Positions 1-64,000 of a stretch of 64,000 nucleotides of DNA are shown one piece after another; within the stretch, counting starts at the first letter, position 1, and every line of letters begins with the position of its first letter. The position numbers were made by a program, and so were the translations under genes. This DNA comes from Botryllus schlosseri (taxonomy: Eukaryota), in assembly GCA_051294905.1 (NCBI GenBank), contig CM119371.1, positions 39,496,001 through 39,560,000 of the forward strand. The letters are read 5' to 3'. The notes under the pieces are model-generated. The model did not search any database. It was not told the DNA's origin and worked only from the letters and a program-made list of their open reading frames with translations.

Positions 1-137
1 CGTAGCAGCATGTGCTGCCGCCCCTGGCTCTCGCTCAAAATGCCGCCCCCTAAGTAGACCGCAACTAATATCAATATAGATTCATGGCAAGAAATAGCGA
101 ACGAATGTATTATGCAAATAGAAAATCAATAGCCGTC

Positions 138-1290
138 TCAAAACTTAACTTTTCGGGCTTTGCCGATGCAAAATCAGCGATAATATCCTCAAATTCAAGA
201 TTTTGAACATAGACTCTTTCTATAGACTAGTGGTTCTCAACTGGGGGTCCGCGGACCCCTGGTGGTCCACGAAGCATTTTCAGGGGGTCTGCGAAGCCTC
301 TGGTCATTGTAGGCTAAAGTCATTGGTAACCTAATTTACATTTTTTAATTAGGAAAAGCATGGGACAGTTTTCGCTTCGCTTCATAATTACTAAAACTTT
401 AGGACTCACGTCATTAAAATGGTCGTCTGAGATGAAATATCCGACTGTGCAAACTCATTTTATTGTCAACTTACCATAATAGCATGCTGATGCAAACATA
501 TATTACTGTTTATAAATGTTTTGTTAAGGTTTCTGAAAAATTAAATGTTGGAGATAGCAATTTGGATTTGCAGTTGTCAGTCGCAGCAAATTTGTAAACA
601 TTCGTTAGAAATAGAAGTTCCTGAACTTTTTTCCTGGTATGTCCCAATGAAGGAATTGAAACCGCGCCGTCACGAAATCCATTTTCTTCTGTGATATAAT
701 CACTAAATACCTTCAAGATGAGATGCTAGATAGAAATGACTATATAAACATGATGACATGATATGTTCATAACAAACACACACCAAAAGCTATCGTCGGA
801 AGCGTTACGCGTTATTATTACATTCGCCACCAATATATCTTTGTGGAAATGGACTTTCGGCACACGTTCATATGCAATCAAAGACGAGAATTTTCAAGAC
901 AATAAATACAGGTGGAAAATTCGTTTCGAAATATTAAAAGTCTACCCAATTTCGACATATAGTGTGATGTTATTTGGAATAAAATTCATTTTCTGACTGT
1001 TTATTACTAACCTAAAATCAATGTTTGCACGAGACAGTTGACGGTTGCACGATAATTGAGATAATTTTGAACGAAAACTTGCGGGGGTCCACGGGGGTAT
1101 GTGGCGGTCCAAAAGTGGTCCACGAAGACAAAAAGGTTGAGAACCACTGCTATCAATAGAGCTGATAGCCGATCATCATTCATGGTAGAACGTAAATAAG
1201 ACTTAATCAGTTTGAGTTTTGAAAAGCTCGCGCAGCTCTCAATTGAAACACCAATGGTCAGATGAAGTTCCAGACACGAGTATAAATATA
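138..1290 (-). pseudogene. hAT transposase C-terminal (dimerisation domain) remnant, split by a MITE
   Basis: 1290-1150 reads LTIGVSIESCASFSKLKLIKSYLRSTMNDDRLSAL; on the other side of the 228-1149 insert, 227-138 reads SIERVYVQNLEFEDIIADFASAK followed by a frameshifted RKVKF-stop. This is the typical end of a ZMYM1-like hAT transposase. Confidence 0.8.
228..1149. mobile_element. hAT (Charlie/Buster-like) MITE
   Basis: TIRs TAGTGGTTCTCAAC / GTTGAGAACCACTG with GGTCC(G/A)CG subterminal repeats; left flank CTATAGAC, right flank retains only CTAT. Confidence 0.8.
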
Positions 1291-1766
1291 GTGTCGAATG
1301 AAGTAGCTTTGCATTAACTAACCAACCAACCATAGCTAGGAACACGCGGCCTTGGCGGCTATTTCGGAATGGTTCCATTGTCATGTTAACATATTAATTC
1401 GTGTTTTCGGAATTAGCGTGACACTAGCTTTCGTTGAAGGCCAGTTTGATTCAATTTTAGCTCACGGGACGCCAGCTATAGGACTAGCAATTACGCTGCT
1501 TTAGCCGGCTGTGTACACTGCGTTAGCCTCATTTTGCCGCCCCCTTGGAGCCTGCCGCCCCTGGCGCAGAGCCAGAACCTCCAAGTGGCTGCTACGCCAC
1601 TGCATGCAGCTTGAATGATATCATCGCCAAGGCATCATTTTAATAATATTCATGCATTTAATATAAATATATGACTCCAGAAAGTTACTTGTATATGTTT
1701 GTATGCATATTCTTATTTAATTGCTGACGCAGAGTCCAAGTCCACACTGGGACTACTTTCTCACAA

Positions 1767-4319
1767 GAGAGAGAGTCTTTATTTTCATCGAACCAAAATA
1801 CGTAACAAACGGCAGTGATGGTGGTACAGAAAATATGCGTGCACAGTATTCGGTATTAGATAGGAATGATCGATAAGACCATGAAGGTCATCTAGTCTGA
1901 TCACACCAGCATCAAACAGATACACTTGACTCAGAACAGTCTGGCTGTAAGAAATGTTTAGTTAGGAAAGGAAAATAGAAAAAAAAATTAAACAATGGTA
2001 GCAAATGATCAATGAAGCAATGTCTGGGCGAGGTAGGGCAACAGTGTTAGTGTAACGACAAGAGGTGATCAAGTAGGGCTTTTTTGAATCTATTATAAGG
2101 CAATTCACGGATATGTGATGGTAATGCATTCCAGATGATAGGTCCCGAGTAGTCGATAGATCTCTTAGTTAGGTTGCTATTGGGTTGGGGTAAGTAGACG
2201 TCTCCTTTAGACGAAGATCTCGTGTAATGGGAATGGACATGTTTAGCAGGTATGAAAAAGTCATCAAACACAGGAGGCAGACTATTGGAAAAATACTTGT
2301 GAACAACTTTTGATACTTCGAAGCGATACAGTTCATCAACTCGCAAAATTCGATGCTTACGGTAGTAAGGCGATAAATTGGTACGTAAAGGTACAGATGA
2401 TATCAGCCGTATCGCACGGTTTTGCAGGGTTCGAATTCTGCACAAAAATGTTGTACATGCATTTCCCCATACTACGATTCCATACTGCAGATGCGAGTGG
2501 AAAAGAGAGAAGTAGATGGTTCGTAGTACTGATCTGGAAACCAAAGATTGGAGACGGGTCATTATTCCCACACACCGAGCTAGTTTTGATATTGTGCATT
2601 CAATATGCTGCTTCCAAGACAATTTCGAATCAATGGTGACGCCGAGATATTTTGCTGAGTCACATATTGAGATTTGTTTATGATTGATGTTCACAGTGAA
2701 ATTATGACTGGCATTATTTAAAACGAGCATCTCGGTCTTATCTGCATTCAAACTTAGTTTGTTTGCTTGCAGCCATCTCGACACTTTTGGGAGTTCCCTA
2801 TTCACAGATGCATGCAGATCATCGAAAGTGTTGGAGGTTATGAAGAGGTGAGTATCATCAGCAAATAGCGTTGTGCGGAATAAAGATGCATTAACAATGT
2901 CGTTAATATAAATGAGGAAAAAAGTCGGTCCAAGGACTGAGCCTTGTGGCACTCCACAAGTTATATCTCTGGTAGTCGTTCTTAATGTCCCCAGTTTAAC
3001 AAATTGTTTGCGGTTTGCCAGGTAGCTTTCAAGTAGAGTTGCTGCAATACCCCTGATTCCATAGTGTTCTAGCTTGTATCTTAAGATTCTGTGGTTAACT
3101 GTGTCGAAAGCTTTGCGGAGATCGATAAAAATGCTGCAGCCACTTTTTTTTTGCTTGATGGTTTTGTAATAGTCCGTTACAATTGATAGTATTGCATGGT
3201 TGGTGTTGTGGTTGGATCTGAATCCATGCTGAGTCGGAGACAGTACTGCATTCAATTCAAAAAAGTTCTTAAGTCGGCAGTCAATCAGTTTCTCAAAAAC
3301 CGTGGCAAGATTTGGCAAAACAGATATTGGTCGGTAGTTAGAAATTAGCTTTTTACAGCCTTTCTTAAACACTGGCATTACTCTGGCAGTTTTCAGTGCA
3401 TCTGGGAAAATGCCTAGACGTATCGACTCATTAAAGAAAATGCATATAACATCACCAATAATATTAAAGACTAGCTTCAGAAAGTGAGTTGGGATGAGAT
3501 CGGGTCCTACTGCTTTGTTACTTTTCATTTCAGATAATACGATCGCAACTTCTCCTTTACTTGTCGGCTCAAGAAAAATGGATTTCTGAGGGCCAGGACT
3601 CAGGTACGAGAGAAAGTCATCGGAGGAGTTTGGTATTGAAGCTGCAAGATCCGGACCAATGTTGCAAAAATACTGATTGAACTTTTCTGCTACTGCAAGC
3701 TGGTCTTTGATGACGCTGCCATTCTCGAGTAGCTGGATGTCATCAGTACTCTTGGGAGCATTACCTTTAGTTAGGTTGATAATTTCTCCAATGGTTTTCC
3801 ATGTGTTCTTGGGATCTTTGGAGCACTCTTCGAATCTTTTTTGGAAGTATGCTTTTTTGGCATTTTCTTTCATATGCGTCACTTGGTTTGCATATTTTTT
3901 GTACACTTTTTTGCCTTCGATGGTGCCTTGCAGATAGTAGTGCTTATGCATCCAATCCCTTGTTTTGATCGCAACTAGTATGTCATGACCAATCCAGGGT
4001 TTCGATTTCAAGCGCCTTACATTGCGGTTGACTTTCCTAATTGGGAAAGATGTGTCGAGGGCTGCCCGCAGTTCCTCAATAAATTTTTCAAAATGGCAGT
4101 TGTAGTTGTCAGTTGTGAGTGGAGGAATTTTGTAGTTGTTGAAGGTATTGCTGACAATTTCAATATACTCCTCTATACCGCGTGGGTTTAAGGGCGTTCT
4201 AGATTCAAATTCTTTAGCACAATGTGGCAGGGCCAATTTCATGTGACAGATGATGGGATAGTGATCAGTCATACTGTGTTGGAGCACAAAAGGGGACAGG
4301 TGATATTGATGAGTGTTGC
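1767..4319 (-). mobile_element. 5'-truncated CR1-group (Crack/L2-like) LINE, copy 1
   Basis: Reverse complement of ~6049-8605 at very high identity, including the 3' UTR, AATAAA and (CT)n tail (GAGAGAGAGAGTC at 1767). Confidence 0.95.
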
Positions 4320-4389
4320 TGTAGTTATCACATTGTTGAACGTCATCAGGATATATTTCGTTATGATCATGAACTGCTGGAAGACTCAT
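2047..4389 (-). CDS. 780-aa chimeric ORF: 24 aa of host-repeat sequence fused in frame to truncated LINE ORF2 (reverse transcriptase lacking most of the APE endonuclease)
   Basis: RT motifs NYRPIS, QHGFR, DLRKAFDTV, GVPQGSVLGP, FADD, KYLGV. The N-terminal MSLPAVHDHNEIYPDDVQQC matches the host repeat copy at 42930-42990, not the LINE. Confidence 0.8.
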   Translation of the reverse strand: MSLPAVHDHNEIYPDDVQQCDNYSNTHQYHLSPFVLQHSMTDHYPIICHMKLALPHCAKEFESRTPLNPRGIEEYIEIVSNTFNNYKIPPLTTDNYNCHFEKFIEELRAALDTSFPIRKVNRNVRRLKSKPWIGHDILVAIKTRDWMHKHYYLQGTIEGKKVYKKYANQVTHMKENAKKAYFQKRFEECSKDPKNTWKTIGEIINLTKGNAPKSTDDIQLLENGSVIKDQLAVAEKFNQYFCNIGPDLAASIPNSSDDFLSYLSPGPQKSIFLEPTSKGEVAIVLSEMKSNKAVGPDLIPTHFLKLVFNIIGDVICIFFNESIRLGIFPDALKTARVMPVFKKGCKKLISNYRPISVLPNLATVFEKLIDCRLKNFFELNAVLSPTQHGFRSNHNTNHAILSIVTDYYKTIKQKKSGCSIFIDLRKAFDTVNHRILRYKLEHYGIRGIAATLLESYLANRKQFVKLGTLRTTTRDITCGVPQGSVLGPTFFLIYINDIVNASLFRTTLFADDTHLFITSNTFDDLHASVNRELPKVSRWLQANKLSLNADKTEMLVLNNASHNFTVNINHKQISICDSAKYLGVTIDSKLSWKQHIECTISKLARCVGIMTRLQSLVSRSVLRTIYFSLFHSHLQYGIVVWGNACTTFLCRIRTLQNRAIRLISSVPLRTNLSPYYRKHRILRVDELYRFEVSKVVHKYFSNSLPPVFDDFFIPAKHVHSHYTRSSSKGDVYLPQPNSNLTKRSIDYSGPIIWNALPSHIRELPYNRFKKALLDHLLSLH

Positions 4390-4521
4390 AGTAGCTAAAG
4401 ATTGTGCCGTAGCACAAGCGCCGCTGTATAGTGCTGATTGAAAGAGTATCGTATTTGGTTGTATTAAGATTTAAAGTAATCTAGGCTATAATCTAGGCTA
4501 TATACCCATCCAAGAAACAAA

Positions 4522-5358
4522 ATGACAAAGCCCGGAACAAACGAAGAAGCCATCTTGCTGAGACTGGAAAAGATGGAGAGTAAACTGGATAATACGCTCG
4601 CTGAAGTCAAAGTGTTAAAGGAAGAAAACAAGGAACTGCGCAACATCATCTCAGAACTGCAGACTACAGCTGAAGATATCAAAAAGTCTGGTTCTGCCGT
4701 AGAAGAACTGCGAAAAGAGATAGAATCTTGCAAGACTGGTATGGAATTCATGAATGCAGAATTTGAGGACACCAAAAAAAATCTAGAACGCGCCTCACAA
4801 GAATCCATGCTCAACGAACACGACAAATTTGAGTCAACTATGAGATTCCTGAACAAAAAAATATCTGACCTAGAACGCACCAACGACAACCTGGAGCTGG
4901 AGCAGCAATCTCGAAACAACAACCTGGAATTTCATGGTGTTCCCCACTCTGAAAAAGAAAATCTGCCTGAAACTATCATGAAAATAGCTAACGCCTTGAA
5001 AGCTGAGATTACTGCGCCACAGATTGTGCAGTGTTATAGAGTGCGCTTCAGAAATAAGGACAAAACAGGACCCGTTATAGCCAAATTCTCTTCAGAGCAA
5101 CCAAAAAAAGAATTCCTCAAAGTGAAAAAGGCCAAAAGGGATATCAAGGACTTTGGTGTAGAAGGAATGAAACAACTCTTCCTAAACGAAAATTTAACAA
5201 ATTACAGAAGAGATGTTTTCTTTGAAGCGCGAGCTGCGAAACAAAAAAAAAGCTTCAAATACCTCTGGACTGCAAATGGAAATATCTACATGAAAAAGAA
5301 TGATGGTGCACCCAGAATCCACATTGAGTCAAAGGATGACCTCGATAAACTCAATTAG
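4522..5358 (+). CDS. LINE ORF1 protein (coiled coil, RRM-like NNLEFHGVP, FP-like C-terminal domain)
   Basis: 278-aa ORF; heptad-rich N-terminus; RNNNLEFHGVP and FLNENLT...FKYLWTANGNIYMKK motifs; lies directly upstream of ORF2. Confidence 0.9.
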   Translation: MTKPGTNEEAILLRLEKMESKLDNTLAEVKVLKEENKELRNIISELQTTAEDIKKSGSAVEELRKEIESCKTGMEFMNAEFEDTKKNLERASQESMLNEHDKFESTMRFLNKKISDLERTNDNLELEQQSRNNNLEFHGVPHSEKENLPETIMKIANALKAEITAPQIVQCYRVRFRNKDKTGPVIAKFSSEQPKKEFLKVKKAKRDIKDFGVEGMKQLFLNENLTNYRRDVFFEARAAKQKKSFKYLWTANGNIYMKKNDGAPRIHIESKDDLDKLN

Positions 5359-5405
5359 AAACTGCTATACTGCTCTCTCACTGCAAACGCAACCCACACT
5401 AAAAA

Positions 5406-8321
5406 ATGGCTCAAAACTTTTTCAACGTGAGCAACTGCAGATCTATCAATTCAACGAATAGTAGTGATATCCCATCATCTCAAGGAATTTTACTTGCACA
5501 CTTAAACACAAGATCCCTCCAAGCTCATCTAGATGAAATTCCCCCCCTGTTTGAAATGTTCAATTGCTCACCAACCATCATCGGAATCTCTGAGACCAAG
5601 TTGAAAGAACATCCAACGACTAATGTTAACCTGACAGGTTTCAACTTTTTACACTCGCCATCTAAAACGAACGCTGGAGGTGTTGGACTATACATCAACG
5701 AAGGTCTGAGATATGACATGATTCCCGACGTAAAATTTGAAACCGAAGGCGTAGAATATATATTTGTCAGAGTACATGTACAAAAAGCTCTCACAGTGGC
5801 AGTCATCTACAAACACCCAGGAACAAAGCAAGAGACTTTTCTTGACGAATTCTCAAATATTCTGGAAACGCTAACGGCAGCTAACGAACAAATATTTATT
5901 ATGGGAGACATAAATATTGATTTGCTGAAGACCACCAACTTTAACACAAGGTACCGTGAAATGCTTGATTCTTATGGAATAGCTCAGATAATTACTGAAC
6001 CCACAAGAATAACTGATCAATCCAAAACTCTACTAGATCACTTCTACTGCAACACTCATCAATATCACCTGTCCCCTTTTGTGCTCCAACACAGTATGAC
6101 TGATCACTATCCCATCATCTGTCACATGAAATTGGCCGTGCCACATTGTGCTAAAGAATTTGAATCTAGAACGCCCTTAAACCCACGCGGTATAGAGGAG
6201 TATATTGAAATTGTCAGCAATACCTTCAACAATTACAAAATTCCTCCACTCACAACTGACAACTACAACTGCCATTTTGAAAAATTTATTGAGGAACTGC
6301 GGGCAGCCCTCGACACATCTTTCCCAATTAGGAAAGTCAACCGCAATGCAAGGCGCTTGAAATCGAAACCCTGGATTGGTTATGACATACTGGTTGCGAT
6401 CAAAACAAGGGATTGGATGCATAAGCACTACTATCTGCAAGGCACCATCGAAGGCAAAAAAGTGTACAAAAAATATGCAAACCAAGTGACGCATATGAAA
6501 GAAAATGCCAAAAAAGCATACTTCCAAAAAAGATTCGAAGAGTGCTCCAAAGATCCCAAGAACACATGGAAAACCATTGGAGAAATTATCAACCTAACTA
6601 AAGGTAATGCTCCCAAGAGTACTGATGACATCCAGCTACTCGAGAATGGCAGCGTTATCAAAGACCAGCTTGCAGTAGCAGAAAAGTTCAATCAGTATTT
6701 TTGCAACATTGGTCCGGATCTTGCAGCTTCAATACCAAACTCCTCCGATGACTTTCTCTCGTACTTGAGTCCTGGCCCTCAGAAATCCATTTTTCTTGAG
6801 CCGACAAGCAAAGGAGAAGTTGCGATCGTATTATCTGAAATGAAAAGTAACAAAGCAGTAGGACCCGATCTCATCCCAACTCACTTTCTGAAGCTAGTCT
6901 TTAATATTATTGGTGATGTTATATGCATTTTCTTTAATGAGTCGATACGTCTAGGCATTTTCCCAGATGCACTGAAAACTGCCAGAGTAATGCCAGTGTT
7001 TAAGAAAGGCTGTAAAAAGCTAATTTCTAACTACCGACCAATATCTGTTTTGCCAAATCTTGCCACGGTTTTTGAGAAACTGATTGACTGCCGACTTAAG
7101 AACTTTTTTGAATTGAATGCAGTACTGTCTCCGACTCAGCATGGATTCAGATCCAACCACAACACCAACCATGCAATACTATCAATTGTAACGGACTATT
7201 ACAAAACCATCAAGCAAAAAGAAAGTGGCTGCAGCATTTTTATCGATCTCCGCAAAGCTTTCGACACTGTTAACCACAAAATCTTAAGATACAAGCTAGA
7301 ACACTATGGGATCAGGGGTATTGCAGCAACTCTACTTGAAAGCTACCTGGCAAACCGCAAACAATTTGTTAAACTGGGGACATTAAGAACGACTACCAGA
7401 GATATAACTTGTGGAGTGCCACAAGGCTCAGTCCTTGGACCGACTTTTTTCCTCATTTATATTAACGACATTGCTAATGCATCTTTATTCCGCACAACGC
7501 TATTTGCTGATGATACTCACCTCTTCATAACCTCCAACACTGTCGATGATTTGCATGCATCTGTGAATAGGGAACTCCCAAAAGTGTCGAGATGGCTGCA
7601 AGCAAACAAACTAAGTTTGAATGCAGATAAGACCGAGATGCTCGTTTTAAATAATGCCAGTCATAATTTCACTGTGAACATCAATCATAAACAAATCTCA
7701 ATATGTGAGTCAGCAAAATATCTCGGCGTCTCCATTGATTCCAAATTGTCTTGGAAGCAGCATATTGAATGCACAATATCAAAACTAGCTCGGTGTGTGG
7801 GAATAATGACCCGTCTCCAATCTTTGGTTTCCAGATCAGTACTACGAACCATCTACTTCTCTCTTTTCCACTCGCATCTGCAATATGGAATCGTAGTTTG
7901 GGGAAATGCATGTACAACATTTTTGTGCAGAATTCGAACCCTGCAAAACCGTGCGATACGGCTGATTTCATCTGTACCTTTACGTACCAATTTATCGCCT
8001 TACTACCGTAAGCATCGAATTTTGCGAGTTGATGAACTGTATCGCTTCGAAGTATCAAAAGTTGTTCACAAATATTTTTCCAATAGTCTCCCTCCTGTGT
8101 TTGATGACTTTTTCATACCTGCTAAACATGTCCATTCCCATTACACGAGATCTTCGTCTAAAGGAAACGTCTACTTACCCCAACCCAATAGCAACCTAAC
8201 TAAGAGATCTATCGACTACTCGGGACCTATCATCTGGAATGCATTGCCATCACATACCCGTGAATTGCCTTATAATAGATTCAAAAAAGCCCTACTTGAT
8301 CACCTCTTGTCGTTACACTAA
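5406..8321 (+). CDS. LINE ORF2: APE endonuclease plus reverse transcriptase
   Basis: 971-aa intact ORF; APE motifs HLNTRSL, IGISETKL, GGVGLY, IYKHP, MGDINID, LLDHFY, TDHYP; RT motifs as in copy 1. Confidence 0.97.
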   Translation: MAQNFFNVSNCRSINSTNSSDIPSSQGILLAHLNTRSLQAHLDEIPPLFEMFNCSPTIIGISETKLKEHPTTNVNLTGFNFLHSPSKTNAGGVGLYINEGLRYDMIPDVKFETEGVEYIFVRVHVQKALTVAVIYKHPGTKQETFLDEFSNILETLTAANEQIFIMGDINIDLLKTTNFNTRYREMLDSYGIAQIITEPTRITDQSKTLLDHFYCNTHQYHLSPFVLQHSMTDHYPIICHMKLAVPHCAKEFESRTPLNPRGIEEYIEIVSNTFNNYKIPPLTTDNYNCHFEKFIEELRAALDTSFPIRKVNRNARRLKSKPWIGYDILVAIKTRDWMHKHYYLQGTIEGKKVYKKYANQVTHMKENAKKAYFQKRFEECSKDPKNTWKTIGEIINLTKGNAPKSTDDIQLLENGSVIKDQLAVAEKFNQYFCNIGPDLAASIPNSSDDFLSYLSPGPQKSIFLEPTSKGEVAIVLSEMKSNKAVGPDLIPTHFLKLVFNIIGDVICIFFNESIRLGIFPDALKTARVMPVFKKGCKKLISNYRPISVLPNLATVFEKLIDCRLKNFFELNAVLSPTQHGFRSNHNTNHAILSIVTDYYKTIKQKESGCSIFIDLRKAFDTVNHKILRYKLEHYGIRGIAATLLESYLANRKQFVKLGTLRTTTRDITCGVPQGSVLGPTFFLIYINDIANASLFRTTLFADDTHLFITSNTVDDLHASVNRELPKVSRWLQANKLSLNADKTEMLVLNNASHNFTVNINHKQISICESAKYLGVSIDSKLSWKQHIECTISKLARCVGIMTRLQSLVSRSVLRTIYFSLFHSHLQYGIVVWGNACTTFLCRIRTLQNRAIRLISSVPLRTNLSPYYRKHRILRVDELYRFEVSKVVHKYFSNSLPPVFDDFFIPAKHVHSHYTRSSSKGNVYLPQPNSNLTKRSIDYSGPIIWNALPSHTRELPYNRFKKALLDHLLSLH

Positions 8322-8610
8322 CACTATTGCCCTACCTCGCCCAGACATTGCTTCATTGATCATTTGCTACCATTTTTTAATTTTTTTCTATTTTCCTTTC
8401 CTAACTAAACACTTTTTTACAGCCAGACTGTTCTGAGTCAAGTGTACCTGTTTGATGCTGGTGTGATCAGACTAGATGACCTTCACGGTCTTATCGATCA
8501 TTCCTATCTAATACCAAATACTGTGTACGCATATTTTCTGTACCACCATCACTGCCGTTTGTTATGTATTTTGGTTCGATGAAAAATAAAGACTCTCTCT
8601 CTCTCTCTCT

Positions 8611-9268
8611 ACTGTGGTAGCATGAAAGTCAGTCATGCAACAAAGTGCGCAAAGAGGGATTTGACTTTGTTGACTGCCACAACAACAACTTTGATGATTC
8701 TTGAGATTGTAGGCCTATGCCCTATTGTGACATTCGTCAGCGATGGCTTTAAAAACTACATGTCAAGGTGGGGAGCAAGTGCATTTCTACGACTGATATT
8801 GAAACAATACCTTCAATTTTGTGAATTTCAGACACAGCTACGCGAGAATACCATACTGAGGAGAGCTCACGTCTAATCATAATATCTTTTATCAGTTCTC
8901 ATATCATATATCGTTAGACTGGCAAGTAATGGCATACTTGATGTGTTTTAGCAAATAAATGTGATAACATGGCTGACCTTTAAGTATTGTGTACTCTTGA
9001 ATGGTAGTGGGATAGTTGATTTATATTTTCTTGGACTCTTGACAAGCATTCTAGACTGCTACCAGTCATAATTCAAGGTGTCAGCTGTCTGTATTTGATT
9101 ATGAATTTGTAGACTTCGTTCTATTGGCCTGTAATCAAATCTTACATCTGGTTACAACTACTACCCGGAAGTACCCGCATCAAAAGTTACAGTTATCTGA
9201 GAATATCCCAAAAAATCTGCCGTAATATCCGAATCCTATATCCGACTGCCCAAAATTGTCTAATATTC
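8611..9268 (+). repeat. Remainder of the interspersed repeat that hosts both LINEs (other pieces 1722-1766 and 4320-4452)
   Basis: Colinear with the reverse complement of ~42140-42855. Confidence 0.85.
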
Positions 9269-9538
9269 CTCTTACCCAACCTTATTCTTATGGGCCGTCT
9301 TCCTCAACCCTAATATTGGGAAACACTTACCCCAACCGTAACCCTAACCCAGCTTCAAACCCTTATATTCGTCATTTATTGGTGCCATAGAGGAACGACT
9401 GTTATGATACAGCAGATATCTGAGTGATACAGATGATGCTTGAGTGATACCTGACTATTTCGAATCCAAGACATAGTCTGCTTATTATGCAGAGATACCT
9501 GGGTGATACAGCGGATACCCGAGAATGTCCACAGGGCC

Positions 9539-9615
9539 TATTTTCTGTAGCGCCATCATTGCCATCTGTTTAGGTATTTAGTTCGGATGAAATGATGAAG
9601 ACTCTTTCTCTCTCT
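9539..9615 (+). mobile_element. Short diverged LINE 3'-tail fragment related to copies 1 and 2
   Basis: TTTTCTGTAGCGCCATCATTGCCATCTGTTTAGGTATTTAGTTCGGATGAAATGATGAAGACTCTTTCTCTCTCT aligns with 8533-8610. Confidence 0.7.
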
Positions 9616-12600
9616 AATAACATACACCAATTGAGTCTCCTCACATCCCAACAAAGCGACGGAAATGTCAAGCTCAAATGACTAATTATTGTTTATTTCA
9701 CACCAATTCTACACATTACATAACATGAAAATGCACTACAAGAAGAAAATACAGTCGCCGATAATCCAGCCCCTTCACGCCAAGCCTAAGGTGAAAGTAC
9801 TTGGAAGTCATTCATCAAACTCTGGGTTGTGGGTATTATCAGTGTTGTCTCACATAGGGTTACAATACGTGTCCTCAGGGAGGGCGCCTGAATATCTGGT
9901 TAAATATATGTTAAAAATGTACTGAAATATAACGGATAAAGTGGGTGAATCAGGAGTCGAATCGACCTGATGACCTTTTTTTTTAGACGACCAACTTCAA
10001 ACTAGAAATAAATTTACCAATTTTTTCGGCTATTTCTCCCGTATTGTAAGTACCGTACATAAATTTTTACGAAAGTGTCCTCTTTTCAGATTCCCAAAAT
10101 ATGGTAACCGTATTTCGTATCAATCACAAGATGTACACAAGTTATAGAATGTCAAGCAGTGAATCATAATAATTCTGTAATAAGTGAATAATCAATCCTA
10201 TTCCTGTTGAGATGAACCCGAATACTTTCGGCTGACACTCGTCAGGGGTGATCGTCAGCAACTAGTACAGAATTGGAAAGAATAAATATACTATTCAATT
10301 GTATCTTGAAATTCTGTACCTCCAAGAAGCTCTTTGAATCACATTTATTCGGTTATCAGAAATTCCGATTATTATACATTTAGAAATTGTCTCTTTATCG
10401 GTTAACTTCAGTAGGCCATATGGTGGTCATTGAGAATTACACAGTCGCATTTCAATAAAAAAAAAACGGTCACTGAGGGGTACAAGCCGATGATATTTTG
10501 GTTTGGTTCATGTAGAATCACCAAGGTCGCAGAAAATGCAAACAACTGACCATCGATATGGACGCATTAATAATTATTCGTTTCAAGTACAGCGACCGTC
10601 ATTCTACAACAGGATAACATCAGGGTTTTTGAAGAGGATTATCGATGAAATAATTTAGCAATGGAAGTTTTAAACCTGGTTGGATTAATATTCACTTTTT
10701 CTGCTGACGTCAACTGGACTAAAGACGAAGAAAGTAATCACAAGATGATGACGGAACATATAAGATACTACATAATTGATATTACATTCGGATTCATACA
10801 TTAGATACATTTTTGTTCAACAAAAGTTTTTTTCTAGTTATTCATTTTTTTAAATTGTTTCTGTTTATATCATATTTCACCATCCAAAATGTAAACACAC
10901 TATATACAGTATACACGATACATTTAGGATTGATTATATCTTTTTTCATTTTTCTATGTTTTGTATTTTTTTGTATTTTTATCATATACAATTATTTAAA
11001 GCTATAAAACCACTTGATCACTAACACACATTGACATTTCCGTATATATATACATGTAACTACTTTCTACAATCACCGTGAAAGTTTGCAGGAAATGTGA
11101 TTCGGCCTTGAGATAGTATTGATTAGAGTTGGACAACGATTGCTGATTTGACAAATAAATTCAAGAACAATTATTCTTTGACATGCTCCTACCTGGTGAT
11201 TTAGAAAGAGAACATTGGTTGCTACAACGAAATCATCATAGAAGATAAAAGGTAACTGTTTTGAAATGAAGCTATTCCATTGTAACTTGCGTATCAATCA
11301 TGATAAAAGCAAATAATCCAACATAATGACGGCTTCAAGTCTACTCTAGTGGAAGAACTTTTCTGTTCAAATCCATTAAATCAGTGATTACCGCCTTAAA
11401 ATATCCACCTGTTGAAAAAGCGAGAATCGAAATGATATTTGCGGATATGAATCTTGTTTTTGTTGCGTTTTTAAACCTGCGCAACTTTTTCCGGTTACTC
11501 AACTGTGAAATTCACGATATAAATCGCATCATTACATTGTAACGCGTCAATTGTATCAATCGAATGCGAAATCGTCAGCTTGAATTCTGAAATGAAACTG
11601 TTAGCTCTTGTACATGATTAATGTTGTTGCATCTGCTCCCTTTTGTAATCCTCACTGAAAAACAAGTACCTCTGATTAAATCAATACCTTATCCTAGTTA
11701 ATCAAACAAGTTTGCCTACTATTCGGATGATCAGACGGAGATGCACCGTTCCATCGTTTACGTCATTACAGCGTATAAAATAGAATTAGACTTTTGGAAA
11801 CGACCCAGGCTCACAGTCGGATGTATTGTAGGGATTTAATCTACAAATGGACTACGGATTTCTATTTTTGCAAGAGGATTCTCGAGCATCTTCGGCTCAC
11901 AATCCAATATAGGGCGACACATGAATTCAGTACACGCCTTTCTTGAAAATAAACTTGCAGGCAACACATCGTATATCAGGGAGCGGCATCGACCGGGCCG
12001 CTGTACTCCCTAGTGGACTTTGTTGACATTTTACATTTCCATCACATAAATTACAGTGCAGTTAACAATTTCGAGTGTCAATGACACTTGGAAAGATAGC
12101 TCAACTCTTTGTTTGATAGAAAGTGTTTTTTATTGCCACTAGGATCATCTGTATGAGTGGAAAGGTCATGAAACACAGGGTCGTGGATTTCTGCATTAAG
12201 GTAACCTTAAATGGGTGACGACATGCGTACTGCTATCACACTTGGTTAATTGGCTAATTCTAGTCATCTAATTTAACTAAATAGAGTGAAATGCCGGTAA
12301 TCTAATTCGAATCCGATTTGTGAAATAATCCGTTGCTATCATTTTGAATCTGATCTAATTTTTCGTTTTCCTGTAAACGCTACTAAGAGAACAGTATAGT
12401 ACGAAACGTGTCCAAGGTTGCTGTACTAACATTTTCTATTCTCATGCTCATGAGCAGGAACCATGATTTGATATAACAGGACATGATGAAATGTCAAAGT
12501 TATCAAGAATGCAGTCATTCTAATTCTTATCTAATTTGGAAAAGAGCTGTGTAGCTATCATTTCAATTTAATTCAATTTGGAAATAACTGTATAACTCTA

Positions 12601-14718
12601 ATTCTGATTTTACTACAATTTGAAAAAGCTGAAAACGTTATAGTTGTCCAAATCTGACTGTTATTGCTGGCTCAATTTTTGACAACACGTTGATCCATAC
12701 GATACGTACAGAGAATTTGTAAGTTGTCACTTGCGATTACCTATAAAAGTAAGACACAACCCATCAAAATAATCATATTTTAAATTCCCATACTTGAGTA
12801 ATTTTCAACCTTCATTTACAATACTTGTTCTTGTACCCAAGAAAAAAATGGACGGGATCACTCCAACTTCTGCACGAGTCGAATCAATGACTATTTCGAT
12901 CGATTATACAAATGATGCGACCACATATTCCGACCATCAACTCTATTTTTTACTTCGAGCAGCTAAAAAATACGGACGGATTACTTTTATACTCGTGCCG
13001 TGTTAATAATGCGAGCATCTCGTCAAATGTCAGTTTTTATAATCCAATATTTTTCGCAAGAAACTGAGATCTATGTCGGTTGAATGCAGCAAGTAATTAT
13101 GCATTGTAGTGACGCATGATTGCCGAAGATCAACTTTAGTGTCATATATCGGCAGAGGTTGTCGGTAACCAAGTACTTCTACTTTTGCCAATTATAAAAG
13201 TAATTTTGCTCAATTTCACTACTTACTGGGATGCATGACATTTTCTATTATATTCTTGCAGAATAAACAATGCTTGTTTTCAACGACGCTTCATTTGATG
13301 CACCGTGTGACATCGTTATGACGTCACTATACGACACCACAATAATATTTAATCGATATAAATTTGTTTTTTCACTGTGCATGAGAATGAATCGAGCATG
13401 GAATGGAAGGATAAATCTCAACTCTCATTTCTAGAACGGTCAGACTTCGCAGCATCGACTCACCTCTGAAAAAATGCGTCGTCGAGTCGCTGCCAGGCAT
13501 CTATTTTTCGAAACACTGAAATGAGAAAGGATTTAGAGAATATATAATACTTGTTATTAAATGATATCTACGCTGGTCGAAATCAAAATCCTGATACTGA
13601 TTAGAATTTCAAATCCAAATCCAAAATTAATTTTGTTTGGGGTCAGTAACGAACTACTTCTACTTTATCAGGGTACTCAAGTAGTGTTGCCTACTTGCAC
13701 CGCTTCATCAAGTCGTTACAATTTTAAAATACTTCCATTTCTACTTGTTCCGACAGTTGTTCGACAAAACTACTTACTTCATAAAATTTGGATTTTGAAA
13801 AGTAGCAAGTAGTTCTGGGATGATTTTTCGTCATTTTTGTTCGGTCAAAGTGTCATAGGAGTCGTGTGAAACAGCCGCGGTAACTGAATATCTATTTAAC
13901 AATATTTCGCTCACTTGACGTGTATTTAGTCATTTTGCATTAGTTGGATGATATATCAAGATTGCATTGTGGAAAGTAAATATCTTCTGTTAACTGCTAA
14001 AAGTAAGCGACCCTTCAACTACATCTACTTTAGAAACGACTCCCTTTGAACACACCTAGATCATTCAGGAACTCGCGTTGGCAACTTTCAGAACCAATGG
14101 GTGTCAGCATGATCACCAGATGTCGCCAAAGATCCATATAGCTCACTGTATTTTCTCCTATGGTTACGGAAATATTCGAGTCCCCAATTTTTTTTGACTC
14201 ATTGCCCCCTCATTAAGCACTATCTTTATCACGATCCCAAAAGCTAGGGTGTTATCAGCTGCGAAGTACTTCTACTTTTTCCTAGTACTGAACTGGCTTA
14301 TAGTGACTGGTGTACTTACTCAAGAAGTTTTAATTGAATACTATCTCTACATCAGTTTTTTTTTAATGCTGGACAACTGAATTTTGCATTCTTGATATTG
14401 TCAACTGAAAAGTAGTTTTTCGACGCGCTTCAATGACGTCTTACTTCATAATTGACAAGACTTCATAAACAAGTTCACGATCAGCGACGTATGTGAAATC
14501 ATGCGTAAAACAATTACACTGCTATCCACTACTACCGAGCGTTATCAGGTAACCGCGGTAACGACGCTACGTCACACCATAGCATGTCATAACCACAAGA
14601 TTTCAAGTCGCGTCAGTAACCCATCAGGCATGTTACGTGAAATGAGCATTTCATGAAAAATGATCGCTAAACTTATATGTATATATACGTAATATAACAA
14701 CTATACCTAATAATATAC

Positions 14719-14931
14719 CTAACCAAACCATGACTCACAATATAAAACTTCCAACTCCGTATCGATATCATTCGCAATCTTCTGGGCTTTCTTCAATTTG
14801 TCTCCTTTCAACATAGCATCTTCACTGTAGTATATCAATGTTACTTTCTTCAAATTAGAGTTGTTGACGAGAGACGAAACGTCATCGACTGAAGCACACC
14901 ATAAGGCGAATATGCATCTGATGCATTCGAT
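14719..14931 (-). CDS. Putative terminal exon of NLR-like LRR gene (IECIRCIFALWC...YCESWFG*)
   Basis: CAG acceptor at 14934-14932, phase 0, 70 codons plus stop; phase-compatible with the upstream exons. Confidence 0.55.
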   Translation of the reverse strand: MECIRCIFALWCASVDDVSSLVNNSNLKKVTLIYYSEDAMLKGDKLKKAQKIANDIDTELEVLYCESWFG

Positions 14932-15037
14932 CTGCGACGGGAGAATATTACTATTAATATTGTATATTATAATGATGCTTCTTGCTATTTCAAGCCTTTT
15001 CACCAGGGGCTATGATTTGTTACATGGTACTTTAGAT

Positions 15038-15789
15038 CAGGGGTGGCCAACCTTTCTGCTGTTCACGACCACATTGCGATTACTCATGTCGCCCACGGCC
15101 GCATTCCAGGACCGAGTCGTGATGAACTAACTGGATGCCGAATATCCATGTTAAACTACCCGTGTCCATTTCCGGTGAACTCCGGACTAAACATTTATAG
15201 ATATCGGGACACTAATTTCCGGAAGCAATTGTGGTCGCACGAGCCGTGAAATTTATTTCAGATTCGGGAATGATTTTTGTCAATAATATTACGGTAGTAG
15301 CTTCACATATTACTGCCAAACATTTAATTTTTCCTTTCTCAGCCCATGTGATCAGATTCACCGGTTGAGTTCATGGGGGTGAGGGTTTCCGAAAATCTTG
15401 GGCAAATCATAATTGATGATTTATCTTCTGGTGGGCCGATTGTTAGTAGTCACTTTGTTGCATCCTAGCTGTTGTTATTCCACCTCCCATGAGGATTGTC
15501 AGTATATAGTGGAAATATATTGAAATCGCCCAATAGTACCAGAATCAATTTTCTTTCGTGAGGAGCACACGATTCCAAGTTGGTATTTGTATATGGGGCC
15601 CTTCATTTTCATATGCTGTTCACATCTGTACTGCGGGGTACAGATTGCAAAGGGCGCTCCTTTTTTAAAATCACGCAAAATAAATTTCCAAATTGATTAC
15701 TTTCGGGCAACCAATCAAAAAATAATAATTGAATTACGTGTCGAAGGCCGCACAAATTCCATTATACGGCCTCAGGTAGGCTATCCCTG
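15038..15789. mobile_element. hAT (Charlie-like) MITE
   Basis: Ends CAGGGGTGGCCAACC / GGTAGGCTATCCCTG; perfect 8-bp TSD CTTTAGAT. Confidence 0.9.
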
Positions 15790-16764
15790 CTTTAGATAAA
15801 CTTATTGATAAGAATTACGAAATCCACAACTGCGGTGGATATCTAGGACAAGAAAACCATGTTAATTCATGTGAAGGGGATTCGAGCTGAACGGCAGAAT
15901 TCAATAATAAACGTGCGTTGGTGGAACATGTACGTTGAATCTATGCAAATAACACCGAATCATATTTATTACCTTCTTCTGCTTACAAGCTTCAACAATA
16001 TTTCGGAATTTATCTTCTATCCTAAAGTAGAACATTGCATGGATACTGCAAAAAGCGGAAATTTCTCTGGCACGGTTCAAATGTCTGTTGTAATCCTCGA
16101 CGGAAGACTGGCCATTCACAGCAATTTCCAGGACCTCCATCTTAAATGCGGAAGACATAAGTTGTTAAATCTTGAAACAACTTTTGGTAATTTGATTAAA
16201 GACAGTTATTCCCGGAAGTTAAGATAGACGCCTAACGAATTAACAATTCTGATACTCGATATATAATGATAGGAAAATATAAATGCGTTTAAAACATTCT
16301 TATGATCGAATGAGGAATCGTACTTGATACTTTTTCCGGGAAGTTTCAATAAACGACCAATCGATATCTTGTTCCTCCGTGCAATCGAGCAAGATCCTGT
16401 TTATCTGAACACAATATTGGCTTCATGAGGTAAGATGACATCATCGTGACGTGATCATGTATTGAAATCGATAATCATATATTTACAGTACAATAGTGAT
16501 TTGTTACAATTATTTGATTGTACACAATGCATACACTGCATTGGTTCTAGTCGCATTCCTGAGCATGATCTCTCGTTAAAATCTACTCATGAATATTCTT
16601 TGTATTGTATAAAGTAGAGGTGGTGAAAGTAGTCATCATCGATACCCAAGTAGAAGTATTCAAGTACATTTCTACTAAAGTAGTATTAGTGATATACAAG
16701 TAAGTAAAAAAGTAAATACTCCAGGCCAAAGAATTAAAACTGAAGTTATACAGTTTTTCAAACT

Positions 16765-17565
16765 TAGATTAGAATTAGAGCTACACAGTTTTTCCAAATA
16801 AAATTATAAGTAGAGCTAGACAGTTTTTTACAAATAAGATTAGGATTAGAATAAAAGCTACACAGTGTTTTTCAAAATAAGATTATAATTAGAGTTACAC
16901 AGTTTTCTTTTCAAGTAAAATATTAATTAGAGTTGCACAGTTTTTCCCAAATAAGAATAGGATTAGAATTAGAGCTGCACAGTTTTTTTTCAAAAATATA
17001 ATTATAATTAGAGCTTCACAGTATTTTTCCAAGTCAGATTAGAAATAGAGATATACATTTTTTTCTAAATAAAATTATAATTAGAGTTACACAGTTTCTT
17101 ACAAATAAGATTAGGATTATAATTAGAGCTTCACAGTATTTTTCCAAGTCAGATTAGAAATAGAGATATACATTTTTTTCTAAATAAAATTATAATTAGA
17201 GTTACACAGAATTTACAAATATGATTAAGATTAGAATTAGAGCTACATAGTTTTTTTCAAATCAGATTAGAATTAGAATTACATTTTTTTTTAATAAAAT
17301 TATAATTAGAGCTACACAGTTTTTTTTAAATAAAATTATAATTAGAGCTACATAGTTTTCTTCAAATCAGATTAGAATTAGAATTAAAGCTAACGTTTTC
17401 TTCTAAATTAGATTGGAATTAGAATAGAAGCTACACAGTTTTTTTTTTCAAATTGGATCGGAATTAGAGATATACAGTTTTCCAAAATTATGGTACATTA
17501 GGATTAGAATTAGAGCTACAGTGTTTTTTCGAATTAGATTAGAATTGGAATTAGAGCTACACAGT
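16765..17565. repeat. ~40-bp tandem satellite (TTAGAATTAGAGCTACACAGTTTTT..CAAATAA) inside a CAGACTTGGACAACTAG-TIR MITE family
   Basis: About 19-20 degenerate units; the same unit occurs next to the family TIR at 12500-12656, 18230-18354, 45935-46222 and 59660-59840. Confidence 0.85.
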
Positions 17566-17835
17566 TAGGGGTGTTCAAAAATGATTTTTTTTCAGATTCT
17601 ATTGGCTATTTGATGAAATTGATAGGTTACCTAATTGAAGCCTGAACACCAAATTTGGTTCAATTCCAACCAGTAGTCGCATTGCTACTGGAGAAAAATG
17701 TTTTTTCATTTATTATGTAAAAATGTTTGAAAGAATTCAAAATTTTCTGTTCATCCCATGAAATTGTTCGTTTTTCTCTAGAAACGATGTTCACCAAATT
17801 TGGCTCAATTTCAACCAGCGGAAGCGGAGTTACTG
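17566..17835. mobile_element. Partial TAGGGGTGTTCAAAA MITE
   Basis: Matches the left arm of 35206-35819 and 63655-64000. Confidence 0.75.
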
Positions 17836-18960
17836 AGTATAAGTATATTGCCTTGACGTGCAATGGCTCGGACACCGAAAGACCGAGATGCTTAGGAAAC
17901 GGCCTAGGGCGCCTTCAGAGCGTTGTGAGGTATCGTACGCAGCTCATATTGTTTAAAATAAAATGAAGTTCATGATCATGATATTTCTTGTTGTATTTGT
18001 ACTACTTCAATAACATATTACTTCCGATGCCCATGTTAGTGAGCACAGCGTTGTACTAACAGTAAGTTTTAATACGGGGCTGCTCAACTGTGTAGTCTAT
18101 TTTGTCTCGAAATTGCATTCTCTCTCCTGAATGACTGTACGATGCAAGCAATGCGATGGTGACTTGGCACAGGATTTCCCTGTAAAATGCCGTGTACAAA
18201 TATACATTTTCCGGAAAACAATAAACTGGATTATAATTTGAATTAGAGCATAGAAGCATCACACAAATTAGAGTATAATTAGATTACTGGCATTTCGCTC
18301 TAAATTAGTGAAATTAGACAATTAGAATTAGAATTATCTAGTTGTCCAAGTCTGATGGTGAGTAACGATGTGCTTCTACTTCTTAAAAGTAAGAGGTTTA
18401 TATCACAATTTCACACATCTAATAATGATTAAACCTACCTGTGACGTCATTATTCATTTTGCGTTAGTCGCGGGGACGCATCTCGCAATTTAAAAGGTAG
18501 CCAGCACCGATGAACTGCCGAATATTTGCGAACCGTCGACTAAAAATACTTTTGAAAACTATTTATTTCGAGTATCGTACTTATAAGTAGGGCTGGGCAC
18601 AATGATTCTAGAATTCAAATCTGAAACGAGTATCAATTTTAATGATTCGAGTCGAGTAGTAAACACGATTTTTTTCGAGCACTGAAATTATACGCTCCTA
18701 GCCACTGAAAGTAAATTTATCAACGAGAATTATAGTTTCGATTCTAATTTTCACTGTTGAAGATTGGAACAAGCCTTGAAATCTTGATTGGCCGGTTCGC
18801 AGCACATTTCCGAATTCATGATCATCCCACAACATTGTCACCAAGTACAATGAAATCGGGTATGGTCAAAAAATATCAAAGTATCTTTCATGTGACGGAT
18901 AACAGGCATTATGTTCTTTGTGGTCGCATGAAAGGTACACATTTGAACTTTGACATAGTA

Positions 18961-19918
18961 GGGGAGAGGAGGCCAAGATGGGACACTTTTCTGATAATTC
19001 AAGGCCACTCAAAGAGTAATGCCTTCTGAGGATTAATTTAGGTACCAATGGAAAGCCTGTGATCTCTACTTTCTATGACGATGGTCTGAGTTATATTGAA
19101 CAACATACTGATGGATTTCTTGGCCCTCAAAAATTATTGCTCAAATGTCTCAACTTACCCCCAGGTGAGGGTAAGATGAGACACACTGTGTTTAAGATGA
19201 GACACCGAGCAATTCATGCTCATTACACCACCAATTCGTCCCAAATGATGAACCAACCAGCAACACCGTGAATAAAATATAATAATCATGAAATAATTCA
19301 TTTCTAAAAAGAATTGGTACATCATATACAAATATAAATGACATCGAAAACCAATTAACCATGAGATCCAGCAACAATAAGAGTGTCGCTGTTATTTTGT
19401 CTTGTAATGTCACATCTGGTAAACTACTAGATAAATAATACATTTTGTGTGCCTTCAACAGTAAATTTTTAGTCTTCCGAGGCCTTCAATTGAAAAGCCC
19501 TCTGATATCCATGTCTCATCTTACCCCCATGATTTTGTCTCATCTTACCCCCATGATTTTGTCTCATCTTACCCCCACACCTCAATTAACATATAAATTC
19601 GAATAAAAAAATTTCTGTCAGTTACTTTTCAGTGGTAAGCGCATGATTACAATGCTAATATTGTACTCAACCAGCTCCAGTATTCTTGTTTTATAATATT
19701 AAGTGCTATGATAGGTATGCCCTTACAAACATATGAAAACATAGTTTTTGGCATTTTTCTGCCCAACCTCAAATCTGTTTGCCTTGTTAATATGGTAGGA
19801 CTATGGAATGATATTATGGGAACAACATAGTTGAAGGAATCTGTCCATCAGAAAATTTTTCTGTGAAAAAATTGCATGTCTCATCTTGCCCCATGTCTCA
19901 TCTTGGCCTCCTCTCCCC
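18961..19918. mobile_element. Tc1/mariner-pogo (Tigger-like) MITE
   Basis: TIRs GGGGAGAGGAGGCCAAGATG / CATCTTGGCCTCCTCTCCCC flanked by TA; internal TGTCTCATCTTACCCC repeats, including a triple copy at 19512-19577. Confidence 0.85.
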
Positions 19919-20430
19919 TACATTTTGTTATGACGTCATAACGAGTGATACTCGATTACTCGAAGCGTATTACGTGATTCAGAATGGAATTACTCAGGTA
20001 CTCGATCTTGCCCAGACCAACTTATAAGATCTTACGTTTTCCACTTTCACTTGAAGTAGTTTAAATAAGTCTTTTAAAGAGCCAGTTCTACTTGTAATCG
20101 CGTATAAATTCAATTCTACTTCTACTTGATTAGCAAGGCTGAGTACTTCAACCAGCCCTGCATACACTCGAGACTCGACTCGCAATATTGTAGACCAAGG
20201 GTGTTGAAAAAAATATAGTTTTTTTAAATTTCATCGGCCTAGTTGTCAAATCGCCAGGTTACCTGAAAAACGTTGCACACCAAATTTCACTCGTTGAAAT
20301 AATAGTATTTACGGTGACCGATTTCGTCACACCGACATGACCAAAAATCGTGTTCCAGGTATGCCTGAAGTGGCAGCGGTGTATTTTCCGCTTGTTTTGA
20401 TCTTGACAAGGGCCTATGGTGTGGTTCGTA

Positions 20431-21405
20431 CAGGGTTGTAAGACTCGAGTCACGATTTTCCGATGACTCGACTTGATTCGAGTTATTTTGTCACATTACG
20501 GAAATGACTCAACTCGACTCGAGCCAATCTGCGCATTGACTCGACATGGACTCGAGTGATTGCGCATGACTGGAGCCAAGTCATATGACTCGAGACGCAG
20601 ACGGCCAAGACCGGCATTTCATTGCAATTTCTAAGAATAGTAACCTAACCACACTATTGGAATTTCGTCTGTTGGTACTGCTACTTGAAAATGCGACCAG
20701 AAACTGCTAAAGGTGAGGAAAATTAGTATATTATAAATGCGAACCATTCGATATCATCAATCAGAGTTATAAAATGTGGGTTTACCAAGATTTCAACAGG
20801 AAACTGAGCAGTCAATTCAATGACTTCGACTCAACTCGAGTCATAATACTGTGACTCGGACTCGACCCTCTTTTCGCTGATTGGACTCGGACTTGACTGT
20901 TGGTGAATTGGAAATGACTCGACTTGACTCGAGTCAAAACTATAAAAGTGAGATTGACTTGTGACTCGGTAGGGTGGAGTGAAAAATGAAAATTTTTGAA
21001 TTTCAAAAAAGGGTCTTGATATGTTCTACCCACTGCCACATCCTACCCACTGCTTCAGTGCTCAATTTTACCTATAAAATCAGAAATTTGCTTGTAACTT
21101 TTTTTCTGTTCATTTTTAAGAGTAAGTTCTATGGAAGTGAGATAGAAACATCTTGCTTCTGCATCTTTTAAACCCAAAACTGACTTTCTAGTGTAAGTGA
21201 TGATCCAGATATGGTGAAATTAGCTGTTTTTGGCTCGTTCGGTGAAATTGCACGACCACTATAGGGTGTACGAACCCAAAATTATGATAGAAATTATTTG
21301 TTTACTATTTGGCACCACATATCAAGACACTTTTTTGAAATTCAAAAATTTTCATTTTCACTCCACCCTAGTGACTCGGAGCCTTGTGACTTGGTTACAA
21401 CCCTG
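20431..21405. mobile_element. GACTCGAGTC-rich hAT-like MITE (copy A)
   Basis: TIR CAGGGTTGTAA / TTACAACCCTG; colinear with 26056-26629 apart from the nested insert. Confidence 0.85.
20970..21370. mobile_element. TAGGGTGGAGTGAAAA MITE with 9-bp TSD
   Basis: TIR of ~40 bp; GTGACTCGG duplicated on both sides; single-copy empty site in copy B near 26595-26603. Confidence 0.9.
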
Positions 21406-22136
21406 GGTTTTGATGAAGACATTGCCAGTAAACGGAAAAAAGATATGGTACGGATTACCTGAAAATTGGTCCACTTCATTGAAATCGACATGTTGAAACG
21501 ATAGCGAGATAATTTTCAAATAGATTACTTAACACACTGAAATTACCGACCACGAAAAGGAAATGACCTGACAAGCAGGTAAAATACAGGTAAATATATT
21601 TCTGAAGGGAAGTATTTTTTGTCGGACCAATTTAGATTTCACGAAATCGATCCCAGTTATGCAAGACATACCCCTATTGGAGACGCAAGATAAGGAGGCA
21701 TTGATAACACAAACTTTAAATTGAAAAATCTGTGTTGATGAACTGTGCATTGTATATTTACTGAAAATATCAAATAACATATTTTATATGTTTTTCCCAA
21801 TAAAAATAGTAAAACTTGAGATTCCGAAACACCATATCAACTCTACTTGAATTGCAACAGAAAGTCATTCCGTGCAGATCTGAAAAGAATTAGCGCGTTT
21901 GCACACGAAACACCTCGAATTATGCTTGATTCAGGCGTGAACAAGAAATCATTTTACCCCTGATATCTGTTATATAGTTAGACCATGGTTACTTGATTAC
22001 CCACTTGCGGATAAGGAATAGGTGACAGTAGAAGATAATAGGATAAAAGAATCGGTTAACTACAATTCAACGTTCCAGTTTGAAGCAAACTTGAAACTTT
22101 ATATTTATGAGAGGAAAAATATTATTAACTGATGAC

Positions 22137-22286
22137 CTTTTCCAATTTACAATCTGATATCTTCCGCAAATCATCCATCTCGGCAAACAGTTGTTCATTA
22201 TATTCGACAAATTCTGCATCGAAAAGTATCCCGAGAAATCCCACGTCAGCTACGCGAACAACGTGGTCGAAATATAGAGTCGATTT
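22137..22286 (-). CDS. Putative internal exon of NLR-like gene (KSTLYFDHVV...SDCKLEK)
   Basis: TTTTCACAG acceptor, 150 nt open in phase 0, weak GTCATC donor. Confidence 0.5.
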
Positions 22287-23592
22287 CTGTGAAAACAATG
22301 TCACTTATTACATCACAACATACGAACGAATCATTCTAAGAGATGCGATCAAGCATGAGAGAATATTGCCACTACATGTAGCCGCTGCGGGCAAGGCGAT
22401 GAGATCTCGTTATCAGAACATAGCTTGCAAAACGAGTCGTTTGAAATTGTGCACATGACCATGCAATCGCTACACGAATTATATTGACTGAGACGTTAAT
22501 GGAGATATATCAGCTCCCTCCATATCTATTTTGAGCGAAGTATCACTAAATTCTCGACTCTCCGTAAAAACAATCACTGGTCATGGTCTCTCTCTCTCTC
22601 CTATTGGAAGTACATAAAACTTCTACTTGACAAACTGTAAATGGCGAAAAGAAAATTAGTGAGTCACAAAATATGACAAAGTACAAGTAGAAGTAGTGCG
22701 GTAGAAAATTTGATTTACTTGAGTTAGTGCGGCAAGTAGTGTAAATACTCGAGTACTCGGAAAAAGTAGAAGTTCCATCTCCGGATTTGAATTGATAGAA
22801 TACTCCCAATCATCCTTTCATTGTATCGCACGGTTATTTAAATTGGGTAAAGTCGACTAAAGTTTGATAAAAGGTGATTTGAATTGAGTGAAATTAAATA
22901 TCCGATTTCAAATCGTAGCCTTCTCTCGGGTATGACCTGGTGATGATATAGTCAAGTGCTGCTTATGCCATAATAAAGCTCATAATTAAGTCATAAGCTA
23001 CAGCCTGGCTACACTACACCGTGAATCCATTGCTGTATGTGACTATTATGTTGCTTTACAGCTTTGTAGTGAAGTCGGTGAAATAAACAAAGAACCAATC
23101 ATCAACATGAACCCGTTCATATAAAATATTAAATTTCGTCTCACCCATGGTACCCCCCAAAATCAGCGTCAAATTTTGCATTGTGATGGAATTTGGCATT
23201 GTGACACACCAATGCTGCCTGGCTCTGGCTCCTGAGCTGCAGTATCGTTTTGTCAGACAACATTGTTGCGTCACAATGCCAAACTACAACACAATGTAAA
23301 ATACGAGGCTGATTTTAGGGGGGTTCCAGTGCCACGGGTAAAATAAAATTTATATTTTCATAATCGGTACAGCAATAGCTTTCGATTGGTACCCGTTTTA
23401 TCAAATTTCCCACTGGGCGAGCCGGTCAAAATTGACCTTAGATTGCCTTTGGTCAAGTGGAATGGATGAAGTAACCCAAATGCAGTGAGCCGTTCAGTCT
23501 CACTGTGTCCACCACTATCGTGAATTGAACAAAGATCCGATCATTAGTAATGATGTCATCATTCCAACCTTGATGTTAAAGTGACCGCTTAC

Positions 23593-23664
23593 ACCGTCAG
23601 TCATGTCGATGACATCTTCTCCGTTCTTTAAATCAAACCAGCTTCCCGCAGACAGCTTGACAAC
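23593..23664 (-). CDS. Putative internal exon of NLR-like gene (VVKLSAGSWFDLKNGEDVIDMTDG)
   Basis: TTTTCAG acceptor, GTAAGC donor, 72 nt, phase 0-0. Confidence 0.55.
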
Positions 23665-23961
23665 CTGAAAATTGTTCAGAAACTCGAGTATTCCATCAAC
23701 CAAAAAATATTGTTACGTCATATGAGAAACACAGTGATGACAACAGCCTCGGAAAACGTCACCGACACTGATTTAGCGGAAAAATTATGCGTCATAAGCC
23801 AAAAGTCACACTGGGTAATACATAACTGTAAGCACCGCAAAATGTATTCCAGCATTTACACTAATTCAGGAGACATTTTTGAGGGATTTTCTTCTTTATA
23901 ATCGGCGCACTAAATAGGACAGTTTGTCATTGCGAGCATGTATATAATTATATATATATAT

Positions 23962-25570
23962 TAGGGTTGTCCAAAATTTGGAAAATCTTAAAAATACCCC
24001 GTGATTGTGTCTCATTCCATAGATTATTGATAAAAAATAACAATGAGCCTGAAAGAAGCTCACGGGAAAGCCGTTAAGATTTCGGCCAAAGCGTTTGAAA
24101 GTAGCTGCCCAAGAATGGGCGTGCCACCGACCATAGAACGGCGAGAAGACTAGTAATCAAATAACCACGGCCCTGGATTGGCTAATTGGCTATGCTTCAA
24201 TGATCACCACAGCAACAGCTTTCTGATTATGTGCTCAAGGAGTCTGCTAACGGTGGGATTCTGAAATCGCGTTCTTGCTAGGTTGGCAGATGATGATTTA
24301 AGAATAATTCAGGACATGCTAAGGTACGAAATACATGATGAACAATCAACAGCTGCTTCACAAAAACTTCTACAGCATGACTGCTTTATTGGAAGGAAAC
24401 GGCTGTAGCCTACATGCCGTGTTTTCATCGAGGGAAAGCAAAGGCGCTTATGCAAGCGGTAAACGAATTCCCCGTTTGGAAAGGATCCATCATCAGTGAA
24501 CACAAATATAAAGCTTGACAATGACACGATACCGTAATTAGTGTGATCTTATTAGGCTCAAGCTGTAATATATAGGTGACGTTTTGAATGATATTGGAAT
24601 CGGCTGAATCAGCGGGTTATGCTTGGCACTCAGATGCTTACAGTAAATTGAATTCACTTGTAAGTGTTGCTAAAGTCCCTAATGATAACGCACACTCGCA
24701 CAGGCTATGCCCAATGTGGTATGTCAAAGTCCCTATTGATCCCGCAGAAAATAGGTGTAAAGATAATCACAGACTATACTGCATAGTATCCATCATAGTT
24801 TGGACATGATATCCAGCATTGTGCTTACTTTACACCTCTTTTCTGCAGCATCATTAAGGACTTTGACAACACTTACATGTGAATTCAATTTGCTGTAAGT
24901 ATAACTGCCAAGCACAACCGGCTGATTCAGTCAATCCCTAGAGCATTCAAAATATCAACTATATACTACAACTTGAGTCCAATAAGCTCACACAAAGTAT
25001 AGTGTCATGGTCTAGCTTTATATTTGTTTTCACTGATGATGGATCCCTTCTGAAACGGGGAATTCGTTCACTACTTGCATAAGCGTCTTTGCTTTCCCTC
25101 GATGAAAACACGGCATGTAGGCTACAGCCGTTTTCTTCACAATAAAGCAGTCATGCTGTAGATGTTTTTGTGAAGCAGCTGTTGATTGTTCATCATGTAT
25201 TTCGTACCTTAACATGTCCTGAATTAATCTTAAATCATCATCTGCCAACCAACCAACAACGCGATTTCAGAATCCCCACGGGTAGCAGACTCCTTGAGCA
25301 CATAATCAGCAAGTTGTTGCTGTGGTGATCATTGAAGCATAGCCAATTAGTCAATCAGGAGCCGTGGTTCTTTGATTACTAGTCTTCTCGCCGTTCTATG
25401 GTCGGTGGCACGCCCATTCCTGGGCAGCTACTTTAAAACGCTTTGGCCGAAATCCTAACGGCTTTCCCGTGAGCTTCTTCTGGGCTCATTGTTATTTTTT
25501 ATCAATAATCTATGGAATGAGACACAATCACATGGTATTTTTAAGATTTTCCAAATTTTGGACAACCCTA
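23962..25570. mobile_element. 1.6-kb foldback non-autonomous element related to the hAT at 59936-63646
   Basis: Whole element is an imperfect palindrome (arms ~800 bp); termini TAGGGTTGTCCAAAATTTG; 8-bp TSD ATATATAT. Confidence 0.92.
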
Positions 25571-25581
25571 ATATATATAGA

Positions 25582-26745
25582 AGGGTAGGTCAAAAATAAC
25601 TTTTTTTCGGATCTCCGGGATTCACTGATTACATCGTTAGGTTGCCTAAAAAAACGCTGCACACAAAATTGGGCTAAAGTCCTACCAGTAGAGGACGAGG
25701 CAGAGGCAGTTGAAATTTATTATTTTTAAATAATAATTACTGTAATCCTCATGAAATTGTTGAGTTGTGTACGAAAACGATGCAAAACAAATTTGACGTA
25801 ACTCCAACCCATAGAATATAGAATAATTGATAATTTTCGGTTTTCCCACCGACAATGCTATTTTTGTAATTTAGTTAAAACTTTCAACTGCAATAACTTC
25901 GCCTCTGTCGGTTGGAATGGACCAAAAATTGTCATGCTTCCTTCTTTTAGGAAACTGAACAATTTTATGGAGTTGGCAGTAAAAGTTGAAAAATTAATTT
26001 TTTAATTTTGGTTTAATAAATTCAAGACTTCAATTGGCTCTGTGTCAGCTTATACCAGGGTTGTAATGACTAGAGTCATGACTCGACTCGAGTCTGACTC
26101 GAGTCACGATTTTCTAATGACTCGACTTGACTCGAGTAATTTTTTCAAAATACGGAAATGACTCGATTCGAGTCAATCTGTGTATTGACTCGACTTGGAC
26201 TCGAGTCATTGCGCATGACTCGAACCAAGTCATTGACTCGAGACTCAGACGGCCAAGACTGACATTTCATTGTAAATCCGAAGCCAACACACTATTGGGA
26301 TTCCGCCTGTTGGCACTGGCACTTGAAAATGCGAACAGAAACTGCTAAGAGTGAGGAAAATTGGTATATTTTAAAAGTGAACCGTTCGATATCACCAAAC
26401 AGAGTTTTAATAAGTGGATTTACCAAGACTTTATCTGGAAGCTGAGCAGTGAACACGATGACTTGGACTCGGACTCGAGTCATAATTCCATGACTCGGAC
26501 TCGACCCTCTGCTCACTGACTTGGACTTGACTCGGTGTGGAGTTGAAATGACTCGACTTGACTCGAGTCAAAACTATAAAAGTGAGATTGACTTGTGACT
26601 CGGAGCCTTGTGACTTGGTTACAATCCTGGCTTATACTGGTTGTAATCGAGCCAAATTTGGTGCGCAGCGATTATTTACCCAACCTAACAATTTAATCAG
26701 TTAATCCCCGAAATCTGGATAAAAAGATATTTTTGAACCATCCTA
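25582..26745. mobile_element. TAGG-family MITE hosting GACTCGAGTC MITE copy B
   Basis: Ends GGGTAGGTCAAAAATAAC / GATATTTTTGAACCATCCTA; internal similarity to the 35206 family. Confidence 0.65.
26056..26629. mobile_element. GACTCGAGTC-rich hAT-like MITE (copy B, uninterrupted)
   Basis: TIR CAGGGTTGTAA / TTACAATCCTG; perfect 8-bp TSD GCTTATAC. Confidence 0.92.
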
Positions 26746-26750
26746 ATGTA

Positions 26751-27761
26751 GGTTGCCGGAGAACCCGGCCCTTGGAGAACCCGGCCCTACCAACCCGGCC
26801 CTTGGAGAACCCGGCCCTCGGTGAATTCCTCGGGAATTTTAAAATTAAGTGTATTCACAAGTATTAATATGAATTAATAAAGTAATAATGTTATTATCAA
26901 CTGATTTGTCAATCTTGTAAGGAGGTCAGGGCATGCGTAGGTCACGCAGTCACGGCGTGATCAGATCACGTGATCACGCTTGCGTGGTCGGCTCAGTGTT
27001 GAATTGACTTGGTGCGGGGCGGACGTGCGACGTTCGACATACTCGTATCTGTTCATGACATCGCATTGGGTCTTATCGCATTGTACATTGTGTGTGAATG
27101 TTCAGATGAAAAATATATCCCAACGATTGTTATTGCTCACATATCAACCACTCGTGGTCTGCTCGTTATTGCAACTGTAGGTTGAGGTGGGGCGTTAGGG
27201 TTGGGTAGGGTAGTTGGGAAAGGAGACATTAGGGTTCGGGGAGTGGGACATTAGGGTTGCCGGAGGTGGGATATTAGGGTTGCCGAAGGTGGGATATTAG
27301 GGTTGGTGGAGGTGGGATATTAGGGTTGCCGGGGGTGGGATATTAGGGTGGCCGGGGTGGGTTATTCGGGTTGCCGGGGGTGGGATATTAGGGTTGCCGG
27401 GGGTGGGATATTAGGGTTGCCTGGGGTGGGATATTAGGGTTGCCGGGGGTGGGATATTAGGGTTGCCGGAGGTGGGATATTAGGGTTGCCGGGGGTGGGA
27501 TATTAGGGTTGGTGGAGGTGGGATATTAGGGTTGCCGGAGGTGGGATATTAGGGTTAGGGTAGGATTTTAGGGTTGCCGGAGGTGGGATATTAGGGGTAG
27601 GGTTAGGGTTGCCGGGGGTGGGATATTAGGGGTAGGGTGAGGATATTAGGGTTGCCGGAGGTGGGATATTAGGATTGCCGGTGAATACTCCGAGGGCCGG
27701 GTTCTCCAAGGGCCGGGTTGGTAGGGCCGGGTTCTCCAAGGGCCGGGTTCTCTGGTAATCC
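26751..27761. mobile_element. Unclassified MITE with AACCCGGCCCT repeat TIRs and internal telomere-motif minisatellite
   Basis: ~75-bp TIRs built of four AACCCGGCCCT units; flanked by the direct repeat TAATGTA. Confidence 0.85.
27190..27680 (+). repeat. 23-bp G-rich minisatellite GGGATATTAGGGTTGCCGG(A/G)GGT containing TTAGGG
   Basis: About 20 tandem units read directly from the sequence. Confidence 0.95.
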
Positions 27762-29722
27762 TAATGTATATGTGTATTGTATAATATTGTATGCATGTAT
27801 TATGAGCAGACCTGATATGGCATGATAGTCACTTCAACTATACTGTTATTATTGCAAAACAATTTGCCGATGCGATGTCAGAACTCACTGTGTTGACGTA
27901 TTGCTAATTAGATGGGCGCTTTCTTTAGGACTTGAAATCATCTTCCGCGTGCTAATTCATGTCTACATGCGCATTCTAGAATTGCCGCGATCCCAGTAAT
28001 GCCGCTTGTTACCGAAGGTAGTCAGTGACGTAGTACTTCTACTTTTTGAAGTACACAAGTAGTTTTCGACAACTTCTAGTACTTACTCAAGTAAAATTAA
28101 TATTTCGCTACTTCCACTTCTACTTCATATTAGTTTGCCACTTACATACTTTTCACTATTTACAGTTTGTGAATCAAAACGATTATATTATTCCAATAAA
28201 GATAGAGAGAGAGAATGAGACTAAAAAAATTTTGTGACGTTTTTTGCCGCGTATCAAAAATAATTTACCTATCACAAAAGTTAAAAATGTTCGGAACGTT
28301 CGTCGTGCTTTGAGCAGAATAGATATGGAGCGACAAGAATGTTTTCATGGAATTGTTGGTCAGTATTATTTATGTAAGATCATTTCATAACATACTTTCG
28401 CCTATATGACACGTTTCATCGCAGTAAATATGGCTCAAAAAATATTCGAAACTATCTCATCGTAATCTTGCATTCTAGCCGCACAACGAGTGTTCAAACA
28501 GGGAAAAAATGGTCCTTGACTTTTTACCGCTAGACCGTTGAGCGTCAATCGCCTTTGAAACCGTATAAAACCGGTTTTAAATATTGTAGTCGAATTTCTC
28601 CTCATGCACGGTATCGCTACAGTTGGTTTTTTAATTAATCTTACTTCTTTTGTCCGAAGCACATGCCCGTAAAAGTGTAATAGTACGAAGTAAAATTAAA
28701 CGTGAATGGCATTTTACGATCTATCATATTGTTGCTTCACGTAACAATCATCGCGCAAATCGTTTCTACCGTTTCTGATACAACTCTGTATTGCTTCCGC
28801 CTCGACTGCGGGTCTTAGAATACTGCGGAGGTCATAATTCTATGACATTATCTAAAATAGATATCTGGGGTAAGCAAAAGTTAAGAGCCGCTTCTATGTA
28901 GCAAAGCTATCATTTGCATCCACGATGCGGTTTAATTCTCCTGTGTGGAAACTTTGTACTGAGCAGCACGAATCCATCTCTCTGTACCATCAGAAGGGCC
29001 CAGTTTCCGGTTTTGACAGACAATGACAGCGCATTTACAACTGCTTCTCACGACTACTTACATTGTTGCTTACTTGAGTAGATTTTAGGGTCGCTACTCC
29101 TAATTCTACTTGACGTAGTTTTAGGACGCCTAAAAAGGGATTACTTCTACTCGTGCTTAAGTAGATTTTACCTTCGCTACTTCTACTGGAGTAGATTATT
29201 TGACTACCTTGATTAACTCTGCTTGTAACTCACACAGTGCATTTTGCAGCGGCTCGTGGCCTTGGAACACGCAACTGCGACATGATTTGTAGAAAATATT
29301 GATGCTTATATTCTGAATTCATTCGAGTTGCCAATAAACTTGATCACCGACGAACTGACAGGTTTTGAGAACGCCAATATCTAACTTCAATCAATTGTGT
29401 ATTTAGTTGCAAGCTGAATTCTGTGTTTAGGTCACGGCATGCGCTAAGCACTCAAATTGCTGCTGCTACTCTACGTGACTCACCATTTCACTGAATCCGA
29501 TTGCATAGTTCGATATTAATGAGACGTAAGAATACGAAAACATCAAAACAATGGTAAATGTACGTCTTGTGGATGAATGCAGATGACATGTAGCAAAATG
29601 CCTTCTCTAGCGACTATGACGTAACGGATCGTGAGCGATGGTAACGTCACATGTCGTGCATACCCACATAAAATGACGCCTACACTTGTTAGTACGCAAC
29701 TACATCTTAGAATCGAACTCAC

Positions 29723-29830
29723 ATCCCAATGCAAATTTCCAGATAGCGACTCAACCTGACGATGTCCAAGTACCGAACGTAGCGCTGTTGCCGAGATATT
29801 ACTGTTGAACTGCAAATTCACTTCCTGCAC
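29723..29830 (-). CDS. Putative LRR exon of NLR-like gene (VQEVNLQFNSNISATALRSVLGHRQVESLSGNLHWD)
   Basis: TTTCAG acceptor, GTGAGT donor, 108 nt phase 0-0; fits the LxxLxLxxN LRR pattern. Confidence 0.65.
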
Positions 29831-31276
29831 CTGAAACGATGGAAACATTATATGAAGTGTTGACTAAACCAAGGTGTGAAAGTCAGTTTGGCATCAAATC
29901 ATCAGCGTCGAAATACAAAGTAACTGAGCCGTAATCTATTCGCTATTGAAGGATCTTCAATGTAGCCTACATTACAAAGTGATATCTAAAAGGTGGTGAT
30001 ATCAGCGACTGTCAGTGAATAAAATCTCCATTGCGAGTGCTTACGACTAATGTCATGTAGTGATATCATGACATTCATTACCAATATATTCGGAATAATT
30101 TAAAAATTCACATTCCCAAAGTATTTGAATTCCAAGAATATGAGTCGATCCCAGATTTACATAATTGTGGGTGTGAGCCGCAATCCCTTACATATTGAAC
30201 GTTATGAATAAATAGGTCATATTGGAGATAACTGGAAAAGTTTTGACCAACATCCATTGGAAAATGATTCGACAAGAGTAATGTTATTAATATAAAAATA
30301 CCAGTATGTGTTCTCAAAATATTCAAATGATTCTGCAAAGATCGAAAGTCAATACTTACATTAAAATGATTTTATCAAGACGCCAGCAAGATTATACACA
30401 ATGTCTACAACCGAATATGGGAAAATAGAGATTCCTCCATGAAACCAAACCAATCTGTCTTGGCGCACAAGGACTGAGCAGGCGATAAGCAACACTGTCG
30501 TTGATGCATTGCAAGAATACAAATAATACCAGGGGTCAGCAGCGTTCAGCCCGCCCATTGTTTCCCTCAGGTCCAGATTCAGTTGCACATGTAAGAAGTT
30601 TGCGAGAAACCCTACCTGTTATGTTAGTCGTTCTCAAAGATTTTGGACACGCCACCTTGACGTAGTGGAAAATTTCGTGTCCCCGTATCATCATATCAAA
30701 AAAATAATAAAAAGTGCAACAAGAATACTTGCAATCCAAATGCATAGTCTGGTGGTATATAAGGTTATGACTGTTGAGAGATCTTTAAAATATCAAATTC
30801 AGACTATAGACCAGGGTGGCAAACCTTTTCAGCCAGAGGGCCACCGGAGATTTACGAACCATTGCGCGGGCCACTTGAATACTGATGACCTGTTAGTAGT
30901 CGTACCATAAGAGCGAACCGTATTGGGTAACGGTGAAAATAAGACTTATATTACAACGCATAAAAATCGATAGCAATTATGTCATAAAAACCCAGTAATA
31001 GCCGCGCAAAGCGAGTAATTTTTTTCAAGTTATGAATGAATTCCGTCAATAATAATGGTACTTGCATTTATTGCTTGTCACCCCCGTATACCACTGGGCT
31101 CATTTGGCAAGGACTGGATTATTCAGGACGTGGACATATCAATATCGTAGATTTTGTCGAACATGCGTCTATCATTTTGTGCCAAGGTTTCGTCGCCAAC
31201 AATTTTTCTGCGAATGTTGATATGTAGACGCATGTTGGACGTCACGTTCTCTCATAATTGCGAATATAGCTAGACT

Positions 31277-32770
31277 CAGGGTGGAGCCCAATTCTTCTCC
31301 TCAACTAAGTACTGCTTAAATGCGAATCTCCACTCAACTAAAAATCGATTGGTACTCAGCGTTGAGTGCGCGCCAATTCTCTCTGCTCAGCTAAGTATCG
31401 ATTTCCAGACGTCGTTTTCCAAGATAGCGTTGCCAGATTTTTTTCGCCTTCGACTGGACACACGTGAACGATTTTGTCATGACAACACGACGCTGTCGTC
31501 ATTATTTCGTCACTGACGTAAAAACTAGACGCAGTTCTCACTGATTTATCTAAATGAAATGAATAGCCTCAGCTGATCCACACTCTTTGAAGATGACCCA
31601 ATAGAAATATATAAATCCTTGAAGATACCCGGAACGTTCCTATGCCCCACAGAAGTATATTTGCAAGACGCTACAACCCCATTCGAAATATATAAAGATA
31701 AGTTCCACAGCAGGCGAACACGTAAGTGCAGGCCTGAAATAACAAAAGAATGCATCTATATCGTGAACATAAATTGAAAAATTAACATATTTCGAGGATT
31801 TCTTTCCAATTGAAGCTCCTCTTTGAACCATTCACTTGTCCCCTCTACCATTCAACTTCCCGATATAGCTAGACCCACCCGACATTTTCTCCCTTAAATA
31901 TCCAGTATCTCTTATTGCTGCTATCGCCTAAACTGGCTTGAAAGTATAGCGACTTCATCCTAACCCTGATAGTACCTGGAACTCTATCTGCTGAGGTTCA
32001 TGCTGGGGGTCTTTTCAAGATGTTTCATATATTTAATTGTGAAAAGAGCATGCGTAATAATAATAATCGTTAAGCTATATTATTCATCTGAACAAGTCAC
32101 ACACAATGTAGAATGCGATAAGACACAATGCGATGTAATGAACAGATAGGAGGATATCGAACGACACGCAGTTGCGATCTTTTTTTATACTGACATCCAC
32201 CTCGGCCTAGAGTGCCCGATCCCGATGTCACAGTTCTTTTCGATGTTGATCTTTTTGAAGCCACGTCCCTTTCTAGCTCCTTCCATTCCTTGTGAGTGCT
32301 TTCCCTTTGTCGGGTCTTTTTCTGGGCTTTTCTGTCGCCGTAAGAACGGCGACGGCGGGGGGATGCTAGCGCATTGAGACTGCAGAAGTTACCGTTCCGG
32401 TATACCGGGATGCCGTACGACAAGAAGTCGAAACGGTACAAGATAATTACAAATACAATTATAAACACAACATCCGTCCAAGCGCCACTGATTTCATTCG
32501 CTCAGCAGAACCTCACATCACGAAATAGTGTACCTATATCAGGTTATCAGCTATATACGACAGTACCGGTACTACGGTATTTGGCGGGTGTTGCCTGCAG
32601 TTGGCTGCTCGACCGTGAAAATTGACACTTAAGTCTGGTGGTGCGCTGACTTAGATTTGAGTGCCGATCTGGACGCATTTGAGTGAGTATACTTTTTGGC
32701 GTGAGTTGAGTAACGAAATCGTTGCTGAGTAGAGAATCGCTACTCAGCAGAAAAATTGGGCTCCACCCTC
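31277..32770. mobile_element. Nested TIR element (CAGGGTGGAGCCCAATT)
   Basis: 16-bp inverted ends with CTCAAC/CTCAGC subterminal repeats; no TSD recognised. Confidence 0.65.
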
Positions 32771-32802
32771 AACAACGTAAATTGGGCGTATTAAGAATTT
32801 AC

Positions 32803-34581
32803 CAGGGTTGCAATGACTAGACTCGAGTCACGATTTTCTGATGACTCGACTTGACTCGAGTCATTTTCTCAAAATACTGAAATGACCCGAATCGAGTCTA
32901 TCTGTGTATTGCCTCGAGTGATTACGTATGACTCGAACCAAGTCATATGACTCGAGACGCACACAGCCAAGACCGACATTTCATTGTCATTTCCAAGAAT
33001 AGTTAAGTAACCACACTATTGGGATTTCGTCTTGGTATTGGTACTTGGAAAAGGGAGGAAAATTAGTATATTATATATACGAACAGGCGCGTATCCAGAG
33101 CGCGAAAAAGGGAGGGGGTTTGCGTCACGAAATTGGCTATTGTGACGTCATCATTGCGATCACTCGTCTCCACGCCGTGGCGAATATTTATAGTTTATTA
33201 AGAAACAGAGATTTGCGGTGAGTGGGAAGATGTACGAATACGATACAGACATTGCCTGAAAATCGCGTTTCTTTCACGGCATGATTGAAAGAAATTCGTA
33301 AATGCTCACATTTAGTCATGCGCCGGCAAACGCCAAGCGCCTAGTTCCGGCCAGAGATGCGCGATTTTGTTGGTTTTTGACGATATTATGCGCACGTCGC
33401 CGCGCACAAACAAGCGCGGAATAAGGTGGTAGCATAAACGAGGGTGATCGCGATCGCCACAGAGAGGTGTGGTGTGAACAGTGTACGTCGTACACGGATG
33501 TGTGCTTTTCGATGGCTTTACTAGCCATACGGCTGGGCGTGTAGTAGCCTACGCGCGAAGATAATTAGACTTTAATTGCAAGCACGCAAGTCAGTCAATT
33601 AATACAGAGTACACACTGGGATAATAACTAGATCGACAGAGAAACTTGTCACCCGATATAATTAGGTTAACTTTACTACTAGGCCTACTCAATTCTCCCG
33701 TTCAGCGACAACATAGGCCTGTATTTGGACGACAGCAAGCCACCTAACAATCGAGAACGTGGATTGCTAGGCTTGTATTTTGAAATGTGAATGTCGATCG
33801 TAGGCCATTTCTCGCCAATAATCGCGAATACAATGTGGATTTGAGAATAGCATTGTCGTACTGGTGCCGTCGTGTCTGCGTCTCGCTGATCAATCAACAC
33901 GCCGCCGCGTGCAATTCTTAATTAGGATTTCAAAGCGAGCAGGTGGAGCGAATTCGCGAGCGATGTTGATTGCCGACAAGTTCGTCTTTGCAATTACGTA
34001 TCGCGTCGGCCAATTAGATTAGATTTTCCTAAGATGCATCTCTCGTTTTAGCAAGGCGAGAGAGAAATCGAGGGAAGAAAGTTGAGAACGTCAGCAACCG
34101 CCACAGCTGAAATGTAGCTGACCAAGCGCAGAATTCGTATGGAATTAGCGAATTATAATGACCTATTTTATCCTTTCGACTAATTCGGCGCATAATTCCA
34201 ATATTTTGTAGGGGTGTTAGTCCCCTTAAATAACATTAAGACGCCATATTCGCCTTCTCATACGTAAAAACGAATATGTTAAACTGATAAATTAGCAAAT
34301 ATTAGAAGCTATATTTGACATTAATTTTTAGGATTTTGAAAAGGGGGGGGGTTCCGACCCCCTAAAACCCCCCCCCCCCCCTGGATACGCCACTGTATAC
34401 GAACCATTCGATATCACCAAACAAGTTATTAAAAGTGGGTTCATCAAGACTTTAACTTGAAACTGAGCGGTCAACACAATGACTTGGACTCGGACTCGAG
34501 TCATAATACTTGACTCGAGTCAAAACTATAAAAGTGAGATTGTGTTGTGACTCGGAGGCTTGTGACTTTGTTACAAGCCTG
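32803..34581. mobile_element. GACTCGAGTC-rich MITE (copy C), interrupted
   Basis: Colinear with copy B once 33084-34395 is removed. Confidence 0.85.
33084..34395. mobile_element. Non-autonomous hAT element
   Basis: TIR CAGGCGCGTATCCAG / CTGGATACGCCACTG; perfect 8-bp TSD TATACGAA. Confidence 0.9.
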
Positions 34582-35205
34582 CAAGATACTAAAAGCAAGT
34601 AATAGAGAGACAATAAAGACAAATATCTACTTCGTGGTCTTAAAAAAACATCTATGAAAAATCAAGCAGGACACTACCTACGCCAATGCGTTGGAATTGA
34701 TATTTTAGTTAGCAACATCTCGTATTCCGCAGTCAGGATAATCAAGTTTATGGTTGGCCTTGCAAGTTCAAAATAAATTTCTTGAGTAATTTATTTTTTG
34801 ATATTATAACTAATATTGAGAATTACCTCGCTAGTCATTCAAAACCTTCTCGCGGGCCACATGTTGGCCGTCCCTGCTATAGACAGGCCAATGATTATCA
34901 GCTAGCTAAATCAAGCGATGCAAGAAAAAATTCCAGTTGATGTCAAAAATAATCATTTTCAATGGTAGCACGTATAGCATATACACATTTTAGCGATTTT
35001 GGTGTCCAATACCTTCCGTTTACCCACTTCTGGCCATAAGCGAAATCAAAAACCCATGGCGCGGCTCTGTTCTGTAAGCCATTTTGATTTAGATCCTCAT
35101 TTCTAATATTCAAAAGGCATGTAAAAATCATGTCCTATGGCATGAGCCTATGAGGACATATTTTATTTCCCCATATCGTTGAGTCTTACTACGCTCTTTG
35201 TACAG

Positions 35206-35819
35206 TAGGGGTGTTCAAAGAAAACATTTTTCTTCAAATTTCACTGGCTACTTGATAAATTGAAAGGTTGGCTAAAAAACTCAGCATACCATATTTGGTT
35301 TAATTACAACCAGTAGTCGCATTGCTACAAGAGAAGAAAAATTTGGATTTATTATGTAGGCTAAATATTTACAAAAAAATTTTAAAATTTTCTGTTCACC
35401 GCGTAAAATTGTTAGGTTGTGTACAGAAACGGTACTCACCAAATTTTGTTCCATTGCAACCAGTGGAAGCGGATTTATTGCAGTTCAAAAATTTGGATAC
35501 GAATAAAATAGTAATCCAACCAACGTAAATATTATATTATTCAAATCCAAATAACGTCGCTCACACTGGTTGCAATTGAGCAAAATTTGTTGAGCATTGT
35601 TTCTCTGTACACAACCTACCCACATCATGGGTTGAACAGAAAATTTAAATTTTTTTATATATTTTTATATAATAAATATCAAACTTTCTTCTCTTGTAGC
35701 AATGCGGCTACTGGTTGGAATGAAACGAAATTTGGTGTGCAGCCGGTAATTAGGTAACATAACAATTTTATCAAGTATCCAGTATGATTTGAGAAAAGAG
35801 TCATTCTTTAACACCCCTA
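35206..35819. mobile_element. Complete palindromic TAGGGGTGTTCAAA MITE
   Basis: Arms of ~300 bp in inverted orientation; partial copies at 17566, 36076-36462, 38995-39290 and 63655. Confidence 0.85.
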
Positions 35820-38800
35820 CTGATGCTTGACAGACAAGCCATAAAACTATTATACACTATCATACACTCCTACCTAGATGTCAAAATGTTCGACTTAATT
35901 TTTCCCGCGCATTCGATGCCGCTTCTGCATTTGACGTGGGCATACGAATCAAATCCTTTCATCATTGCAACGATATAACATAGTAGTTGTACTAGCCATA
36001 TTCGTTAAACCAGGGTATGGTGAGTATGCTGCAGTTGTCCTGTATTGTTAGTAGGCCTAAACGCCATACTTGCAATAGGAGTATTCAAAAACGACTATTT
36101 TTGAAATTGTACTGGCTACTTGATAAAATTGTTAGGTTGCCTAGTTGAAGGCTGCACACCAAATTTGGTTTAATTCCAAGCAGTAGCCGTATTGGTACAA
36201 GAGATCAAAGTCTTCAATTTATTGTTTAAAAAATGAATAAAAATTTTCTCAAGATTTTCTGTTCACCCCATGATATTGTTAAGTTGTGTATAAACGGTGC
36301 TCAGCAAATTTGGCTCAATTTCAACCAGTCGAAGCGGAGTTATTGCAGTCGAAAAATTTGGATTTGAATGTAATAGTATTTACGGTGGCCAGTTCGAGAA
36401 TTAGCTTAAATATTATTTTATTCAAATCCAAATTTTTCGACTGCAATAACTCCGCTTCCACTGTCGAGCCGTGTTACTTGCTAGTGCATTACTCACACGG
36501 CGCGTTGTGCGACAATTACGTTGTCAAATATTGATGCAACAACAAATTTTCAACAGCACAAATTCTCACAGTATTTGATACATTTGAACGGGAACCTAGC
36601 GTATTCTAATTAATAAATGGCAACAGTTTTCCTAATGGTGTCGAAATTAATTATGGCAAGTACGGGGAAGCGGCGCATTGAAATTTGTAGATGTTTACAG
36701 TAGAGTACGACCGAGCCCCAGCTGGTATCATGATTACACAATATACATTTATATATATGTTAATCAAAGGTGGTCAATATAGAAGGAGACGCGTGTTGAA
36801 ATAGAAATGGTGATGCAGAATTATATACCGGTATACTCAAATACGAGTTGAAGCAGTGCTGTTCGAAGCAGCTCAAAACTATTTCAAGTGGAAGTCGAAT
36901 TGTTGTCTTCGAAAACTACTCGAGTAAGTAAGTAGTATTGAAAAGCAATAATAAATACGCACTCATAGATCGCTAACACCTGGAAACTGAGAGCTGGTTC
37001 TGTGTTGCTACATCCCCAGGGAATTATTATGGCATAAGGATTCTCTTGCATCATGCGAAACAAATGATAGCTTTGCCATTGAAAAGTGGTTATGTACTTG
37101 TTTCGACCCCAGTGCCCCTTTCCAGAATATATGACGGTATGGCGCTTTTTCTCGTAGTAAAAGGCCCATAGTTAATGAGACGATGAACGATACGGACAAG
37201 TTGGTTCTGATACTACATTCACGCTTTGATCGACTAGGAAGGAACCTGGAAATATGGAAGATCGTATAATTACAAACATTTTGATGAGTGCCATTTACCG
37301 TGATGAAACTGATGTATGGGCAATGATGTGGTCTTAAAGTTTGCACATACCACATAGGACAGCTACATAAATCATATTGACCGAGAGCGATTAGGCATAT
37401 ACATTTTGCAGAATCATGGTAAAAATTCCGAGAAAACAGCCACTGAATTTCATCGTCTTGATCTTATTCATTCTCTTATCGGATTATTAAAATACTTCTT
37501 CCTGATAAACTGTAAATAACGAAAAGTAAATAAGTAATTCACCAAATAAAACGAAGTTAAAGAGAAAGTAGCTGGAAAGCAGATTTACTTGTGTAAGTAG
37601 GTACTGAAAGTAGAGGAAAACTACTCAAGTAGTTCCAAAAATGGGTAACGATGGAAAGCAACAAAGTACCTCACTGCACAATGCATATTTTGACTCAAGT
37701 CAAATCAATGGGATTTTGAAAGTGACTCGATTCGAGTCAAGTCAAGTCAAGTCACAATTTTAGCCAAGTTGATTTTTCACAGTACGAGGCATAATTGTGT
37801 TATTGCATTTTGATAGCTTTTTGAAAGTTGCCATTTATTTTGAATCGAGGGACGATATGATGCAATGCACTAGTCATCTACACATCCGTGAGATCGGTTC
37901 CGATGGTTGACAAGTAACATGAATTCATAAACTTCATTAAAATTTGATTTAAATTTTACAACAGGTTACCGACCACCTTAGGCGCTGAACTCTAATTTAC
38001 CGAACGTATGCGTGATCGATACGGCATAAAGGGGTGACGTCATAATAGTCAGAATTGACGAATTAGCCGACTCGCAAACGTTCAATAGTCGGTTGTATAT
38101 GGTGACAAAATTACGATACTATTAAGCAGGCCGCCTGCTGAATTGATTTCAAAATTTCCAAGGTAGCATCAATTTATTAGGTTTTAAGTACGTGCCCCAA
38201 TCCCGATAATACATCTATCGCATTAGCTTCGTCGTGTTACTGAACTCGCACATATGATTATTATATATACTCGACATCTAGCGTAAGATAACTAGCCAGT
38301 CCGACTGTAGCCTACAGTGTACACTTAATTTGCGAGCTCACAATCTTCCATCAATACGCATTACGCTAACAGTCCGCCTCATGAACAAATGAATAGCCTA
38401 TGCATTTTCGAAGACGGCTAATAAATCAAGTTCCATGCTCTGGACCCTGTTCAGTAGCCACAATAATTATGTGGAAGCCTGCAACACATCTTCCGATCAT
38501 TGTGTTTTTGGTATTACCGCAAATAAAAGTCAATCACGCCGCTTGATTCTGTTTACAGCCAGTATGTATTTGAATCAAGTCCTCCCGTGTTATATGTCTT
38601 GTGACAGTATGACATCACAATCACAGCAGACGCAATAGTACAGGCAGGCGAGCCAGATATCATATTTCTACACAGCAGGACAATTGCTACATTTCAGGCC
38701 TATAAAAATTGACATCATTTTAGTATTGAGGTTTCGGTCTTGTTGCCTCGCATCGCATCTTCTAATTACTCGCATTCGATCAATGTATTGCTGCTGATTT

Positions 38801-41175
38801 GCTCACGTGAACAGCAGCATTACGAAATACATTGCCGATTTCTAAGACGCACAATTCACCAACTAGTCAAGCAGTTACATGCCTAATGGAGTTCTGGGTA
38901 TGCCGCATACCGAAAAAAATTCCTAGCTATGCACGGCATACGAAGCATACCTGAGTTCAGTGCCTGTGCCGACCAAAATGAGCACTGTAAGCCTAGCCAA
39001 TTATTTTTTCAAATTTCACTGGCTATGTTAGACAATTATTGTTTTGGCTAAAACAGCGCTGTACACCAAATTTGGCTCAATTCCAACCAGTAGAAGTGAG
39101 GTTCTTGCTGTATAAAGTCTTGAATTTATTATTTAAAAAATAAAAATTAAAAAAATTTCTATTTTTGCAGACATTATAAAATTGTTAGACTATCAGTAGA
39201 GATGATGCAAACCAAATTTAGCTCAATTCCAACCACTAGAAGCAAAGTTATTGCAGTAAAAAAATTTGGATTTGAATAAAATAGTCATTATAAAATAATT
39301 ATTATTATAAAATCATAGAATTAGAAATTGAACAGTCTATAGAAGAGAGGTATTTTGCCATTAGATTATTTTACTACTATAGTTAGGAGCTCCGATCACT
39401 TCATTTGCGGTCAATTTATTTGTGATAGAGGAATGGAGGCCCGCCCAGTAAAACGCACAATCTTTGACTGATTGCTCACTCTTCTAAGTTACACCAGCGT
39501 ATCCGAATATATGCAATATCCGTCATTTTGATCGACACCGTTACTTGATGGCTTGAAATTGACTCGTAAATTTTGGTCCGAGTCACGAGTCAATCCACAT
39601 TTCTGAAACGACGAGTAAAGTCAAGTCATTTTTGCAAAGTGACTCGAGTCAAGTCAAGTTATACGAAAAGAGTGATTCGAGTCTGACTTAATCTAGTCAT
39701 CCCAACACTGCCGCTTGATATACATAGCGAGCGAATACCAGTATCCGTACCACAGCCGAAAACGAACTAGGGCAGTCCATTAATAGCCTACTCACCGACG
39801 CAGTGACATCTGAACGCATGTGCCTGGAAACTGGCGCGATACCCTACGTTTTCAACCTTATCGACTAGAAAAAGCCTAGAAGTGGGCCGTGCTAAAAGTT
39901 GACAGATACAGAAACATAATAGAGAATACCGGTCTGGCGTAAATGACCGATGCAGTCGAAAAACGCCATGATTACCCGAAAAAGCAACAAACTCATCGGC
40001 TGGATCGAACTTAATCGTGTGAGAAAACACAATACGCAATTACGCATTACTGCACAGCGGCGACTTTATTTATTAATTATATAACTTGGCTGTGTCGATG
40101 TTCGAGATACAAATATCCAATCGCACGCGCAAATGGTAACTTTTCTTATTTCATAGAGCAGTATCGCAGTAAGGCATACACACTCTTATATCTTCATTTA
40201 TAATCAATGATCGGGATGAAATCTGATCACCGTGAATGATACTGGGCTCATTCGCCTTTAGTAAACTTGAATATATTTCGAATGACACCCTAAAAACTGT
40301 GGGTGTGATCTGTGAATGGCAGCCTGGTACACTAATTTTGCAATTTACATAAACAGGTTAGCAATTGTGGACGAATGGAAGCGTCGTCCACAGAGGTAAC
40401 ATTCGTATAATATATGCTGTGGAGATGAACATCACACCAATGTGACGTCTACCAGCTTTAGATATTGTAGAAAATTGCCACCCTGCATGTGACAGGCGAT
40501 ATCTTATATTTGAAACGGTTGTTAATTTACGGTTCACGTCAAATATTATTTTTAAAATGGCAATAAACCTAAAGTACTGGTTCTTCAGATTATTATACCT
40601 ATATTATGATTACTACTATCTGAGCAGCGTTTTGAAAAGTTCCAAATTCGTGTTGTGCAGAATGCGCATCATAAATAAACCAGAGAGACGTGACAATGAT
40701 GAGCTTTGATGATCTCATGATAACTGTAAAGGTGGCATTTCAATTATAACTCAAGTAGGCTACACATGCGAATGTTCTTATGTAAAATTGCAATATAGCG
40801 TAAGACATAGTCATTCGCATAGTAAAATATCCACCGAGAACCAAATCTGTATGTGTATCGCTTGCCTTGTGAAATCGAATTTGATCGTGGAATCGGGATT
40901 TGATACTGACAAAGCCAATGAAAATGTCAAACTGGTAAGGTGAATGCTCGTTTAGTGCTGAATTTTTTTTTCCTGCTACCAGAGGAATTCATGACAAGCA
41001 CTAGTCCATAACGCTCTATCTAAATTCCCTCCCACGAGGATCTCATATTATGGAATACTAGATTATGGAAGGCATCGCATTGAAAATCGCATTAGGTATG
41101 AATTCGATTCGATGAATCTAGAATACCGCTATTTGTTGTTTCCTACGAAAGCTTTGATTTAATAAAGTGACTCAC

Positions 41176-41483
41176 TTGAATTCGATTTCCCAGACACCTT
41201 GCGATGATGCCCAACAGCTCATCGTCAATACTGCAGTTGTCTAAATTCAAAGAATGAAGGCTTTGACTCCTAGCTGCAAGCGATCCAACGATATGAGCTT
41301 CATCGCGACTCAATGAGATGTCAGTTGCAACGATGACGTCAAGATCTTTCATAAGATCGTCGTCGTCTGATTCATAGATCGTTGTGTAAAGTTCCATGAG
41401 AAGGCGGCTGTCGTTCTTATTCTTCTCGAGTTGAAGGCGGAGCGATCGAGCAAAGACTTGCTGCTTCGCCGTTCCATCCGAGA
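41176..41483 (-). CDS. Exon of NLR-like protein (helical domain end plus first RI-type LRR)
   Basis: TCACAG acceptor, GTGAGT donor; SDGTAKQQVFARSLRLQLEKNKNDSRLLMELYTTIYES...SQSLHSLNLDNCSIDDELLGIIARCL. LHSLNLDNCSI is a canonical LRR; LMELYTTIYES resembles the NLR 'LxxCLYE' segment. Confidence 0.75.
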
Positions 41484-42139
41484 CTGTGACGCAACAAGCA
41501 ATATCGTGGTGATCGTTGGCATTGCATGGTTACGTAACAATTGGAAAATATACGCTACTGCGACAACACAGGGTTAGAATGAAGCGATTGAGCTCTTGGA
41601 TAGAGTTCACATGAGTGTTTCATGGCAATGGCGATGATCAACGCTGAACTATCATTCATTAGTGTTACTTTCAACAATAAATCAGTAACCTACGACTAGA
41701 TGCGCAAAACGTGCCTGCACAGTTGGGTAATTTCTACACTTTCCCTAAACGTATATAGCCGCAGTTCTTGTCCGACAGTTTTTGTGTCTGCGGAACTATC
41801 TATCCGAACCCGAAGAATCTCATCCAAATATTCGACTATATCCGAAAATCTCGCGCAGGAATCCGAAAAATTCATATCGAATAATGATATCGCAGAATAT
41901 CAATTGTACAGCTGAGCTCAGATACAGTTCTACAGATCACGAATCGTATCTATTGAAAGAACATAGGCAAATAGAAAAAAAATTGGAATTTTAATTATAG
42001 GAATGGTAACACAAAGCGACAATGATATTAATTTGAAGTAAGTGTACGAATAAAAGTAGGATCTCGGACCAAAAGCAAATGAAAAATGACAGAGATTATT
42101 AGGCCATTGCCAGAGATGAGCAGATAGCATTCGGACCGG

Positions 42140-43045
42140 ATATTAGACAATTTTGTGGCAGTCGGATAGGATCTGGATATTATCGCAGATTTTTCGGATA
42201 TTGTCGGATAACTGAAACTTTTGATGAGGATAGTTCAGGATAGTTTTACCCAGACGTGAGATTTGATCACAGGCCCATAGACAGAAGTCATCAACTCAAT
42301 AACCAAATACAGCCAGATGACACCTTGCGATAATACTCGTCGCAGTCTTAACAAGGTTTGTCAAGAGTCCAAGAAAATGTCAATCAACTAGCACCACTAC
42401 CATTCTAACCATTCAAGAGTAGACAATAGTCTGCTATTAGGTCTGCCATGTTATCACATTTATTTGCTAAAACACATCAAGTATACCATACTTGCCAGTC
42501 TAACGATATATAGTATGTGAACTAACAAAAGATGGTATGATTAGACATGAGCTCTCCTGACATAGTTATCATCAGTACGTTATTTTCGCAGAGCAGTGTC
42601 TGAAGTTCAAAAAATTGGAGGAATTGATTCATTATCAGTCGAAGAACTGCATTTGCTTCCCGCATTGGTATGAAGTTTTCAAAACCCATAGCTGACGAAT
42701 GTCATAATAAGGCATACAATCTCCAGAAACAATAGGCCTAAAGTTATTCTGTGGTAGTAGTGTTCTGTAGAGTAGAGGCAGTCTTCTGTAGATTAATATA
42801 AGTCAAATCCCTCTTTGCGTACTTGTAGCATGACTGATTTTCATGCTACCATAGTAGTTGTATCGATGATAACCTTTGAATCAGCACTATACCGCGGTGC
42901 TTGTGCTATGGCACAACATTTAGCTACCGTGAGTCTTCCGGCAGTTCATGATCATAACCGAATATATCCTGATGACGTTCAACAATGTAATAATTCCATT
43001 TTGTGAGTGGTAATGTCAGTGTGAATTTGGACTTAGCGTCAGCTT
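42140..43045 (-). repeat. Uninterrupted copy of the repeat that hosts the two LINEs
   Basis: Reverse complement joins 1722-1766, 4320-4452 and 8611-9268 contiguously. Confidence 0.9.
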
Positions 43046-43271
43046 AGCTCGTCGAGTTAAAAACTAAACTAATAACATGTAACAAGACTATGAAATCCAG
43101 AATCCCTATGCCCCTATGCCTTAGTCTCCAGTCCCCAATTCCAGTGCAGATGGCTGATTTTTATGCACTTGGCAATCATTTTTGCATGTTACCCTCCGAC
43201 TCCACTCCGAGTATCACAAAATTGGCAAACTCCACCCCGATGCTCATCACTGGTTCGCCAATAGAAACCTA

Positions 43272-43704
43272 TTTTACGGCAGCTACTGTAGGATTTCTGG
43301 CAATCCAAAAGTTGTCTTCCAGAGCTCAGAATTTACTGAATCTGGTCTTGATCGAAAGCTACTGTCGCACTGATTCCGAAAATGTAAATAAAAATATGAT
43401 CAGGCACTGAACCACTTAGAATTCGCCCTCCAAGTCTGAATTATCGGCATTGTCCGAACAATCGAAGAGCCGCAATGGGTCATTGTTATGGTCATTGTTT
43501 TGCGGTCATCCAATTGTTCTGAACAATGCAGATTTTAGATGTTGAGGGTGGTTTTTCATCTCAGTACGGTGCTTCACCATATTTTGATTGATATTTTCGA
43601 AATCAGTGCGACAGTAGCTTTCGATCAAGACCGGATTCAGTAAATTCTGAGCTCTGGAAGACAACTTTTGGATTGCCAGAAATTCTACAGTAGCTGCCGT
43701 AAAA
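43272..43704. mobile_element. MITE with ~140-bp inverted arms
   Basis: TTTTACGGCAGCTACTGTAG...GCACTGATT arm and its reverse complement at 43561-43704; TA on both sides. Confidence 0.75.
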
Positions 43705-44199
43705 TAAGATTGAGTAAAGCTTCAGCGAAGCGGAACGAAGCTGCAAAATCGGTCGCTGCCATTCCACGTTTACATTCTATAATTAAGGGTGGATTGCACA
43801 GATGTCGATTAATTCCTAATCGCCGATTAAACGTCAGTAATCGGTGGCTTCCGTGGCACAGATGCTGATCTGCCACTAATCGGTGAATTTTAATCGGCCA
43901 AATGTTATCAGCCGAGCGAGGTGTCTAGAAAGTTAATCGGCTGTGTGCTTCGCGTTGACTGCGGTCTGGGCTGGCTACAGGTACACTAGTATTTGGTATT
44001 GAGATGTTGTTAACTGGATTCTCTGACATGCAGTTGCGGTATTTGCTGAAAACATTGTACTCAGACACTACTACAACTGTTGGCGCATATTATGGGCGTG
44101 GGCCTACCACAGCCGATAGTACCTTATGCTATGATTACCGGTATGACATTTTTTACAGACTGTACTGTACACTGTACAGAATTCGATAGTATACTTTGG

Positions 44200-45899
44200 A
44201 AATAAAATACGAGGACGGAAAATTCCAACAGACAGGAAAAGTTTAGAATAATTGAATTGAAACCAAAGAAGACAAAAAGACTGACGGCAAAACAAAAAGA
44301 TGCGGCCTGAGATGTAATCAGTAAGAAATATGCAGCTATGAATACTGGTCCTGCGCGTGCAGCCGTACAACTGGCCAAATCCAGAAAGTATTGAAAAATT
44401 CGAAAAGAAAAGCAAAAAAGTTATATGCATCATGACGCATCGAACGGGTCAAAACTGGCCCACCTCCAGTTGACGAGCTCCTTGGAAAAGGTTTTCGATA
44501 GGTAGGCCTAATTTTACTGACAATTCTTTAAAATTCGCAGTAGGAGATGTATTGTTTCCATTTGTGTTTATCGTGACTCTCTGCATGCTTCATACTCACG
44601 TTTTAACGCTCGTTTTGAACTGAATAGACAAATTTTGATGATCATGAGAAACATAGATTTATTGTCTTTTTGTAATTCCCAACAAACTAACCATATACAG
44701 AGACTGCTGCACGTCATCAGCTATACGAAAACGACACATGGGGAACACTGCTCAGCAAATTCCTAATCTGAACCACTCCTTGATCAATCTTCAATTGATT
44801 TTTATAGCACTGGTATATTTATTATCACTTTTCAGACCTTATTCCATCTCAAATTGAATGTTTGAAACATCGGTATGACTACGATTGCGTATTCGATAGT
44901 CACACGAACAAATGGTGAGTGCATTTAGGAAATAAACTATTTTAATATGTTACAACCAACGACAGAGGAACTTGCATCCAATTTTAACTTGCAACAGTCT
45001 GGCTTTGCTACTGTGCAGGTGCCTGAGCAGTATCGTTGCCATATTATTGTTAGGCTTGCAACTCGACTTGAAGATTTGACTTCGAGTCAGGATTTCTCAT
45101 GCCATATGTCATATTGAAGCAGTGACTCGAGTCAAATCCATTCATCCTATTCCAACTCGAGTCAAGTCATGATTTTAGTCATCCATCCTTCCTATGTTTC
45201 GCGAGGTTAAGATAAACCGTGAAAAAATAATTTGAAAGTAACTTTTCTAATGTATTTCTAACTAAAATTTTTAAATAAAATGGTTATTCAGATGCATATT
45301 CCGAAGATTCAGTTTGCACCTTCATCATCGACGAGGATGTGAACAGTCTGAACACAGAGGCTGGTTCTTCATGTCACAACAGCGATGGTAAGTTGAGGTA
45401 CTAATTTGAAATCCACATAGCCATACGAATACTTCAAATAGAACATTGGGGTTGTTTTGATTGACATTAACATTGCTCTATTGAATCAATACAACTGTTG
45501 TTAACCATAGTTTTCTTGCAGCAAATGAAATTGCTGCCCTTTTCGTTGTTGATGGCGATGTGACGCTTCCTTCAGTTCCCTCGACAGATTTCAGGATGGA
45601 ACACCAGACCGGTAAGTGTTAGCATACAATGATGGTGATGCAACCCACAGTTTATTCATTACTACATTCAGATATGCAAGATGAAACAGAGAACACGAAA
45701 AGCTCAACGCCAATTGTCCCGAAAAAGAGAGCCAGGTGTGTTGATGAAAAAAGTCATATTAATGTTGGTGATCAAAATGTGGTGTTCAGAAATGAACGTC
45801 CTGGAAATGGCAAAGGAGCAGCATGATATCAGAATGAAATATTTTGAATTACAGATGCATGTCAAGTACCAGAAACTGGAAAAAGAACTGCAAAATTGA
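44200..45899 (+). pseudogene. Harbinger Myb/SANT-like DNA-binding protein, frameshifted and spliced remnants
   Basis: Fragments KDAA*DVISKKYAAMNTGPARAAVQL, RKAKK, RIERVKTG-PPP and C-terminal EQHDIRMKYFELQMHVKYQKLEKELQN, with GT-AG bounded pieces. Confidence 0.6.
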
Positions 45900-45934
45900 G
45901 AAAATACAGCAACGAATCGAAATAGCACAAAAAC

Positions 45935-46222
45935 CAGACTTGGACAACTAGTTAATTGGCTGTATAATTAGAATAGTAACTGCAAAATACCAGTAATATA
46001 ATTCTAACTTTATTTCTGGTTTTGCTGAAAATTCTACAGTAGAACTCTACAATCCTAAGCGAGTTGTGCAGATTCAATTTTCACATATTCAGTAATCCCT
46101 ATTCTAATTTAATTGAAAAATAACTACTGTCTATAATTCTATTCTAATTTGGAAAAATATGCAGCCATAATTATCATTATAGTCTAATTTTGAAAAGCTG
46201 ATTTTCTAGTTGTCCAATTCTG
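45935..46222. mobile_element. CAGACTTGGACAACTAG MITE nested in the Harbinger
   Basis: 17-bp inverted ends; internal satellite-like units. Confidence 0.75.
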
Positions 46223-47634
46223 ACTACAGCATAGGCTACTGGATCTCGCAATAAAAATAATTGACAAGGAATTGAATGTGTGGTTATTGGTGTGCTGTGC
46301 AAACACGAGATGAAATACTCAAGACATTCTAGAGAGGTGATTTTGAACAATATGTCTGTGCTGAAGTCATGCTCGGTTGTGCCGTCACGTTATCGGTGTC
46401 GCTAACCTCCAGGGTATATTCCAATGGATTTGCTCTGTCTTTGACCAATCTTCTTGGTACTATCTATTCTGCTAGGCTCTTTAACATCTGGAGGGTAGCA
46501 AGAACATTTAGGTATGGATCCATTGTTATTCTCAGTCGCTATTGCACTATATTAATGTAGCTCTCTATAAAACAGGTTGTATTGAATTTTATGGTTGACC
46601 AAATTCTTGATAAACTGAAGTGAGATTTGGCTGTCAACAAACAAGATTACTCAACTGGGTAACAGCAGATAACTTTGCATTGCAAAATTGTAACATAAAT
46701 GCATTACTGTTTGTACAGCACTTGAGCACATTGCACAACAGTTAGATCCTTGCAATGGCTGAAATTTACTTCTACACTCCTGCAGAGCCAATTGTCATTG
46801 GTATGGAGAAATCAAAATCGTATGCAAATGTGTGTGCATGAACTCAATTTGTATATCTTCACATTGGTGAAGCGGCTAATGCACCAATAAACGGAAAATA
46901 AAATTATATCTGAAAAGTATCTATCTAGTTCTAGATATCCCTGAGTAATGAGATAAATGTCCTGCAATATACGAAATTTGTGGTAGAGTTTCTGGCATAG
47001 CAATACCGGTATAAGACGATGATTTTGGTACGCTATTCCTACAATACCTCTTTTCATAACCTCTAAACGTTTGTTCTGACGCGTTCATAACCTTACACTG
47101 TGCAGTAGCAACAGTTTAGTTAGCTGCTACACTCACATGACATCAACTAAACATACATATTACATATCTATGAAGAGCGCATCTCTCCCTTATGACGACA
47201 CAGTTCATATCGCCACCGACCGAAAACAGCTGATTGCTAGCGTACGTCATTTGAGTCGATTTGCGTCAGTAATCCGCGATAAGATAACTCACAGGCGAAT
47301 CCGTATCTGTACCACAGAGTCACCAGGTGACCTTGCTCGCTGATTAAATTATCGCCGATTAAGGCAATCGGTGATTACTTTTCAATCGGCATCTGTGCAA
47401 TCCACCCTAAAGCATAGAAAACTGAATGGGATAGAACGGTAACTGCGTGGCCTGTCAATCATTTCCGGTCGGGTAACAGTGACCTCACGAGTTGAGCAAA
47501 TTTGCGCCAGTCACAAAACCTTAGCATTGAGAAAGTGTCTGTTTTCTGTTAGTGATCTTTTGGGGCATTTGACCTTATTGTAGGTGTTTTGCAGATATGT
47601 ATTAGTGATTAATTACAACTATCGAATATTGGAA

Positions 47635-49040
47635 ATGCCTGCAAACAGTTGTGCCTTCCCTGGTTGTAATACTATTCGGAAAAATAGTAATTCAGTACTG
47701 TCATGGGATCTGGATTTCTCAACCTTTTGCCTGGTACTCAACTAAATCAATTAAAGCTTGGAAACTGGCAAATTTGACATGGCGTGTGATCATGGAGTGC
47801 GAATCAAACGGCTTTGAGGTTCATGCTGTTGTTGCTGATGGCCATCCAACCAATCGTAAAATGTTCAAAATCATGAGTGGTAGTAAGGAAATTCCAATGG
47901 GGAAATTGTTCATGACACCGAATCCAGCTTCTGCTGACAGGAACATTTACTTTTTGTCCGATCCTTCCCACTTACTCAAGGTAAGCTTGGTTGTTTGGCA
48001 TTCATTCATAACTCATGAATATGTAGCTTTGTATTCTCGATAGACTGTACGAAACTCTCTCTACAATTCGCGGCCAGGTGGGTCAAAATTTCTGTGTTGG
48101 AGTGGACAGCATATCCTATGGACATACGTTGAGGACCTCTTCTATAAAGACGCTGCTTCACTTCTGAGTGAATCGGGACTCACAGAGTCCCATATTCACC
48201 TGACGCCTTACACCAAGGTTGGTTTACCTTCAGCTGACGTCCTATAAAATATTTTATAATATAGTTTATGGCCCTATTGTCCCTCAGATGAAAGTAGATC
48301 TCGCCAGAGGAGTTTTGAATTGGAAAGTCGGAAATTGTCTCTCGAAGATTGCTGGAGCTGAAGGAACTTCAAAGTTTATTCTTCTTTTTTCCAAGTAAAT
48401 TTCTCTTTTTTCATTTTTCGTTATTATTGACTGTATTCAGGTGGTTTGAAATAATCAATTGTGGCTACAAATGTCCGGTAAAAAAAAACGACAAACAGCT
48501 GACATGGCTTCAGAATGAGTTTGTGACATCGCTGTTGGATTGGGAAGTAAGTAGCCTACGTCTTGTGAATTTAGCAATTTAATTTAATTTTGTTGAATGT
48601 TTCAAGGAGGATGTATCTAAGCATCACAGAGGAGAGAGAAAAAGGATATTAGCTCGTCCAACTCTTGAAGGACTCATTTTCACTACATTGAATCTGGTCA
48701 AATTAGCTGAAATATTTCTCGAAGTAATGCCCCGTTTATGGCTCAAGTCCTTTACTCAGGACATTCTGGAGGCTTGTTTTGGAAATCTGGTCTGTGTCAA
48801 TTTTCCAGTATGTGGCATAATTTGATTTCTAATGCATCCTCTAACTAACAGAGAATGCAAGCATATCGATCTCGGCATCCTGATGCTTCGCAGGCATACT
48901 ATGGGCTGCAACACCAGACTCAGCGAAAGTCCATAAAAAAGATCAAAGGGTCCAATGCCGGTTCCTCTTCCACGCATGGCACCAGTAACGTTTGGACTAC
49001 CATCTATGAAGAACCCATCGCCAAGAAGAAGAAAGCGTAG
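47635..49040 (+). pseudogene. P-element/THAP9-like transposase, internally deleted; exons 47635-47980, 48044-48217, 48288-48394, 48441-48546, 48607-48789, 48852-49040
   Basis: THAP start MPANSCAFPGCN, then a jump to VVADGHPTNRKMF, DPSHLLK|TVRN, K|MKVDLA, QDILEACFGNL|R and GSN. Five GT-AG introns of 46-70 nt keep the frame open. Confidence 0.88.
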
Positions 49041-50954
49041 TTCATAATCATTCCAGCACAGGGTGAGATAGTCGTAGACTCATTAATACTAGCACAGAGC
49101 GAGATATGTATACACAATATTTACTCCCTTTTCCACGCATGCATACATAATATTTACTCCCTTTTCCACGCAGAGCATTGCATATGCATAAATGTGATCA
49201 TTTTTAGACCAAGGATTGTCACAGTAGCCATGATAGATGATCATCTTGGATGAAGGTGCAGGGCGCTGTCATTCTAAGGTACTTTCATTTTTCTCAACAT
49301 ATATAAGTAAAACTGTAATCCCCATATATTAGTAAAACTGTAATCCCCACGCCCTATGTTCCACCCAGTTCAACGTTGTCTTATGGCTTGCTCCTATTCT
49401 AACCCTTGTCCAGTCCACTGATTTACAACCCCACCATATGCTGCCGTAGATATTTATTTTTCAGATGCAGTTGGAAACGGTCAATATTTACAAGCCGCGA
49501 CACCACGGACCATGCAACGATGGATGATGAAATCGAATGAATATCTTCAAACTGTCACTGACATGAAACCCATTTGCTAGATGTGAAAGGGTCATGGCGA
49601 CCCGGAGATCTTTCATTTTAACCGGGTTTACACTTTGGTCTCCACGGTGTCTTCATGCACCAAGCAGTCACTTCCAGTTGTGCCCCGGATAGTTTTTGCA
49701 TAACTGGCTAACATCTAGCAAATGGTCGATGATGGTCAATACACAATACCACAAATAACTGTTGAAATGTGTTCATTTCTTTAAAGGATTGCATGAAATG
49801 AGATAGCAGTTAACAATGCCTTATGACTACATAGCCGGAATATAGTAATATTGTGCCCTCCATTTCATATGGTAGAGGGTTAGCTGATATACGCATCGTC
49901 ATTGAACCGTCATACTTGTAATGACCTGCGATGTAAAATGTTAGCACCAGAGAGAGAGAGAGAGTCAGCGGTGCAGGCAGAATGTGTAACCTGAAAAATA
50001 ATGCATAGCGTATTAGAAAGCATAAATGCCGCTGGTGCTAATCTTGGGTCATATTCATAGAAACTAGATGGGAAGTAATTAAAAGGCGAGTTACATGCTA
50101 ATAACTATGAAATTGCAAACAAAACAATTCATCATTCTTTACTCAAGATTGGTTTTCCCTTCAAATCACCACGAGTACCCTGGCTTCCTTTATTCGATTC
50201 TCTTCCTTTTCTAAGTTTACTAACTAGCTTTTTCGTGAAGGAGTGACCCAACACTCTGAGAAATAAGCCAATGATATAATCTATAACTAGTTTGGAATGG
50301 ACATCAGAACATGTCGCTCTGTTGATGCTGCTTCTGAAGTTGAAGACGTACGAACTTTCGATGACTCTGTCCTGCAAAATTGAAAAGTTCTTTAACTTTG
50401 GGGATTTGCTGCATTCCCTTGTAAACTCCCTGTAGACTCTCCTAAGAAGAAAGAGCAGCTCTGAGCTTGGATAAATAAGTGCCCCGGCCTTCCGCTCCAT
50501 TTGGGGGATCAACTTTCCAAAGGGCTTACCAGTGTTATTTGTAATATATTCAAGCAAAGATTGGTCCAACTGGTCATTGAATTTTCGAATTGCCTTTCTC
50601 AAAGTAAAACCAGCCATGTATTCCAAAATATCACTCTCCCTTTCAGAAATACTGGCAGACACTAATGACTCAGGCTGCGGTGCCTTTATTCCATTATCAA
50701 TAATTCTTTCCATGAGCTCAAGTAAAAATTTGGCAGAGAGAAGCCTGTCCTTTTGATTGTGTGAATGCCGCAAACCTTACTGTTACTCATCACAAGATCA
50801 TCAGGATTTCCGTTGGAGTTCATACTGATAATCCAACCCGTAGCTAGTTCAATACCTTTTTCAGAGAGTACTGGCGGGTCCTTGAAATCCAATGAGCGCA
50901 GCAGCGGTGCAAGATCAACAGGTTGCTGTATGATATTTGGAACATACATGGTGT

Positions 50955-53837
50955 CAGAGATGCCACTGAGATATTTTGGAAAAACCCAGATCTGAGCACT
51001 AAAAAAACCCAGAAAAACCCAGATCTTGTATTTCGCTTAAATTACCATAATTCGCCTGTAATGAATTAAAAGAAAGGTGCGTTAGTCCTTTGGCGTCAAT
51101 ACAATACGTCCAAACCTAATATTAGACAAAGATTTGACGAGGACAATGCAATTCAACAGTCATTCATGAAAGGTACAAAATTGCATACAATACATTTAGT
51201 TCAATTTGGAGAAGGCTTAAATGGCACAACTAATTATGCGACATGATCCAATTGCCTTCACTCAGAATCTTCGCCACTATCAACTCTCTGTCGTTTCAAT
51301 CTTTCTTGATAACGGTGTCTACAAGCACCAGATGCAACATCCTTTACCAAATCTGGTTTAGGTGTCCAGTCGAAGCAGTTCTTCTGATGTCTCGATAAAG
51401 TCTGTTTCGCCAACAGTCTGTTCCTTACAGTATCGGTTTGAAGCCTGTTGGTTTTCTTTGTTTTCATATGATTTATGACAGAAAAGATTCTCTCCACGCA
51501 AGCCGATGAGTGCGGCAAAACTGTTAAGTGAGTCATGAACTCTGAGAGCAATTTGAATTTCGGAATACCACAGCCATCTGTAATCCTGCGAACAGAATAC
51601 CAAAAATCTGGAATAGATTTATGCGAGAATGGTATGTTCTCAAATCTACGGAACAGTCTCCATTCGTCATCTAATTTGTCCAACTCATCTTCTGTCACAA
51701 GATGTGGAAATTTTTGCGCAACGTCGATGATTGAAGATGGAGACTTTGCCGTGTCTGTGGCAATTTCAGGATCAAGAATATGCAATTTCGCAATGATTCC
51801 ATCTTTATGCAGAGGAAATCTGTTTTTAATTTGGTCACAAAGCTCAATCATGAAAGCCTGGCAGTCCCTTCTGAACATGAGGTCACCACAAGAAGGACTT
51901 ATAGGTACCGAACACAGCATTGACATACATCGGCCACCAAGATATAGGTCCTTCAGCGGCTTATGCAGAAGCTGATTATTTGGGTCAATATCTGCGATAT
52001 TGAATGAAGTCAGTACTTGGTCTTTGATGAAGCAGCTTAATATATCTCTATACTGAGAAATTATCATTGAATGGAGAACATGCAATCTGAAACTCTCCGA
52101 TTGAAATTCAGTATTCAGTCCATCAACCTTGTCCAAAATATAATTCAAAAAAAGAAGCATGTGCTTGGTGCCGTTGTTTTTCATTGTCTGATAGATCGCA
52201 TTACTCCCTTCGACTTTGTCAGACAAAGATTCCTTTTGGAAGTAGAGGATTAATGCATCCCATTGTTCAAGTATTGACTTGATTAAATTGCCACGCGAAA
52301 GCCAACGCGTTTGAGCCAATTTAGGAATTCGGTGCTGCTCTGTCTTCGATATCTCTTGCATTTCCGTGGATTCATGCAATCGCTTGCTGCTTCGTGAGAA
52401 GTAAGAGGATATTTCTTTCATGAAGATTTCAAGGTATGATGGCAATACCTTTACTGCATGACTAGCACATAATGCAAATGAATGGCAAACACATCCCATA
52501 GTAAATACTGACGGAATTTCGTTCTTCAGCAAAGCTAGGAAGCCACTTTTTCGCCCCATCATTGTGGAACAATTATCACTACCAAACCCAACAATATTGC
52601 AGATGGGTATCCCCTTTTCATCCAAAGTCCGTTTAACTGCCTCGTATAATCCTGCTGAAGTTCCTGAATCAACGTCTACCGTATCTAGTAGCCTATCCGT
52701 AACATCTGATTTCACAGTGTCGAAGTATCGCACGACAATGGCTAACACTTGGGACACTGATATATCTGTGCTTTCGTCAATGATCAATGAAAACTTCGAG
52801 TTTTTACAGATATCACTCATCTCCAGTTTTTCATGAAAAGCAATTCCTTCCTGAAGAATGTATGAAGCCTTTGTTTTGCTCATACATATCGACTTGGATA
52901 TCTTACTATCACTGAAGGCATTTTTACAGACTTTCACCAAGTGATCGCACTGAGAAAATGGCACGTGGTGCTCTGCAATAAAAGCAGTAATCAGAAGTTC
53001 CGCTTTTGCCGTTTCCTCAGCCTCACTCGGTTTCCTCTTTTCCATGAATATATCAATGCTCGGTGCTAATTTGGTTACTTTCATACTCTGCATATGCTTG
53101 GCAGTTTTGCTATGTGCCAGTAGCATCGATTTATTGGCATTTCTTATTTTGATTCCACAGCAAACACAAAAACTGCATCCCTTCTCTTTCTCATCCTCCT
53201 TTAGCCACCCTTTCAGTTTCTCGTCGCTTAACCAACTCTTTTTGAAAGTCTGTGCATACCACTTTTTAACTTTTTTAGGACTTGGCATAACTGACTTGAG
53301 ACTATAATAACGAATCCGGAGCCCAAGTAATTCTTTAAATAGTTTCTATATGAAGAAATACCAGACAGTAAATAGGCCTACATGTAATTGGTCCGCCACG
53401 CCACAGATCTGTGTCAGCGAGCGACTACATGCATGTAGGTAGGTGTCAATAAAAGAATTAAAGCTACCTTTGAGACTGGAATCAGACTGGTCTATACCGG
53501 TAATACGTAGTAGTAACTAGTAACTCTACTACTGTAGCGCTGTTATTGCTATGACTACGATTGACACTCTCTCGACTCGGTAGTCAACAGTCAACACGCG
53601 TCGGAACCGCCAGTTGTATACGTAACAATGCAAATTGGATGATATATCTGTCAGCAATAGCGCATAGAAGTGTCTGCATTTCTGGATAATGTTACTTTGT
53701 CACTTACGTAAGTATAATTTCGAAACTCAAGACTCGAAATTGAAAAAAACCCAGATTTTCAGGTAAAAAACCCAGAAACCCAGGTGATGCTCGAAAAACC
53801 CAGATCTGGGTGGAAAAACCCAGGAGTGGCATCTCTG
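50955..53837 (-). mobile_element. Potentially autonomous hAT transposon
   Basis: TIR CAGAGATGCCACT / AGTGGCATCTCTG; perfect 8-bp TSD CATGGTGT; AAAACCCAG subterminal repeats at both ends. Confidence 0.97.
51258..53288 (-). CDS. hAT transposase (ZNF862-like), 676 aa, intact
   Basis: N-terminal zinc finger CVCC...HSKTAKH; IIDESTD, GSDN, CVCH, TRWLS, SSACVERIFS motifs. Confidence 0.95.
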   Translation of the reverse strand: MPSPKKVKKWYAQTFKKSWLSDEKLKGWLKEDEKEKGCSFCVCCGIKIRNANKSMLLAHSKTAKHMQSMKVTKLAPSIDIFMEKRKPSEAEETAKAELLITAFIAEHHVPFSQCDHLVKVCKNAFSDSKISKSICMSKTKASYILQEGIAFHEKLEMSDICKNSKFSLIIDESTDISVSQVLAIVVRYFDTVKSDVTDRLLDTVDVDSGTSAGLYEAVKRTLDEKGIPICNIVGFGSDNCSTMMGRKSGFLALLKNEIPSVFTMGCVCHSFALCASHAVKVLPSYLEIFMKEISSYFSRSSKRLHESTEMQEISKTEQHRIPKLAQTRWLSRGNLIKSILEQWDALILYFQKESLSDKVEGSNAIYQTMKNNGTKHMLLFLNYILDKVDGLNTEFQSESFRLHVLHSMIISQYRDILSCFIKDQVLTSFNIADIDPNNQLLHKPLKDLYLGGRCMSMLCSVPISPSCGDLMFRRDCQAFMIELCDQIKNRFPLHKDGIIAKLHILDPEIATDTAKSPSSIIDVAQKFPHLVTEDELDKLDDEWRLFRRFENIPFSHKSIPDFWYSVRRITDGCGIPKFKLLSEFMTHLTVLPHSSACVERIFSVINHMKTKKTNRLQTDTVRNRLLAKQTLSRHQKNCFDWTPKPDLVKDVASGACRHRYQERLKRQRVDSGEDSE

Positions 53838-54758
53838 CATGGTGTCCTTCCTTTTGTCAAAGTCGTTGAAGAGCAGTTCATGGACAATTTCCGGAGGAAT
53901 ATCGTACCACTCCTCAACAACATCACTGACTTTCGAAGCCATAATTTCAATAGATATACTGTATAAATGAGTATACATTAAAATATTAATAATAATAATA
54001 AGACAGATCCCATGACAGTACTGAATTACTATTTTTCCGACTAGTATTACAACTATAGGGAAGGCACAACTGTTTGCAGGCATTTCCAATATTCGATAGT
54101 TGTAATTAATCACTAATACATATCTGCAAAACACCTACTATAAGGTCAAATGCCCCAAAAGATCACTAACAGAAAACAGACACTTTCTCAATGCTAAGGT
54201 TTTGTGACTGGCGCAAATTTGCTCAACTCGTGAGGTCACTGTTACCCGACCGGAAATGATTGACAGGCCACGCAGTTACCGTTCTATCCCATTCAGTTTT
54301 CCATGATTAAAGTCACCGAACGTAAACCTCTAAATTTCATAGGTTCACATATAGAAAGCGAACGTGAACCTCATGTTCACATCATCCCTAGAAACTTTCC
54401 AGGCTTCAACAATGTCAACAGTTCTATTTATAATTCGATACTAGATTTTGACTAATACCGAACCTTTCACTAACCGGAAGATGTCCCTGAATGATGAATT
54501 GATTTGATCTAGCCTATCGCCAGTTCTGCTACTACCAGTGTGGCCAACTCTGGATGGACAAAAATCACTAAAACTGGTGTCGAAAATCGCTAGACGTCGC
54601 CAAATCTCGAAACAAAATCGCTAGAAAAAGTCGCTAAATCTGAATTAATTCCTAAAGTTATTGTAATACCCACCCGTACATCCGCATTGCAGATTTCGCG
54701 TCATTTATGGCATTTTTAGTTGTGCCTGTACATTAGCTTGGCTGTCAAAGCTATAAAG

Positions 54759-56201
54759 CAGGGGTTCTCAACTTCCCTTGTATAACGGGCCGCATTTCAA
54801 CAGCAAAAGACGTTGCGGGCCGCACAATATTATTTCCATGTATTTGTGGGCTACTAGTAAATCTAGGCTACTGTAGCCTATTTACCAGTCGCATACGGTC
54901 GTATAGTACATTTTCATTCATTCTAAAGAAGTGTTCGTAAGTTTTCAGTTGTTGTATTCTGTGAGATTATCTTCCAGCGGAGCAAGTATAACCCGTCATT
55001 GAGCGTGTATTGCATCAGTTGCCAAGTTGGTATATCCACCTTCAAAACCTTCCACCAGAGAACCGAACTCTCTGTTCCAATACGTTAGCGAGCAAGTATA
55101 TAATTACGATAAATTTTTCGATACAAAGGCCATTATCACTTTGAGCTCTCAGTGAAATGAAAAGAAGTCTGGCGTTCTGGTCATTTCTGAACAAATCATT
55201 CAACTCTACTCCTCTCCTTCCATGGCCGGAGCCCTGCACCAATAGTCGTACAGATAGGAGTCAGCTATGTTAAGTTGATGTTTTTCGCTCGGCCCTCCCA
55301 GCGTTTGCCATGCCAGCATTTCCACTCTGATAAAAATCACACTCAGGTAATTATAGCTTTCCAGTGTCTGTGGAGTCAGTGGATTCGTCCGATGCTAGAT
55401 TCAAGTTGTTTACGCGGCAACGTATTTCGAAACATGCGATGAAAGATCAACTGACATTGCTGTTACTGTTTAGTTACGGTTCAATCAGATAACTGTAGCT
55501 TCAACATTTGTCAGGTGATGTTGTCATTGCTGTTAAATTCTGGAATTTTATTGAAAGACACCTTACCTGGCAAATTACATGGATTTAGCGATATTCCAAG
55601 CAATTTTGAACCATGCGTCTGTATCATTGTCGACAATTTTAACAATGCCTTGGAATATGGATTGGTGGGCTCGACACCTAGCTCGCAATGTTATTTCTAA
55701 CATCAGGCGATACGTATAACTTCAGAAGAAAGTGTCGAGGTATAATTTTAACGTTCTACACTTCGTTACGACAACTGATCTTCGACAAATATGTCAAATC
55801 GAGTTTTCCATTTATATCTGAGAAAGCAAATTAACTGTTCCACGCAGTCTTACAAACCCAGTTCCCGTTGTTTAATTTCCCCTCTCTTGTTCTTGTATCT
55901 GTTCAAACCGTTCGCGGTGAATGAAACACTCTTTAAAAATGTACCACACAACGGAATTGTCTTGAACCATAGTCCAGCCGAATACCGATTCAAAACAATA
56001 ACAATCTACACTCGAGCATATATCAAGAAACCAGAATACATCAAAGAATCAGTAATCAAACGATACAGAGACAGTGCGATAAGAAAGCTAAGTAGCTAAA
56101 TTAATATGTAACAATATCGTGCCAGTTGAAATTGCGTTTATAATGAAAGATGTCGCGGGTCGCAAAATAACCGTTTGCGGGCCGCGGGTTGAGATCGCCT
56201 G
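54759..56201 (-). mobile_element. Decayed hAT Charlie/SPIN-like element with transposase remnants
   Basis: Ends CAGGGGTTCTCAAC / GTTGAGATCGCCTG; GCGGGCCGC subterminal motifs; TSD CTATAAAG; minus-strand fragments LASDESTDSTDTGKL and APAMEG. Confidence 0.85.
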
Positions 56202-58378
56202 CTATAAAGTATGATGAATTACCAAAGAGGAGGAAATTTAGGTGTTCTCGGAAGACATTTTCGATTTCCTAAAAAAGAGGACAAATCCTCCTATAGGAGG
56301 ACATATGCGATAACCCTATCATATTTCGAGTTCATGATACGCAAGATTCATGTCGGATTGTCAGTCATCTCAAAACGGGACGAACTATGCGGTAGGGATA
56401 TCTGGACATTCCTGATTTCAACAAACCAGATCTCTCTGCGTGACAAACCAGATCTGCGTGACAAACCAGATCTCTCTGCCGCTGACCGTCATCCTGGATA
56501 GGGTATACAAACTTGTGCCTTTCTCGATGCGTCCGTGAATACGCAATGCGATGTACAGATAATTGCGGAAAGGTGCTTGCCTTCGCTTAACTGGGTGGGA
56601 GTACTTGAACACGACAAGACTCGCACCGGGCTTACCGGCCACTATAAGTAGCAGTGTGTGCTCTTTAGAAAATATTGGGAGGTCCAACCCGCTAAGTAGG
56701 CCTATATACCACTACTTATAGCGGCTGACCATCCAATTATATTTCTATTTCCCTGTCCATCCATCTGATCAATGGTTCACCATATTTTCGAAATCTGAAA
56801 AGAGGACACTTTTTCGGAACTTTCAGACTTGCAAAACCGGAGGAAAATCCTGAAGCAAGGTCAATTTTTCCCAACTTTCTCGCTCAACGCCCAAAATAAA
56901 GTTTTACAGTTTTTTTTTCCTTCACATGATCAGGTGGTTGACTTTTTTTAGTCAACTTCCCGGCTCTGCTCCCGAAATACCCGCCGAAGCGTAAATTCGG
57001 GCTGATTTACGGCATCTCCGTCGATCTTGGTCATACGTTTGACCAACAATCTCAAAAAAGAAGACAAAACGGCGGCCTCCGTATGATATTTGTCCGCATA
57101 AGTAGCGTGTTAATTCTGAATGAAGCTTGGCTCGACGATGAAAGTTATAGTTAAAAGTCTATTTAAGAGTATTTTTCTGTTATCCGGCAGCACGCATAGA
57201 AACTTGTGATTTCATTTTTTGGTTATTTGGGTATTAGAATATTTGTTACATCTTGTGTTAGTATCAAAAGTACGCGACGTAATCGTTTATTTTTTTATTT
57301 AACTGACGTGAATCAGATATAAAACTATGTATTCGAGCAATTTGGGGAGGGCGATTTAAACCCGATCCCCGTTCGATCTCGATATTGTTACAAATAGTGT
57401 TATAGGACTTTTACAGCTCGCGTAGGTGTCAAGAGTCCGATGCACTATAGTTTTCTCGGTTATCTTGTAACTCGCGGTTTCCGTTTAGGAAGGCAAGGAT
57501 TCCTACATATTCGTCCGGCGTAGGCGCACAGAATTAATTCACATATCGGACCTTGTAGCCTTTAGCAAATTTCATTGGGCGAGCATGATTGTGATTCGTA
57601 TTGGGGTCAATTGGCCAGGATTTGTCCGACTGTTTTTTCCGGAAAACAGGGTCTAAGACCGTTGGGATGAGCCAGTCTAGTGGTGTGCAACGAGCGAGTT
57701 CAGGCTTACAAGTCTCATTGATTTCGAGGCCAACCCCTTCTGCGTCGGGGCACATGAAGACGTAAACTATTGCCGAACAAACCGCCAATAAAATGAGGTG
57801 CCAAAATTCTAAAAGGCAACAAAACCTCGGTCTAAAAATGACCGATGCTGATAGTAGTAATTGATAGAGTATCGCCATGCGGACCAACGGGCTTGGAGTA
57901 TTTAATCACGTGACATCTCTTAGCCAATCAGAACGCAGAACATTGTGGGCGTGTTTCCAATACGAGAGAGGTTTTGGTTGTGTGAGAGATAGCATAGTTT
58001 CGGTTCAGTAACGCTAAGATATTATTACATCAATATTGCGTAAGTTGATTACCTTCATTATGATTGCGTATTGCAGTTGAAGCATGTCCAGTAATGATTA
58101 CGTCATTATGATTACGTAGTTGATTAATTTAGTTATTACGAGAGCGGCTTTGCTTAGTTCCAGTCCAGTAACGCTGAGATATGATCACGTCATTATTGCG
58201 TAAGTTGATCGCCTTATTTGTTATTGCAGTTGAACCAAGGCAATATATATAACGTGTAATATTTATTACATGATTATTCGCTGTACGCTATAGATTGAAT
58301 ATGTCCAAGATTACTGCTAATGATATATACGTCATAATGGATCGATTTGACCCGATGAGCTGGTATAGGTTTGCACGT

Positions 58379-58441
58379 CCCACGTGAACAATTGCTCATT
58401 GGAACTTAAGCCCAACGCCTCAACCACTCGGCCAACCCAGC
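58379..58441 (-). pseudogene. tRNA-Leu(TAA) 5' fragment
   Basis: GCTGGGTTGGCCGAGTGGTTGAGGCG TTGGG-CTTAAGT-TCCAA TGAGCAATTGTTCA CGTGGG: D arm/A box, TAA anticodon arm and long variable arm present; T loop and 3' acceptor strand missing. Confidence 0.75.
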
Positions 58442-59659
58442 AGTCATTTACGGCATTTAGCCTCAGCTATGCAACTAGTATTTATAGATAGCAGTGATAT
58501 CCACCGAGTCATTTGCGTTTTTGATATTATAGAGTATACGATTGAATCGCTACGAGTAACGCACTGTTATCTAACTCATTGGGGAATAGATTTTTCAATG
58601 GAGTATTTAGAGCTAGCAATGCTGTATGGGATCCGCTAAGTTCGAACAGCTGCGTTTTGTTATTGTTGAGTATCGCACAGTTGTCATTAGGGAATACATT
58701 TTCAACGGTTTAGATACGCTTAGTAGATAAACTGCGATTATGGCTTGATTAAGCCAGCCTCTTTCTGGATGTTTCGTGATGTGAAAAAATGGCTCTGAGA
58801 TCATGGCTGAAAAGTACCCACTATCATTTGCCGGAAAAAACTGTTGTCGTAAAATTTGGAGATAAACTTTACGATCCGTCAGTATAAGCGTTGAATAGTC
58901 ATGGTCTCTTAGCGAAAAGAGTGGTTATGCACACCCCAAAAGGTGGTACACGAAAACAGAACTTACGTAACCCTGCCGTTGTATATGACCAGATTCACCC
59001 CCTTCCTTGCGGTGTACATCGGATATTTCACCCTACCCATTAGAATTGATAGGGGTTCAATTTCAATATATACACCCTACTTGATATCCTGTATCTTCTT
59101 CCAAATGGCAAACTATTGCAAATAAACAGTCTTGATTGCATATATTCGATATCAATTGAACCATAATAACATAAAATGGAAACATATTTCGTGAAATAAC
59201 AAAAACAGAGATCCCAGCGACGGAGAAAAAAAATTCACTGAAAATACTGCTCGAAGAACGTCGCCCATGTAATATCGGGAAGTCGCCTCCTCCAGGTTTT
59301 CGCAAAACACTCTTGTACGGCGAAGGTTGAGTCACTATCTTCAGCAAGAACGTGTGGCATCATCCTGAAATCAAAATGCATATTCACAACCCAATTAACA
59401 GGCACATATGTTAACATGCATAACTTAAAGAAAGACTACATAAATAGAAGCCGTTACGAAGTATATATATTTTCACAAAGTACTTACAAAAAAATCAGAT
59501 GTTTCACTTGCTAAGGCATTGCAGCACAGACTGTGGCCGATATGGTGAACTTACCGCTATAGGAAACATATTCACACACGATCACTGTACGTGTGGGCAA
59601 TTAGGCATCGACAAGATGGAAATTTATGGATAGTTTTCATGAAAACCGCCTGTAACAGG

Positions 59660-59927
59660 CAGACTTGGACAACTAGAAAACGTTCCCTTTTTCCAAATTA
59701 GATTGGAATTAGATTACAACTACAAGTTTTTTTTTCGAATTAGAGTAGAATTAAAATTATAGCTACACAGTTTGAAATTAGATTAAAATTATAATTCTAG
59801 CTAACAGTTTTTTTTTTCAAATTAGATTAGAATGAGAATTACTGAAAATGAGAAAAGTTGAATCAAACTCCGTTAATATCAAATCATAGTTCATCTTATG
59901 AGCATGAGAATAGCAAATGTCTGTACA
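59660..59927. mobile_element. Left part of CAGACTTGGACAACTAG MITE, interrupted by the hAT
   Basis: TIR at 59660; satellite units; reverse-complement match to 12430-12656. Confidence 0.7.
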
Positions 59928-59935
59928 CTGTACAG

Positions 59936-62900
59936 TAGGGTTGTCCAAAATTTGAAAAATTTCGAAAATGCTGCGTTGTAATGTCTTATTCTATAGATTA
60001 TTGATTAAAAACATCAACAAGCCTGAAAGAAGCTCTCAGGAACGTCGTTAAGATTTCTTACAAAGCGTTTGAAAGTAGCTGCCAAAGAGTGGGCGGGCCA
60101 CCGACGGCGAAATTGCAACTAGGCGGGCAATGACGAAACCACGATTCTTGATTGGGTAATCGGTTATGCTTCAATGATGACGGCGGCTGTCAGCTCTGAT
60201 TTGGGTGCTTCACCGTGTTTGACAGAAGGAGTAGGTTTTGCTGCTGCTGAGTCTGTTGGTGACGGCTGTAATACTGTAAAAGCGTGTTGTGGTTTGATGA
60301 GTCAATAGTAGTAATGTAACAGTGGTTCTTCGAATGTATCAGTTGTAGCAGTAGTTTCTGTTTTGCGGAGGTCGAGTCTGTTAGTAGAGACAGGAATTTG
60401 TAAAGCGCATTGTGGGTTGATGCATCAATAGTTGTAATGCAACACTTGTTCCTTGCTCAATGTTTTAGTTGCAGCAGCATTTTCTGTTCTGATGAGGTCG
60501 ATTTTGTTAGTAGTGGTTGTGGTTATGTACAAGGGCATTGTGGGTTGGTGAGTTAATAGTCGTAATGTAACACTTGTTACTTAAATGTTTTAGGCGTAGC
60601 TGTAATTTATGATAGAAGGCAAAAATATTACTGTCATGGCAGAGGCAAAACGGCGGAAGACTGTGCACTTGCCACAGAGAAGAACAAGATCTCGATCTGA
60701 GCATTACTTGGTCGGATATGCTTGCGATTACATCTGTGGCTCGAGATTACCAACCTTGCGAGAAGTAATGAGTTACTTTCTGCATCTGAAAGACCATTGC
60801 CCTCAGTCAACCCCTACTCGTGAGCTATGTAATGTGGTGGTTCATGATGTCATGACAGTGTGGCAAATGGCGAGAATTGCCACAATACTTAAAGGAAATG
60901 CGGTGAAATTACTTGAAAAACTGAACAAAAAATATATTTTTCTGAAGGCGACCATGAAACGGGAAAGTGATCCCAAGGGTAAGAGGAAAAAATTCACGGA
61001 AGATTTGGACAAGTTGTGGGATATTGGAAGTACAGATGCGATAGCAATTATACAAAATGACATTTATCTATCACATGATAGAAAGCTCGAAGACATTGCA
61101 TTCTATGAAGATCAACAGCAATCTCGCAAATGCATAATGTTGGGAAGAGACAAGATTCTCGCTAAAGACATCGAAAAGAAAACAGCAACCATGGCGGATA
61201 GAACTGTTAATAACATTCAACATGACTCAAGTGATGACTAATTGACTATGTTGTTTTAGCATCTTCTTCATCTTCAAAAGAGGGTGATAGTTTGAGTTCA
61301 AGTTCTGATTATGATGCTGATGTTGGTCTTGGCACCTCGACAGCCATTAAGCTGATGGCACCTAAAAATATTATGAATAATACCCATGTGTCCCAAGCTC
61401 TGGATCGATTGCAAATAACAGACAACAAGGCAACAATGCTGATCGGAGCATTTATTACGGCTTGTGGCGGTGACATAGCAATGTTCTCTCTGTCAAGATC
61501 TTCGACAAAGAGAGCCAGGGAAACAAATCGTCTTGAAATTTCCAAGGATATTTCAGAAAAATTTGCAGAAAATAAACCTCAACATGTTGCTATTCATTGG
61601 GATGGAAAGCTCACAGAGGATAGATTAGGAAATCGGTATGAGGCTCTGTCAATTGTCCTATCTTGTCATCCTCAATACTCAGAAGGAAAACTACTTGGCA
61701 TTCAAAAGATGCAAAATGCTGCAGGTCAGACGCAAGCAGAAACCACTTTCAACATAATTGAAAGTTGGAATATAAAAGATGCTGTAACAGCTTTGGTTTT
61801 TGACACTACAGCAAGCAACAGCGGCTGGAAGAAGGGTGCGGCAAAGATTCTTGAAGACCTTCTAGGAAGGAAGGTGTTCTACCATGCATGTCGGCACCAT
61901 GTGTATGAGCTGGTAGTGAAAGACGTTTGGAAATCTTTATTTGGAAAGGCCACAACTGGACCAGAGAATGCATGGTTTGCCCACCTTAAAAGGAACTGGA
62001 GCAGTCTTGACAGGGAACAGCAATTCAAGACTCTGACTATTCCTCTATGTTTTGCTGAACGAGCTGCAATGATAGTTGATAAGTTCAAGCTACTGTTGAA
62101 CAGAAAAGATTTTTTCACACGGGATGACTACAAGCAATGTGTGACTAATGCTCTTGCTCTTCTCGGTGCAGATGAAGATATACGTCATCACAAACCTGGT
62201 GCAGCACACCATGCGAGATGGATGGGTACAATTCTGTATGCTCAAAAGATGTTCATGTGGGCCGACCAATTAGATTACAAATCTGAAGAAGTTGAACTGC
62301 TGCGCCGCTTCAATTTATTTTTGGTTCTCTTTTATATCCCTGCGTGGGTGGATTCAAGCATTGGTCGTGATGCAGCTGGTAATGACTTGAGATTCGTTCA
62401 GCACATGTTGAGTTATAAGGAATATGATGAGCAAGTTTCCACAGCTGCTTCACGAAAGCTTTTGAAGCACGACTGGTATATTGTTGAGGAAACCGCTGTA
62501 TACGCCTTGTTTTCACCGACGGAAAGCAAGGAAACCCGCAAAATATGGCAAAGGCGCTCCTGCAAGTAGAGCGAACTTCCAGTTTCAGAAGGGGCCCACC
62601 CTCATTGAATGCAACTATACAGATCAACAAGGACAGTACGTTGTCTGACCTTATTGGGCCCCAGTCGTGGTACATATTTGAAGTTTTTGAATGCTCTGGG
62701 GATTGGCTGCGTCAACCGGTTGATGATTGGCACTTTTCAGATTCATTCAATAAAATGAATTGCTACGTTAGTTCTGTCAAAGTCGTTAATGATGCCGCAG
62801 AAAGAGGTGTCAAGCTAAGCACAGACTATGCTGCAATCTTGACTGACAATGAACAGCAAAGAGACAGTTTGCTTCAAGCTGTGGAACAGCATAGGAAGAT

Positions 62901-63646
62901 TTTTGGAGACAGCAGGAAGTCTACTCTTATCAAAGGCCAGTGATCTGCAACACTGACCCTGCGATATACTTTTTAATGATGCCTTTTGTAAATAGCATTT
63001 TTGCCTTTGTTAAATCTTGAATAAAAAGTGTAATATGCGTTCGTTTTAGAGAGAGACGTCGACTTACCATAACAAGCCATAAGGAGAAATTGACTACTGG
63101 TTTGCAATTTATGAGTTACAGTCGTTGTCAACTGGTATGTTTTAGAAGGCTCGAAGGTAGCACGATGCATGCATCTAGTTCATTCTTATTTAAATTGGCC
63201 AAGCTCCTGTGCAAGAAGTAACAAAACTGTTATACACCGTGTTCAGGTAGAAAATATATTACTGGATCGTTATGCTGTTGTCGATGGCAGCATTAACAAC
63301 GTCAATTTACCATATCGCCAATGCCACGAACAGAAATGGCTGCAAACCAACACAACAGAGTAGAACGAAATCGTGACCAGCAATGATCACAAAATCAGTA
63401 TTTCAGCCAATCAGTAGCTTATTATTACAGGTTCCAACCAATCAAAATTCTAGGTTCGTGATTGCCCGCCCACTTCATCGATTCCCCGCCCACATGCAGA
63501 CGGCTACTTTCAAACGCTTTGTAAGAAATCTTAACGACGTTCCTGAGAGCTTCTTTCAGGCTTGTTGATGTTTTTAATCAATAATCTATAGAATAAGACA
63601 TTACAACGCAGCATTTTCGAAATTTTTCAAATTTTGGACAACCCTA
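59936..63646 (+). mobile_element. hAT-superfamily transposon (hATm/hATx-like) with long TIRs
   Basis: ~140 bp perfect plus further imperfect TIR, termini TAGGGTTGTCC; 8-bp TSD CTGTACAG. Confidence 0.93.
60609..62943 (+). CDS. hATm-like transposase in three ORF pieces (probable short intron near 61231-61259; frameshift near 62545)
   Basis: Motifs RLPT, IHWDGKL, FDTTASNSG, ACRHHVYEL, RDDY, PGAAHHARWM, VVNDAAERGVKL across ORFs 60609-61241, 61292-62569 and 62545-62943. Confidence 0.85.
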
Positions 63647-63654
63647 CTGTACAG

Positions 63655-64000
63655 TAGGGGTGTTCAAAAATGACTTTTTCTTCCAAATTCTATTGGCTAC
63701 TTGATAAAATCGTTAGGTTACCTAATTGAAGCCTGCACACCAGATTTTATTCGATTCCAACCAGTAGCCGCATTGCTACAGTGGAAGAAAGTTTTTTTAT
63801 TTATTATATGAAAATGAATAAAAAAAGATTTAAAATTTTCTGTTCACCCCATTAAATTGTTAGGTTGTCTATAGAAACAATGCTCAACCGATTTGGCTCA
63901 ATTCCAACCAGTGAAAGCGGAGTTATTGGTGTCGCAAAATTTTGGATTTGAATAAAATAGTATTTACGGTGACCGATTCTTAATCATTTATTACAATTGT
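63655..64000. mobile_element. TAGGGGTGTTCAAAA MITE (runs off window)
   Basis: Matches the left arm of 35206-35819; begins immediately after the 8-bp TSD of the hAT. Confidence 0.85.

Follow-up and report, generated by a model that had tools for sequence, protein, structure and literature searches.

The stretch of DNA analysed here, referred to as the window, comprises 64,000 nt of the Botryllus schlosseri genome. A DNA transposon of the P superfamily, bounded by long inverted repeats, occupies its interval 47413–54305, just as an earlier sequence-only reading had proposed, and all the sequence features named in that reading were found where it had placed them, including the element termini at 47413 (CATAG...) and 54305 (...CCATG). 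The inverted arms fall into two pairs, 47410–47661/54057–54308 (252 nt, 99% identity) and 47663–47712/54004–54053 (50 nt, 98% identity). When the arms were compared with each other and with sister copies, the right terminal inverted repeat (TIR) on the minus strand (53838–54305) was full-length, about 468 bp, and the left one on the plus strand (47413–47712) shortened to 300 of these ~468 bp. The left TIR bears a diverged duplicate of the THAP exon 1 (47566–47699), which is 86–89% identical to the true internal THAP exon of the sister copies, and the right TIR contains a THAP-exon-1-like segment (54017–54152) along with the start of the minus-strand gene, ORF2. Comparison of the junctions revealed the target-site duplications cctaaag (47406–47412) and attaaag (54306–54312); in the window copy they match at 5/7 positions, the left one being degenerate, whereas the duplications are perfect 7-bp repeats in 8/8 sister copies. 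For the P superfamily, target-site duplications of 7–8 bp are expected, and it is TIRs with 98–99% identical arms and 7-bp duplications that are present here.

The plus-strand gene, ORF1, occupies the left part of the element. In the window it begins with an exon remnant (47713–47980) encoding the second half of the N-terminal part of RNase H with the aspartate of the AVVADGH motif, which was recognized by Pfam (TNP-like_RNaseH_N, E 1.5e-7, profile positions 84–136 of 137) and whose end was taken from RNA joints. This is followed by three exons for the GTP-binding insertion domain (GBD), namely 48044–48217, where the domain starts (a weak GBD match, with RNA joints mapped), 48288–48394 (defined by the joint 3198/3253 of the sister copy L035 mapped onto the window), and 48441–48546 (RNA joints mapped likewise). 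The exon 48607–48789, assigned from the reading frame and homologue matches, encodes the C-terminal part of RNase H with the catalytic E motif and ends in ...FTQDILEACFGN; it lies within the reading frame 48583–48825. TNP-like_RNaseH_C was matched weakly in diverged homologues (positions 1–15 of 35, E 0.011–0.06). The last coding exon (48852–49040), placed by its reading frame and by RNA joints from the sister copy, belongs to the frame 48849–49040 ending in ...KKKKA and a stop codon at 49038–49040. The transposase ends early, as had been claimed, 61 codons past QDILEACFGN, and beyond the stop there is a 3′UTR intron with GT..AG borders (49063–49207), mapped from the L035 joint 2433/2579.

By its sequence, ORF1 is a P-type transposase. 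The complete gene has at least 11 exons, which encode THAP, HTH, a split RNase H and the GTP-binding insertion domain, so that the RNase H and GBD parts typical of the P superfamily are present in ORF1 and the THAP part in the full-length sister copies. The L035 exons gave Pfam matches to TNP-like_RNaseH_N (E 2.9e-10), HTH (E 0.0043) and, weakly, TNP-like_GBD (E 0.19), as well as two intron-split THAP matches (E 0.0018 and 0.11), each under its cut-off; in diverged families the THAP exons are retained at 34–52% identity. A word-index protein search with the largest ORF1 exon as a query returned a single match, P0045, an independent spliced homologue in which TNP-like_RNaseH_N (E 8.1e-18) and TNP-like_GBD (E 5.6e-10) were detected by a Pfam scan that found no family of the C-terminal domain (CTD). 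P0045 ends like ORF1, without a CTD. The same holds for the diverged families: in the 6 diverged loci with a cleanly readable last exon, the ORF1 stop lies 45–63 codons past the QD[IV]LEAFFGN splice site, and L051 and L052 end at the equivalent place when read through an in-frame intron; in L055 the last ORF1 exon was not detected. The stretch read through this intron in L052 (7653–8078) had no match among PDB sequences at E ≤ 10, and in diverged families ORF1 has a conserved basic ending. As placed by the Pfam domain ends and by the chain range 617–734 of the CTD match described below, the ORF1 stop falls where the Drosophila enzyme has its flexible linker, thus indicating that ORF1 lacks the CTD, which in canonical P and THAP9 transposases resides in one polypeptide with the catalytic core.

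The RNA reads confirmed both the splicing of ORF1 and the retention of its stop, as examined with the sister copy L035. The RNA-supported last coding intron of this copy corresponds to 48790–48851 in the window, and the joint 2433/2579 of the 3′UTR intron was seen in the run X24 (2 reads) and in a contig of X1, while a contig of X2 had this joint shifted by two places (2435/2581). No reads matched in the raw RNA-seq run X21, which carries another organism label. ORF1 and ORF2 are each present in RNA-derived contigs. The commoner plus-strand RNA form has the ORF2 codons 67–309 spliced out (joint 758/1634 of L035), with contig depths of 73 and 79 vs. 10 to 47 for unspliced ORF2.

On the minus strand, the open reading frame 50132–50776 (214 aa) does carry ILEYMAGFTLRK and GALIYPS, the motifs that had been reported for it. 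In the window copy, the ORF2 codons 36–309 for the CTD-like protein span 50132–50946 (stop codon at 50132–50134, with two small indels), and the codons 1–35 lie at 53838–53942 inside the right TIR, with the start codon at 53940–53942. The reconstructed frame, whose length was put at about 305 aa in the sequence-only reading, has 309 aa in the intact copies L032, L034 and L038. Intact ORF2 is a single-exon gene starting within the TIR, and its product would comprise an extra helical N-terminal domain (approximately residues 44–130), the P-CTD fold (136–286) and a basic tail. These three intact frames were found among 13 loci scanned, all three in elements where ORF1 is partly or wholly lost. 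Sequence comparisons showed that ORF2 is a maintained gene. The dN/dS value for L032 vs. L038 was 0.27 (12 synonymous changes per 199 sites, 12 non-synonymous per 728), and 26/31 genome matches at 27–34% identity were free of stops. A HMMER scan yielded 42 clusters of ORF2 homologues at E ≤ 1e-3; the full-length ones are stand-alone proteins, mostly of 280–330 aa (438 aa at most). Word-index protein searches with ORF2 at near and longer lengths gave no match, nor did the ESM Atlas give a usable one. A conservation-based search for relatives with the smaller alignment A2 found one 2.5-kb metagenome contig (L056) with a decayed ORF2-like frame, too short to show linkage to ORF1, and a genome-wide PF12596 search gave 0 matches at E ≤ 0.01, the control genomes being likewise silent.

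The window copy is composite and dead. From ORF1 it lacks about 2.9 kb on the 5′ side, where the sister copies have their THAP and HTH exons and the first exons for RNase H, and the deletion junction between the TIR and the ORF1 remnant is at 47712/47713; all that is left of the THAP exons is the duplicate of the first codons in the TIR. ORF2 is interrupted by a 2883-bp hAT-type transposon on the minus strand (50955–53837, ends CAGAGATGCCACT.../...AGTGGCATCTCTG), and is further damaged by the loss of 11 nt at 50767/50768 and the gain of 1 nt near 50754. Since the 5′ part of ORF1 is lost and ORF2 is both split and frameshifted, the window copy can supply neither protein. Inspection of the junctions showed the inverted ends of the hAT-type element and an 8-bp duplication CATGGTGT at 50947–50954 and 53838–53845. 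Within it, a frame of 695 codons is open (51258–53345), and Pfam gave DUF4371 (E 4.8e-6) and Dimer_Tnp_hAT (E 0.004), each under its cut-off. In the sister copies, 50955 is directly joined to 53838, i.e., the hAT-type insertion is missing; this is the sole nested insertion in the P element.

Such damage raises the question of whether the two-gene layout itself is a product of local rearrangement, with the 3′ exons of a single transposase gene inverted either in the window copy or in a dead lineage moved in trans by single-gene P elements. The heavy rearrangement of the window copy (the 5′ deletion and the nested hAT) speaks in favor of this, as does the fact that no copy with full length and both frames intact was present among those fetched; L035, for instance, has frameshifts in both ORF1 and ORF2, and RNA reads correct it in three places (one in ORF1, two in ORF2). 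However, the window segment 47713–50955, which includes both genes, runs without interruption in L033 (96.3% identity, 3304 alignment columns) and L035 (97.0%, 3286 columns), and the ORF1 exons face ORF2 in 10/10 diverged loci fetched, where identity is 27–32% for ORF2 and 34–59% for the ORF1 exons. In 8 of these 10 loci the convergent pair was seen in the exon comparison, while for L053 and L054 the position of ORF2 came from genome matches; TIRs of 229–447 bp surround the pair in 8/10. A CTD fused in cis was not seen in the other copies. The contiguity in sister copies and the recurrence in all ten diverged loci allow us to conclude that the layout is a trait of the family and not a local inversion. 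Further points also disagree with an inversion. ORF2 is equipped with a separate start codon within the TIR and carries ~130 additional residues at its N-terminus, and its full-length homologues stand alone as proteins of mostly 280–330 aa. In diverged families, ORF1 possesses its own conserved basic ending, and both genes occur in RNA-derived contigs. We therefore rejected a local inversion on the basis of sister-copy contiguity, the ORF2 start in the TIR and the diverged loci, and consider rearrangement the least probable of the explanations weighed here.

The similarity of ORF2 to the CTD of P transposase was found by sequence profile, by Pfam and by predicted fold. A profile built from ORF2 and 25 homologues, when compared with 177,635 PDB sequences, placed the Drosophila P transposase chain 6p5a_B first (E 7.2e-4), the next hit having E 0.49. 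The Pfam family Tnp_P_element_C matched 14/26 members of the ORF2 family at E ≤ 0.1; its curated cut-off was passed by 3 of the 17 members scanned separately (P0004, P0010 and P0016), and the window family's own ORF2 remained under the cut-off of 22.6 bits (15–17 bits, E 0.0078–0.03). The AlphaFold model of ORF2 (pLDDT 81.8) displays a predicted all-helical CTD fold, and its residues 136–286 align to 617–734 of 6p5a_B with a VIA-align Z of 10.1 and an rmsd of 2.6 Å over 115/118 residues. A Z of 10 is not decisive by itself for an all-helical domain, and helical bundles may reach middling Z by chance. Among 48,161 chains, 6p5a_B ranked first and was the sole one with Z ≥ 8 (6.9 for the next chain); in Foldseek, the 6p5a chain also ranked first, with a probability of 0.95 but an E-value of 0.14. 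On the evidence of profile and model, ORF2 residues 136–286 resemble the Drosophila P transposase CTD.

The weak sequence matches (Pfam under the cut-off for the window family, E 7e-4 for the PDB profile) and the chance Z values of helical bundles would fit ORF2 being an unrelated insertion or a captured host gene whose likeness to the P CTD merely reflects a common helical fold. This is very improbable, since sequence and fold select one and the same chain, the first of all PDB sequences and of all structures compared, over nearly its entire domain, and since ORF2 adjoined a CTD-less P transposase at every locus examined. ORF2 is not bounded by separate ends, and it begins inside the TIR of the element, contrary to what a foreign insertion with its own ends would look like. 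A foreign insertion was rejected by the same sister-copy contiguity, TIR start and diverged loci as the inversion. The proposal that the catalytic core and a CTD-like protein are encoded by two convergent genes therefore holds, given its recurrence in sister and diverged copies and the profile and fold matches to the CTD.

Taken together, the results suggest, with a probability of about 0.7, that the P-superfamily transposon in the window is a dead member of a family with two convergent genes between long TIRs (~468 bp), ORF2 most likely supplying the CTD in trans. We infer that both proteins act as one transposase: ORF1 dimers would bind and cut the element ends, and ORF2 would enter the transpososome non-covalently to supply the CTD, its extra N-terminal domain probably serving as a docking piece in place of the covalent linker. 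In the Drosophila transposase (PMC7776569), the CTD is attached through a disordered, flexible linker and, besides contacting DNA, packs against the other subunit, so that a split at this point is plausible. Co-folding of ORF2 with P0045, a stand-in for the ORF1 core from another source, gave a score of 0.00 in two runs performed without alignment and without controls.

ORF2 might instead be a regulator, a repressor or a titrating factor, with ORF1 alone being the working enzyme; on this view it would be comparable to the 66-kDa and KP truncation products known from Drosophila P elements, or to the second gene of MuDR. The three intact ORF2 copies do sit in ORF1-deleted elements, and the more abundant plus-strand RNA form drops most of ORF2, which suggests control of the ORF2 dose. 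Nevertheless, ORF1 itself lacks a CTD with which a free one could compete, and its linkage to ORF2 has been kept down to ~30% ORF2 identity. Moreover, the Drosophila CTD makes many DNA contacts in the structure (PMC7776569), so that an enzyme without it is expected to be impaired. We regard a purely regulatory ORF2 as unlikely and give preference to ORF2 as a trans-acting CTD. A more far-reaching version of the latter, in which the P CTD is a separable subunit used as a control point, is tentative and rather unlikely. ORF2 would then be gated by retention of the 875-nt intron, whose removal otherwise eliminates codons 67–309, and ORF2-only derivatives such as L034 might serve the entire family as helpers or dose modifiers. 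If true, this gating would parallel the third-intron control in Drosophila P elements.

The Drosophila P element has 31-bp TIRs and an end reading CATGATG; the termini of the present family begin with CATGG, and the TIRs are far longer, ~468 bp (229–447 bp in sister families), and include the ORF2 start and a duplicate of the THAP exon 1. Like Drosophila P (PDB 6P5A/6PE2), vertebrate THAP9 and zebrafish Pdre, the family has a short 7-bp target duplication, a predicted CTD fold with a basic tail (here in ORF2), and common internally deleted copies. Unlike all three, it has at least 11 exons in ORF1 and carries the CTD on a second, convergent gene, whose product has an additional helical domain at the N-terminus. 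Galileo and 1360 are P-superfamily elements that also have long TIRs (PMC3688188), but Galileo is described in the abstracts with one transposase gene and no mention of a second CTD gene. Two genes in one DNA transposon are likewise found in MuDR of maize (mudrA, mudrB), PIF/Harbinger and CACTA. The two MuDR genes converge, with long TIRs driving them, and in PIF/Harbinger the DNA-binding partner and the DDE enzyme are different proteins. These superfamilies are unrelated, however, and their second proteins are not known to be detached parts of the transposase itself; ORF2, in contrast, is the counterpart of a domain that the classical P enzyme carries in fused form. In the literature searched, we found no description of a P element with transposase and CTD on two convergent genes.

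Few eukaryotic transposons have been studied as thoroughly as the P element, which has a domesticated relative in human THAP9, yet the role of the CTD is known mainly from one cryo-EM structure. The window copy alone, as a dead composite element, carries a modest practical message. At the level of the family, P can be added to the DNA transposon superfamilies in which two-gene elements occur. For annotation, an explanation is gained for orphan proteins of ~300 aa that match Tnp_P_element_C weakly, one example being the ‘uncharacterized protein’ XP_070545160.1. The retention of the CTD on a separate gene across deep divergence indicates that it can probably work in trans, and the two-gene lineage thereby offers a natural way to test the CTD by supplying or withholding ORF2. 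If the trans-acting CTD indeed serves as a control point, this would be a natural two-component P system, in which the part played by the CTD in handling DNA ends and capturing the target could be examined, and also tuned, separately from catalysis.

The element at 47413-54305 lies between inverted arms, 252 nt (99% identity) and 50 nt (98%) long, and the 303-bp arm gave 52 matches in the same genome (a eukaryotic assembly of 495.5 Mb, where the window is G000:C1:39496001-39560000), many of them as inverted pairs 2-10 kb apart. Thirteen sister copies were retrieved and aligned to the window element. The alignment showed a family terminal inverted repeat (TIR) of about 468 bp, equivalent to 53838-54305, so the window copy, whose left arm measures 300 bp, is truncated on that side. 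The window element has the termini CATAG...CCATG and its sisters CATGG...CCATG; the 7-bp duplications are perfect in 8 of 8 sister copies, and the window flanks match at 5 of 7 positions. Since the copies are 96-99% identical and carry perfect duplications, the family looks recently active. None of the full-length copies retrieved has both reading frames open. Elsewhere in the window, at 26001-28000, the G+C content rises locally to 0.469 from about 0.39, and G strongly exceeds C (skew 0.26).

In the sister copies, position 50955 adjoins 53838, so that 50955-53837 is an insertion. It ends in CAGAGATGCCACT.../...AGTGGCATCTCTG, is flanked by a perfect 8-bp duplication (CATGGTGT) at the junctions, and bears an open 695-codon frame with weak matches to DUF4371 and the hAT-dimerisation domain; judged by these features, it is probably a nested hAT-type element. 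Three full-length copies of it (100, 96 and 94% identical) are found in the genome, along with many derivatives of about 1 kb sharing only the terminal 60-105 bp.

The structure of the P-type transposase gene (ORF1) was read from the 6.6-kb sister copy L035. On one strand, Pfam recognized in order the THAP exons (E 0.0018 and 0.11), a P-type HTH (0.0043), RNaseH_N (2.9e-10) and the GTP-binding insertion domain, GBD (0.19), followed by an exon with QDILEACFGN and a last exon of 63 codons, both giving no Pfam match. The RNA data, a raw RNA-seq run (X24) and two contig sets with spliced forms (X1, X2), revealed at least 10 minus-strand GT..AG introns in the coding part of L035, their ends being checked, and a further intron of 145 nt beyond the stop codon, which indicates that the stop is retained in the mRNA. 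The reads corrected the L035 frameshifts at three places (2899 in ORF1, 1328 and 1444 in the convergent ORF2), so the expressed copies are intact at these sites. Mapped to the window by these introns, the surviving plus-strand exons lie at 47713-47980, 48044-48217, 48288-48394, 48441-48546, 48607-48789 and 48852-49040, with the stop codon at 49038-49040. The window copy has lost everything upstream in ORF1, a stretch of about 2.9 kb with THAP and HTH in it; at the deletion junction (47712/47713) the TIR meets the RNase H N-terminal exon in its middle. An independent spliced ORF1 homologue from another assembly (P0045, 393 aa, 68% identical to the largest exon) contains RNaseH_N (E 8.1e-18) and GBD (E 5.6e-10) and ends in a basic tail 61 residues past ...EACFGN; the family scan gave no match to the C-terminal domain (CTD) family in this protein.

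In copies free of the hAT insertion, ORF2 is a single minus-strand frame of 309 codons with its ATG inside the TIR. In the window, codons 1-35 lie at 53942-53838 and codons 36-309 at 50946-50132 (both minus strand), the latter part with an 11-nt deletion and a 1-nt insertion. The opening part of THAP exon 1 (6159-6293 in L035) recurs in both TIRs (47566-47699 and 54017-54152) as a diverged duplicate of 86-89% identity, with the start of ORF2 following it; in the ORF1-side TIR, a frame of 54 codons from the ORF2 start therefore lies upstream of the true THAP exon. ORF2 is intact in 3 of the 13 loci scanned, and deletion derivatives down to 2.0 kb hold it between TIRs (L034 at G000:C9:15501444-15503880, L032, L038). 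Between L032 and L038, a subfamily copy about 90% identical to it, dN/dS is 0.27, on small counts (12 synonymous changes per 199 sites, 12 non-synonymous per 728). A full HMMER scan against 1.84 billion representatives yielded 42 clusters of homologues at E<=1e-3, 26 of them at <=1e-10; the clusters that span the greater part of ORF2 usually measure 280-330 aa and do not exceed 438 aa. Ten clusters were looked up: nine proved to be unnamed assembly products, and the tenth an 'uncharacterized protein' of Ptychodera flava. Two distant family proteins, P0035 and P0039, one of them XP_070545160.1 of P. flava, have an extra N-terminal C2H2 zinc finger and may be domesticated or variant forms.

The sequence-only reading held that the second frame is CTD-like. 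A profile of ORF2 and 25 homologues found 6p5a_B, the C-terminal chain of the Drosophila P transposase (PDB), as its best PDB match (E 7.2e-4, profile 133-248 on chain 2-121; next match E 0.49). Pfam Tnp_P_element_C matched 14 of these 26 proteins at E<=0.1 (best 1e-5), 3 of 17 members scanned separately passed its curated cut-off, and the window family's own ORF2 fell under it (E 0.0078-0.03). The AlphaFold model of ORF2 is all-helical (pLDDT 81.8). In the structural comparison proposed earlier, Foldseek ranked 6p5a_B first with probability 0.95, yet an E of only 0.14; VIA-align superposed model residues 136-286 on chain residues 617-734 (Z 10.1, rmsd 2.6 A, 115 of 118 residues), and in its Foldseek-independent search of 48,161 chains 6p5a_B alone reached Z>=8 (runner-up 6.9). 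Residues 44-130 make up another confidently modelled helical domain, for which no convincing match emerged. Profile and model thus speak for a P transposase CTD within ORF2.

The proposed convergent two-gene layout was borne out beyond the window. The block 47713-50955, holding the plus-strand transposase exons together with the minus-strand ORF, is contiguous in two sister copies, L033 (96.3%, 3304 columns) and L035 (97.0%, 3286). ORF2-like matches in the genome number 133, of which 31 are at 27-34% identity, 26 of these without a stop. In all ten diverged loci retrieved, P-type ORF1 exons lie on the opposite strand and point towards ORF2 (eight layouts by tblastn; the ORF2 position in L053 and L054 taken from the genome-wide matches). 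TIRs of 229-447 bp surround elements of 3.7-6.5 kb in eight; the search for flanking TIRs came up empty for L051 and L054. The last ORF1 exon stops 45-63 codons past the splice in the six cleanly reading loci, and ORF1 of L051 and L052 ends at the same place when read through an in-frame intron; this exon was not detected in L055. The endings share the pattern NPD..QA.Y..QH...K.IK... with a basic tail. The stops of the two genes come as close as about 130 bp (L052), leaving no room for a CTD in cis. The convergent layout is conserved, not accidental.

The review PMC7776569 describes the Drosophila P transposase CTD as all alpha-helical, tethered to the RNase H domain through a flexible, disordered linker, touching transposon and target DNA, and having a basic end. 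ORF1 stops at the equivalent of this linker, and ORF2 supplies the CTD fold and a basic tail from a separate gene. The simplest reading is a two-subunit transposase that ORF2 would join non-covalently, probably docking through its additional N-terminal domain. Two observations call for caution, and a regulatory role for ORF2 would also fit them. A plus-strand GT..AG joint at 758/1634 of L035 (about 50857/49993 in the window, minus strand) drops ORF2 codons 67-309, with a predicted 73-aa product; supported by six X24 reads, this shortened form is the more abundant in two RNA-derived contig sets (depth 73 and 79 vs. 10-47 for unspliced ORF2 contigs). Of nine other copies inspected, all 9 have its donor motif (in one, the base following GT differs) and 5 have its acceptor (L031, L032, L033, L037, L038). 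Moreover, all three elements with an intact ORF2 have lost ORF1 sequence in part or whole.

Within its coverage, a full-text literature search returned no account of a P-type element whose CTD has a gene of its own. The window holds a defective example of a two-gene P element.
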